A stretch of 38,081 nucleotides of DNA, taken from the IMG/VR virus record IMGVR_UViG_3300048599_000906, positions 1 to 38,081 of that record. The stretch is one strand, 5' to 3'. This stretch comes from a virus. Its lineage: Duplodnaviria > Caudoviricetes. A program made the translations under genes and the position numbers. This document shows positions 1 through 38,081 of this stretch, piece after piece (the first letter of the stretch is position 1; each line of letters starts with the position of its first letter). The notes under the pieces are model-generated. The model was not told where the DNA came from, did no database searches, and was given only the letters and a program-made list of their open reading frames with translations.

Positions 1-231
1 ATGCTGACAGCCCTGAAATACCTGATAATGTTCTGGTCGTTCTTTGTATTATTCTCCGTACTCTCTGACGGAGGGGCGCCCATACGCGATATGCAGAATG
101 ACGCCCAGACAGCGCTGGACAAGACCCTTACGGTCTTTGCGGATAAGGCCGACAGCATCAAGGAACAGGCCGACAAGGCCAAAGAGAAGATAAAGGGACT
201 CAGCATCCTGAAGAAGAAGCAGTCTGAATAA
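1..231 (+). CDS. Small hypothetical protein with N-terminal hydrophobic anchor and helical C-terminus (probably host)
   Basis: 76-aa ORF; hydrophobic YLIMFWSFFVLFSVL followed by a K/E/A-rich helix; followed by a hairpin. Confidence 0.6.
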   Translation: MLTALKYLIMFWSFFVLFSVLSDGGAPIRDMQNDAQTALDKTLTVFADKADSIKEQADKAKEKIKGLSILKKKQSE

Positions 232-232
232 A

Positions 233-260
233 CCAAAGACGCCTCAACGGGCGCCTTTGG
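233..260. terminator. Hairpin between the convergent host ORF and tRNA operon, probable terminator
   Basis: CCAAAG-a-CGCC...GGCG-c-CTTTGG stem; short A-rich left flank gives a U-tract on the minus strand. Confidence 0.45.
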
Positions 261-316
261 GCTTAAGTTTCCGATATCCATTCCGGATATATTTCGCTGA
301 CAGACTTATCTGAATT

Positions 317-392
317 TGGTAGTCCCAACGGGAGTCGAACCCGTGTCTTAGCCTTGAGAGGGCTATGTCCTAGGCCTCTAGACGATGGGACC
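317..392 (-). tRNA. tRNA-Glu (anticodon CTC)
   Basis: Reverse complement GGTCCCA...TAGCC-CT-CTC-AA-GGCTA...GGTTCGACTCC...TGGGACT-A-CCA folds as a cloverleaf with encoded CCA. Confidence 0.97.
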
Positions 393-477
393 AAAAAAAC
401 AAGCGCAAAATGGGAAGTAAGAAGTCGGAAGAAAAGACAAATAAAATAACCAAAAGAACAAAACTTGCCATTCCCTG

Positions 478-526
478 CTTCTAACTTCTTGTCTCTCACT
501 TCTTACTTCTTAGTTCTTACTTCTCA
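478..526. repeat. Heptamer tandem repeat (CTTCTYA-like, about 7 copies) in the tRNA spacer, with 3 inverted copies at 411-431
   Basis: cttctaa cttcttg tctctca cttctta cttctta gttctta cttctca; tgggaag taagaag tcggaag upstream. Confidence 0.8.
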
Positions 527-533
527 CTTATAT

Positions 534-607
534 TGGCTGGGGGAAGAGGATTCGAACCTCTATAGGCAGAGTCAGAGTCTGCAGTCCTGCCGTTGAACGA
601 TCCCCCA
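534..607 (-). tRNA. tRNA-Gln (anticodon CTG)
   Basis: Reverse complement TGGGGGA...GCAGA-CT-CTG-AC-TCTGC...GGTTCGAATCC...TCCCCCA-G-CCA. Confidence 0.97.
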
Positions 608-642
608 AAATGCAACAATATCAAGCATCTTCGGCGACATTC

Positions 643-672
643 AGCATACCACAAACCGGCAAAAAACGTCAA
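643..672 (-). promoter_or_regulatory. Sigma70-type promoter for the tRNA-Gln/tRNA-Glu operon
   Basis: Minus strand TTGACG-N18-TATGCT with extended -10 TG, about 35 nt upstream of tRNA-Gln. Confidence 0.7.
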
Positions 673-677
673 TAAAC

Positions 678-699
678 GGCAATTTGTTGGCAATTTGCT
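678..699. repeat. Direct repeat GGCAATTTG x2 (11-bp period), candidate integrase arm-type sites near the left prophage end
   Basis: ggcaatttgtt ggcaatttgct between the tRNA promoter and the first phage gene; function inferred. Confidence 0.45.
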
Positions 700-722
700 A
701 ACACCGCCAGGAGGCTGCTGGC

Positions 723-1703
723 ATGTATAAAACCATTGATGCAGCATTTTGGAACGATCCTGATGTGCGCGCCTTGTCGAACGAGGCTAAGCTGCTCTTA
801 ATGTTCCTCATAACCAACCCTGACAGTCATTTCACCGGACTGTTTTATATGCGCCCATACATCCCCTTAAACGAGCTCAACTGGGAACCGGCAATGCTTA
901 CTGCCGCCTTGGCTGAACTTTCCGATACCCCTATTGATAGGGGTATGCATACGGGTATTGATACCCATTCCACACATGCAAAGCAACATTATTTTATAAA
1001 ATTCGACACGGAAACGACCCTGATATGGGTCAAGTCGATGCTCAGACATCAGTGCGGCGACAAGCCGCTAAACTCAAAGCAGCTCAAGGGCGTCATAAGC
1101 CACATTCGGCAATTCAAGCCCTCCCCTATTGTTTTTGACTTTCTAGCATATCACGCGCCGTTTCTGGCGCGCACAAACAGAGACAAGGACACAGGCAAGA
1201 AAAAAGAGCATCCTCAGGCTCTCTTGTCTGAGATACAGGAGTTTTATGCGGCTCACGGTCTTGATTTTTCTATGGCCGCAGCTATACCCCTATCGACCAC
1301 AGTAGCAGAAACAACATCAGCATCAGCAACAGCAACCTCTCTCTTCGCGTCCCCCGGCGCAGAGAATGAGAGCGAGCATATTTTCCGCGTTGCAGAACGA
1401 CTGTTCGGGAAGCCGCTGCAAAGGAACCTCCCTATAAGGAATGTGGACTATGCCTGCCAGCAAATCGCCGCCGGGCAGCTGAAGGCATCCTCGATTAAAA
1501 ACCCCGACGCTTACCTTTGTAGCGCAGCGGCGTATCCAGGGCCGGACTACAAGTCGTACCACGAACGCAAAGCAGAACGCGAAGCTAAACGTCAAGAGGC
1601 TCAATTAAAGAAAGACGAACGACCCGATCATAACATGGCAGACCCTGCAATCAGGGAAGGACTTGCCGCCCTAGCAGCCGGGAAACGAGTGGAGGTGAGG
1701 TGA
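723..1703 (+). CDS. Phage replication initiator / replisome organiser-like protein
   Basis: N-terminus YKTIDAAFWNDPDVRALSNEAKLLLMFLITNPDSHFTGLFY resembles phage wHTH initiators; AGGAGG RBS at 709-714; internal iterons and a S/T/A-rich linker. Confidence 0.75.
   Translation: MYKTIDAAFWNDPDVRALSNEAKLLLMFLITNPDSHFTGLFYMRPYIPLNELNWEPAMLTAALAELSDTPIDRGMHTGIDTHSTHAKQHYFIKFDTETTLIWVKSMLRHQCGDKPLNSKQLKGVISHIRQFKPSPIVFDFLAYHAPFLARTNRDKDTGKKKEHPQALLSEIQEFYAAHGLDFSMAAAIPLSTTVAETTSASATATSLFASPGAENESEHIFRVAERLFGKPLQRNLPIRNVDYACQQIAAGQLKASSIKNPDAYLCSAAAYPGPDYKSYHERKAEREAKRQEAQLKKDERPDHNMADPAIREGLAALAAGKRVEVR
924..971. repeat. Four 12-bp quasi-palindromic iterons (GATA-N4-TAT-N) inside the initiator gene, with a fifth at 1283-1294; putative origin
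   Basis: gatacccctatt gataggggtatg catacgggtatt gatacccattcc; tatacccctatc. Confidence 0.65.
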
Positions 1704-1707
1704 CGCA

Positions 1708-2262
1708 ATGAAAATGACTATAAAAATCGATCCCCCCGAAATACTCGGGGATCGCGGCTTGCAGTTTGCGGTGATGAGGGCTACGGCCCTCGGAATAAAT
1801 AGAGGGGCAGTTGCCGGTAGAGCGCTCCTCGCCCAGGGAGTGCGTGAAGAGTTTACGGCTAAAAGCTCAGCCATCAAAAGCCGCGTGACAATTAAAAAAG
1901 CAAACATGCGATGGTTAAGAGCTGAGATTATCATTAACGGAAAGCCCCTGCTGTTATCTGTATTTAAAACAACTGGTGATGGTAAAAAGCGCATTGTAAA
2001 AATACAGGTAAAGAAGGGCACAGGGATGAAACCCCTTAAACATGCATTCAGGGCTCGAATGAATGGGATTGATGCCATATGGCAGCGAAAGGGTAAGTCT
2101 CGTTTCCCTGTTAAGGGCTTGCGCGGTCCGTCCGTGCCGGGCATGATAAGGGCAACTATATTCAAAAAACTAGAAACACGCATGAATGAGCGCGCCCGAG
2201 CAGAGGTTGCTCAGGCAATACAATACGCAGTCGGAAAGGGTCGCGTTCATTATGGGGAGTAG
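1708..2262 (+). CDS. Lambda gpZ-like minor tail / tail completion protein
   Basis: Basic 184-aa protein with AINR-like (GINR), VKKG..KPLKHAF, QRKGKSRFPVKGLRGPSVP motifs characteristic of the Minor_tail_Z family. Confidence 0.75.
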   Translation: MKMTIKIDPPEILGDRGLQFAVMRATALGINRGAVAGRALLAQGVREEFTAKSSAIKSRVTIKKANMRWLRAEIIINGKPLLLSVFKTTGDGKKRIVKIQVKKGTGMKPLKHAFRARMNGIDAIWQRKGKSRFPVKGLRGPSVPGMIRATIFKKLETRMNERARAEVAQAIQYAVGKGRVHYGE

Positions 2263-2269
2263 TTTTTAT

Positions 2270-2315
2270 GGGTCCTTCCCCGGGGGGCACACCATGCGGG
2301 CCACCCCGACGCGCA
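2270..2315 (+). other. Lambda-type cos site (cosQ plus cosN-like)
   Basis: GGGTCCT (identical to lambda cosQ) at 2270-2276, then about 22 nt later a GC-rich core TGCG-GGCCACCCCGACG-CGCA; the phage encodes a GpA-type terminase. Confidence 0.7.
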
Positions 2316-2350
2316 AAAACGGTCTAGCGTCAGAAAAAATTTTTGAGGGT

Positions 2351-2446
2351 TCGGTTCGCATGCCCCTCGGGACCCGCAAGGGGATCAGCATCGGTTTGCA
2401 TGCCCCGCGGGGTCCGGAAGGGGGAAAAGCAGCGGTTAGCCTGCCC
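2351..2446 (+). repeat. Three direct repeats CGGTTnGCnTGCCC at 40/41-bp period downstream of cos
   Basis: cggttcgcatgccc (2352), cggtttgcatgccc (2392), cggttagcctgccc (2433); units 1 and 2 align over about 40 bp. Confidence 0.8.
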
Positions 2447-2484
2447 GGACGGGCAGTAAAATAGCGTCAAGGGAGAATAGAGGG

Positions 2485-4521
2485 ATGGCGACAAAGAAGG
2501 AAAAGGCAACTGAAGAAAAGCAGAGCAAAACAACAGGCAAAACAACAGGCAAGAAAACGGCAAGCGGAGACAAAAAAACAAAAGACGTGAAGAAAAAGCC
2601 GCCCACAGGACAGAAAAAAACGACAGCCGACGACGACCAGGCGGCGGCTTCAGCAGAGGCCCCGGTCTCGGTAGACGCTGAATTCCGGCTCTTGAACATG
2701 TCACAGATCAAGATAGGCCAGAACTACCGCAAAACGGTGAGCGAGTCAGGCATGGATGAATTGACCGCATCGGTGCGGTCAAAGGGCGTTATTCAGCCGG
2801 TCCTGGTACGGCCCTCCGGCCCTATTATCTCCCCGCCCGAATTACGCGGCCAGATGCAGTATTTTTTGGTTGCAGGCCGCAGGCGATACCTCGCAGCTCA
2901 GAGGGCTGAGCTGAAAAATATACCTGCGATGATCAGGGAGCTGTCAGACGTGGACGCTCTGGAGATCCAGGTAATTGAAAATACGCAGCGCGAAGACCCG
3001 AACCCTCTTGAGGAGGGCTGGGGCTTTGCTGAGCTAATCGAAAAAGGCAAACATACTGTTGAAACGCTCGCCGCGAAATTGGATAAATCGGCTGATTATG
3101 TTTTACGGCGGATAAAACTGACATTATTACCCGAGGCCGCGCAGGAAAAAATCGGCTCAGGGGAGCTGTCGATCGGGCATGCGCTCTTGATCACGCGGCT
3201 TAAACATCTGAGCGAACAGAAAGAATTTCTCAAAATGCTCATGAGTCAGGACATGACGGTCCGCGACGCGCAGAGCCGCATGCGGAACTTCAGCTCTGAC
3301 ATACAGGACGCTGTTTTTGACACGTCGACCTGTCAAAAGTGCGCTTATCTCTCATCGAATCAGACCGCGCTTTTCCCTGAGCTGAAAAAATCGGGGCAGT
3401 GCATGGACCGCGGCTGCTATTTTGCAAAGACTCGTGACTATTATCAGGACATTATCGCCGCGCGTCGGAACGAGGGTTTTAAAATCATCTCCTACAGCGG
3501 GGCCGGGCAGAAAACTATCGACGAGTTGCGCTATGCGTATGGCGGACGCGGTAACATGCTGCGTATAGCCGAGACGGACGACTATCCTGCCATGCGCCCG
3601 CGGCGATATAAAACCGAATGCATGGAATGCAAGGAAAACCACGCCTATTATGTAGCCGAGGGCAAAAACCATGACGGCGGCAAGCGGGTCGATTTCGGCG
3701 AAATATGCCTGAACAAAAAATGCTTTAACAAAATGAACAATTCCAATGCAGGTGACAGCGACAACGACAGCGACACGCCTGCAAGCGACAATAACCGCTA
3801 TAAAGTTCAGGAGGCGCGCCGCCGTTTCCTGAACAGGGTTTTGCCCGAACGCATCCAGGCGTCCCCTACCCTGCAGAAACGCCTCTGTATTCATCACCTG
3901 TTAACCCTTTACGGCAATTCCTCGGCTGAGCTGAGGGCTGTTATAGGGATATATCACAAGCCCATGCCTGAGTACGACTATGACGGCAGCCGGTATTATT
4001 TTGCAGTTATGTCTATCCCTGAAGAGCTGCTGGACACGGTCATCGGCGCCGCCTTGGCGGCAGCAGTGCCCGAGACGTCCGACCAGGCGCTTACACTCAT
4101 GCTGGCAGAGGCGGGCGTGGACCTCGGGAATGAGACGGTGATTGACGAGGAATATCTGAAGGCCAGGCAAAAGCCGCAGCTGCTGGAGCTACTGAAGGAG
4201 TTGGGACTGGATGTTATGACTTCTTCGAAGATTTTATTGGATTCCGCTGAGGGGAAAGATCCCCGAAAAGCCGACATTATCGAGGCGATTCCCGCTCAGG
4301 ACCTGCGCGGGAAAATGTCTAAGGCATTTATTGAGGCCTTTGACGTGGAGAAAATAATCGGCAACGCGAGAGACGACGAAAACCAGGACGAGCTCACATG
4401 CGACATATGCGGCAGGCCAGGAGACGATCTCGGCGATCAGGAGACCATGACTGTAACCGACGACGGGACGCTTTGCCCGTCATGCATGCTCGATAAACAG
4501 GAGGAATCTAATGGATGTTAA
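2485..4521 (+). CDS. ParB/RepB/Spo0J-family protein with Lys-rich N-terminal tail and Cys-rich C-terminal extension
   Basis: LTASVRSKGVIQPVLVRP, LVAGRRRYLAA, IENTQREDPNPLEE and a following HTH; several CxxC clusters. Confidence 0.88.
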   Translation: MATKKEKATEEKQSKTTGKTTGKKTASGDKKTKDVKKKPPTGQKKTTADDDQAAASAEAPVSVDAEFRLLNMSQIKIGQNYRKTVSESGMDELTASVRSKGVIQPVLVRPSGPIISPPELRGQMQYFLVAGRRRYLAAQRAELKNIPAMIRELSDVDALEIQVIENTQREDPNPLEEGWGFAELIEKGKHTVETLAAKLDKSADYVLRRIKLTLLPEAAQEKIGSGELSIGHALLITRLKHLSEQKEFLKMLMSQDMTVRDAQSRMRNFSSDIQDAVFDTSTCQKCAYLSSNQTALFPELKKSGQCMDRGCYFAKTRDYYQDIIAARRNEGFKIISYSGAGQKTIDELRYAYGGRGNMLRIAETDDYPAMRPRRYKTECMECKENHAYYVAEGKNHDGGKRVDFGEICLNKKCFNKMNNSNAGDSDNDSDTPASDNNRYKVQEARRRFLNRVLPERIQASPTLQKRLCIHHLLTLYGNSSAELRAVIGIYHKPMPEYDYDGSRYYFAVMSIPEELLDTVIGAALAAAVPETSDQALTLMLAEAGVDLGNETVIDEEYLKARQKPQLLELLKELGLDVMTSSKILLDSAEGKDPRKADIIEAIPAQDLRGKMSKAFIEAFDVEKIIGNARDDENQDELTCDICGRPGDDLGDQETMTVTDDGTLCPSCMLDKQEESNGC

Positions 4522-5143
4522 GGGCATACTGACTGAGTGGCTTATAAGTCATGGCTATGACGGTCTCATTTATCCCGGCGAGTGTTCGTGCCTCATCACC
4601 GACGATTTCCCGTGCGACAATCTGGGCGTGGATTGTACGCCTGCATTTAGAATTGCCGCCTGCAAGGGCGCTGTTACATGCAAACATAGCAGCTGCGAAA
4701 CGACAGAGAACTGCGGCATAGCTGAGTATTGCGTTACATCCGTCCGCCCTGCTGACCGCCCTGAGCCGCACACGAAAAAGCTGATCATCACGATTGAGCA
4801 AATGGCGCGCATGGCGCACGAGGTTAATCGCGCGTACAGGCAGGCGATAGGTGAAGAGCCAGGGCCTGAATGGGGCGAGGCCCCGGCACAGACAAAGAAG
4901 AGCATGCTCAACGGGGTGATATTTCATCTCGTCAATCCCACGGCCGGCCCTAAGAACTCACACGAGAACTGGCTAAACGACAAGCGTTTGAGAGGCTGGA
5001 CATTCGGCAGCGAAAAGAACGAGGCGCGGCGCGAACACCCCTGCATGGTGCCCTTTGCTGAGCTGCCGATCGAGCAGCAGGCGAAAGACTATATTTTCCG
5101 CGCGGTCGTGCATTCCCTGGCCGCGCTGTTACCTGAGGTTTGA
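4511..5143 (+). CDS. Cys-rich N-terminal domain fused to a phage RyR-like domain
   Basis: ARMAHEVNRAY...SHENWLNDKRLRGWTFG..K.....HPCMVPFAELPIEQQAKD matches the RyR repeat pattern. Confidence 0.75.
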   Translation: MDVKGILTEWLISHGYDGLIYPGECSCLITDDFPCDNLGVDCTPAFRIAACKGAVTCKHSSCETTENCGIAEYCVTSVRPADRPEPHTKKLIITIEQMARMAHEVNRAYRQAIGEEPGPEWGEAPAQTKKSMLNGVIFHLVNPTAGPKNSHENWLNDKRLRGWTFGSEKNEARREHPCMVPFAELPIEQQAKDYIFRAVVHSLAALLPEV

Positions 5144-5268
5144 TCGTGTACGGACTGGTCGGCTACTCAATAAAAACGCGCATAAACAGGGCATGGCCGC
5201 TGATTTTTGTCGGCTCACTGCTGCTTATTCTGCTGCTGACAATAGCTGATTGCTGGCTCGGCGCATAA
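5140..5268 (+). CDS. Small single-TM hypothetical protein (42 aa, below ORF-track cutoff)
   Basis: TTG start overlaps the upstream stop; MIVYGLVGYSIKTRINRAWPLIFVGSLLLILLLTIADCWLGA; stop lies in the attC core GCATAAC. Confidence 0.4.
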   Translation: MIVYGLVGYSIKTRINRAWPLIFVGSLLLILLLTIADCWLGA

Positions 5269-5385
5269 CGCGTAACGGAGGCAACCGCCGGATGGGTTGG
5301 GCCCTTGTGCCCACCGGAAAGGAACCGAGAGATGACGAATGAACCGACCGCACAGGCAGCGTCCGGGTTGAACGCAGGGTTGGGC
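5263..5385 (-). other. Integron attC-like site 1 (partly degenerate at the R' end)
   Basis: Minus strand: R'' GCCCAAC-CCTGC-GTTCAACC-CGGAC ... TCCGGCGGTTGCC ... R' GTTACGC or GTTATGC. Confidence 0.65.
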
Positions 5386-5703
5386 GGGGGCAAATACGAC
5401 CAGTTTTTTCTGCTTGAAATTGCGGAGAGCGCCAACCCACCAGAAAACCAGCCCGGTGATTCCGAAGATTGGTGCGGCGATGTGGAGATGTTGGCCCGCG
5501 ATGGATGGAAGGTGACTTTCTTTTACGATTGTGGTGAGTTGGATTACATCGATCATTTCATTTCTCCGGATGGAGAGTTGATTGACGTATGGCCCGATAC
5601 GCCGTTTCAGGGCGAGGAATGGCTGCCAACTATGAACTGGCGCAGCATGGGCGATTTGGCTCGGCTGAGAAGAGCCCAACGCAAAGATAAGCGGCGGAGG
5701 TAA
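5332..5703 (+). CDS. Acidic hypothetical protein (cassette ORF 1)
   Basis: ATG lies inside attC1; 123 aa; stop lies inside attC2. Confidence 0.65.
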   Translation: MTNEPTAQAASGLNAGLGGGKYDQFFLLEIAESANPPENQPGDSEDWCGDVEMLARDGWKVTFFYDCGELDYIDHFISPDGELIDVWPDTPFQGEEWLPTMNWRSMGDLARLRRAQRKDKRRR

Positions 5704-5776
5704 GGGATGAAAGAAAGCCAAGACATAGCGAAAAAGGACGGGGCAAACTCCCGTCCGCTTGAGCGCGACGTTAAAT
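5674..5776 (-). other. Integron attC-like site 2 (canonical)
   Basis: Minus strand: ATTTAAC-GTCGC-GCTCAAGC-GGACGGGAG ... CTCCGCC-GCTTATC-TTTGC-GTTGGGC; 103 bp. Confidence 0.85.
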
Positions 5777-5925
5777 GCGAGATTTGCATTACTTGCAAGG
5801 GTGTTTTGACCAAACGTTCGCCTCTCTATGATCAGGGTATATGCCTTTATTGCGTGCGCTTAGACACTCGTATGGGTGCCTATCAGAGTAGGCTTAGGCG
5901 GCGAGGCAGGTATGGCAGTCATTAA
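5707..5925 (+). CDS. Small Cys-rich (CxxC...CxxC) hypothetical protein (cassette ORF 2)
   Basis: GGAGG RBS and ATG lie inside attC2; CITC...CLYC. Confidence 0.6.
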   Translation: MKESQDIAKKDGANSRPLERDVKCEICITCKGVLTKRSPLYDQGICLYCVRLDTRMGAYQSRLRRRGRYGSH

Positions 5926-5928
5926 TTC

Positions 5929-6061
5929 ATTTAATGCCGGAACTCAGCGGCGAGGAGGAACTATGGGATATTGGTGTAACGATTGTGGACACTGGCATGA
6001 CGATGACCCGCATAAACTGAACGAGGGTAAACCGGAGTCCGCCTGTAGTGACTTGTTCGGC
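5929..6061 (-). other. Integron attC-like site 3 (R' GTT changed to ATT)
   Basis: Minus strand: GCCGAAC-AAGTC-ACTACAGGCGGAC ... GCC-GCTGAGT-TCCGGC-ATTAAAT; 133 bp. Confidence 0.8.
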
Positions 6062-6262
6062 GTTTTATTGGGGATAGTCAATACAGCGCAGAATAACCCG
6101 GATAGGTGCATGGCCGATATATGCAACGATAATTTTGCAGTTTATAACGTGCCGCTGCACGCCGAAATGACGGATGATGAAGAGTGGCCGGTACAGATTA
6201 CGCCGAACAATAATTCTACAGCATCTATGCAGCATATCCCGGAATGTCCGGGCAAAGACTGA
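5963..6262 (+). CDS. Hypothetical protein with N-terminal CxxC-x-H motif (cassette ORF 3)
   Basis: GAGGAGG RBS at 5952-5958 and ATG lie inside attC3; 99 aa. Confidence 0.6.
   Translation: MGYWCNDCGHWHDDDPHKLNEGKPESACSDLFGVLLGIVNTAQNNPDRCMADICNDNFAVYNVPLHAEMTDDEEWPVQITPNNNSTASMQHIPECPGKD
6200..6222 (-). other. Array-terminal core site (attI-like or secondary insertion site)
   Basis: ACGCCGAAC (6200-6208) is the exact reverse complement of GTTCGGCGT (6055-6063); no attC hairpin lies beyond it. Confidence 0.55.
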
Positions 6263-6283
6263 AAGGGAAAGAGAGATTAGATA

Positions 6284-6461
6284 ATGTCTAAGCGTATATA
6301 TAAATGCGACGTTTGCGGCATGGAATGAAAATTGGTCATGGTATGGCAGCTATGGAATTTTAGAGGAAGAGGGCATTGGCAAATGTATAGTCGTGTGCTC
6401 GGCTAAATGCAAGGCCAAAGCCATTGAAGAGGCGGATACTGCAGGCATTAGAGGGGAATAA
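6284..6461 (+). pseudogene. Frameshifted small zinc-finger gene
   Basis: MSKRIYKCDVCG in one frame continues as WNENWSWYGSY...VVCSAKC in another; that frame ends in a TAATG coupling to the next ORF. Confidence 0.55.
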
Positions 6462-6628
6462 TGAGCGCGTCAAATAGAGAAATTACGGATGCAATGATTC
6501 GTCAGCTTTGGCTCGCAATACATAGGCTGTGCGTAAACAGCGAACTCACTGATGCCGATGTCGAGTTATGGGGGCATTTGGTAAAGCATCCGGCGATACA
6601 AGACAGGCTGCAGAGCGCAAAAAAATAA
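6461..6628 (+). CDS. Hypothetical protein (55 aa)
   Basis: AGAGGGG RBS; MSASNREITDAMIRQLWLAIHRLC...; ends just before the terS RBS. Confidence 0.55.
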   Translation: MSASNREITDAMIRQLWLAIHRLCVNSELTDADVELWGHLVKHPAIQDRLQSAKK

Positions 6629-6637
6629 GGGGAATTC

Positions 6638-7165
6638 ATGAGCGGCACAGAAACAAATATGCAATTCGGTGATCAGCAGGATCTGATCCCAGCGGTCGAT
6701 CTCGGGCAGATTTACCTGACCACGCCCGAGGTTGCGGCATTGTACGGCGTGACCGAACGCGCGGTGCAGCTGTGGCATACGGAGCGGCAGTGGGTGAGCC
6801 CCGACCGTCGCGGTCTTTGGCGGCTTGCGGATGTAATCCTCGGCGTGTATGAGGGCCAGGCCGCGGCGATAAACAAGAAAAAGGGAGACGCCGGGTTTGA
6901 GCTTGATCAGCTGGAGCGGCGCGAACAGCGGGCGAAAACAGAGCGCGCGGAATTTGAGCTCGGGCGGGCGCGTGAACAATTTATAGACGCGGCTGAAGTG
7001 CGGCGGACGGCATTTGAGCAGGGCCGGACCGTGAGGGACGCGATTGAAAACATACCGTCCCGGATCTCCGCGCTGTTAGCCGCTGAAACCGATACACATA
7101 AAATCAAGGAGATGCTGCATGCAGAGCTGCATCAGGCCCTTGAAACCCTTACCACGGAGGCGTAA
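6638..7165 (+). CDS. Terminase small subunit (Nu1-like)
   Basis: N-terminal wHTH (TTPEVAALYGVTERAVQLW), coiled coil AKTERAEFEL, C-terminal IPSRISALLAAETD...LHQALE; upstream of terL. Confidence 0.8.
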   Translation: MSGTETNMQFGDQQDLIPAVDLGQIYLTTPEVAALYGVTERAVQLWHTERQWVSPDRRGLWRLADVILGVYEGQAAAINKKKGDAGFELDQLERREQRAKTERAEFELGRAREQFIDAAEVRRTAFEQGRTVRDAIENIPSRISALLAAETDTHKIKEMLHAELHQALETLTTEA

Positions 7166-7701
7166 TGGCACAGACTATTATCACTGCAAGCGGCCAATAT
7201 TTTAACCTGGAGACCCCTGAGCCCAGCGATATCAATATAGACGACATCGCGCATGCGCTCTCGAATATTTGCCGGTATACCGGTCACACCCGTGTTTTCT
7301 ACAGCGTAGCGCAGCATGCAACCCTCGTGAGCCGTGTCGTGCCTGAGGAGTGTGCATTATACGGCCTGCTGCATGACGCGGCAGAAGCATATATCGGTGA
7401 TGTATCGCGGCCGCTGAAGGCCCTGCTCCCAGACTATCGCCTTTTAGAAGTAGGTGTTGAAGCCGCGGTCTTCAGGCGTTTTCGCCTAACGCAGCCGATG
7501 CCCGCTGTAGTGAAACATGCCGACCTCGTTTTATTGCGCACAGAGCAACGCGATCTGCTGGGCGCTGACAGACATGTATGGCAGAGCACGGAAGGGTTAG
7601 AGCCCCTGCCTATCGTGATCGACCCCATGCCGCCCGCAGTGGCCCGCAATGCCTTCCTCGCCCGGTTTTATGAGTTGCTGCCGGCCGAAATAAAAATATA
7701 A
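7165..7701 (+). CDS. HD-superfamily phosphohydrolase (YfbR/YfdR-like)
   Basis: DIAHALSNICRYTGH..FYSVAQH...LLHDAAEAYIGD...VKHAD. Confidence 0.9.
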   Translation: MAQTIITASGQYFNLETPEPSDINIDDIAHALSNICRYTGHTRVFYSVAQHATLVSRVVPEECALYGLLHDAAEAYIGDVSRPLKALLPDYRLLEVGVEAAVFRRFRLTQPMPAVVKHADLVLLRTEQRDLLGADRHVWQSTEGLEPLPIVIDPMPPAVARNAFLARFYELLPAEIKI

Positions 7702-7712
7702 GGAGCGACGAT

Positions 7713-7958
7713 ATGAAGAAAAACGCACAGGCCTCTGCTTTGAACGTCCAGGAGGGCGGGGACCACTACAAAAAGATGGGCGCATATCAGCCCTGGGAGG
7801 TCCTGGCAAAATGGTTATCCCCGGCCGAGCTCAAGGGGTATGCCAAGGGCACGGCTGTCGCCTATCTGGCACGGGAAGAGAGCAAGGGCGGCCGCACAGA
7901 CATTAAAAAAGCGGCGCATACACTGCAGCTATACCTGGAGCTAACGGAAGGCAAGTAA
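7713..7958 (+). CDS. DUF3310-family protein
   Basis: QEGGDHY...QPWEV...GY.KG.A..Y..R...KGG..DIKKA.H.L. Confidence 0.82.
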   Translation: MKKNAQASALNVQEGGDHYKKMGAYQPWEVLAKWLSPAELKGYAKGTAVAYLAREESKGGRTDIKKAAHTLQLYLELTEGK

Positions 7959-7962
7959 CACT

Positions 7963-9963
7963 GTGACAGCAGCTGAAACATATAGAGCCGCATTCCTCGC
8001 CGGCATGAAGCCCACGGAGGACCTCACGGTTTCCGCCTGGGCTGATAAATACCGCATCATACCCAAAGAAGGCGGCGCAAAAGAGCCGGGCAGATGGAGG
8101 ACTTCGCGTGTGCCGTATTTGCGCGAAATAATGGACTGTCTGAGCGCGTCGAGCCCGGTTACGCGCGTTGTCGTAAAAAAAGGCACTCAGCTGGGCCTGA
8201 CAGAGGGCGGCAATAATATGTTCGGCTACACGGTGCACATAGACCCTGCCCCGATGATGATACTACTACCCACAATTGATATTGCAAAGCGGCACAGCAA
8301 GACAAAAGTAAAAAACACTATATTGCAAACGCCCGAGCTGGCAGAGCGCATTCCGGAAGCGCGTGAGCGCGACAGCGGCAACACGGTGCTCTTCAAGGAA
8401 TTCCCGGGCGGGTCGCTGATAATCTCCGGCGCGAACAGCGCGGCCAGCCTGCGCAATGTGAGCATAAAAAAGCTAATCCTGGACGAGGTGGACGCATACG
8501 AGCCCGACCTGGACAGCGAAGGCGACACCTGCCTGATCGCCATTAAACGCACCGACGCCTTCGGGGACGATAAAAAGGTGCTTGAAATGTCGACGCCTAC
8601 AATCAAAGGCGTCAGCCGCATTGACGCTGATTATGAGAATTCGGACCAGCGGCATTATCATGTGCCCTGCCCGTTTTGCGGACACAAACAGGAACTCGTC
8701 CAGGACGGGTTTGTATACGATGCCGACGATTTTGAACTGACAGGAGAGGTATATTACCGCTGCAGCTCTTGCAATGAGCTGATTGCAGAGCACCATAAAA
8801 CCTACATGCTCGGCAACGGAGAGTGGGTGGAGTACAACCCCGGACACAGAACGCGCGGATATCATCTGCCGTCGTGGTACTCTCCGCTGGGGTTCCTGTC
8901 ATGGCGCGAACTCTGGCAGGAATACCTGGACGCCCGGAAAAACATGGACATGCTTGCAATGAAGGTCTGGAAGAACACGCGCGCGGCCGAGGTATGGGAC
9001 GATGAGGAGCAACCCGCTATTGACAATGCTCAGTTGTACAATCGCCGGGAGGGGTACGGTATAACCGTGCCCATGGCCGGGCTCGTCCTGACCTGTACGG
9101 TAGACGTGCAGGACGATCGTCTTGAGGCGGAGATTAAAGCGCACGGCTTTAACGAGGAGAGCTGGACTATAGACTATGAGGTTATAGACGGTGTGCCTGA
9201 TCAGGCGGCGACCTGGGACAAACTGACGGAGCTGCGCCGGCGCACCTACTGGCACGAATCGGGCGCGCCCATGCGGGCGGCCATAACCCTGATCGATTCC
9301 GGCGGGCATTTTAGTCAGCAGGTCTATGACTATTGCCGCAAACACAGGCGGGAAAAGGTTTTCTGCAGCAAGGGCAGCCAATTCCCAGGGAAACCCATTT
9401 TCGAGCGCGCCAAGCGGCAAAAGGGCGGGCTCTCGGGCAAGGTCGATTTTTTTATCGGCACGGACACAGCAAAGGACACCCTTTTTGCCCGGCTCAACAG
9501 GGCCAGGCAGGCGGCGATAGAGACAGAGGTATTTTTACCCCTGACCGACAAGCCCGTGGAGATTTGCGCGTATTATTTGCATTTTAACGAGGCCTGCGAC
9601 GAGGAGTATTTCCGTCAGCTGGTCGCGGAAAAATCTGAGCGGCAAAAAATAGGCTCACGCATTAAACGTAAATATGTGCAAATCAGGGACCGTAACGAGG
9701 CGCTGGACGTGAACGTGCTGGCCCTGGCCGCAGTGCGCATATTGAAACCCAATTTCACGCAGCTCATCACCGCGCTGGCCAAGAAAAAGGCCTCTATGCC
9801 GCCGGCTACACCGCCCCTGCCCCAGGCAGCCTCGGCCGCGCAGGCAACTGCCGACAACCCGCCGCCGGAGAGCGCACAGGCCCCCAGGCCGATGAAACAG
9901 CGTATAAACAGGACAGTGATCGCCCGCGGCCGAGGCCGCGGCTGGATGAACGGATGGAGGTAA
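7963..9963 (+). CDS. Terminase large subunit (lambda GpA family)
   Basis: PGRWRTSRVPYLREIMD, KGTQLGLTE, LILDEVDAY, MSTPTIKG, CPFCG/CSSC, DVQDDRLE, RNEALD. Confidence 0.96.
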   Translation: MTAAETYRAAFLAGMKPTEDLTVSAWADKYRIIPKEGGAKEPGRWRTSRVPYLREIMDCLSASSPVTRVVVKKGTQLGLTEGGNNMFGYTVHIDPAPMMILLPTIDIAKRHSKTKVKNTILQTPELAERIPEARERDSGNTVLFKEFPGGSLIISGANSAASLRNVSIKKLILDEVDAYEPDLDSEGDTCLIAIKRTDAFGDDKKVLEMSTPTIKGVSRIDADYENSDQRHYHVPCPFCGHKQELVQDGFVYDADDFELTGEVYYRCSSCNELIAEHHKTYMLGNGEWVEYNPGHRTRGYHLPSWYSPLGFLSWRELWQEYLDARKNMDMLAMKVWKNTRAAEVWDDEEQPAIDNAQLYNRREGYGITVPMAGLVLTCTVDVQDDRLEAEIKAHGFNEESWTIDYEVIDGVPDQAATWDKLTELRRRTYWHESGAPMRAAITLIDSGGHFSQQVYDYCRKHRREKVFCSKGSQFPGKPIFERAKRQKGGLSGKVDFFIGTDTAKDTLFARLNRARQAAIETEVFLPLTDKPVEICAYYLHFNEACDEEYFRQLVAEKSERQKIGSRIKRKYVQIRDRNEALDVNVLALAAVRILKPNFTQLITALAKKKASMPPATPPLPQAASAAQATADNPPPESAQAPRPMKQRINRTVIARGRGRGWMNGWR

Positions 9964-10325
9964 ATATATTGCCCTCTGAGGCTGAGTATAAATGCAATTG
10001 CCCGCTTTGCTCAGGCAAATACAGGGACAAACATTTGTTATTACTATCCGAGGTTGCGGAGCTGATACGCCGCGACGAGCGCACCGTGCGCCGCTATATT
10101 GCCGAGGGCCTGCTTGTAGGGCACAACCCCTCGCGCAACGGCAAGGGCCTGATGGTTGTTGCCTCCTCGGTGCATAAATATTTTACCGAGTATGAGTTTA
10201 CGGGCGAAATCTCCGCAGACGCCGCCGGCACGGCGGCCCCTGCCCCTACCCCCACCACAACGCCTGCCGCCGCCCAGCGGCGCCCCCAGCGGCGGACATC
10301 GGGCGGCTGGGTACGCGGCTATTAA
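9954..10325 (+). CDS. Excisionase/MerR-type HTH DNA-binding protein with N-terminal CxCxxC
   Basis: LLLLSEVAELIRRDERTVRRYIAEGLL motif; overlaps the terL stop. Confidence 0.75.
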   Translation: MEVNILPSEAEYKCNCPLCSGKYRDKHLLLLSEVAELIRRDERTVRRYIAEGLLVGHNPSRNGKGLMVVASSVHKYFTEYEFTGEISADAAGTAAPAPTPTTTPAAAQRRPQRRTSGGWVRGY

Positions 10326-10356
10326 TTTTTACGGCCGGATCGGTTATAATCTCTTA

Positions 10357-10475
10357 TTGTCCGCTCTTTTTGGCCATCCGGCGCGCTGGTTGACCAAAAT
10401 TCGGGACCTCACATGTTGTAGGCTAGACAGGTCAACTCGCAGCGGCGAGAGCTACCACGGATAGCCGAGGAGGCA
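10357..10475 (+). ncRNA. Candidate structured RNA (long rod hairpin) downstream of a perfect -10 box
   Basis: TATAAT at 10345-10350; 10365-10380 pairs with 10458-10473; CGCTG/CAGCG and GTTGACC/GGTCAAC inner stems. Confidence 0.4.
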
Positions 10476-10498
10476 GCAGTACAGCATGGAGGTTTTTA

Positions 10499-10675
10499 AT
10501 GGTCGCGGACGAACAAGGCAATCTTGAGCTGTTTGACTTGCCGGTCTGGAAAAAGGATCTTGCAGCCGTGCTTGCCAGGCTCCCAGATATGGGGCAGAAA
10601 TTCACGGGCGAAGTGTTCCTGCATATGAACCAAGGGGGGGTCACGGAAATACGAGTTACAAAATACATAAAATAA
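10499..10675 (+). CDS. Small protein (58 aa) with a YezD/DUF2292-like C-terminal pattern
   Basis: GGAGG RBS; MVADEQGNLELFDLPVWKKDLAAVLARLPDMGQKFTGEVFLHMNQGGVTEIRVTKYIK; ends at the terminator. Confidence 0.65.
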   Translation: MVADEQGNLELFDLPVWKKDLAAVLARLPDMGQKFTGEVFLHMNQGGVTEIRVTKYIK

Positions 10676-10715
10676 AAGAAGGGGACCGCGGCAACCGCGG
10701 CCCCCTTCTTTTATT
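10671..10715. terminator. Bidirectional intrinsic terminator
   Basis: AATAAAAGAAGGGG-a-CCGCGG-caa-CCGCGG-c-CCCCTTCTTTTATT between convergent stops. Confidence 0.88.
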
Positions 10716-10887
10716 GTGGCTTCTTCTTTTTTACCCGCGCCTGAACCATAGCGCGGGCCTGTTCGGGCGTCAGTGTGCGGCGGCTTTTTTGCCCGCCCCT
10801 GGCCGAGAACTCTGCATGCGTTTTCTCGGCGATCTCGGCGACGTCGATTATTTCTCCGCATTTGGGACATTTAATAGTATTCCCCAT
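10711..10887 (-). CDS. Small basic protein (58 aa) with CPKC knuckle and RGG/KGG-like motif
   Basis: MGNTIKCPKCGEIIDVAEIAEKTHAEFSARGGQKSRRTLTPEQARAMVQARVKKKKPQ; TGATG overlap with the upstream gene. Confidence 0.7.
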   Translation of the reverse strand: MGNTIKCPKCGEIIDVAEIAEKTHAEFSARGGQKSRRTLTPEQARAMVQARVKKKKPQ

Positions 10888-11369
10888 CAGCCCGCCAACC
10901 TTCCTATTACGCGCTCTATCTCTGCACGGGCCTCAGATACGAGCTGGATTTTAGCGACGCTGCGTGACTCCTCCAGTTTTTTGGCTGCATCCTGGAGAGT
11001 TTGCAAATAATCGAGCAACGCGCTGCCGAGGCTGAGCTTGCCGGTTATATATTTCTCAAACGCGTCTTCGACACCCTCCTGGATCGAGCCAAGCGCAACG
11101 GCCCATATTTCTATCCACGCCGCCTCATACTGCGATAAAGCGCGGATTTTTTCGAGCATGGCGGTTTTGTCCACGCTCCATCTGCCCTCGTACCTGCCGG
11201 GGTAGAGATCAAAACTGTCCTCTACCTGACGGGTTAATCCGTCTCCGAGAAAGCCAGGGTTGAGGGCCGTGCTATTATAAATATCCAGCAGCATGCATTG
11301 TTCGCTGCGGCTGAATTTGCGGCGCGCGCTGTCTGCAGACTGTGAAATTGTTTCGATTAGCCGTAACAT
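10887..11369 (-). CDS. Hypothetical protein in the anti-CRISPR operon
   Basis: 160 aa; AGGAGG RBS; predicted helical. Confidence 0.75.
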   Translation of the reverse strand: MLRLIETISQSADSARRKFSRSEQCMLLDIYNSTALNPGFLGDGLTRQVEDSFDLYPGRYEGRWSVDKTAMLEKIRALSQYEAAWIEIWAVALGSIQEGVEDAFEKYITGKLSLGSALLDYLQTLQDAAKKLEESRSVAKIQLVSEARAEIERVIGRLAG

Positions 11370-11384
11370 ACGACCTCCTATATT

Positions 11385-11483
11385 TTATTTTCTTCCCATG
11401 TTTTTGGGCGGGGAGATCCCGCCCCTACGGTTTGTTTTTCTTTTTTTGCCTTTGCTTCTCTTCTTTTTCGAGGGCGCGGACAT
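11385..11483 (-). CDS. Possible very basic 32-aa peptide
   Basis: MSAPSKKKRSKGKKRKTNRRGGISPPKNMGRK fills the gap after the acrVA2-like stop; overlaps a GC hairpin. Confidence 0.3.
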   Translation of the reverse strand: MSAPSKKKRSKGKKRKTNRRGGISPPKNMGRK

Positions 11484-11485
11484 CG

Positions 11486-12496
11486 CTACGCCTTGACCCT
11501 CCTGACCGTGGCCGGCAAGCCGTCGAGATCCTCCAGGTTGACCGGGATAGGCGGCAACCATTTCAGTTCAATCTTTCGCATATCAGCCTGTGCCCTGGGG
11601 CCTGTCCAAAAACTATGCCAGTGCGAGCGTCTGATGTGCGGCCGCGGCGTCGCGTGATGCCCCGGCTCTGCCTGTGATGGCTCCCGTTCACTTTCCTGCG
11701 CCCGGCGGATCGCGGCGCCGATCCGCACGCCCACGTCCCACACGGTCGGCTGGTCGGCCTGGAATATCCGTGTTCCCCGTTTGGTCTTTTTTGGCTCGGG
11801 GTTGTGAGGGGCCCGGCTGCCGTCTCCGATCTCGGCATTTTGCGAGCAGAGATAGAGCAGCAGGGACACGAGCGGGGAGACGAGCCCTGCCATGTTGCGC
11901 GAAGTTTCCACATGCAAGACATCCTGCGGCATTCCGCACTTGTAGCACTCGTCGAAATACCGCTGGACGGATTCCGTGAGGCTCCATGCCCCCAAGTGCA
12001 GGGGGATCGGAAACAGACCCTTTGCCGTGTCAGTAAGCAGGCGCAGCTCTATGCGCCCGGTTTTCGCATCGCTTTCCAGGTGAGCGAAAAAACCGAATAG
12101 CTGAGAGTCTATATACATCACCCCGGGCGTTTCGATATATACGCACCATTCCGGCAGGCGAAAAAGAACCTGGTGCGGGATGTCGCCCTCAAGCGGAGTA
12201 GAAACGAGCGCGTCCTGAAGTGTTTTGTCGAAATGATATATCCCTTTTGTCACGCGCCATGCCGCAAGAGCTGATATATACGCAATATGCGGCATCACCT
12301 CGATGTGGCGCATTAGGTCGCGCGTGCCGGCCTTGAGCGCGACGATCTCACAAGCCGCCGCCGCAGGGCAAAAGCACCACTGCGGCCAGTCGGGCAGTTT
12401 CTCGCCCCTGCCGCTTCGGCAGAGATCAATAATTTTCCAGGCGTCGGGATACAGATGTCCGACCTCATCGAGGATTTCGACGGGGCGCGGGATCAT
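11486..12496 (-). CDS. acrVA2: AcrVA2/FinQ-family anti-CRISPR-like protein
   Basis: AWRVTKGIYHFD, LPEWCVYIE, LLLYLC, VGVRIGAAIRR and the C-terminal signature RPHIRRSHWHSFWTG...WLPPIPVN resemble AcrVA2 as recalled. Confidence 0.85.
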   Translation of the reverse strand: MIPRPVEILDEVGHLYPDAWKIIDLCRSGRGEKLPDWPQWCFCPAAAACEIVALKAGTRDLMRHIEVMPHIAYISALAAWRVTKGIYHFDKTLQDALVSTPLEGDIPHQVLFRLPEWCVYIETPGVMYIDSQLFGFFAHLESDAKTGRIELRLLTDTAKGLFPIPLHLGAWSLTESVQRYFDECYKCGMPQDVLHVETSRNMAGLVSPLVSLLLYLCSQNAEIGDGSRAPHNPEPKKTKRGTRIFQADQPTVWDVGVRIGAAIRRAQESEREPSQAEPGHHATPRPHIRRSHWHSFWTGPRAQADMRKIELKWLPPIPVNLEDLDGLPATVRRVKA

Positions 12497-12633
12497 ATGT
12501 TATCCGCCTCCCAGCGCGCTATGAGCGTGTCGAGCGCCCACGCTTCGATCGTCTGCCCGGCCGAGTCCGCCAACAGCGCGAACTCGCCGTACAGGGTTTC
12601 GTCAACTTCGAGTGTTATTGTCTTTTCCTTCAT
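12493..12633 (-). CDS. Ribbon-helix-helix regulator (46 aa), candidate autorepressor of the acr operon
   Basis: MKEKTITLEVDETLYGEFALLADSAGQTIEAWALDTLIARWEADNI (beta-helix-G-helix); AAGGAGGG RBS; ATGA overlap with the acrVA2-like gene. Confidence 0.7.
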   Translation of the reverse strand: MKEKTITLEVDETLYGEFALLADSAGQTIEAWALDTLIARWEADNI

Positions 12634-12666
12634 TAATCCCTCCTTTAGGGGCGGCGGACCTAGTCT

Positions 12667-12819
12667 TTATATAATTGTGCAAAGCTCTCTAATTTCCGTG
12701 CCTAGTTGTTCACTCCCAGTTATTTTCCAGCCAATTGCGCCAGCTCCACCTGTTATTACATTATTCAGACTCCAATCGTCTCCATCCGCACCGTTGTTTT
12801 GTATGTACCATATTTGCGG
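12667..12819 (-). pseudogene. 5'-truncated gene remnant
   Basis: Frame without a standard start: PQIWYIQNNGADGDDWSLNNVITGGAGAIGWKITGSEQLGTEIRELCTII*, preceded by an in-frame stop. Confidence 0.5.
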
Positions 12820-12873
12820 TTACGTTAGTCAAGTATTTTCCCGCAATTATTTTAATTTTTTTACAAATAAAAT

Positions 12874-12903
12874 GACAATGCCTGACAATGCCGGACAATG
12901 GCG
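12874..12903 (+). repeat. Three 10-bp tandem repeats GACAATG(C/G)CN upstream of the head operon; candidate activator sites
   Basis: gacaatgcct gacaatgccg gacaatggcg next to an AT-rich tract. Confidence 0.75.
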
Positions 12904-13017
12904 CCTATACAACCCCGAAAAGTTAAGCCAAAATCCTTTTGATGATTTGCGTACCCCTCTATTTTGCGAGGCGGGAGTTAACCCCCGCCTCAACCCTTAC
13001 CGGGATGGGAGGCTTGA

Positions 13018-13581
13018 ATGGCTGAGACAGCGACAATAATACCTCTCACAGTGACGAAGGGCGAGATCCTCACTTTTAAAAAAAGCCTGTCTGCCTATCC
13101 CGCGAGCGCGTATACGCTGAAATACTATTTTAAGGCCTCGGCAGCCGTTGCAGCGATAGAGGTCGCGGCCACTGCCGACGGCGATGATTACCTGATAAGC
13201 GCGGACACGACGAGCTGGACAGAGGGTGCGATATTTTACCAGGCGTTTGTCACGGCCACGGGCGTGAAAAAACTCGTCGACTCGGGCAGCCTGACGCTGC
13301 AGGCCAGCCTCATTTCCCTCGCGACCGCGCACGATGGCCGCTCACACGTAAAACGCACGCTTGACCTGCTGCGCACAGCCTTTGAGGGCAGGGCAACTGA
13401 GACAGACGAGGAATACGAGATCAACACGGGCTCAGGCAGCCGGCGGCTGAAAAGCATGACACACAAACAGCTGATCGACGCTATTACTCATTATGAAAAA
13501 CTCTACCGCAACGAGTTGCGTGTTGAACGCATAAAGGCGGGCTGCGGGATAGGCAATAAAAGGCTGGTGATCTTTAAATGA
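13018..13581 (+). CDS. Head-tail joining protein (gpW-like C-terminus)
   Basis: Immediately before portal; DGRSHVKRTLD...EYEINTGSGSRRLKSM...L. Confidence 0.7.
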   Translation: MAETATIIPLTVTKGEILTFKKSLSAYPASAYTLKYYFKASAAVAAIEVAATADGDDYLISADTTSWTEGAIFYQAFVTATGVKKLVDSGSLTLQASLISLATAHDGRSHVKRTLDLLRTAFEGRATETDEEYEINTGSGSRRLKSMTHKQLIDAITHYEKLYRNELRVERIKAGCGIGNKRLVIFK

Positions 13582-15104
13582 AACTATTCGGCTACAACTT
13601 TAGCGTGAGGAAAGCCCCGGCCAGGCAGGCGCGGAATTATGCGGCCGCCAAACAGTCGCGCATGACGGCCGACTGGTTGACAAACAACCTGACGGCTGAC
13701 GCGGTGTTGCGCTGGTCCCTGTCTCGGATGCGGGAACGCAGCCGCGACCTTGAGCAGAGTAATGACCACATGAAAAATTTCCTGCGCAAACTGCAAACTA
13801 ACGTGATCGGCGCGCAGGGCATAGGCATGCAGTCTAAGGTGCGGACTGCGGACGGCAAGCTCGACAAGGCGCTGAATCAGGCCGTTGAGCGCGTTTACAG
13901 AAAATACTGCAAGAAACAAAACGCTTCGGTTACCTGTACGCAGTCTCTCAAGGAGCTCTGCCGCACTGCTCTTACTACTATAGCGCGTGACGGAGAGGTC
14001 ATAATCCGCAAGGTGCGCGGCTATGACAACGCCTTCAGATATTCCCTGCAGCTGCTCGAATGCGATCATTTGGACGTGAACCTGAACAGGGCTCTGCCGA
14101 ACGGGAATGAGATAAAAATGGGCATCGAGTTTAACGCCTGGGGCAGGCCGGTCAATTACTATTTACTCGCAAACCACCCCGGCGCGCTGAATTCCACGTT
14201 CAAACCGCAACGGTATGTTGTAGTTCCTGCAGAGGACATAATACATATTTTTATCAAGGACAGGCCGTCTCAGTCGCGCGGTGTGCCGTGGGCGCATACG
14301 GCGATTATCCGCCTGCGGCAGCTGGGCGCATATGAAGAGGCGGCGGTAGTAAACGCCCGCTTCGGCGCCTCTAAAATGGGCTTTTATAAAAAAACGGTCG
14401 AGGACGCCACATACCCAGGCGAAATGCTGGACGCCGAGGGCGTCCCCCTGCCGGACCCGAATCTGCTGCTGGACGAGGTAGAGCCGGGCGCGCTGGAAGA
14501 GCTGCCGTATGGCGTTGACTTTACCGGGTTTGACCCCGCCTACCCCAACGGCGAATTCCCCTCTTTTGAAAAGGCGATGCTGCGCGGGATCGCCGCAGGC
14601 ATAGGCTGCAGCTACAACTCACTCGCCGGGGACCTGGAAGGCGTTAATTTCTCATCCCTGCGCTCAGGGCTGCTGGAGGAGCGCGACAACTGGAGGTTGA
14701 TACAGTGGTGGTTCATCGAAAACCTCCTGGACGCTATTTTCCCGGAAATCATCGAGATGGCGATCCTGACCGGGCAGCTGCAATATAGCTTCAGCAGGAT
14801 AGACAACCTGCTGGACCCGCGCTGGCAGCCGCGCACGTGGGATTGGGTTGATCCGCTGAAAGACATCCAGACGCGGGAGAAAGAGCTGGGCTTGAAGGTC
14901 ACCTCTCGTACCCGCATATGCGCGGAAAAGGGCAACGACTTTGAGGACATTGTGGACGAGCTCGCAGAGGAAGACGCGTTGCTTACAGAAAAGGGATTGT
15001 CGGCTGATTTGCCTGCAGAAACATCCGGTCCCGGACCCGAGCCCGACAAGGACGACGACGATAATAATGACAATAATTCTCCACAACGAGGGAGGGCATT
15101 TTGA
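13578..15104 (+). CDS. Portal protein, lambda family
   Basis: RERSRDL..N, DGEV, LQLLECDHL, QSRGVPW, VNFSSLRSGLLE, WDWVDPLKD. Confidence 0.95.
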   Translation: MKLFGYNFSVRKAPARQARNYAAAKQSRMTADWLTNNLTADAVLRWSLSRMRERSRDLEQSNDHMKNFLRKLQTNVIGAQGIGMQSKVRTADGKLDKALNQAVERVYRKYCKKQNASVTCTQSLKELCRTALTTIARDGEVIIRKVRGYDNAFRYSLQLLECDHLDVNLNRALPNGNEIKMGIEFNAWGRPVNYYLLANHPGALNSTFKPQRYVVVPAEDIIHIFIKDRPSQSRGVPWAHTAIIRLRQLGAYEEAAVVNARFGASKMGFYKKTVEDATYPGEMLDAEGVPLPDPNLLLDEVEPGALEELPYGVDFTGFDPAYPNGEFPSFEKAMLRGIAAGIGCSYNSLAGDLEGVNFSSLRSGLLEERDNWRLIQWWFIENLLDAIFPEIIEMAILTGQLQYSFSRIDNLLDPRWQPRTWDWVDPLKDIQTREKELGLKVTSRTRICAEKGNDFEDIVDELAEEDALLTEKGLSADLPAETSGPGPEPDKDDDDNNDNNSPQRGRAF

Positions 15105-17215
15105 TGGCATATTATAATAATACGTTTCCTGTGATTTTTAACGGTCCCGCCCCGCAGGGGAATCCCCGGCCTTTTTACAGCATGCGCAACATGGCCATGC
15201 CGGGCGAGGCGGAGATATTGATTTACGAGGAGATCGGCCGCGACTTTTGGGACGAAGGCATAGGTGCCAAACAGTTTGTTGAGGACCTGAAGGCCCTGGG
15301 CGATCTCAATAAAATCACGCTGCGCATTAATTCGCCGGGCGGCAGTGTGTTTGAGGGCAACGCAATATATAACGCGCTGGTAATGCACAAGGCGACTATT
15401 GAGGTTTACATTGACGGTCTGGCTGCATCCATTGCGAGCGTTATAGCCATGGCAGGCGTGAAGAGCGACACCAAGCCCAACAACAAAATCATCATGCCGG
15501 CTAACTCTATGCTTATGATCCACGATCCGTGGATGATGGCCCAGGGCAGCGCGGAGGACATGCGCAAGGCGGCTGAGGCCCTGGACAAAATTAAATTGTC
15601 GATCATCGCCTCATACCGAGCGAAAACCGGTTTGTCCGACGAGGAAATTGCAGACATTATGTCGGCCGAGACCTGGTTGACGGCATACGAGGCGCTGGAG
15701 AAGGGTTTTTGCGACGAGGTGACCGAAGCGGCGGAGATGGCAGCCTGCAGTAAATTCAACCTTTCCGGTTTTAAGAATGTTCCGGCTCCCCTGAGGGCGG
15801 CCGGGACTGTTGACACAATACAAATCGCCGTGGGCGATAACGCCGCCGGCAACAAACCCAAGGAGGGTAACAGCATGAACAAATGCAAACATTGCGGCGC
15901 TGTGCTGGACGAAGCCGGCGCGTGCCCCGTATGCGCAGCAAAAGCAGCGGCAGAGGCGCAGGCGAAAGTGCTTGCGCAGGCCAACCAGGAGCGCATTGAG
16001 GAGATAAAAGGCCTCGCGAAAAAATACAACTGCGAGGACAGCGCGCTTGACGCCATCAGCAGCGGCATGAGCGTGTCAGATTTCAAGGGGCAGATCCTTG
16101 AGAAAAAGATGGGCGCGGCCGCGGCGCAGCCGATAGACGTGTTTATGTCGCAGCGCGAACAGTCGCAGTATTCTGTAGCGCGCGCGATTGTAAACTCCGT
16201 GGACAAAATCCGCTCGGGGTTTGAAATGGAGGTTTCGGACGAGATAGGCAGGCAGCTGAAGAGGACCACAAACGGCGTATTCATCCCGCTGCGCCTGGGC
16301 GGCCCGAGGAACGTGCTGTCTACAGCCTCGTCTGAGGGCGGCGCGACCGTGGCCACCGAGCTGCAGGAGCTGATAGACGTGCTCCGCAACCGCATGCTCG
16401 TCCGCCAGATGGGCGCGCAGGTGCTCTCGGGCCTGAGCGGCAATGTGGCGTTTCCGCGCAAGACCGGCACAGGCACACTCTACTGGGTAGGCGAGAATCC
16501 GGAAAGCGGTGTAACAGCAGGCGACGCGACGTTTGATCAGCTGATCATCTCCCCCAAAACCGCGCAGGCCACTACTTCGTTCAGCCGGCAGCTGCTCACT
16601 CAGTCGTCGCTGGACGTGGAGGCGATGGTGCGTCAGGACCTCATGGACACCGCGGCTATCGGCATCGACAATGCCGCCATCAACGGCACCGGGCAGAATA
16701 ACCAGCCGACCGGCATCCTCAACACGAGCAATATCGGGGCAGTTGTGGGCGGGACAGACGGCGCGCTGCCGACCTGGGCGCATATGGTCGCGCTGGAATC
16801 AAAAATCGCAGCCGGCAACGCCGATTTCGGCTCTCTCGGATACCTCACTAACCCGAAGGTGCGCGGCATACTCAAAACCACCGCGAAATTCACAAACACC
16901 GGGTTGGAGATCTGGCAGAAGGGCCAGGCCACGGACGGCTTCGGCGAGGTAAACGGTTACCGCGCAGGCGCAACCATGCAGGTGCCGTCGACGCTCACGA
17001 AGGGGAGCTCAACGAGCATATGCTCCGCGATCATCTTCGGCAACTGGGCAGATCTCATCATCGGCGAGTTCGGCGTAATCGAGGTAACGGTCGACCCGTA
17101 CACCCTGGCAGACAAGGGACAGATCAAGGTCACTATACACGTCATGGTTGATCTGGGCGTCAGGCACGCGGCGTCTTTCGCGGCCATGAAGGACGCGCTC
17201 ACAACAGGACAGTAA
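15104..17215 (+). CDS. ClpP-type prohead protease fused to HK97-fold major capsid protein
   Basis: RINSPGGSVFEG, GLAASIAS, MIHDPW, ETWLTA; capsid motifs WVGE, GTG.NNQPTGILN, IIFGNW.DL, DPYT, VRHAASF; internal RBS and ATG at 15875. Confidence 0.93.
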   Translation: MAYYNNTFPVIFNGPAPQGNPRPFYSMRNMAMPGEAEILIYEEIGRDFWDEGIGAKQFVEDLKALGDLNKITLRINSPGGSVFEGNAIYNALVMHKATIEVYIDGLAASIASVIAMAGVKSDTKPNNKIIMPANSMLMIHDPWMMAQGSAEDMRKAAEALDKIKLSIIASYRAKTGLSDEEIADIMSAETWLTAYEALEKGFCDEVTEAAEMAACSKFNLSGFKNVPAPLRAAGTVDTIQIAVGDNAAGNKPKEGNSMNKCKHCGAVLDEAGACPVCAAKAAAEAQAKVLAQANQERIEEIKGLAKKYNCEDSALDAISSGMSVSDFKGQILEKKMGAAAAQPIDVFMSQREQSQYSVARAIVNSVDKIRSGFEMEVSDEIGRQLKRTTNGVFIPLRLGGPRNVLSTASSEGGATVATELQELIDVLRNRMLVRQMGAQVLSGLSGNVAFPRKTGTGTLYWVGENPESGVTAGDATFDQLIISPKTAQATTSFSRQLLTQSSLDVEAMVRQDLMDTAAIGIDNAAINGTGQNNQPTGILNTSNIGAVVGGTDGALPTWAHMVALESKIAAGNADFGSLGYLTNPKVRGILKTTAKFTNTGLEIWQKGQATDGFGEVNGYRAGATMQVPSTLTKGSSTSICSAIIFGNWADLIIGEFGVIEVTVDPYTLADKGQIKVTIHVMVDLGVRHAASFAAMKDALTTGQ

Positions 17216-17269
17216 CAACATTTCGGGCAAATGGGGCGGGGAAACCCGCCCCATGACTGAGAGGACAAC

Positions 17270-17467
17270 ATGAAGATAAAAATGACAGCAGACATTTTCG
17301 GGCCGGGCGGGCGGCTGCTGGAGCACGGCAAAACATATGACGACCTGCCAGACCCGGACGCTCAGCGGATTATCCGCGCCGGGAATGCAGTAGAGGCAAA
17401 GAGCAGGTCCGGCAGAGATGGCGGGAGACAGGGCAGCCTGATCAACCCCACAGAGCCTGACGAATAA
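17270..17467 (+). CDS. Small head-associated protein (possibly gpFI-like)
   Basis: 65 aa after the capsid gene; G..Y.DLPD.DA..II.AG.A pattern; GAGGA RBS. Confidence 0.55.
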   Translation: MKIKMTADIFGPGGRLLEHGKTYDDLPDPDAQRIIRAGNAVEAKSRSGRDGGRQGSLINPTEPDE

Positions 17468-17496
17468 GGAATAAAGAATTAACCAGGAGGGACTAC

Positions 17497-18342
17497 ATGC
17501 TTGACATACACGGTCTGACGCAGAAAAGCAGTCTCATCGCCGCGGATGTGAGATCCGCCTCATACAAAGGGCCTGACGTGGGCGTACAGGACATGATCGG
17601 CCGCGCAACATGCATTTTGAGCGCGGAGGCCCAGGGCAGTGGCATAAGCAATACGATTAAACTGCAGAGTTCCCCGGCGGTCGAGATGGGTTATGGTCAG
17701 TTCGTTGTGGGGACAAACGACATACCCCTGCGCACCGGCGCAACGGACAACGTGAAGCTGGCCGCGGCATTTACCCAGGACGGCGGCAGGCAGGTAAAAA
17801 CCGTGACCCTTATGCTGAAACGCAAGGGCACAATTGCGAGCGGCAAAAAAATATTTATCACCCTTGAGGCTGACAGTTCAGGGGCTCCGAGCGGGACCGC
17901 CCTGGGCACATCGGCCAGCGTTGACCCGGCGGCAATCGGCGCGTCTTCATATGAGCCGGTGACGTTTACCTTCGCCGAGCCGGTCGACCTGACCGACGAC
18001 GCTAAATATCACATCGTGTTGCAGGGCGATTATGACGCATCAGGAGACAATCAGATCTTATGGCGCGCTGCGACTGTCAGCTCGGGCGGCAACTCAGCGA
18101 CATACGACTCTGCCTGGTCGGCAACCGCGACGCTGGACCTCGAAGCGTATGTAATGCAGTTTAATTTCAGCGACCTCTCGGGCGCGGCGTTTACGGCCGT
18201 GGGCAACGCGGCCTCTTTCCAGACCATTCCCGTCAAAATCGACGGCGCAGGGCCTTATATACGCGCTGTATCGACAGTCGCAGGCGGCAGCAGCACAGGG
18301 GCCGCGGCCTGCTGCATCGTGGGCAGGCTGCAGGTGGCGTAA
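17497..18342 (+). CDS. Capsid decoration/cement-like protein with an inserted beta-sandwich domain
   Basis: KLQSS....FSDLSGAAF...YIRAV framework interrupted by about 160 aa (AAAFT...LEADSSGAPSGTALG...VTFTF.PV.L...YHIVL). Confidence 0.55.
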   Translation: MLDIHGLTQKSSLIAADVRSASYKGPDVGVQDMIGRATCILSAEAQGSGISNTIKLQSSPAVEMGYGQFVVGTNDIPLRTGATDNVKLAAAFTQDGGRQVKTVTLMLKRKGTIASGKKIFITLEADSSGAPSGTALGTSASVDPAAIGASSYEPVTFTFAEPVDLTDDAKYHIVLQGDYDASGDNQILWRAATVSSGGNSATYDSAWSATATLDLEAYVMQFNFSDLSGAAFTAVGNAASFQTIPVKIDGAGPYIRAVSTVAGGSSTGAAACCIVGRLQVA

Positions 18343-18641
18343 TGAAAGAGGACCTTCCAGTTTTTTGCCGCGACTTCGGCGTGACGGCCACGTTCTCCAC
18401 CCTGGGGGGCGTGGCCTCTACCGCTACCGTTACGGGCATTTTCGACAACGCCTACGCGGTGGCAACGGTAGAGGACGGGCTTGAGGTTGAGAGCCGCCAC
18501 CCTGCCCTTACCTGCCCGGTGGCAGATGTGGCCGGAGTAGTCCAGGGCGATAGCCTGAGCATCGCAGGGACCACCTACAGCGTGGTGGATCCCATGCCGG
18601 ACGGGACCGGGATGGTGACGCTGTTGTTGTCTACAGACTAA
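18342..18641 (+). CDS. Head-tail joining / head closure protein (gpFII-like)
   Basis: DFGVTAT...GIFD...P.LTC...V.QGD.L.I.GTTY.V....PDGTGM..L.L. Confidence 0.8.
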   Translation: MKEDLPVFCRDFGVTATFSTLGGVASTATVTGIFDNAYAVATVEDGLEVESRHPALTCPVADVAGVVQGDSLSIAGTTYSVVDPMPDGTGMVTLLLSTD

Positions 18642-18653
18642 GGGGAGGTATCG

Positions 18654-18875
18654 ATGGACGGCATCGTAACGACTATTATCACTGTGTTTATCAGTTCGGG
18701 CGTGACGTTTCTGTCGGTCAAGATTTTTACAAAGCTGACCTCTCGCAATTGCGTTGACTGCGAGGCTGTGAATACTCTGAGAGCCGCCGTTGCCGTCCTT
18801 ATAGAGTACAACGAAACCGTGCCCCAGGGGCAAAAGGCCAAAATATTAACGCAACTGGTGGGAGGTAAGAAATAA
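18654..18875 (+). CDS. Small membrane protein in the lysis module (holin/antiholin candidate)
   Basis: N-terminal TM segment; directly upstream of the endolysin candidate. Confidence 0.5.
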   Translation: MDGIVTTIITVFISSGVTFLSVKIFTKLTSRNCVDCEAVNTLRAAVAVLIEYNETVPQGQKAKILTQLVGGKK

Positions 18876-19327
18876 TGATTATCGCCGAGCTGAAGCGGCT
18901 GACCTCGGGAGACACCGGCACTTTCGGTGTGCTGTCGGTGGACGGCAAATCGTGGATCACCGGCGAGCTGCCGTGGCGGAACAACGCAAAGGGCAAGAGC
19001 TGCGTACCCGAGGGCGAGTACCGGGTATGGTGGGGACGGTCTCCCAAGCACGGCATGTGCTATCACGTGCTGGACGTGCCCGGCCGGCAGCTCATACAGA
19101 TCCACAGCGGCAACTACTGCGGAGACAAAGAGCGCGGCTGGAAGAGCGATGTGGAGGGCTGCATACTGCTCGGCAAGGATGTTGTGGACCTCGAACAGCG
19201 CATGGTTACGAGCAGCCGCATGGCGATGCGGGAATTTCACGCGCACATGAAGGAGCGGGGGTTTACGCTGCGTATTATCAACCAGGGGGTTGATTTTGGA
19301 AAGGAGGGGAAGAGTGACAATCAATAA
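18875..19327 (+). CDS. DUF5675-family protein, probable endolysin
   Basis: GTFGVL...ELPWRNN...SCVPEGEY...VPGR..IQIHSGN...EGCILLG. Confidence 0.85.
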   Translation: MIIAELKRLTSGDTGTFGVLSVDGKSWITGELPWRNNAKGKSCVPEGEYRVWWGRSPKHGMCYHVLDVPGRQLIQIHSGNYCGDKERGWKSDVEGCILLGKDVVDLEQRMVTSSRMAMREFHAHMKERGFTLRIINQGVDFGKEGKSDNQ

Positions 19328-19475
19328 AGACAATCTCACGACTGCGATCAGCGCGGTCGTGGCGGCGTGTGTGGCCGTAGTAGGCGTCTTCGATATCCAG
19401 GTATCGACTGAAGCGACATCGGTTATATCCGCTGTTTTAATAGCCGCATTCGGTTATTTCACAAACAAAACGTAA
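19314..19475 (+). CDS. Two-TM holin-like protein
   Basis: AAGGAGG RBS and GTG start; two hydrophobic helices. Confidence 0.6.
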   Translation: MTINKDNLTTAISAVVAACVAVVGVFDIQVSTEATSVISAVLIAAFGYFTNKT

Positions 19476-19499
19476 CGCAAATTACTGTAAGGAGGTTAC

Positions 19500-19886
19500 A
19501 TGGAAAAGAGATTGCTATTGCTGGTTGTAGCTTTAGCCTGTCTGTCTGTCACCGCGCTCGGTTGCGCGTCGGCCGGGAAAAACATGGTTACGGCCTATCA
19601 GGTGTCGGGCACAACTATTGAGGCGGCCCACCAGGCCGTGGCCTCGGCCTGCGCGGCCGGGACCATCACCGCAGAAAACTGCGCAAAATTCGGCGTCGAG
19701 TACAACAAGGTCAGAGCCGGGTATATCGCTGTAGGATCCGCGCTTGAGGTATACATCAACGCCGAAGACGCGGCCGCGAAAAAGACCAGCCTGGCCGCGT
19801 ATGAGGAGGCTATTGCGAGCCTCTCTACGCTTACGGCCGACCTGCTGAAATTCGTGGCGGCCCTCGGGGTGGAGGTGAAGGCATGA
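19500..19886 (+). CDS. Helical lipoprotein (spanin-like candidate)
   Basis: Signal peptide ending ALGC; in the lysis module. Confidence 0.6.
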   Translation: MEKRLLLLVVALACLSVTALGCASAGKNMVTAYQVSGTTIEAAHQAVASACAAGTITAENCAKFGVEYNKVRAGYIAVGSALEVYINAEDAAAKKTSLAAYEEAIASLSTLTADLLKFVAALGVEVKA

Positions 19887-20065
19887 CACTTGCAACCATA
19901 GCGTCCCTTATCGCGCTCATCGAGCCGCTCACAAAAGCGGTGGCCCAGCTCTATACGGGTATAACCGAAATAGTCGAAAAGTCGAAGGATCTGTCGGCAG
20001 ACGACAAGGCCGCGCTGCTTACGGCCGTTGAAGCGGCCAAGGCCAAGGTCACAGAGTGGAAATAA
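19883..20065 (+). CDS. Small amphipathic helical protein coupled to the lipoprotein gene
   Basis: ATGA overlap; GGAGGTG RBS; 60 aa. Confidence 0.6.
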   Translation: MTLATIASLIALIEPLTKAVAQLYTGITEIVEKSKDLSADDKAALLTAVEAAKAKVTEWK

Positions 20066-20117
20066 GCTAACCCTGCGGGGCCGCCCTGCGGCGGCCCTGC
20101 TTAAAATGAGGGAACAA

Positions 20118-20564
20118 ATGTCGATAAGAGACACAATAGTGGATTTGGTAAAAGCCCGGCTGCAAGGCATAACGACGGCGGCCGGATACGGCAGCAATCT
20201 GGGCGAGCATGTGGAAGTATGGAAAACAACGAAGTGGCCGCACGGCACGGCCCTGGGCGTGAACATAATGGACGTGTCATGCGTTCCCACCGAGGGCGAG
20301 CAGCGCGTGATCGGGCAGTTCAACTGGGCTCTGAACATGGAAATACATATCGTCGCGGCGGAGGGAGAAATCCCTGCAGACAACGCGAGGATTTACATAC
20401 AGGATATTTTGCAGGCTATAGGCACGGACCCCAAATGGAGCAACAACGCAGACCGCACCGGGCAGCCGGCCGACACGATGAATGCTATGTTTGAAGGGCG
20501 CATTATCGCGGGCGTGGTAATGAATTTTACTATTTACTACCGCACACCAAAGTGGCGGCAATAA
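20118..20564 (+). CDS. Tail terminator / completion protein (gpU-like position)
   Basis: SIRDTI...RLQGIT.AAGY...DIL.AIG.D..W...FTIYYRT; upstream of the tail tube gene. Confidence 0.7.
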   Translation: MSIRDTIVDLVKARLQGITTAAGYGSNLGEHVEVWKTTKWPHGTALGVNIMDVSCVPTEGEQRVIGQFNWALNMEIHIVAAEGEIPADNARIYIQDILQAIGTDPKWSNNADRTGQPADTMNAMFEGRIIAGVVMNFTIYYRTPKWRQ

Positions 20565-20617
20565 CAACAGGACTGCATAGCGCGGACCTGAGTGAGCAAT
20601 AAACAGGAGGATAAATT

Positions 20618-21805
20618 ATGTCGCAGGCCATGGGCAGTAACGCATACATAGCAATGCAGCAAAATGCAACGGGGCTGAGGTTCCCGACTGCTCCGACCGC
20701 CTTTCGCCGCATCGGCCTGAGGGGCGGAGAGTCGCTGAAGGGTGAGAGAGGCACAAACCAGAGCGGCCTGCTGGGCCTGGGCGTGAACCCCCGCAAGCCC
20801 ACCAGAGGCGCCTCAAAGGCAGGCGGCACGATCCCGCAGCCGCTGGGCTGGCAGAGCGGGCCTCTCCTGGCAGGCTGCATGGGCGATGTAACCACCAGCT
20901 CACTCGGCTCGGGGTATTATCAGCACTTAATGAAGCTGAAGGCCTCCCTGCCGACGTACACAATGGAAAAGGGATTTCCCGACATAAACGCATATTTCAC
21001 CTTTTTAGGTTGCATGTTCGGGGGGTTTTCCCTGAAGGCGAAGGACGAGGGCGAGCAGGACGTTGATTTTGACGTTACCGGCCTCGCCCAGGTGGCGACG
21101 CTGAATTATAAATCACAGACAGGCACGTTCACCGCCGGGCTTGTGGTAACCGGCGGCACGTCGGGCGCAAAGGGCCGGGTTGTTTACGACTACGACGGCG
21201 GCACGGTCGGCATATTGCTGCTCACAGACATAAGCGGAGCTTTTCAGGACGCGGAGGCCATTACAGACACCTCCACCGGCGCGGCCGCAGTGGATGGGAC
21301 GCTGAACAGCAAACCTATTGACGCATCCCTGACCGATCCGGGGCATGACAGTTTTGACGGTTTTTCTATCGCAAGCATCCAGGAAGGCGGCAGCGATATC
21401 GCAATAGTAACCGATGCGAGTTTTTCCATGAAGCGCACTCTTACAGCGCGGCAGGTACTGGGCGGCAAGGGCATCGCGCGCAATGTCTCTCCGGGCAGCG
21501 CGGTGATTGAGGGCACGATAAACGTGCTCTTTGAAACCATGGATCTTTTCATGAAGGCCCTGAAGTTCCAAGAAAGCTCTTTCAGCCTCACCTACCAGAA
21601 CGGCACCGGCGTGGGCACTGCAGGAAACGAGTCGCTGAATTTCCTTATGCAGGAAATAGTATTTGACGAGTCTACGCCGGTTATCGAGAGCGACGAGGGC
21701 ATTATTTACGAGGGGCCGTTCAAGGGCTACTATGCCGACGGCGCTGCCGGCAGCGCGCTGCAGATAACCCTTAAATGTACTGACGCGACTGTACTGACCA
21801 GCTAA
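20618..21805 (+). CDS. Major tail tube protein with an internal inserted domain
   Basis: SQAMGS..., LPTYTMEKGFPDI..YF.F.GC, IEGTINVLFE, TPVIES..GI. Confidence 0.8.
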   Translation: MSQAMGSNAYIAMQQNATGLRFPTAPTAFRRIGLRGGESLKGERGTNQSGLLGLGVNPRKPTRGASKAGGTIPQPLGWQSGPLLAGCMGDVTTSSLGSGYYQHLMKLKASLPTYTMEKGFPDINAYFTFLGCMFGGFSLKAKDEGEQDVDFDVTGLAQVATLNYKSQTGTFTAGLVVTGGTSGAKGRVVYDYDGGTVGILLLTDISGAFQDAEAITDTSTGAAAVDGTLNSKPIDASLTDPGHDSFDGFSIASIQEGGSDIAIVTDASFSMKRTLTARQVLGGKGIARNVSPGSAVIEGTINVLFETMDLFMKALKFQESSFSLTYQNGTGVGTAGNESLNFLMQEIVFDESTPVIESDEGIIYEGPFKGYYADGAAGSALQITLKCTDATVLTS

Positions 21806-21854
21806 CACGGGCCGGGAGGGCGGGGCGCCCTGCCCTCCCGCTATAAAGGGGTTT

Positions 21855-22259
21855 ATGGACACTCAATACACATACATTATAGGCGGCAAAAAATACACAC
21901 AGGCCCCGCTCGTGCTCGGGCAGTGGGCTCTGATGCAGGCGTTGCTTATGACTCTGCGCATGCCGGCGACGTTTGATCTGCCGGGCATTATCGCCGCATT
22001 CGGCGGCGATATACACAACGCGATGGCAATCGCATTGGTGCCCGAGGGCGGGGCCGTGGAGCATAAGGCGGATCCGGCCGCACTGGAGGCCCTGGCGAAA
22101 ACGCTGCAGTGGACGGCCGACGTCGAGACAACGCAAAAGGTGGTGACGGATTTTTTCGCCTGCAACCCGACGCATTCTTTGTTAGAAAAAATGACGGAAA
22201 TGCTCGGGCGGGTGACAGCGCTGATCGGACAGGCAAGGGAAGCGCAGGGGACAATATAG
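21855..22259 (+). CDS. Tail assembly chaperone (gpG-like)
   Basis: Between tail tube and tape measure; slippery heptamer T TTT TTC at 22151-22157. Confidence 0.75.
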   Translation: MDTQYTYIIGGKKYTQAPLVLGQWALMQALLMTLRMPATFDLPGIIAAFGGDIHNAMAIALVPEGGAVEHKADPAALEALAKTLQWTADVETTQKVVTDFFACNPTHSLLEKMTEMLGRVTALIGQAREAQGTI

Positions 22260-22537
22260 AGGAGCTGGTCGCTCTGCTGGCCCAGGGCGACATTACGAAG
22301 CGGCGGCAGATACTCTGGGGCGCGACGATCAGGCAGGCAATGCAGTATGCCCGCATATTGCGCAGGGAGATAACGGCGCGGGAATCTATAATAGCCCTGC
22401 GCATGGCAATATGCGGTATGAGCGAAAGCGAAAAGAAGGAAGCTCAGGCCGCAACTGTAAAGAGCACGTTAGCGAAGGCAAAAAAGATAAAAGCGCGGCT
22501 GGCGGCCCGCAGAAAGGCTGAAGAGGCGGAGAGCTAA
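22151..22537 (+). CDS. -1 frameshift extension of the tail chaperone (gpT-like)
   Basis: The -1 frame is open from 22109 to 22537 and ends immediately before the tape measure ATG. Confidence 0.65.
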   Translation, partial: FFRLQPDAFFVRKNDGNARAGDSADRTGKGSAGDNIEELVALLAQGDITKRRQILWGATIRQAMQYARILRREITARESIIALRMAICGMSESEKKEAQAATVKSTLAKAKKIKARLAARRKAEEAES

Positions 22538-25006
22538 ATGGGCAATGACAATACAGTCCGCATAAACATTGAGGCGTACAACAAAACCCAGGCCGCGTTT
22601 GCGGAGCTGAAAAATTCCTTCATGTCGCTCTCAAACTCTGCCGGCGGCAGCATAGAGGGCATACTCGGCAATATCACAAAAATAAACCCCGCTCTGCTCG
22701 GTATAAGCGCGACCGTCGGCGCAGTCACCAGCGCCATCGGCCTGGCCTATACCAGCCTGAAAAAATGGATGGAGGTCGGCGAGCAGCTTAACGCCATGTC
22801 GCAGAAAACCGGCATTTCGGTTGAGGATCTCTCTTTACTTCGCTATGCCGTAACGCAGTCTGAAACAGACATGGAGACGCTCGAAAAATCGGTCGGCAAA
22901 TTCAGCCAGAAGATCGCCGCGGCCATGGCCAACAGCGGAAGCGACGAGGCCAAGGCGTTTAAAAAGCTCGGCATAAGTGTAAAGGACAGTGAGGGAAATT
23001 TAAAAAGCACCTTTAACCTGTTACTTGAAGTGGCCGACGCCATGGAGAATTTAAGCGACGGAGCCGTAAAGGTAGACCTCGTTAAATCGCTTTTCGGCAA
23101 AGGCGGCACGGCCCTTATCCCCTTGCTGAATGAGGGCAGCGAAGGCATAAGGAACCTGATGAAGCGCGCCGAAGAGCTGGGACTGTCGTTTACCACAGAA
23201 GGCGCCAAGGCCGCGGATGAAATGTCTGACAGCATAAAAGACCTCGGTTATGCCGTGGAGGGGCTGAAGCTGTCTATAGGCGCGCTGGTGGCAGGGCCGC
23301 TGCAGGATCTGATAGACCGTTTCAGCAAAAGCGACGCCTCAAAGTTGCGCAATGAAATACGCAAGATAAACGAAATGCTTGACGATCAGGGCGAACTCGC
23401 GGCAAAACGCATGTCGTGGCAGATGTCCGGCATGGCTGGGTTTATCCCGACCAACCTCGTGTTCAATGATCCAAGCGCGGCGTATTCCGACCAGGCGCGG
23501 CAGACCCTGAAACAGCGGAAAGAAGAATATCAGAAATTACTCGACGCCGATAAGGCCGAAAAAAAACAAAAAGAACAGCAGCGCGCGGACCTGGCAAAAC
23601 AGCAGGCCCAGGACCAAACCGATAAAAAAGCGCTGGACGACAAAAAAGCTACAAATGACCAGATGTTGCAGTTGCAGCAACAATATTTGAAAGAATCGCT
23701 CGATCTGTATAACGCAGAGGTAAAGGCGCGTGAATCGGCCCTGGGCGTTATGCGAGATCTCGGACTGAAGACGGAAGAGCAATATTATAGTGAGAAGCAG
23801 GCTCTCGAGGTAGAGGCTTTGCAGACGTCTATTGACACCCTCGAAAAAGAGATAGCGGCCAGACAGGCCGCATGGGACAAAATAAAGGACGCTTACAAAG
23901 AAGACAGCGAAAAGCAGAAAGCGGCGTTTGAGGTTGAAAAAGATATAGCCCAGAAACGCGCGGAGATAAATAAAAAACAGATAGAGCTTGAGGCCAAGGC
24001 CACTGACGAAATAAAGGGCTATATGGAGGCGGCGAAGAAAACCGCAGAGGGCATAAAAAACAGCTACGGCGAACAGGAAAAGGCCGCGACTGAATGGCAA
24101 AAAGTTTTTACCGACGCCTACGACAACGCAATAAAAAAAGTAGACGAGCTGAAAGATAAACAACAGCAGCTGACAGAGGGCATACAGTCTGCCGAAAAAT
24201 TCCTCTCAACCTGGGGCAAAAAGGCAGTTACGGCGGAAGAGCAGAAGGCGATAGACTACAAGGCCCTTCAGGGCCGCCTGACGCAGGAAAATTTCAACTA
24301 CACAGACCAGGCGCAGACGCTTGGGCTCATGAAAGACATCCAGGCGTTTATGACGCAATACAAGGGCACTAAGGGCTTTTTCGAGTTCGGCAGCTCTTCC
24401 GAGGGCTGGGAGGCCGAGCGCATGAAGACCGCCCTCGAGGACCTGACGAAAAAGGCGCGGGGCATGCAGGACCAAACCGCGCAGGACCTTGACATATGGC
24501 AGAGGTTTGCAAATGACATGCAGAGCAGCGCGCAGGCCATGGGCGAAAAGGTGGAATGGCTGAAGACCAAAATTGAAGAGCTCAATAAGGCTGTGAATTT
24601 CGACAGGCAAGTGTATATAGACACGTCAGCCGCCGAATCGCAGTTAAATAATTTACTCATACAAATTGCAAATGTTAAGGCCCAGCTTGCGGCCCTTGGC
24701 GGCTCAAGCTCGGGCCAGGTGACCGTTACGACCCAGGCCGCAGAGGTAGCGGCTCCGTCTCTGGCTGTTGGCACGCCTTACGTCTACAAGGGGGGCCTTG
24801 TAAACGTGCACGCCGGCGAGGCGGTGCTGACAAAAGAGCAGAATTCAACCGGCGCGGCAGGATCACAATTTGTAGTGCAGGGTGGTATAATTGTCCAGGG
24901 CGCTAATAAGGACGGCGCTACGCTTGCGCGCGAGATAGATGGGGAATTGGCGCGGCTGTATAAAAACAACCGCTCAGCCCTCGGGCAGGAAATGAGGAGG
25001 CGATAA
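22538..25006 (+). CDS. Tail tape measure protein
   Basis: 822 aa, helical; SQKTGISVEDLS.L.YA, LFGKGG..LIPLLNEGSEGI, C-terminal AVGTPYV...VHAGEAVLT. Confidence 0.92.
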   Translation: MGNDNTVRINIEAYNKTQAAFAELKNSFMSLSNSAGGSIEGILGNITKINPALLGISATVGAVTSAIGLAYTSLKKWMEVGEQLNAMSQKTGISVEDLSLLRYAVTQSETDMETLEKSVGKFSQKIAAAMANSGSDEAKAFKKLGISVKDSEGNLKSTFNLLLEVADAMENLSDGAVKVDLVKSLFGKGGTALIPLLNEGSEGIRNLMKRAEELGLSFTTEGAKAADEMSDSIKDLGYAVEGLKLSIGALVAGPLQDLIDRFSKSDASKLRNEIRKINEMLDDQGELAAKRMSWQMSGMAGFIPTNLVFNDPSAAYSDQARQTLKQRKEEYQKLLDADKAEKKQKEQQRADLAKQQAQDQTDKKALDDKKATNDQMLQLQQQYLKESLDLYNAEVKARESALGVMRDLGLKTEEQYYSEKQALEVEALQTSIDTLEKEIAARQAAWDKIKDAYKEDSEKQKAAFEVEKDIAQKRAEINKKQIELEAKATDEIKGYMEAAKKTAEGIKNSYGEQEKAATEWQKVFTDAYDNAIKKVDELKDKQQQLTEGIQSAEKFLSTWGKKAVTAEEQKAIDYKALQGRLTQENFNYTDQAQTLGLMKDIQAFMTQYKGTKGFFEFGSSSEGWEAERMKTALEDLTKKARGMQDQTAQDLDIWQRFANDMQSSAQAMGEKVEWLKTKIEELNKAVNFDRQVYIDTSAAESQLNNLLIQIANVKAQLAALGGSSSGQVTVTTQAAEVAAPSLAVGTPYVYKGGLVNVHAGEAVLTKEQNSTGAAGSQFVVQGGIIVQGANKDGATLAREIDGELARLYKNNRSALGQEMRRR

Positions 25007-25746
25007 TGGCGAATGTGGGCCTCGCGTATAAAAACATACTTGAGACCTCGACGGTATACCTGCAGACCGGGTCGGCCCAGGCCGCATACCCGCTATGGCG
25101 GCTGTATGACCGCGACATCGGCCGGATCTTCGCGGCCGCAGCGGCGTCGACGCTGGTTGTCCAGGTAGATCAGGGGGCGAGCGGCAATATCGCCGTTGAT
25201 TCTCTTTTCATCCCGGCCGGGCATAACCTTTCGGGCTTGGCCCTGAGCCTTGCCTATTCGGCGGATAACAGCGCGTATACCAACGCCGTAACCGCATGGA
25301 CGCAGGCCGACGCGCTGGACATTATAAAGACCTGGACGGCGATCACGCGCCGGTACTGGAGATTTTCGATAACCTCGCCGGCCAAGATCCCGCAATTCGC
25401 GGAATTGTTTTTGAGCTCTGTCTACACGTGGGAGACAAACCCTCTGCTGCCCAAAGGGGCCTATGACCCCGTATTCAACGTCGCAGTCAAAACCACGGCG
25501 GCCGGGCAGGATCGTTTTCTGATACAGGGCGCGGCAAAGAGGCGTAGGTCATATACCGTGAGTTGTGACGAGACACAGGCGGAAAATATAAGCGCGTTTT
25601 ACGACGCATATGCAGGGTATAAACCTTTCTGGCTCAGGGACGATGATGGCATCTGGATTTACGGCCGCCTGAGCGGGGAACTGCAGCTGACAGAAGACGA
25701 ATTCGGCATGAACTATAACTTCGATTTTATCGAGGTTGTTGCTTAG
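25006..25746 (+). CDS. Distal tail / baseplate protein
   Basis: Directly after the tape measure gene; beta-rich, with RRYWRF and KPFW motifs. Confidence 0.65.
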   Translation: MANVGLAYKNILETSTVYLQTGSAQAAYPLWRLYDRDIGRIFAAAAASTLVVQVDQGASGNIAVDSLFIPAGHNLSGLALSLAYSADNSAYTNAVTAWTQADALDIIKTWTAITRRYWRFSITSPAKIPQFAELFLSSVYTWETNPLLPKGAYDPVFNVAVKTTAAGQDRFLIQGAAKRRRSYTVSCDETQAENISAFYDAYAGYKPFWLRDDDGIWIYGRLSGELQLTEDEFGMNYNFDFIEVVA

Positions 25747-25762
25747 CATAAAAGGGGGATGT

Positions 25763-26878
25763 ATGCTTAAATTCAAGCGCAGTTTGATTTTAGCGGTCAT
25801 TACAGTATTCTTGCTCATGGGCTGCATGTCGGCGCATGCCTGGCTGCAGCTGAAAAACGGCGCGGTATCGACGCTGGCAAGCGGCATCACGTCGAGCGCA
25901 ACATCGGTTACTCTCACAAGCGGCACGGGGATAAAATTCCCGCAGAGCGGCAGTTTCAGGGCTGTGATTTGGACCTCTGCTTATTCAAGCAGCGCGAATG
26001 ACAGCACGGCGGAGTACGTGACCGCGACATGGACGAGCGGAGACACGTTTACTATTGTGCGGGCGGCTGAGAGTTCCACTGCAAAGGCGTGGAGCGCGGG
26101 CTCTTATTTCGCAAACGTGGTGACCGCCGGTAAATTTACCGAGATACACAGCGCGGTGGACGCCAAGGCCGGGCTGGCAAGTCCTGCATTTACGGGGACC
26201 CCTACGGCCCCGACGGCGGCGAGCGGGACGAACAGCACGCAGCTCGCAACTACAGCGTTTGTTTACGCGCAGGCGGCTTCTTCTGTGCCGCTCGTCAATG
26301 GCGCCGGGGCGGTCGGGGATAGCGCATACTGGGCGCGGGCAAACCATGTGCACCCTACAGACACAAGCCGCGCCCCTGTGGCCTCGCCTACATTTACCGG
26401 CACAGTGACGGCTCCGCGCATTGTCGCAACCGGGCAGGTGACGACAGGCGGGCTTAAGCGCGTTACAACGCAATTCAATAAGACATCCAGTACGACGCTG
26501 GAGAATATACCGGGCTTGTCTGTGGACGTTGAGGCCGGGAAGACGTATGAATTTTACACAAAATTATATTATTCCGGGGGAAGCGGTAAGGGCAAGGTGG
26601 CAATAAGTGGCACTGCCACTTCAACAAGTTTAATAGGCATAATGTTAGACACCTCAACCTTTTCCCCTGAATGGTTCACAGCGCTAAATTTTGCGTTGGG
26701 TAGTGGGGGCTTGCAGGGCTATGGCTTATATTATCAATACGACCTCGTACAAATAAATGGGACAATAACAGTTGCGACCTCGGGCACACTAACAGTTCAA
26801 TTCGCACAGTACACATCAAATGCCACAGCTTCTTCAATCCTCGTAAATTCTATTTTCAGCGTCCAGGAAATCCAGTAG
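25763..26878 (+). CDS. Tail fibre protein with N-terminal signal peptide
   Basis: MLKFKRSLILAVITVFLLMGCMSAHA, then STLASGITSSATS domain, SPAFTGTPTAPTAA..TNSTQLATTAFV, ARANHVHPTDTSR, and a C-terminal QFAQ beta-sandwich. Confidence 0.8.
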   Translation: MLKFKRSLILAVITVFLLMGCMSAHAWLQLKNGAVSTLASGITSSATSVTLTSGTGIKFPQSGSFRAVIWTSAYSSSANDSTAEYVTATWTSGDTFTIVRAAESSTAKAWSAGSYFANVVTAGKFTEIHSAVDAKAGLASPAFTGTPTAPTAASGTNSTQLATTAFVYAQAASSVPLVNGAGAVGDSAYWARANHVHPTDTSRAPVASPTFTGTVTAPRIVATGQVTTGGLKRVTTQFNKTSSTTLENIPGLSVDVEAGKTYEFYTKLYYSGGSGKGKVAISGTATSTSLIGIMLDTSTFSPEWFTALNFALGSGGLQGYGLYYQYDLVQINGTITVATSGTLTVQFAQYTSNATASSILVNSIFSVQEIQ

Positions 26879-26890
26879 GGGCGCGGCTGC

Positions 26891-27688
26891 GTGGGTGTAT
26901 TTAACGCATATGAAAAGGCCGCTCTGGAGCACGAGCTTCAGGGCGGCTCTGCGCCCTCGGGGTTTGAAGTTGGTCTGTTCAACTGTACTCCTACACGCAC
27001 CGACACGGCGGCAACCCTCACAGGCGAGCTGTCCGGTAACGGCTATGCCCGCGTTGCCCTGGGACGCAACACAACAGACTGGCCGACCCTCAACCCCGAC
27101 AGTGACGGGCATCCGCGCTTGACATCGAAAGAGATTTTTTTCACCGCTACCGCGACCTGGAGCGCGGTGACGGTGTGGGTGTTGTTTACCACGGCCGGGG
27201 CGGTGGTGGCGTGGGGATCGCTGGGCAGCAGCATAAGCCTGGCAGCCGGTAAAACTATGGGGCTGCGGGTTTCGCTGAAGGGTGTGACCGAAATGCCTGT
27301 AAAGGGTTCTATCGATGCCCTGGGCGGTGGCCTGGTTGAAAACATTTACTCAGCCGCGGCCCTGACGAAAAAAGCGTCGTACAAGGATTATCCCAGCTCG
27401 GACGACCTCTTTCAATATACAGATCTGAACGAGGCTTCAGCCGTCATAAAAAAAATCGAATGGGACGACCTTAAACAGCTCATTCAATATGCAAACAAGG
27501 CCGCGTTCCCGACAACGGGCAACGCGGATAGATATTATTTAGCTCTCGATACGGGGGTATTGTATCGCTGGTCAGGGACGGCATATATTGCGCTGTCGGC
27601 CGCCACGCCGATTGTGACCGCTCCGAACGGCACTCAGTGGCGCGTGGCTGTAGACAACGACGGCAACATAGGCGCGGATTCAATATAA
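26891..27688 (+). CDS. Tail fibre adaptor / minor tail protein
   Basis: E.SGNGYARVAL...FTATATW domain; C-terminal FPTTG....YLALDTGVLYRWSGTAY. Confidence 0.7.
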   Translation: MGVFNAYEKAALEHELQGGSAPSGFEVGLFNCTPTRTDTAATLTGELSGNGYARVALGRNTTDWPTLNPDSDGHPRLTSKEIFFTATATWSAVTVWVLFTTAGAVVAWGSLGSSISLAAGKTMGLRVSLKGVTEMPVKGSIDALGGGLVENIYSAAALTKKASYKDYPSSDDLFQYTDLNEASAVIKKIEWDDLKQLIQYANKAAFPTTGNADRYYLALDTGVLYRWSGTAYIALSAATPIVTAPNGTQWRVAVDNDGNIGADSI

Positions 27689-27702
27689 GGAGGGGTATAT
27701 AT

Positions 27703-29952
27703 ATGATCAGGTACTTTTTAATAGCTCTTATCTCTATCTTCAGCCTTGCGACCATGGCTGCGGCGACTGAGGTTCGCACCGTGCCGAATACGAGGACCGT
27801 TTGCGGGCATGCGCTGAGCGCGGACGTGACGTGCTCGGTAGGCGACATAAGCCGCACCACCTACACAACAACGACGGCGGCCGCTGCGGGCTATTACCGC
27901 ATTGCGACCATACCCATCAGCTCAACGATCAAGCAGACGCAGTTTATTATCAAAGCCTACCTCGCAAGCGGCACCGTCACCGAATCGACCGTAACGGTTA
28001 ACCTGGCTTACAATTCAGCCAACTACGCCTCGCAGATCATGGGAGTGATAGCGAATACCTCGCATTCATACAACAGCGACAACGACGCCGATCCCGGCTG
28101 GGTATTGAGATATGTGCGACTGTCTTTCGACGCGTCTTATGCGTACATCGATGTTTACAAATCCAAGCCTACCGCCGCGACGATAGAAACCACGCCCCTG
28201 ACGCAAAACGATTGGACCTGGGCTACCGGCAGCCTGACCGTCAACCCGACCGTGGGCGCATACAAAAACACGTCCGCTTATCTTTGGTATGGACTAACAG
28301 GAAACAGCATAACGGCCAGTAGCGCGGCATCAAGCACGTACAGTAATTATGGCGTTGAATATGGTCGCAGCCTCGCAAATACCACGGACAAAACGGGGCA
28401 GTGGGAATATATAGGCTATATTTACCTCACGTATGACGGAACATATCGATATGGGCAATCGGCAAACATCGAGATCAAGCTCAAGGAGCTGACGGCCGCC
28501 GCAACGGTCGCGCCTGCGGACCTGGAGGACATAACTCTCAATGTCAAGATCACAATGCCTACCGTCGCGGATTCGGCCGCATTCAACGCCGCCATACCGT
28601 CCGTTTCTTTGGACATGACCGGGAAAACGAGCCTTGACCCGACCACGGACATAGCCGCGCTGGTGTACAGCACGTCCACAGGCGCTAAATATGTGCGCCT
28701 CTACTATAAATATAAGAGCGGCAATACTCATTACAGCATCCTGCCCCAAAACCGATACGGGCAGGGCTATTCAAGCGCATATGCGCCCAGCACTAACATT
28801 TATTTTAATGTCGCGACCCAGCAGGCGGCTGTAGCCTCCCTTCCCACGCCCGCGCAGGGCAGTGTCGTGTATGGCGCGTGGCGGAAAACCCCTGCCGCGC
28901 AGGTAGATATATCGAAGTCCGATGTCGGCCTCGGTAATGTGGACAATACGGCCGACACTGATAAGCCGGTCTCCAGCGCAACATCTACCGCGCTGGGTCT
29001 CAAGGCGCCGACGGCGAGCCCGACCTTCAGCGGGACCCTCGTGATCGGCCCCGGCACGGCCACGGACGCGCTGGTGACGACGCAGTTTAATGCGACATCG
29101 AGCACGACCCTTGCGGACGTGACCGGGCTCTCCCTGAGCGTATCGGCGAATACGCGCTATGCTTTCCGGGCGCGGCTATACACCACGTCCGCGTCGGCGG
29201 GCGGCGTGAAAGTGGCGATCGGCGGCACGGCCACGGCAACGGCTGTTGTCTACGACACGCTCATATATAATGCCGGATCAGTGACCCAGGGCCGGGCGTC
29301 TGCCCTTGCGAGCTCTACAGGCGTAACGGCCGTAACGGCCGCGTACATTGAGATAGCGGGCACGATCAACGTAAACGCTGCCGGGACACTGACGGTGCAG
29401 TTCGCGCAAAACGCAAGCTCCGCCACGGCGAGCAGCGTGCTGCCGGGCTCTCAATTCTCAGTGACGCAAATACCGAATGTGATCAGCGACGGCGGCTACG
29501 TGACCATCACAACGCAGGTAGATGCGACATCGAGCACGACGCTCGCAGAGGTAACGCAGTTGTCCCTGCCCGTCACGAGCGGCCGCAAATATAAGTTCAG
29601 CGCGCTCTTATATACGAGCTCCAACAGCGCGGGCGGGGTGAAGGTCTCAGTCGGCTCAGTCAACAGCGCGACCGTGACTAGCGTGCTCTACGATACCCTG
29701 ATTCATTCGGGCGGATCGATTACTCAAGGCCGGGCGACGGCGATTGAATCCGCCACGGGCCTGACAGCCACAACGGCGGCCCTGATCAGGATTGAGGGCG
29801 TGATCACCGTTAACCTCGGCACCGTCTGCACTGAGGATGAGATGAGCGCTTGCACGACCCGCAAAATCGCGGTGAAGTTCGCGCAAAATGCGAGCAATGC
29901 AAGCGCGTCAAGCATTCTCGTGGGATCGACGTTTCAGATGATCCCGCAATAG
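27703..29952 (+). CDS. Long tail fibre / receptor-binding protein with N-terminal signal peptide
   Basis: AAGGAGG RBS; MIRYFLIALISIFSLATMAAA; VPNTRTVCGHALSADVT; KSDVGLGNVDNTAD.DKPVS; two tandem C-terminal FAQ beta-sandwich domains. Confidence 0.8.
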   Translation: MIRYFLIALISIFSLATMAAATEVRTVPNTRTVCGHALSADVTCSVGDISRTTYTTTTAAAAGYYRIATIPISSTIKQTQFIIKAYLASGTVTESTVTVNLAYNSANYASQIMGVIANTSHSYNSDNDADPGWVLRYVRLSFDASYAYIDVYKSKPTAATIETTPLTQNDWTWATGSLTVNPTVGAYKNTSAYLWYGLTGNSITASSAASSTYSNYGVEYGRSLANTTDKTGQWEYIGYIYLTYDGTYRYGQSANIEIKLKELTAAATVAPADLEDITLNVKITMPTVADSAAFNAAIPSVSLDMTGKTSLDPTTDIAALVYSTSTGAKYVRLYYKYKSGNTHYSILPQNRYGQGYSSAYAPSTNIYFNVATQQAAVASLPTPAQGSVVYGAWRKTPAAQVDISKSDVGLGNVDNTADTDKPVSSATSTALGLKAPTASPTFSGTLVIGPGTATDALVTTQFNATSSTTLADVTGLSLSVSANTRYAFRARLYTTSASAGGVKVAIGGTATATAVVYDTLIYNAGSVTQGRASALASSTGVTAVTAAYIEIAGTINVNAAGTLTVQFAQNASSATASSVLPGSQFSVTQIPNVISDGGYVTITTQVDATSSTTLAEVTQLSLPVTSGRKYKFSALLYTSSNSAGGVKVSVGSVNSATVTSVLYDTLIHSGGSITQGRATAIESATGLTATTAALIRIEGVITVNLGTVCTEDEMSACTTRKIAVKFAQNASNASASSILVGSTFQMIPQ

Positions 29953-29965
29953 GAGAGGAAGAGAC

Positions 29966-32575
29966 ATGGAAATAACAGGCGGGGCAATACCCGGCGCAGC
30001 AATACCCGGAGACGCGATTGTCGGGGCCGGAGAGGCCGGAATAAGCGGCTCATCGACGGTTACGCTTGATCAGGCATTTGACGCGCAAACCCTGCGGCCT
30101 GTAAGGCTGGTGACGATTACGCCGAAAAAATCAGGCGCGCCTGTGCTGCACTTCTCAACTCATAATGTCACCGTCGCGGGCCAGATTTACGAGGCTTATA
30201 TCGAAGATATCACCCGCATGGCCGACGAGACGAAGCGCGCCGATTCGGCCTGCCTGAACGCGGACATTACCATTATTTTCCTCAACGACCGCTGGGGCGC
30301 ATACACGCGACTGAGTGAGCTAAACACCGTGTATCCGTTTGCAAATGCGGATGTGGTGATCAGTAACGCCTATTTTGACGCCGACGGCAACCTGCTGAAC
30401 ACTGAGCAGGTGTTCCGGGGGGCGATTGACCAGCTCGAAAATATCACGCTGCAGACGTTTGAGGCCCCGGTTAGCTCCATGCCCGCGTACAAAGATCGCG
30501 CCTGGGAACAGGCGAAAATCAATAAGACCACGTGGCCGAACGCGTTTGAAGATATCGGCTCTGTAGAGCCTGTCATTTACGGCAGGAACATCAAGGCCCC
30601 TGCCCTGCGCGTGGCCTGGGGGCCGAGGACTACGCTGGCATACAATATAAGTGATTCGACCAAGGCTCCGACAACGGTCACGTTGCCGGACAGCTCTAAA
30701 ATTTCTCTTGGCATAATGCTGTCTGAGCATGCGCGCTTTGCGGCCGCAGGCGTGGTAATAATCGATAGCGAGGAGATATACCACACCGGCGTTGATGGAA
30801 ACGGCAACCTGACGGGCGTAACGCGCGGCTACAACAGCACGACAGCGACGAGCCACCAGGCAGGCGCGACCATATGGACGAAACAGACCTACTACGATAG
30901 CCTGCTTGCCTGCCATGCACTGCATAGCGTTTCCGCGATCTACGCGGAGATTTCGGGCGAGCTGGTTAAATGCCTGAGCGGCATTTCAGCCGTCTACACG
31001 GGCGGTAAAACGCTACTCAGGGCCACGAAACAGATCGGGATCGACAGCGGGCTGGTGGACACACTCGGGCTGGATCAGGGCAGCCATAACCATTTAGCCT
31101 CGGGCAGCGCTACTGCAGTGTACGGCTCGTCGGCGTCGGCTTCGGCCGGGGCATGGTCTACGGTAGTAGGCGATCCTTCCCGGATGAGAGATCAGGGGTA
31201 CGGAGAAGCCTGCAGCATTGAGAGTAACGGCACTGTAGGCACAGACCCGAGCGGGACGTTCCGCGTGTCGTTCCCTTCTCAGGGTTCGGGCGGCTATTAC
31301 ATGTGCATAACCTATTCCGCCACGCTTGCGGGAACGAACGGCTCTGTCACTATGAGCGGCGGCGGGACAACCGTGTCCCTGGGCGCGGGTGATGGAACTA
31401 AAAAATTCGCCTGCTCCTCTTGTCCGACCTCGATAACGGTAACATTCCGGGACGGTTCCGATACATACAGCTCTGGCGCATGTGCAATCTACGAGATTTG
31501 GTATGAATATTCGACCTCGACAATCAGCTCATCACCGGCGGCAGGCGTTAAACTAACCGGGGAGATTGCCCTGGTGGACACGTGGGTTGTTGACCGTTTC
31601 CACGCGCTCTGTAACGGCTATGCCTCGCCCGACGCGGCGTATGGCACAGTAGGGGCTGTGATCGAGCGGCCCGACTATGCAATAAAACATTTCCTGCGCG
31701 TTATTGTCGGCCATGCCGCAGAGGAGATCAACGCTGATTCTTTCGCGGCCGCCGGGGCGAAATACGCCTCCGCCATCACGGGCGGCTATGCGTTTGCCTT
31801 TTCGATCCGCGACGAGATAAAACCATCGGATTTTGGAAAGCTGATGGCGTATGAGTGCCGGTCGAACCTTCGCTATGTAAACGGCAAATGGCGGCTGGAC
31901 TATATAAATGATTACATCCCCGCGTCGTCGAAGACGATATCAAGCGCGGACCTGTACGGCGCGGCCGCGCAGTTTGAATTTACGGAGGGCAGTATAACTG
32001 ATGTATATAACGATTACACGAGCTATTTCGGGCGGAATTATAGCAAGCAGGGCTCGGAGACCGACTGGACGGATTCTGTGGACGCGGCCGGCACGGCCGA
32101 CTCTATTGCGCGATATGGGACACAGCACAAGGATGTTAATTTCGAGCTCATACGCACGGCAGCCATGGTCGCGCATGTGCTCGCGCATATAGTTATCGAG
32201 ACTCAGTATGTCCCTCTGTCCGTGGTCGGGCGCATGCTGTGGCAATATTTTGCCCTGCGGATCGGCGACACGTTCAGAATCTCGAACGAGATCTACGACG
32301 GCCGTCTCTTCTACACCGAGAAGTTCAGCCGCCCCGAGGTTGACGTTGTTGAGCTGACCGGCCGGGATTGGTGGGGAGGGGTAGAGGCTGCAGGCGGCGG
32401 CATTACCGCCATCGATGCAGACGCTCCTGGCGGCTATGCGGAGACGGACAAAACAGGAGAGTCGACAGCCGAGGATGGGACCCTCGTGGAGTCCTGGGGC
32501 ACGGTAACGCTTGCGCCTGGAGAGTCCACGGCCGAAGCGACTGTGACAACACTATCTGAAGTGACTATTTACTAG
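29966..32575 (+). CDS. Large tail tip / baseplate hub protein
   Basis: 869 aa; PVIYG, IDSEEI...LTGVTRGYN.T.ATSH..GA, SIARYG, IGD motifs. Confidence 0.7.
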   Translation: MEITGGAIPGAAIPGDAIVGAGEAGISGSSTVTLDQAFDAQTLRPVRLVTITPKKSGAPVLHFSTHNVTVAGQIYEAYIEDITRMADETKRADSACLNADITIIFLNDRWGAYTRLSELNTVYPFANADVVISNAYFDADGNLLNTEQVFRGAIDQLENITLQTFEAPVSSMPAYKDRAWEQAKINKTTWPNAFEDIGSVEPVIYGRNIKAPALRVAWGPRTTLAYNISDSTKAPTTVTLPDSSKISLGIMLSEHARFAAAGVVIIDSEEIYHTGVDGNGNLTGVTRGYNSTTATSHQAGATIWTKQTYYDSLLACHALHSVSAIYAEISGELVKCLSGISAVYTGGKTLLRATKQIGIDSGLVDTLGLDQGSHNHLASGSATAVYGSSASASAGAWSTVVGDPSRMRDQGYGEACSIESNGTVGTDPSGTFRVSFPSQGSGGYYMCITYSATLAGTNGSVTMSGGGTTVSLGAGDGTKKFACSSCPTSITVTFRDGSDTYSSGACAIYEIWYEYSTSTISSSPAAGVKLTGEIALVDTWVVDRFHALCNGYASPDAAYGTVGAVIERPDYAIKHFLRVIVGHAAEEINADSFAAAGAKYASAITGGYAFAFSIRDEIKPSDFGKLMAYECRSNLRYVNGKWRLDYINDYIPASSKTISSADLYGAAAQFEFTEGSITDVYNDYTSYFGRNYSKQGSETDWTDSVDAAGTADSIARYGTQHKDVNFELIRTAAMVAHVLAHIVIETQYVPLSVVGRMLWQYFALRIGDTFRISNEIYDGRLFYTEKFSRPEVDVVELTGRDWWGGVEAAGGGITAIDADAPGGYAETDKTGESTAEDGTLVESWGTVTLAPGESTAEATVTTLSEVTIY

Positions 32576-32585
32576 GGAGGTATAT

Positions 32586-32999
32586 ATGTCAGCAGGCGTT
32601 TTTTTGCAGTATGAATACGATCAGCTCCATTCTTTTTTCCGCGGCGGGGATCTCCCTGCCGGGTATGAGGTTGCTCTTGTTAGCTCTGAGCCGTCCAACA
32701 CCGATGCGCCGCTGGACTTGGTCGGCGAGCCCTCAGGTAACGGCTATGCAAGGGTTGCCCTAGGGCGCAATACAACCGACTGGTCGACCGTGGAGCTCTC
32801 AGACGGGCACTATCGCGCCGTGAGTAAGGGCGCGGTATTCACGGCATCGGGCGGGGACTGGCCCGAGGTGAATTACTGGGTGTTGCTCACAACAGATTCG
32901 ACGCAGCGGGTTGTGGCCTGGGGGCCGACGTCGGAGCCGTTGACGCTCCTGAACGGGCGGTCTTATACGCAGGTAGTGGCGCTGAGGAAGAGCGGGTAA
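32586..32999 (+). CDS. Minor tail protein, paralogue of the N-terminal domain of 26891-27688
   Basis: Shares SGNGYARVALGRNTTDW, FTA....W, WVL.TT and VVAWG. Confidence 0.75.
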   Translation: MSAGVFLQYEYDQLHSFFRGGDLPAGYEVALVSSEPSNTDAPLDLVGEPSGNGYARVALGRNTTDWSTVELSDGHYRAVSKGAVFTASGGDWPEVNYWVLLTTDSTQRVVAWGPTSEPLTLLNGRSYTQVVALRKSG

Positions 33000-33000
33000 A

Positions 33001-33429
33001 TCACCGCCTGAACGCCAGCTGGACTATAAACGCGATAATGCCGACGAGGCCGCCGGCAGTGATGAAATTTGTAACGAAGAGCAAGTCGCGGATCTCTGAC
33101 GCTGTGTGGCCCTGCTGCATGAAATGCAATGCGAAACGGAGATCCACGGGCGCGAACAGCGCATATAACAGCCCAGCGCAGGCGCCCAGAGATATCGCCC
33201 TGAAGAATATGTCGCCTGATGTGGTTTTGTTGAATGCCAGCCCGCAGTGCGGGCACATGTCTGCGTTTTTGGAGACTGCCATGCGGCAATCAGGACAGTT
33301 TTTCATCTTGCCGGTCAGCGCCGGCGCAGCGGGCGCGGGCTCTGGTTCAGGCTCTGCGGGCGGCCGTTTTGGCGTTTCATCGACGGCCCTGAGGGCCTCT
33401 TGTTTCAACTTCTCAAAATCGCCGGACAT
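33001..33429 (-). CDS. Zinc-ribbon, two-TM membrane protein downstream of the repressor (probably lysogen-expressed)
   Basis: CPDC....S.NA..CPHCG followed by two hydrophobic helices. Confidence 0.7.
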   Translation of the reverse strand: MSGDFEKLKQEALRAVDETPKRPPAEPEPEPAPAAPALTGKMKNCPDCRMAVSKNADMCPHCGLAFNKTTSGDIFFRAISLGACAGLLYALFAPVDLRFALHFMQQGHTASEIRDLLFVTNFITAGGLVGIIAFIVQLAFRR

Positions 33430-33523
33430 GCGCAATTATAGCATATAGCCGCCCGGCTTGTCCTTATATATAAGCCCTCCGCAAAGCCCCCCCTCCCCAG
33501 TTTGGCTTTGCGCAGGATTTATA

Positions 33524-34165
33524 TCAGTCTAAAACTACCTTACGCCTGCAATCTACTATTTTACCTACAACTTTAAATATACACTCCTCCGTTAGTTCCA
33601 TGCTGCGCCCCATGGCGTCGTAGAGCAGCTCGGCGCCCTCTTTGGTTTTTACATAGCGACGGGCGAATAAAGCCCCGTGGCGGTCGGTTACGGCTACATA
33701 CGAGCCGCTTTCGGGCTGCGCGTCGGTGCGGAAAAAGACCATATCTGCGACGGATATGGGCGGGTTCCGGCTGTTATCCGCTGCGATAAAAACCAGAGCT
33801 CCCTGCAATTCCTCGTCCTCAGGCAAATACATGTAGCTGACTTCCTCCCCCTCTTTATATGGCCACCTGTTTATAATAGGCGCCTTATAAATATTACCGC
33901 CCGGGGGCGGAATTTGACGATTATAATATGTTTTTTCTTCGCAGACCATGCTCGCTGTAGGCTCATCTATTCCTAACAGGTAATCGCTTGATACGCAGAA
34001 AAACGTGGCTATTTTAAAAATATTTTCACCGCCCGGCATGCTTTTGCCTGCCAAATAATCTTGGAATGTCCTGTATTTTATATCACATAGTTCCGATATC
34101 TCCCTGAGATTTAAGGGAGAATTGCTAACTAACTCTTTAAGACGTGTTTGCACGATATTTTGCAT
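33524..34165 (-). CDS. CI-like repressor (XRE HTH plus degenerate S24 domain)
   Basis: LREISELCDIKYRTFQDYLAGKSMP...IATFFCVSSDYLLG; C-terminal DNSRNP.I...D.V...G..V....FARR...VVGKIV. Confidence 0.88.
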   Translation of the reverse strand: MQNIVQTRLKELVSNSPLNLREISELCDIKYRTFQDYLAGKSMPGGENIFKIATFFCVSSDYLLGIDEPTASMVCEEKTYYNRQIPPPGGNIYKAPIINRWPYKEGEEVSYMYLPEDEELQGALVFIAADNSRNPPISVADMVFFRTDAQPESGSYVAVTDRHGALFARRYVKTKEGAELLYDAMGRSMELTEECIFKVVGKIVDCRRKVVLD

Positions 34166-34172
34166 AGCCCTC

Positions 34173-34202
34173 TTGACTTTGTACGGTTTTCCGTGCTATC
34201 TT
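34173..34202 (+). promoter_or_regulatory. Early rightward promoter with an operator-like palindrome in its spacer
   Basis: TTGACT-N18-TATCTT with extended TG; GTACGG-TTTT-CCGTGC at 34181-34196; GGTTTTCCGTG repeated at 34423-34433. Confidence 0.7.
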
Positions 34203-34496
34203 TAGGCATGGCGACTACACTGCACATGAGTTTTTACCTTGCACGCATCCCCATATGTACTACATATGCGTCAGCCCTGCTCCTGTTTTGTTGGGGTGTC
34301 ATCGCGCGCCAAATGGGCGCAGCGATACCGTCGCCAACGGCCCCCAACAATACCGCATGGCGGCGTCCAAACCTCCCAAAGGCTCCGGGCGCCGTCATGC
34401 TCTATTACTACATTAATTATAAGGTTTTCCGTGGCCATAATCAATTATGGCCGTTAGCAATAATTTACACAATTATATTAATGATGGAGGACTATA

Positions 34497-34958
34497 ATGC
34501 GATCGTGTGAGGCCTTGCAGGCAGCCATAAATGGCAAAACCGTAGAATTTGCGAAGGAGTTGCATTTAGCCACGCCGACGCTGCATAAATGGCAGGAACC
34601 AACGGGCGATTTTACGGACAGCGGCGCATACAACCCGCTAGATCGCATTGAGACCATAGTTCGCAAGGCCCTGGAGCTGAAAAGCCCCGGCGCGCTTAAC
34701 CCTATATATTACCTCTGCGAACAGCTTGGTTTGCTGGCCATCCCGATGCCCACTATCACTGCAAGCGATGTGATTACTGATGATCTCGTTAAAAGTATTG
34801 AGCGTTTCGGCGCCTTGGCGCAGACGGCCAGCAAGGCCATTGCGGACCAAAAGATTGAGCCCCATGAGGCGCGCGATATACGCGCCGACGGCATGTCTGC
34901 CATACGGGCGATCCTGACCATAGTCAAGGATGCCGAGCAGGCGGCAGGCCTGAAGTGA
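34497..34958 (+). CDS. Phage regulatory CII-like (CP76-type) protein
   Basis: N-terminal HTH (FAKELHLATPTLHKWQEP), NPLDRI, C-terminal FG.L......A.AD.KI...E...I. Confidence 0.7.
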   Translation: MRSCEALQAAINGKTVEFAKELHLATPTLHKWQEPTGDFTDSGAYNPLDRIETIVRKALELKSPGALNPIYYLCEQLGLLAIPMPTITASDVITDDLVKSIERFGALAQTASKAIADQKIEPHEARDIRADGMSAIRAILTIVKDAEQAAGLK

Positions 34959-35422
34959 CGAATCGCAAAGATAAGCGCCGCCGCAATAGGACGGTCGGCC
35001 CTGAAGACACTACTGCCATGGTGATCCTCCCTTCAGGCGCGCCCGCCCTCCCACGCGGCGCACAGACGCGCAACGACGGGCCTGCAGTTGCCCCGTCGGC
35101 TCCGGTCGCATATACTGCGCCGGAGCGCGCGTCCTCCCATATCTCGCGGCCCGCTGCGGCCCAGGAGGCATCTATGAAAAATGCGCTGTTGGTGGTACTG
35201 CTGATCGGTCTCATAATGCTGTCGGGGGTGGCGGTGGATCTCGCAACTACGCGGGTGAACGCCGAGCAGGCGGTAGAAAACGCATACGTGAACGGCTACA
35301 TGGACGCCCGAAAAGGCGTGTTGCCCAAGTACCCTGAGTACACGAAATGGAACAAGCCTTCGCCGTTTACGGTCGCGGGCGCGGGAGACCAGGGCATGCG
35401 TCATACCCTGGGCGGTAAATAG
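34955..35422 (+). CDS. Hypothetical membrane-anchored protein (alternative start at 35174)
   Basis: GTGA overlap; AGGAGG RBS before MKNALLVVLLIGLIMLSGVAV. Confidence 0.5.
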   Translation: MTNRKDKRRRNRTVGPEDTTAMVILPSGAPALPRGAQTRNDGPAVAPSAPVAYTAPERASSHISRPAAAQEASMKNALLVVLLIGLIMLSGVAVDLATTRVNAEQAVENAYVNGYMDARKGVLPKYPEYTKWNKPSPFTVAGAGDQGMRHTLGGK

Positions 35423-35424
35423 CC

Positions 35425-35685
35425 ATGCGCACGGGGCAGTCTCATGCCGCGCTGCTGGATAACAGCCCCCGGTTGCAGCGCGTTTTGACGCTGCTGCAGG
35501 AAGGGCCAAAAACGACCCGGGAGCTTGCGCGCATGGCTGATGTATGCGCGGTGAACAGCATAGTGAGCGAGCTGAGACGTAACGGCTGCCTTATCGCCTG
35601 CGCGGCCGTGGACGGCCGGAAAGGCATTTATCTTTACACGCTTATTTTCTGCCCTGTAAAGGAGGGGCTGTGTTTAACCGCATAA
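35425..35685 (+). CDS. Winged-helix DNA-binding protein
   Basis: RVLTLLQEGPKTTRELA....CAVNSIVSELRRNG..I. Confidence 0.7.
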   Translation: MRTGQSHAALLDNSPRLQRVLTLLQEGPKTTRELARMADVCAVNSIVSELRRNGCLIACAAVDGRKGIYLYTLIFCPVKEGLCLTA

Positions 35686-36068
35686 TTTTAATAGGCAACC
35701 TCACCAAAGACCCGGAGGTAAGATATACGCCCGGCGGGACACCGGTTGTCACCGTGCCTATCGCCGTCAACTCGAAATTCAAACAGGCGGACGAGATGAA
35801 GGACGAGGTCCTCTTTATCGACTGCGTGGTCTTCGGCAAGCAGGCCGAGGCCTGCGGCCAGTATCTCAGCAAGGGCAGGTCTGTGCTTGTGGAGGGCAGG
35901 CTGCGGGAGAGACGCTGGGAATATGAAGGCCAGAAGAAGAGCAAGATGGAGGTTATAGCGAACACTGTGCGTTTCCTCTCAAAGAAGGAGAGCGGCGCGG
36001 GGGCCTCCGGCGCGTCAGGCGCATATAATGACATACCAAGTGAGGATACAAACCTTGAGCCGTTCTAG
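35670..36068 (+). CDS. ssb: Single-stranded DNA-binding protein
   Basis: NRIILIGNLTKDPEVRYTP, YLSKGRSVLVEGRL, acidic C-terminal tail ending EPF. Confidence 0.97.
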   Translation: MFNRIILIGNLTKDPEVRYTPGGTPVVTVPIAVNSKFKQADEMKDEVLFIDCVVFGKQAEACGQYLSKGRSVLVEGRLRERRWEYEGQKKSKMEVIANTVRFLSKKESGAGASGASGAYNDIPSEDTNLEPF

Positions 36069-36414
36069 CGCAACCCTCGATACAACTTTCACCTGCGGCC
36101 CTCACGGCTGCGAAGGGCTGTCAATCCGTTGCTGTCTCAGCAGGCAGCAGACGGCTGCAGCTATCGCCAACAAGGGCCGCAATTGGCGCGCCTGCAAGGG
36201 GCAGAGATACGAGTCCCCGGAATATTACAACTGTCTCTCGTGCCCCCAGGGCAAAGTTTTTGCGCAGCAGTTCCCTGACTTCAAACGCGCGAAGCGCAGC
36301 CGACGCGAACAGGCTGCTATTAGCGGCAAGGAGGGCGGGCGTAAATCCGCCGGTAAGCGGCGGTACGCAAACCCATACAGTTTTCATTTCGAGGCAGGAG
36401 CAAAGCATGCCTGA
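36028..36414 (+). CDS. Cys-rich hypothetical protein with basic C-terminus
   Basis: FTC....C..LS...C..RQ...CLSCPQG; start codon uncertain. Confidence 0.55.
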   Translation: MTYQVRIQTLSRSSATLDTTFTCGPHGCEGLSIRCCLSRQQTAAAIANKGRNWRACKGQRYESPEYYNCLSCPQGKVFAQQFPDFKRAKRSRREQAAISGKEGGRKSAGKRRYANPYSFHFEAGAKHA

Positions 36415-36814
36415 CATTAATTTATTAGATTTCTGCAGGACATGCGGCGAGCGGACGAAGGCTAAGGGTTTTAATACCTCTCAGCACAATTTGCAAATTG
36501 CGCTTATTGCCACCGAAGTGGCCGAGGCCCTGGAAAACCTGACGTTGCCGCGGGATGAGCGTATTAGCCTGCTGATTTGCAAGCTGCTCGTATGGGCTAA
36601 CGACCTGGAATATTACCGCCGCATGTCGACGCATATTTACGACAATGGCGCTGTGCGCAATATGCCCGCCCTGCTGGAAGAGCTTGCGGATATCCAGATC
36701 CGCCTGGCCAGCTATATTGGCGGCAACGGCTGGACTGAACAGTTTATCGCCGCGCTGACGGCAAAAATGGAGAAAAATCAGGCCCGGCCGCATAAACATG
36801 GCAAGGGGTTTTGA
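36407..36814 (+). CDS. MazG-like nucleotide pyrophosphohydrolase
   Basis: IALIATEVAEALE...EELADIQIRL...KMEKNQARPHKHGK; AGGAG RBS. Confidence 0.82.
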   Translation: MPDINLLDFCRTCGERTKAKGFNTSQHNLQIALIATEVAEALENLTLPRDERISLLICKLLVWANDLEYYRRMSTHIYDNGAVRNMPALLEELADIQIRLASYIGGNGWTEQFIAALTAKMEKNQARPHKHGKGF

Positions 36815-37074
36815 TCGGGAAAATGAAAGTCGCAAAAGAAATAAGGCCCATTGATGTACTCTGCACTGCCAGGTGGCTGACCATGGCCGAGGCCTGCGAG
36901 TACAGCCGTAAATCTATTAACACCCTCAAAAAGCTTATCGCATCGGGTAAAATATATGCAGATAAGCGGGGCGAGTGGACTGTCGACCGGCAGAGCATTG
37001 ATGATTATTTCAACGCCCGCCGGGACGACATGAATATTTTCCTCGCCAAAAAAAGGAGGGTGTTATGCAACTAA
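36811..37074 (+). CDS. Excisionase-like HTH protein
   Basis: WLTMAEACEYSRKSINTLKKLIASGKI.A....GEW.VDRQSID; overlaps the integrase start. Confidence 0.8.
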   Translation: MIGKMKVAKEIRPIDVLCTARWLTMAEACEYSRKSINTLKKLIASGKIYADKRGEWTVDRQSIDDYFNARRDDMNIFLAKKRRVLCN

Positions 37075-38081
37075 AGCGGCGGGGCAATGGGTATTATTAC
37101 ATTTATTTCGACCGACAGCGGCAGAAGAGTCTGAAAACCAAGGATCTCGTTTGCGCTGTAAAACTCCTCGAAATGGAAGAGCAGGTCGAGCGCAAGGCGC
37201 AGGTGTATGAACTCGGCAAGGTGGCGCGCATCAAAATATCCGAGCTGCATGCTGAATACCTGCGGCATCGGGCTATTTCGGATGTTTCGAGCGGCACCAT
37301 CAAAAACGATGACCTGGCATTTAAAAAGTTTATTGAGTACAATGGCGATCTTTTGGCGCGCTCTGTAAAACGTGAGACCATTGACACATACAAGACAGAG
37401 CTGCTAAGTAAAGGGCTGACCCGGGAGTATATAAATACCCTGCTTCGGCCTATGCTCACAGCGTTCGGCTATGCGCTCGATAAGGGCTATATCGACAAAA
37501 ACCCTTTTCTGAAGCGGCGCGGCGAAAAATGGAACCTCACGTTCCGCACCGATGACGAGGTGCCCAGGTATTTGTCTATGTCCGAAATCAAGGCCCTGCT
37601 GGGGAAAATCGAAGATCCTGATTACCGGGTCGTAATAAATTTCTTCCTCTACACCGGCCTGCGCAGGGCTGAAGTGGCGCGGCTGCAGGTCACGGATATC
37701 GATCTGGAAAATAACCTCATAATTGTGCGCAAAACTAAGAGTAAGCGGGGCCGGACGGTGCCCATACATGAGGATCTGCGGCCGATGCTGCGGCAATTTA
37801 TTAGGGGCGATATCGGCCCGTTATTCCCGCGCTGGAGATCTGCCGACACCTACACTACCATGTTTGTGGAGCTGGCCAAATCGGCGCATGTGGATGCGAG
37901 GCTGCATGATCTAAGACATACCTTTGCGAGTTATCTTGCCATGGCCGATACCGATTTGAAGCGTATCAAGGACCTTCTTGGTCATAGCGATATGAAGACC
38001 ACGGAACGCTATGCGAAGGTGAAAACAGAGCACCTGCGTCAAAGCGTCAATAAACTGAAATTCGGAGGCGGGCAGGGATAA
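37065..38081 (+). CDS. int: Tyrosine integrase
   Basis: YTGLRRAE (R), KTK (K), HDLRHTFAS (HxxR), LLGH (H), TTERY (Y); short N-terminal beta arm-binding-like segment. Confidence 0.96.
   Translation: MQLKRRGNGYYYIYFDRQRQKSLKTKDLVCAVKLLEMEEQVERKAQVYELGKVARIKISELHAEYLRHRAISDVSSGTIKNDDLAFKKFIEYNGDLLARSVKRETIDTYKTELLSKGLTREYINTLLRPMLTAFGYALDKGYIDKNPFLKRRGEKWNLTFRTDDEVPRYLSMSEIKALLGKIEDPDYRVVINFFLYTGLRRAEVARLQVTDIDLENNLIIVRKTKSKRGRTVPIHEDLRPMLRQFIRGDIGPLFPRWRSADTYTTMFVELAKSAHVDARLHDLRHTFASYLAMADTDLKRIKDLLGHSDMKTTERYAKVKTEHLRQSVNKLKFGGGQG

What the first reader, a model, noticed from the sequence alone, without database searches (positions are those of the whole stretch)
5263..6222. Integron-type cassette array inside a prophage, with antisense genes that start inside the attC sites and no IntI
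Seen: three minus-strand elements have attC anatomy (R'' core ending AAC, 5 nt, L'', variable loop, L', R' core). attC2 reads ATTTAAC-GTCGC-GCTCAAGCGGAC...GCCGCTTATC-TTTGC-GTTGGGC. attC3 reads GCCGAAC-AAGTC-ACTACAGGCGGAC...GCCGCTGAGT-TCCGGC-ATTAAAT. attC1 starts GCCCAAC-CCTGC-GTTCAACCCGGAC. The core sites flanking each unit are complementary, which is the footprint of circular cassettes: GTTGGGC(5379)/GCCCAAC(5674), GTTAAATG(5770)/CATTTAAT(5928), GTTCGGCGT(6055)/ACGCCGAAC(6200). Units are 411, 255 and 273 bp. All three ORFs lie on the opposite strand, co-directional with the phage operon, and their RBS, ATG and N-terminus lie within the attC loop. Known: integron cassettes usually carry the ORF upstream of and co-oriented with attC and need IntI. 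The only integrase here lacks the IntI-specific insertion. Inference: the phage uses a host integron integrase in trans to gain and shuffle small accessory genes in a phage-adapted cassette format.
Basis: partly seen in the sequence, partly recalled or inferred. Interest (0 to 1): 0.9.

Follow-up and report, generated by a model that had tools for sequence, protein, structure and literature searches.

The report
Orphan reversed-cassette integron in a prophage
This prophage carries three small genes between integron-type recombination hairpins, facing the opposite way to bacterial integron genes, and the row ends in a likely docking site matching those of phage integrons, so it is likely a partly decayed phage gene-swapping platform whose enzyme gene is missing from this record.

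Summary
Models trained only on bacterial attC sites pick out these sites: attC2 (5674-5776) is good, attC3 is real but has ATT for GTT, and 'attC1' is decayed and may be two broken sites. The ORFs lie on the bottom strand. The prophage integrase is not an IntI. New here: 6206-6238, just past the last AA|C junction, is 26/33 identical to the site in front of intI in several phage contigs, so the array probably keeps an attI. In IntI loci of viral contigs 96 of 126 cassettes were reversed; in bacterial ones 4 of 94. Relatives of two of the three genes sit in reversed cassettes elsewhere, and their neighbours change at AA|C. Best reading: an orphan platform of a phage-type integron, now mostly frozen. 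Insertion at its attI would need a related phage IntI, not just any host IntI. Phage attC clusters that IntI1 recombines are published (Qi 2023); I found no paper on the reversed layout or this attI family. This scan noted the layout before on other DNA. Nothing is shown by experiment.

The parts
5263..5302 (-). decayed terminal attC remnant (R'' GCCCAAC at 5296-5302, R' GTTATGC at 5263-5269, L'' missing); left junction AA|C at 5268/5269
   Evidence: CM 15.4 bits, E 0.25; sequence
5309..5385 (-). attC1 half: intact R''-spacer-L'' arm (5362-5385); own L'/R' degenerate (GGTGGGC at 5309-5315) or lost
   Evidence: left arm 19.8 bits, best in window; CM 8.5 bits; computed folding probability 4e-9 to 6e-6
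5332..5703 (+). ORF A, 123 aa, DUF7693-like (26.3 bits, cut-off 27); first 18 aa encoded by the attC1 arm; stop lies in the attC2 loop
   Evidence: homologs in reversed cassettes
5674..5776 (-). attC2, the only near-canonical site; junction AA|C at 5679/5680
   Evidence: CM 30.2 bits; scanner 32.3; a contig of run X1 matches 5512-5782 with no difference
5707..5925 (+). ORF B, 72 aa, two CxxC motifs, start inside attC2 loop; no sequence homolog found
5929..6061 (-). attC3 with G1-to-A change in R' (ATTAAAT); junction AA|T at 5934/5935
   Evidence: CM 14.8 bits; scanner 25.1
5963..6262 (+). ORF C, 99 aa, unnamed family (IVNTAQ...DRCM..CNDNF); starts inside attC3 loop and reads through the last junction and the attI-like site
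   Evidence: 36 homologs; homologous cassettes in L283-L285
6206..6238 (-). likely attI of the phage-integron type; crossover AA|C at 6207/6208 on the + strand; no intI follows
   Evidence: 26/33 identity to the site upstream of intI in L165 and L205-L207
37065..38081 (+). prophage tyrosine integrase, not an IntI; likely a bystander

Best explanation
This is likely an orphan platform of a phage-type integron: a likely attI site at 6206-6238 heads three cassettes whose genes lie on the bottom strand of their attC sites, and the record holds no intI gene. Inferred working: an IntI joins the folded bottom strand of a circular cassette's attC to the double-stranded attI at AA|C. The gene is on that bottom strand, so each new cassette lands in the direction of the phage operon, at the far end of the row and next to attI (order of arrival A, B, C). 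The attC loop supplies the ribosome site and start codon, and the next site often supplies the stop, so no integron promoter is needed and the upstream phage transcript would read through. In complete phage integrons intI follows attI in the same direction; here it has been lost or was never copied with the site. The array is predicted to be mostly frozen: the G1 change in attC3 and the broken arm of attC1 would block single excision of A, B and C. attI could still take new cassettes if a related phage supplied the cognate IntI.
For: Shown by computation: (a) attC anatomy above chance. (b) Orientation: in viral-contig IntI loci 96 of 126 inter-attC units were reversed, 14 sense and 16 unclear (32 of 34 loci mostly reversed; 78 of 80 loci scanned, 2 duplicates dropped). 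In bacterial loci 4 of 94 were reversed, 81 sense and 9 unclear. (c) attI: 46 of 64 viral IntI loci examined have a conserved AAC-N4-ATT...TAA site between the first cassette and intI. The window 33-mer matches two such sites at 26/33, the best of 2055 AAC/AAT positions in the window (next 22). In 2.5 Mb of fetched loci all 8 matches of 24/33 or more are these sites or second copies in the same phages (5 distinct sites). One phage record holds two copies with identical 30-nt cores and one intI; the second copy follows a reversed cassette and has no intI behind it. (d) Mobility: an ORF A homolog cassette in 5 contigs is 90-100% identical just inside the left AA|C and 17-38% outside; at the right end 78-95% inside and 28-48% outside in 9 of 10 pairs. 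An ORF C homolog cassette is 95% identical inside and 17%/20% outside between L283 and L285. (e) Own-core complementarity was 4/4 in 95 of 118 viral cassettes against 13 of 118 for in-array pairs. From papers: G1 must match between partner sites, with a 10^3-10^4-fold loss otherwise (PMC2811028 section 13); attI is specific to its cognate IntI (PMC2095811 passages).
Against: No recombination was measured. A general weight matrix of 39 phage attI sites scores the window site only 10.3 bits: best in the window, but 70 of 200 shuffled windows reach it, and it falls to 2.2 without the three closest sites. The attI call therefore rests on position plus likeness to one subfamily. No intI remnant follows the site. 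No close relative of this prophage was found, so gain or loss at these very junctions is unseen. 20 of 29 ORF A homolog loci scanned have no attC, including all 9 viral ones. Computed folding probability of attC2 in the array (2e-4) is below the 10th percentile of reference sites (9e-4). The record is rated 58% complete. The base change in attC3 is not covered by an independent matching contig.
Confidence: 0.7

Rival explanations
1. One reading: the phage borrows the host's chromosomal IntI and actively gains and shuffles these cassettes.
For: IntI1 recombined 5 of 6 tested phage attC sites (PMC9892861 main text). attC sites are accepted by several IntIs (PMC2095811). attC2 is near-canonical.
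Against: The terminal site matches phage-integron attI, and attI is IntI-specific. Bacterial arrays almost never hold reversed cassettes (4 of 94). attC1 and attC3 are damaged.
Confidence: 0.12
2. Satellite docking site: the cognate intI lies elsewhere in the same phage or in a neighbouring element of the 143-kb contig, outside this 38-kb record, as with the second attI of L165.
For: The record is rated 58% complete and its source contig is 142,959 bp. L165 shows two sites and one intI. Shewanella prophage M16-3 has an integron plus a CALIN, each with attI (PMC9892861).
Against: The window has replication, packaging, head, tail, lysis-like, repressor, excisionase and integrase genes and ends at the integrase, so it looks near-whole (the lysis call is my reading of the translations). 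A complete circular phage, MW202573, has reversed cassettes and no IntI.
Confidence: 0.12
3. The first cassette entered at a chance genomic GWT (attG) site and the others stacked on it; the right flank is ordinary phage DNA.
For: IntI inserts cassettes at many GWT sites (bioRxiv 2022.09.11.507474 passages). The general attI matrix is not significant window-wide.
Against: 26/33 identity to intI-adjacent sites at exactly the predicted junction; none of 2054 other AAC/AAT positions exceeds 22.
Confidence: 0.04
4. Chance hairpins or terminators between small phage genes.
For: Only one site exceeds 20 bits with the covariance model. The free folds are not canonical. One minus-strand terminator-like stem lies in the attC2 loop.
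Against: 0 of 100 shuffles reach the weakest site. Homologous genes are bounded by strong attC sites elsewhere: 52 of 52 hits on the minus strand.
Confidence: 0.02

Closest known systems
CALINs in phage genomes (Qi et al. 2023, PMC9892861; main text parts 1-4 of 7 and supplement part 1 of 2 read, figures and Dryad file not seen)
   Same: Two or more attC sites in a phage with no intI; small cargo genes. One of their phages, MW202573, has the same reversed layout when I scan it (3 of 3 units).
   Different: The text I read does not mention reversed genes, starts inside attC or a phage attI family, and suggests illegitimate capture. Their TJE1 is canonical. Here an attI-like site heads the array.
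Complete integrons: intI, attI, attC cassettes (Cury 2016, PMC4889954 passages)
   Same: attC grammar, AA|C crossover, complementary cassette cores, one attI at the head of the array.
   Different: No intI. Genes are on the bottom strand and read toward attI; no sigma-70 promoter match in 4400-7000; translation starts lie inside attC.
Shewanella prophage M16-3 CALIN with its own attI (PMC9892861)
   Same: An intI-less array with attI inside a prophage.
   Different: Its cassettes are sense (6 sense, 1 unclear), its attI is of host type and intI is in the same prophage.
Inverted-integrase integrons (Treponema; PMC4889954 passage)
   Same: intI ends up co-directional with the cassette genes.
   Different: There intI is flipped relative to attC. 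In the phage loci intI and attC are in the regular arrangement (183 of 190 hits on the minus strand) and the genes are flipped.

Membership tests
CALIN (Cury 2016) | at least two attC sites in a cluster | tested here: met
   With my own bacterial-trained models: attC2 30.2 bits, attC3 14.8 bits at E 0.35; 32.3 and 25.1 with the scanner, 0 of 100 shuffles. Only one site passes the 20-bit bar Qi used; IntegronFinder's own model was not available.
CALIN (Cury 2016) | no intI nearby | tested here: met
   No TIGR02249 match over the cut-off in the record; 46 phage IntIs hit only the 37-kb integrase at E<1e-3.
Complete integron | intI with the IntI-specific insertion | tested here: not met
Complete integron | attI at the head of the array | tested here: met
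   By likeness and position only: 26/33 to intI-adjacent sites; general matrix weak; function untested.
Canonical gene cassette | ORF on the top strand, upstream of its attC | tested here: not met
   ORFs A and C have homolog support on the + (bottom) strand; B rests on the open frame and start signals only.
Canonical gene cassette | intact GTT/AAC core and L boxes at every site | tested here: not met
   attC2 yes; attC3 ATT; attC1 lacks L'
Canonical gene cassette | complementary core and inverse core around each unit | tested here: met
   A 7/7, C 9/9, B all but the first base
Integron system | IntI-dependent, bottom-strand-specific recombination | not testable with these tools
   needs the conjugation assay
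Integron system | intI in the host genome | not testable with these tools
   only the 38-kb record is held

The most novel reading that the evidence does not exclude
Phages run their own integron lineage, with a distinct attI family and cassettes built back to front so that attC doubles as the translation start. They scatter intI-free attI docking ports into other phages such as this one, which then load genes from a shared phage cassette pool using IntI supplied by co-resident phages.
Probability: 0.45. Interest if true: 0.85.

Novelty: new variant of a known kind. Interest (0 to 1): 0.64.

Why it matters
Integrons are treated as bacterial devices in which attC follows the gene and a promoter beside attI drives the newest cassette. 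A phage version with flipped genes would be a site-specific route to the rows of small variable genes in phage early regions. It would also explain the attC-derived peptide ends on many phage hypothetical proteins. It bears on how cassettes are made, which Cury 2016 calls unknown: any model must allow attC at the 5' end of the gene. This locus adds that intI-less phage arrays can keep an attI and gives a direct test of IntI-attI specificity. It is itself partly decayed.

Tried and rejected
Rfam: 2 chance miRNA matches in 3000-9000, nothing relevant. No close relatives by ORF A, small terminase or an attC2 motif in viral contigs. BLASTN of the array gave 1 short hit in phages and none in plasmids. 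The attI pattern found only the L165 contig in viral contigs and nothing in metagenomes. The 38-bit subfamily matrix and the pattern were chosen knowing the window site, so I do not count them as tests. The first orientation count, by ORF length alone, left 65 of 135 viral units unclear and was replaced by an amino-acid score. No PHROG, NCBIfam or PADLOC family for ORFs A-C, so a defence role is unsupported. The ESM Atlas gave only unnamed clusters for ORF B. The [SP]N count at the junction of ORF C homologs (19 of 34 placed, background 11%) used a crude anchor, misplaced in several rows, and is only suggestive. Sequencing runs: no RNA holder listed; small shares only; run X3 gave no test. An attI-like look of the L283 flank did not stand out against 61 reference sites. 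The CM hit at 23707-23753 (E 1.5) inside the tape-measure gene is treated as chance. Host identity was not resolved (best terminase matches about 40%).

Full report
Setting. The window is a whole provirus record, rated 58% complete, from a 142,959-bp contig. The array lies in a + strand operon between ParB-like and RyR-domain genes and the terminase genes. The only tyrosine recombinase (37065-38081) aligns to four IntIs with a gap over the IntI-specific insertion and scores 86.9 bits against a cut-off of 265.

Are the sites real? I fetched 80 bacterial IntI loci, found attC sites by rule (81 hits, 11 dropped as palindromic doubles or implausible) and built two models without any window sequence. 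The covariance model (48 sites) recovered the published sites in TJE1, MW202573, M16-3 and the Vibrio prophage. In the window it gave attC2 30.2 bits, attC3 14.8 bits, and split attC1 into 15.4 and 8.5 bits. The weight-matrix scanner (70 sites) gave 32.3, 25.1 and 14.9, with leave-one-locus-out scores mostly 24-50. No hit in 100 shuffled windows reached 14.9. So attC2 is good, attC3 is real with ATT for GTT, and attC1 keeps one arm. Computed probabilities of the recombinogenic fold were 2e-4, 1e-6 and at most 6e-6, against medians of 0.35 (115 bacterial sites) and 0.09 (137 viral sites). Modelled as excised circles, B and C rise to 3e-2 and 1e-3. A contig from an independent run matches 5512-5782 exactly.

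Are the genes real and reversed? ORF A has 23 homologs and ORF C has 36. In both, the conserved body begins at or just after the R'' box. Several homologs carry attC-like peptide ends while others do not. ORF B has no homolog in the near-length search. Of 33 ORF A homolog loci I scanned 29 (4 duplicates dropped): 9 had attC sites, all on the opposite strand; in 7 an attC directly precedes the gene, and in 6 the start codon is in its loop. These 9 are metagenome contigs that I did not prove to be phage. Five near-identical copies have different neighbours, with identity dropping at AA|C on both sides. All 3 viral loci of the ORF C family show the same layout, and two share a 287-bp cassette with unrelated flanks.

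The layout belongs to phage integrons. In 78 viral-contig IntI loci (2 duplicates dropped) 96 of 126 units were reversed; in bacterial loci 4 of 94. Some viral loci are related strains, so the counts are not independent. The most upstream start codon lay inside the cassette's own attC in 37 of 96 reversed units, and the frame ran into the next site in 35 of 96. Starts inside attC are thus common but not the rule. These arrays read toward attI and an intI in the same direction.

The attI. Reading the DNA between the first cassette and intI showed a conserved site starting at the AAC junction in 46 of 64 loci. The window's 6206-6238 sits at the same position and is 26/33 identical to the sites of L165 and L205-L207. 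It is the best of 2055 AAC/AAT positions against 61 reference sites, the next being 22. Against this, a matrix over the whole family is not significant window-wide (70 of 200 shuffles) and depends on the three closest sites. The L165 record has two copies and one intI; the second copy ends a reversed cassette and no intI follows it. L207 has two copies, each followed by an intI-like frame, one of them shorter. No intI remnant follows the window's site.

Mechanism. Shown: anatomy, orientation, homology of the terminal site, and movement of homologous cassettes at AA|C. From papers: cleavage between A and C on the bottom strand and the need for G1 identity (PMC2811028, section 13 and passages); attI specificity (PMC2095811, abstract and passages); IntI1 activity on phage attC (PMC9892861). 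Inferred: sequential insertion A, B, C at attI; expression by read-through from the phage operon; loss or non-copying of intI; present freezing because attC3 and attC1 are damaged; service in trans by a related phage IntI. The G1 experiments used paired double changes, whereas attC3 has a single change that leaves a G-T pair, so the size of the block is an extrapolation.

Literature. Nine searches returned Qi 2023 as the only study of attC in phage genomes; three returned no paper. I saw nothing on reversed phage cassettes or a phage attI family in the listings, or in the passages read from PMC8876359, PMC4889954, PMC13323075, bioRxiv 2022.09.11.507474 and 2026.09.14.751636. The library lacks most subscription journals. 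Qi's Figure 2D and Dryad annotation file, which I could not see, may show the reversed layout of MW202573. Earlier notes of this scan describe the reversed layout and orphan attI sites in other genomes; they are unchecked, and I relied on my own tests.

Verdict. A real, partly decayed, intI-less platform of a phage-type integron; a new variant of a known kind. Interest 0.64.

Noticed in passing
window 6284-6461 (+): Right after the attI-like site a small Cys-rich gene is broken by a frameshift after about 12 codons; related sequence occurs in contigs of runs X1 and X2.
   Followed up: partly
window 4511-4620 (+): The N-terminal part of the RyR-domain gene weakly resembles ORFs inside the phage integron arrays L149 and L102 (E 0.01-0.04); genes upstream of the array may come from the same pool.
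   Followed up: no
window 5342-5386, 5929-5950 and 6036-6057: Short contigs in runs X1 and X2 share these attC arms but have other loops or other cargo beyond them. This hints that attC modules are reused on different genes; the matches are short and from other organisms.
   Followed up: partly
L002 (MW202573) 1860-3740: A published phage CALIN has the reversed layout, a complete circular genome without IntI, and a half site 22/24 identical to the attC1 arm.
   Followed up: yes
L001 (TJE1) 1-1520: A phage array in canonical orientation, so both layouts occur in phages.
   Followed up: partly
L207 630-1543 and 3924-5017: Duplicated attI plus intI module, one intI shortened; a possible route to orphan attI sites.
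   Followed up: partly
L011 and L027: Two loci from bacterial genome bins have only reversed cassettes; they may be prophages.
   Followed up: no
window 1708-2262 and 33524-38081: Unusual gene order: a tail-completion (gpZ-like) gene among early genes, and the repressor-cII-ssb-xis-int block all at the right end.
   Followed up: no
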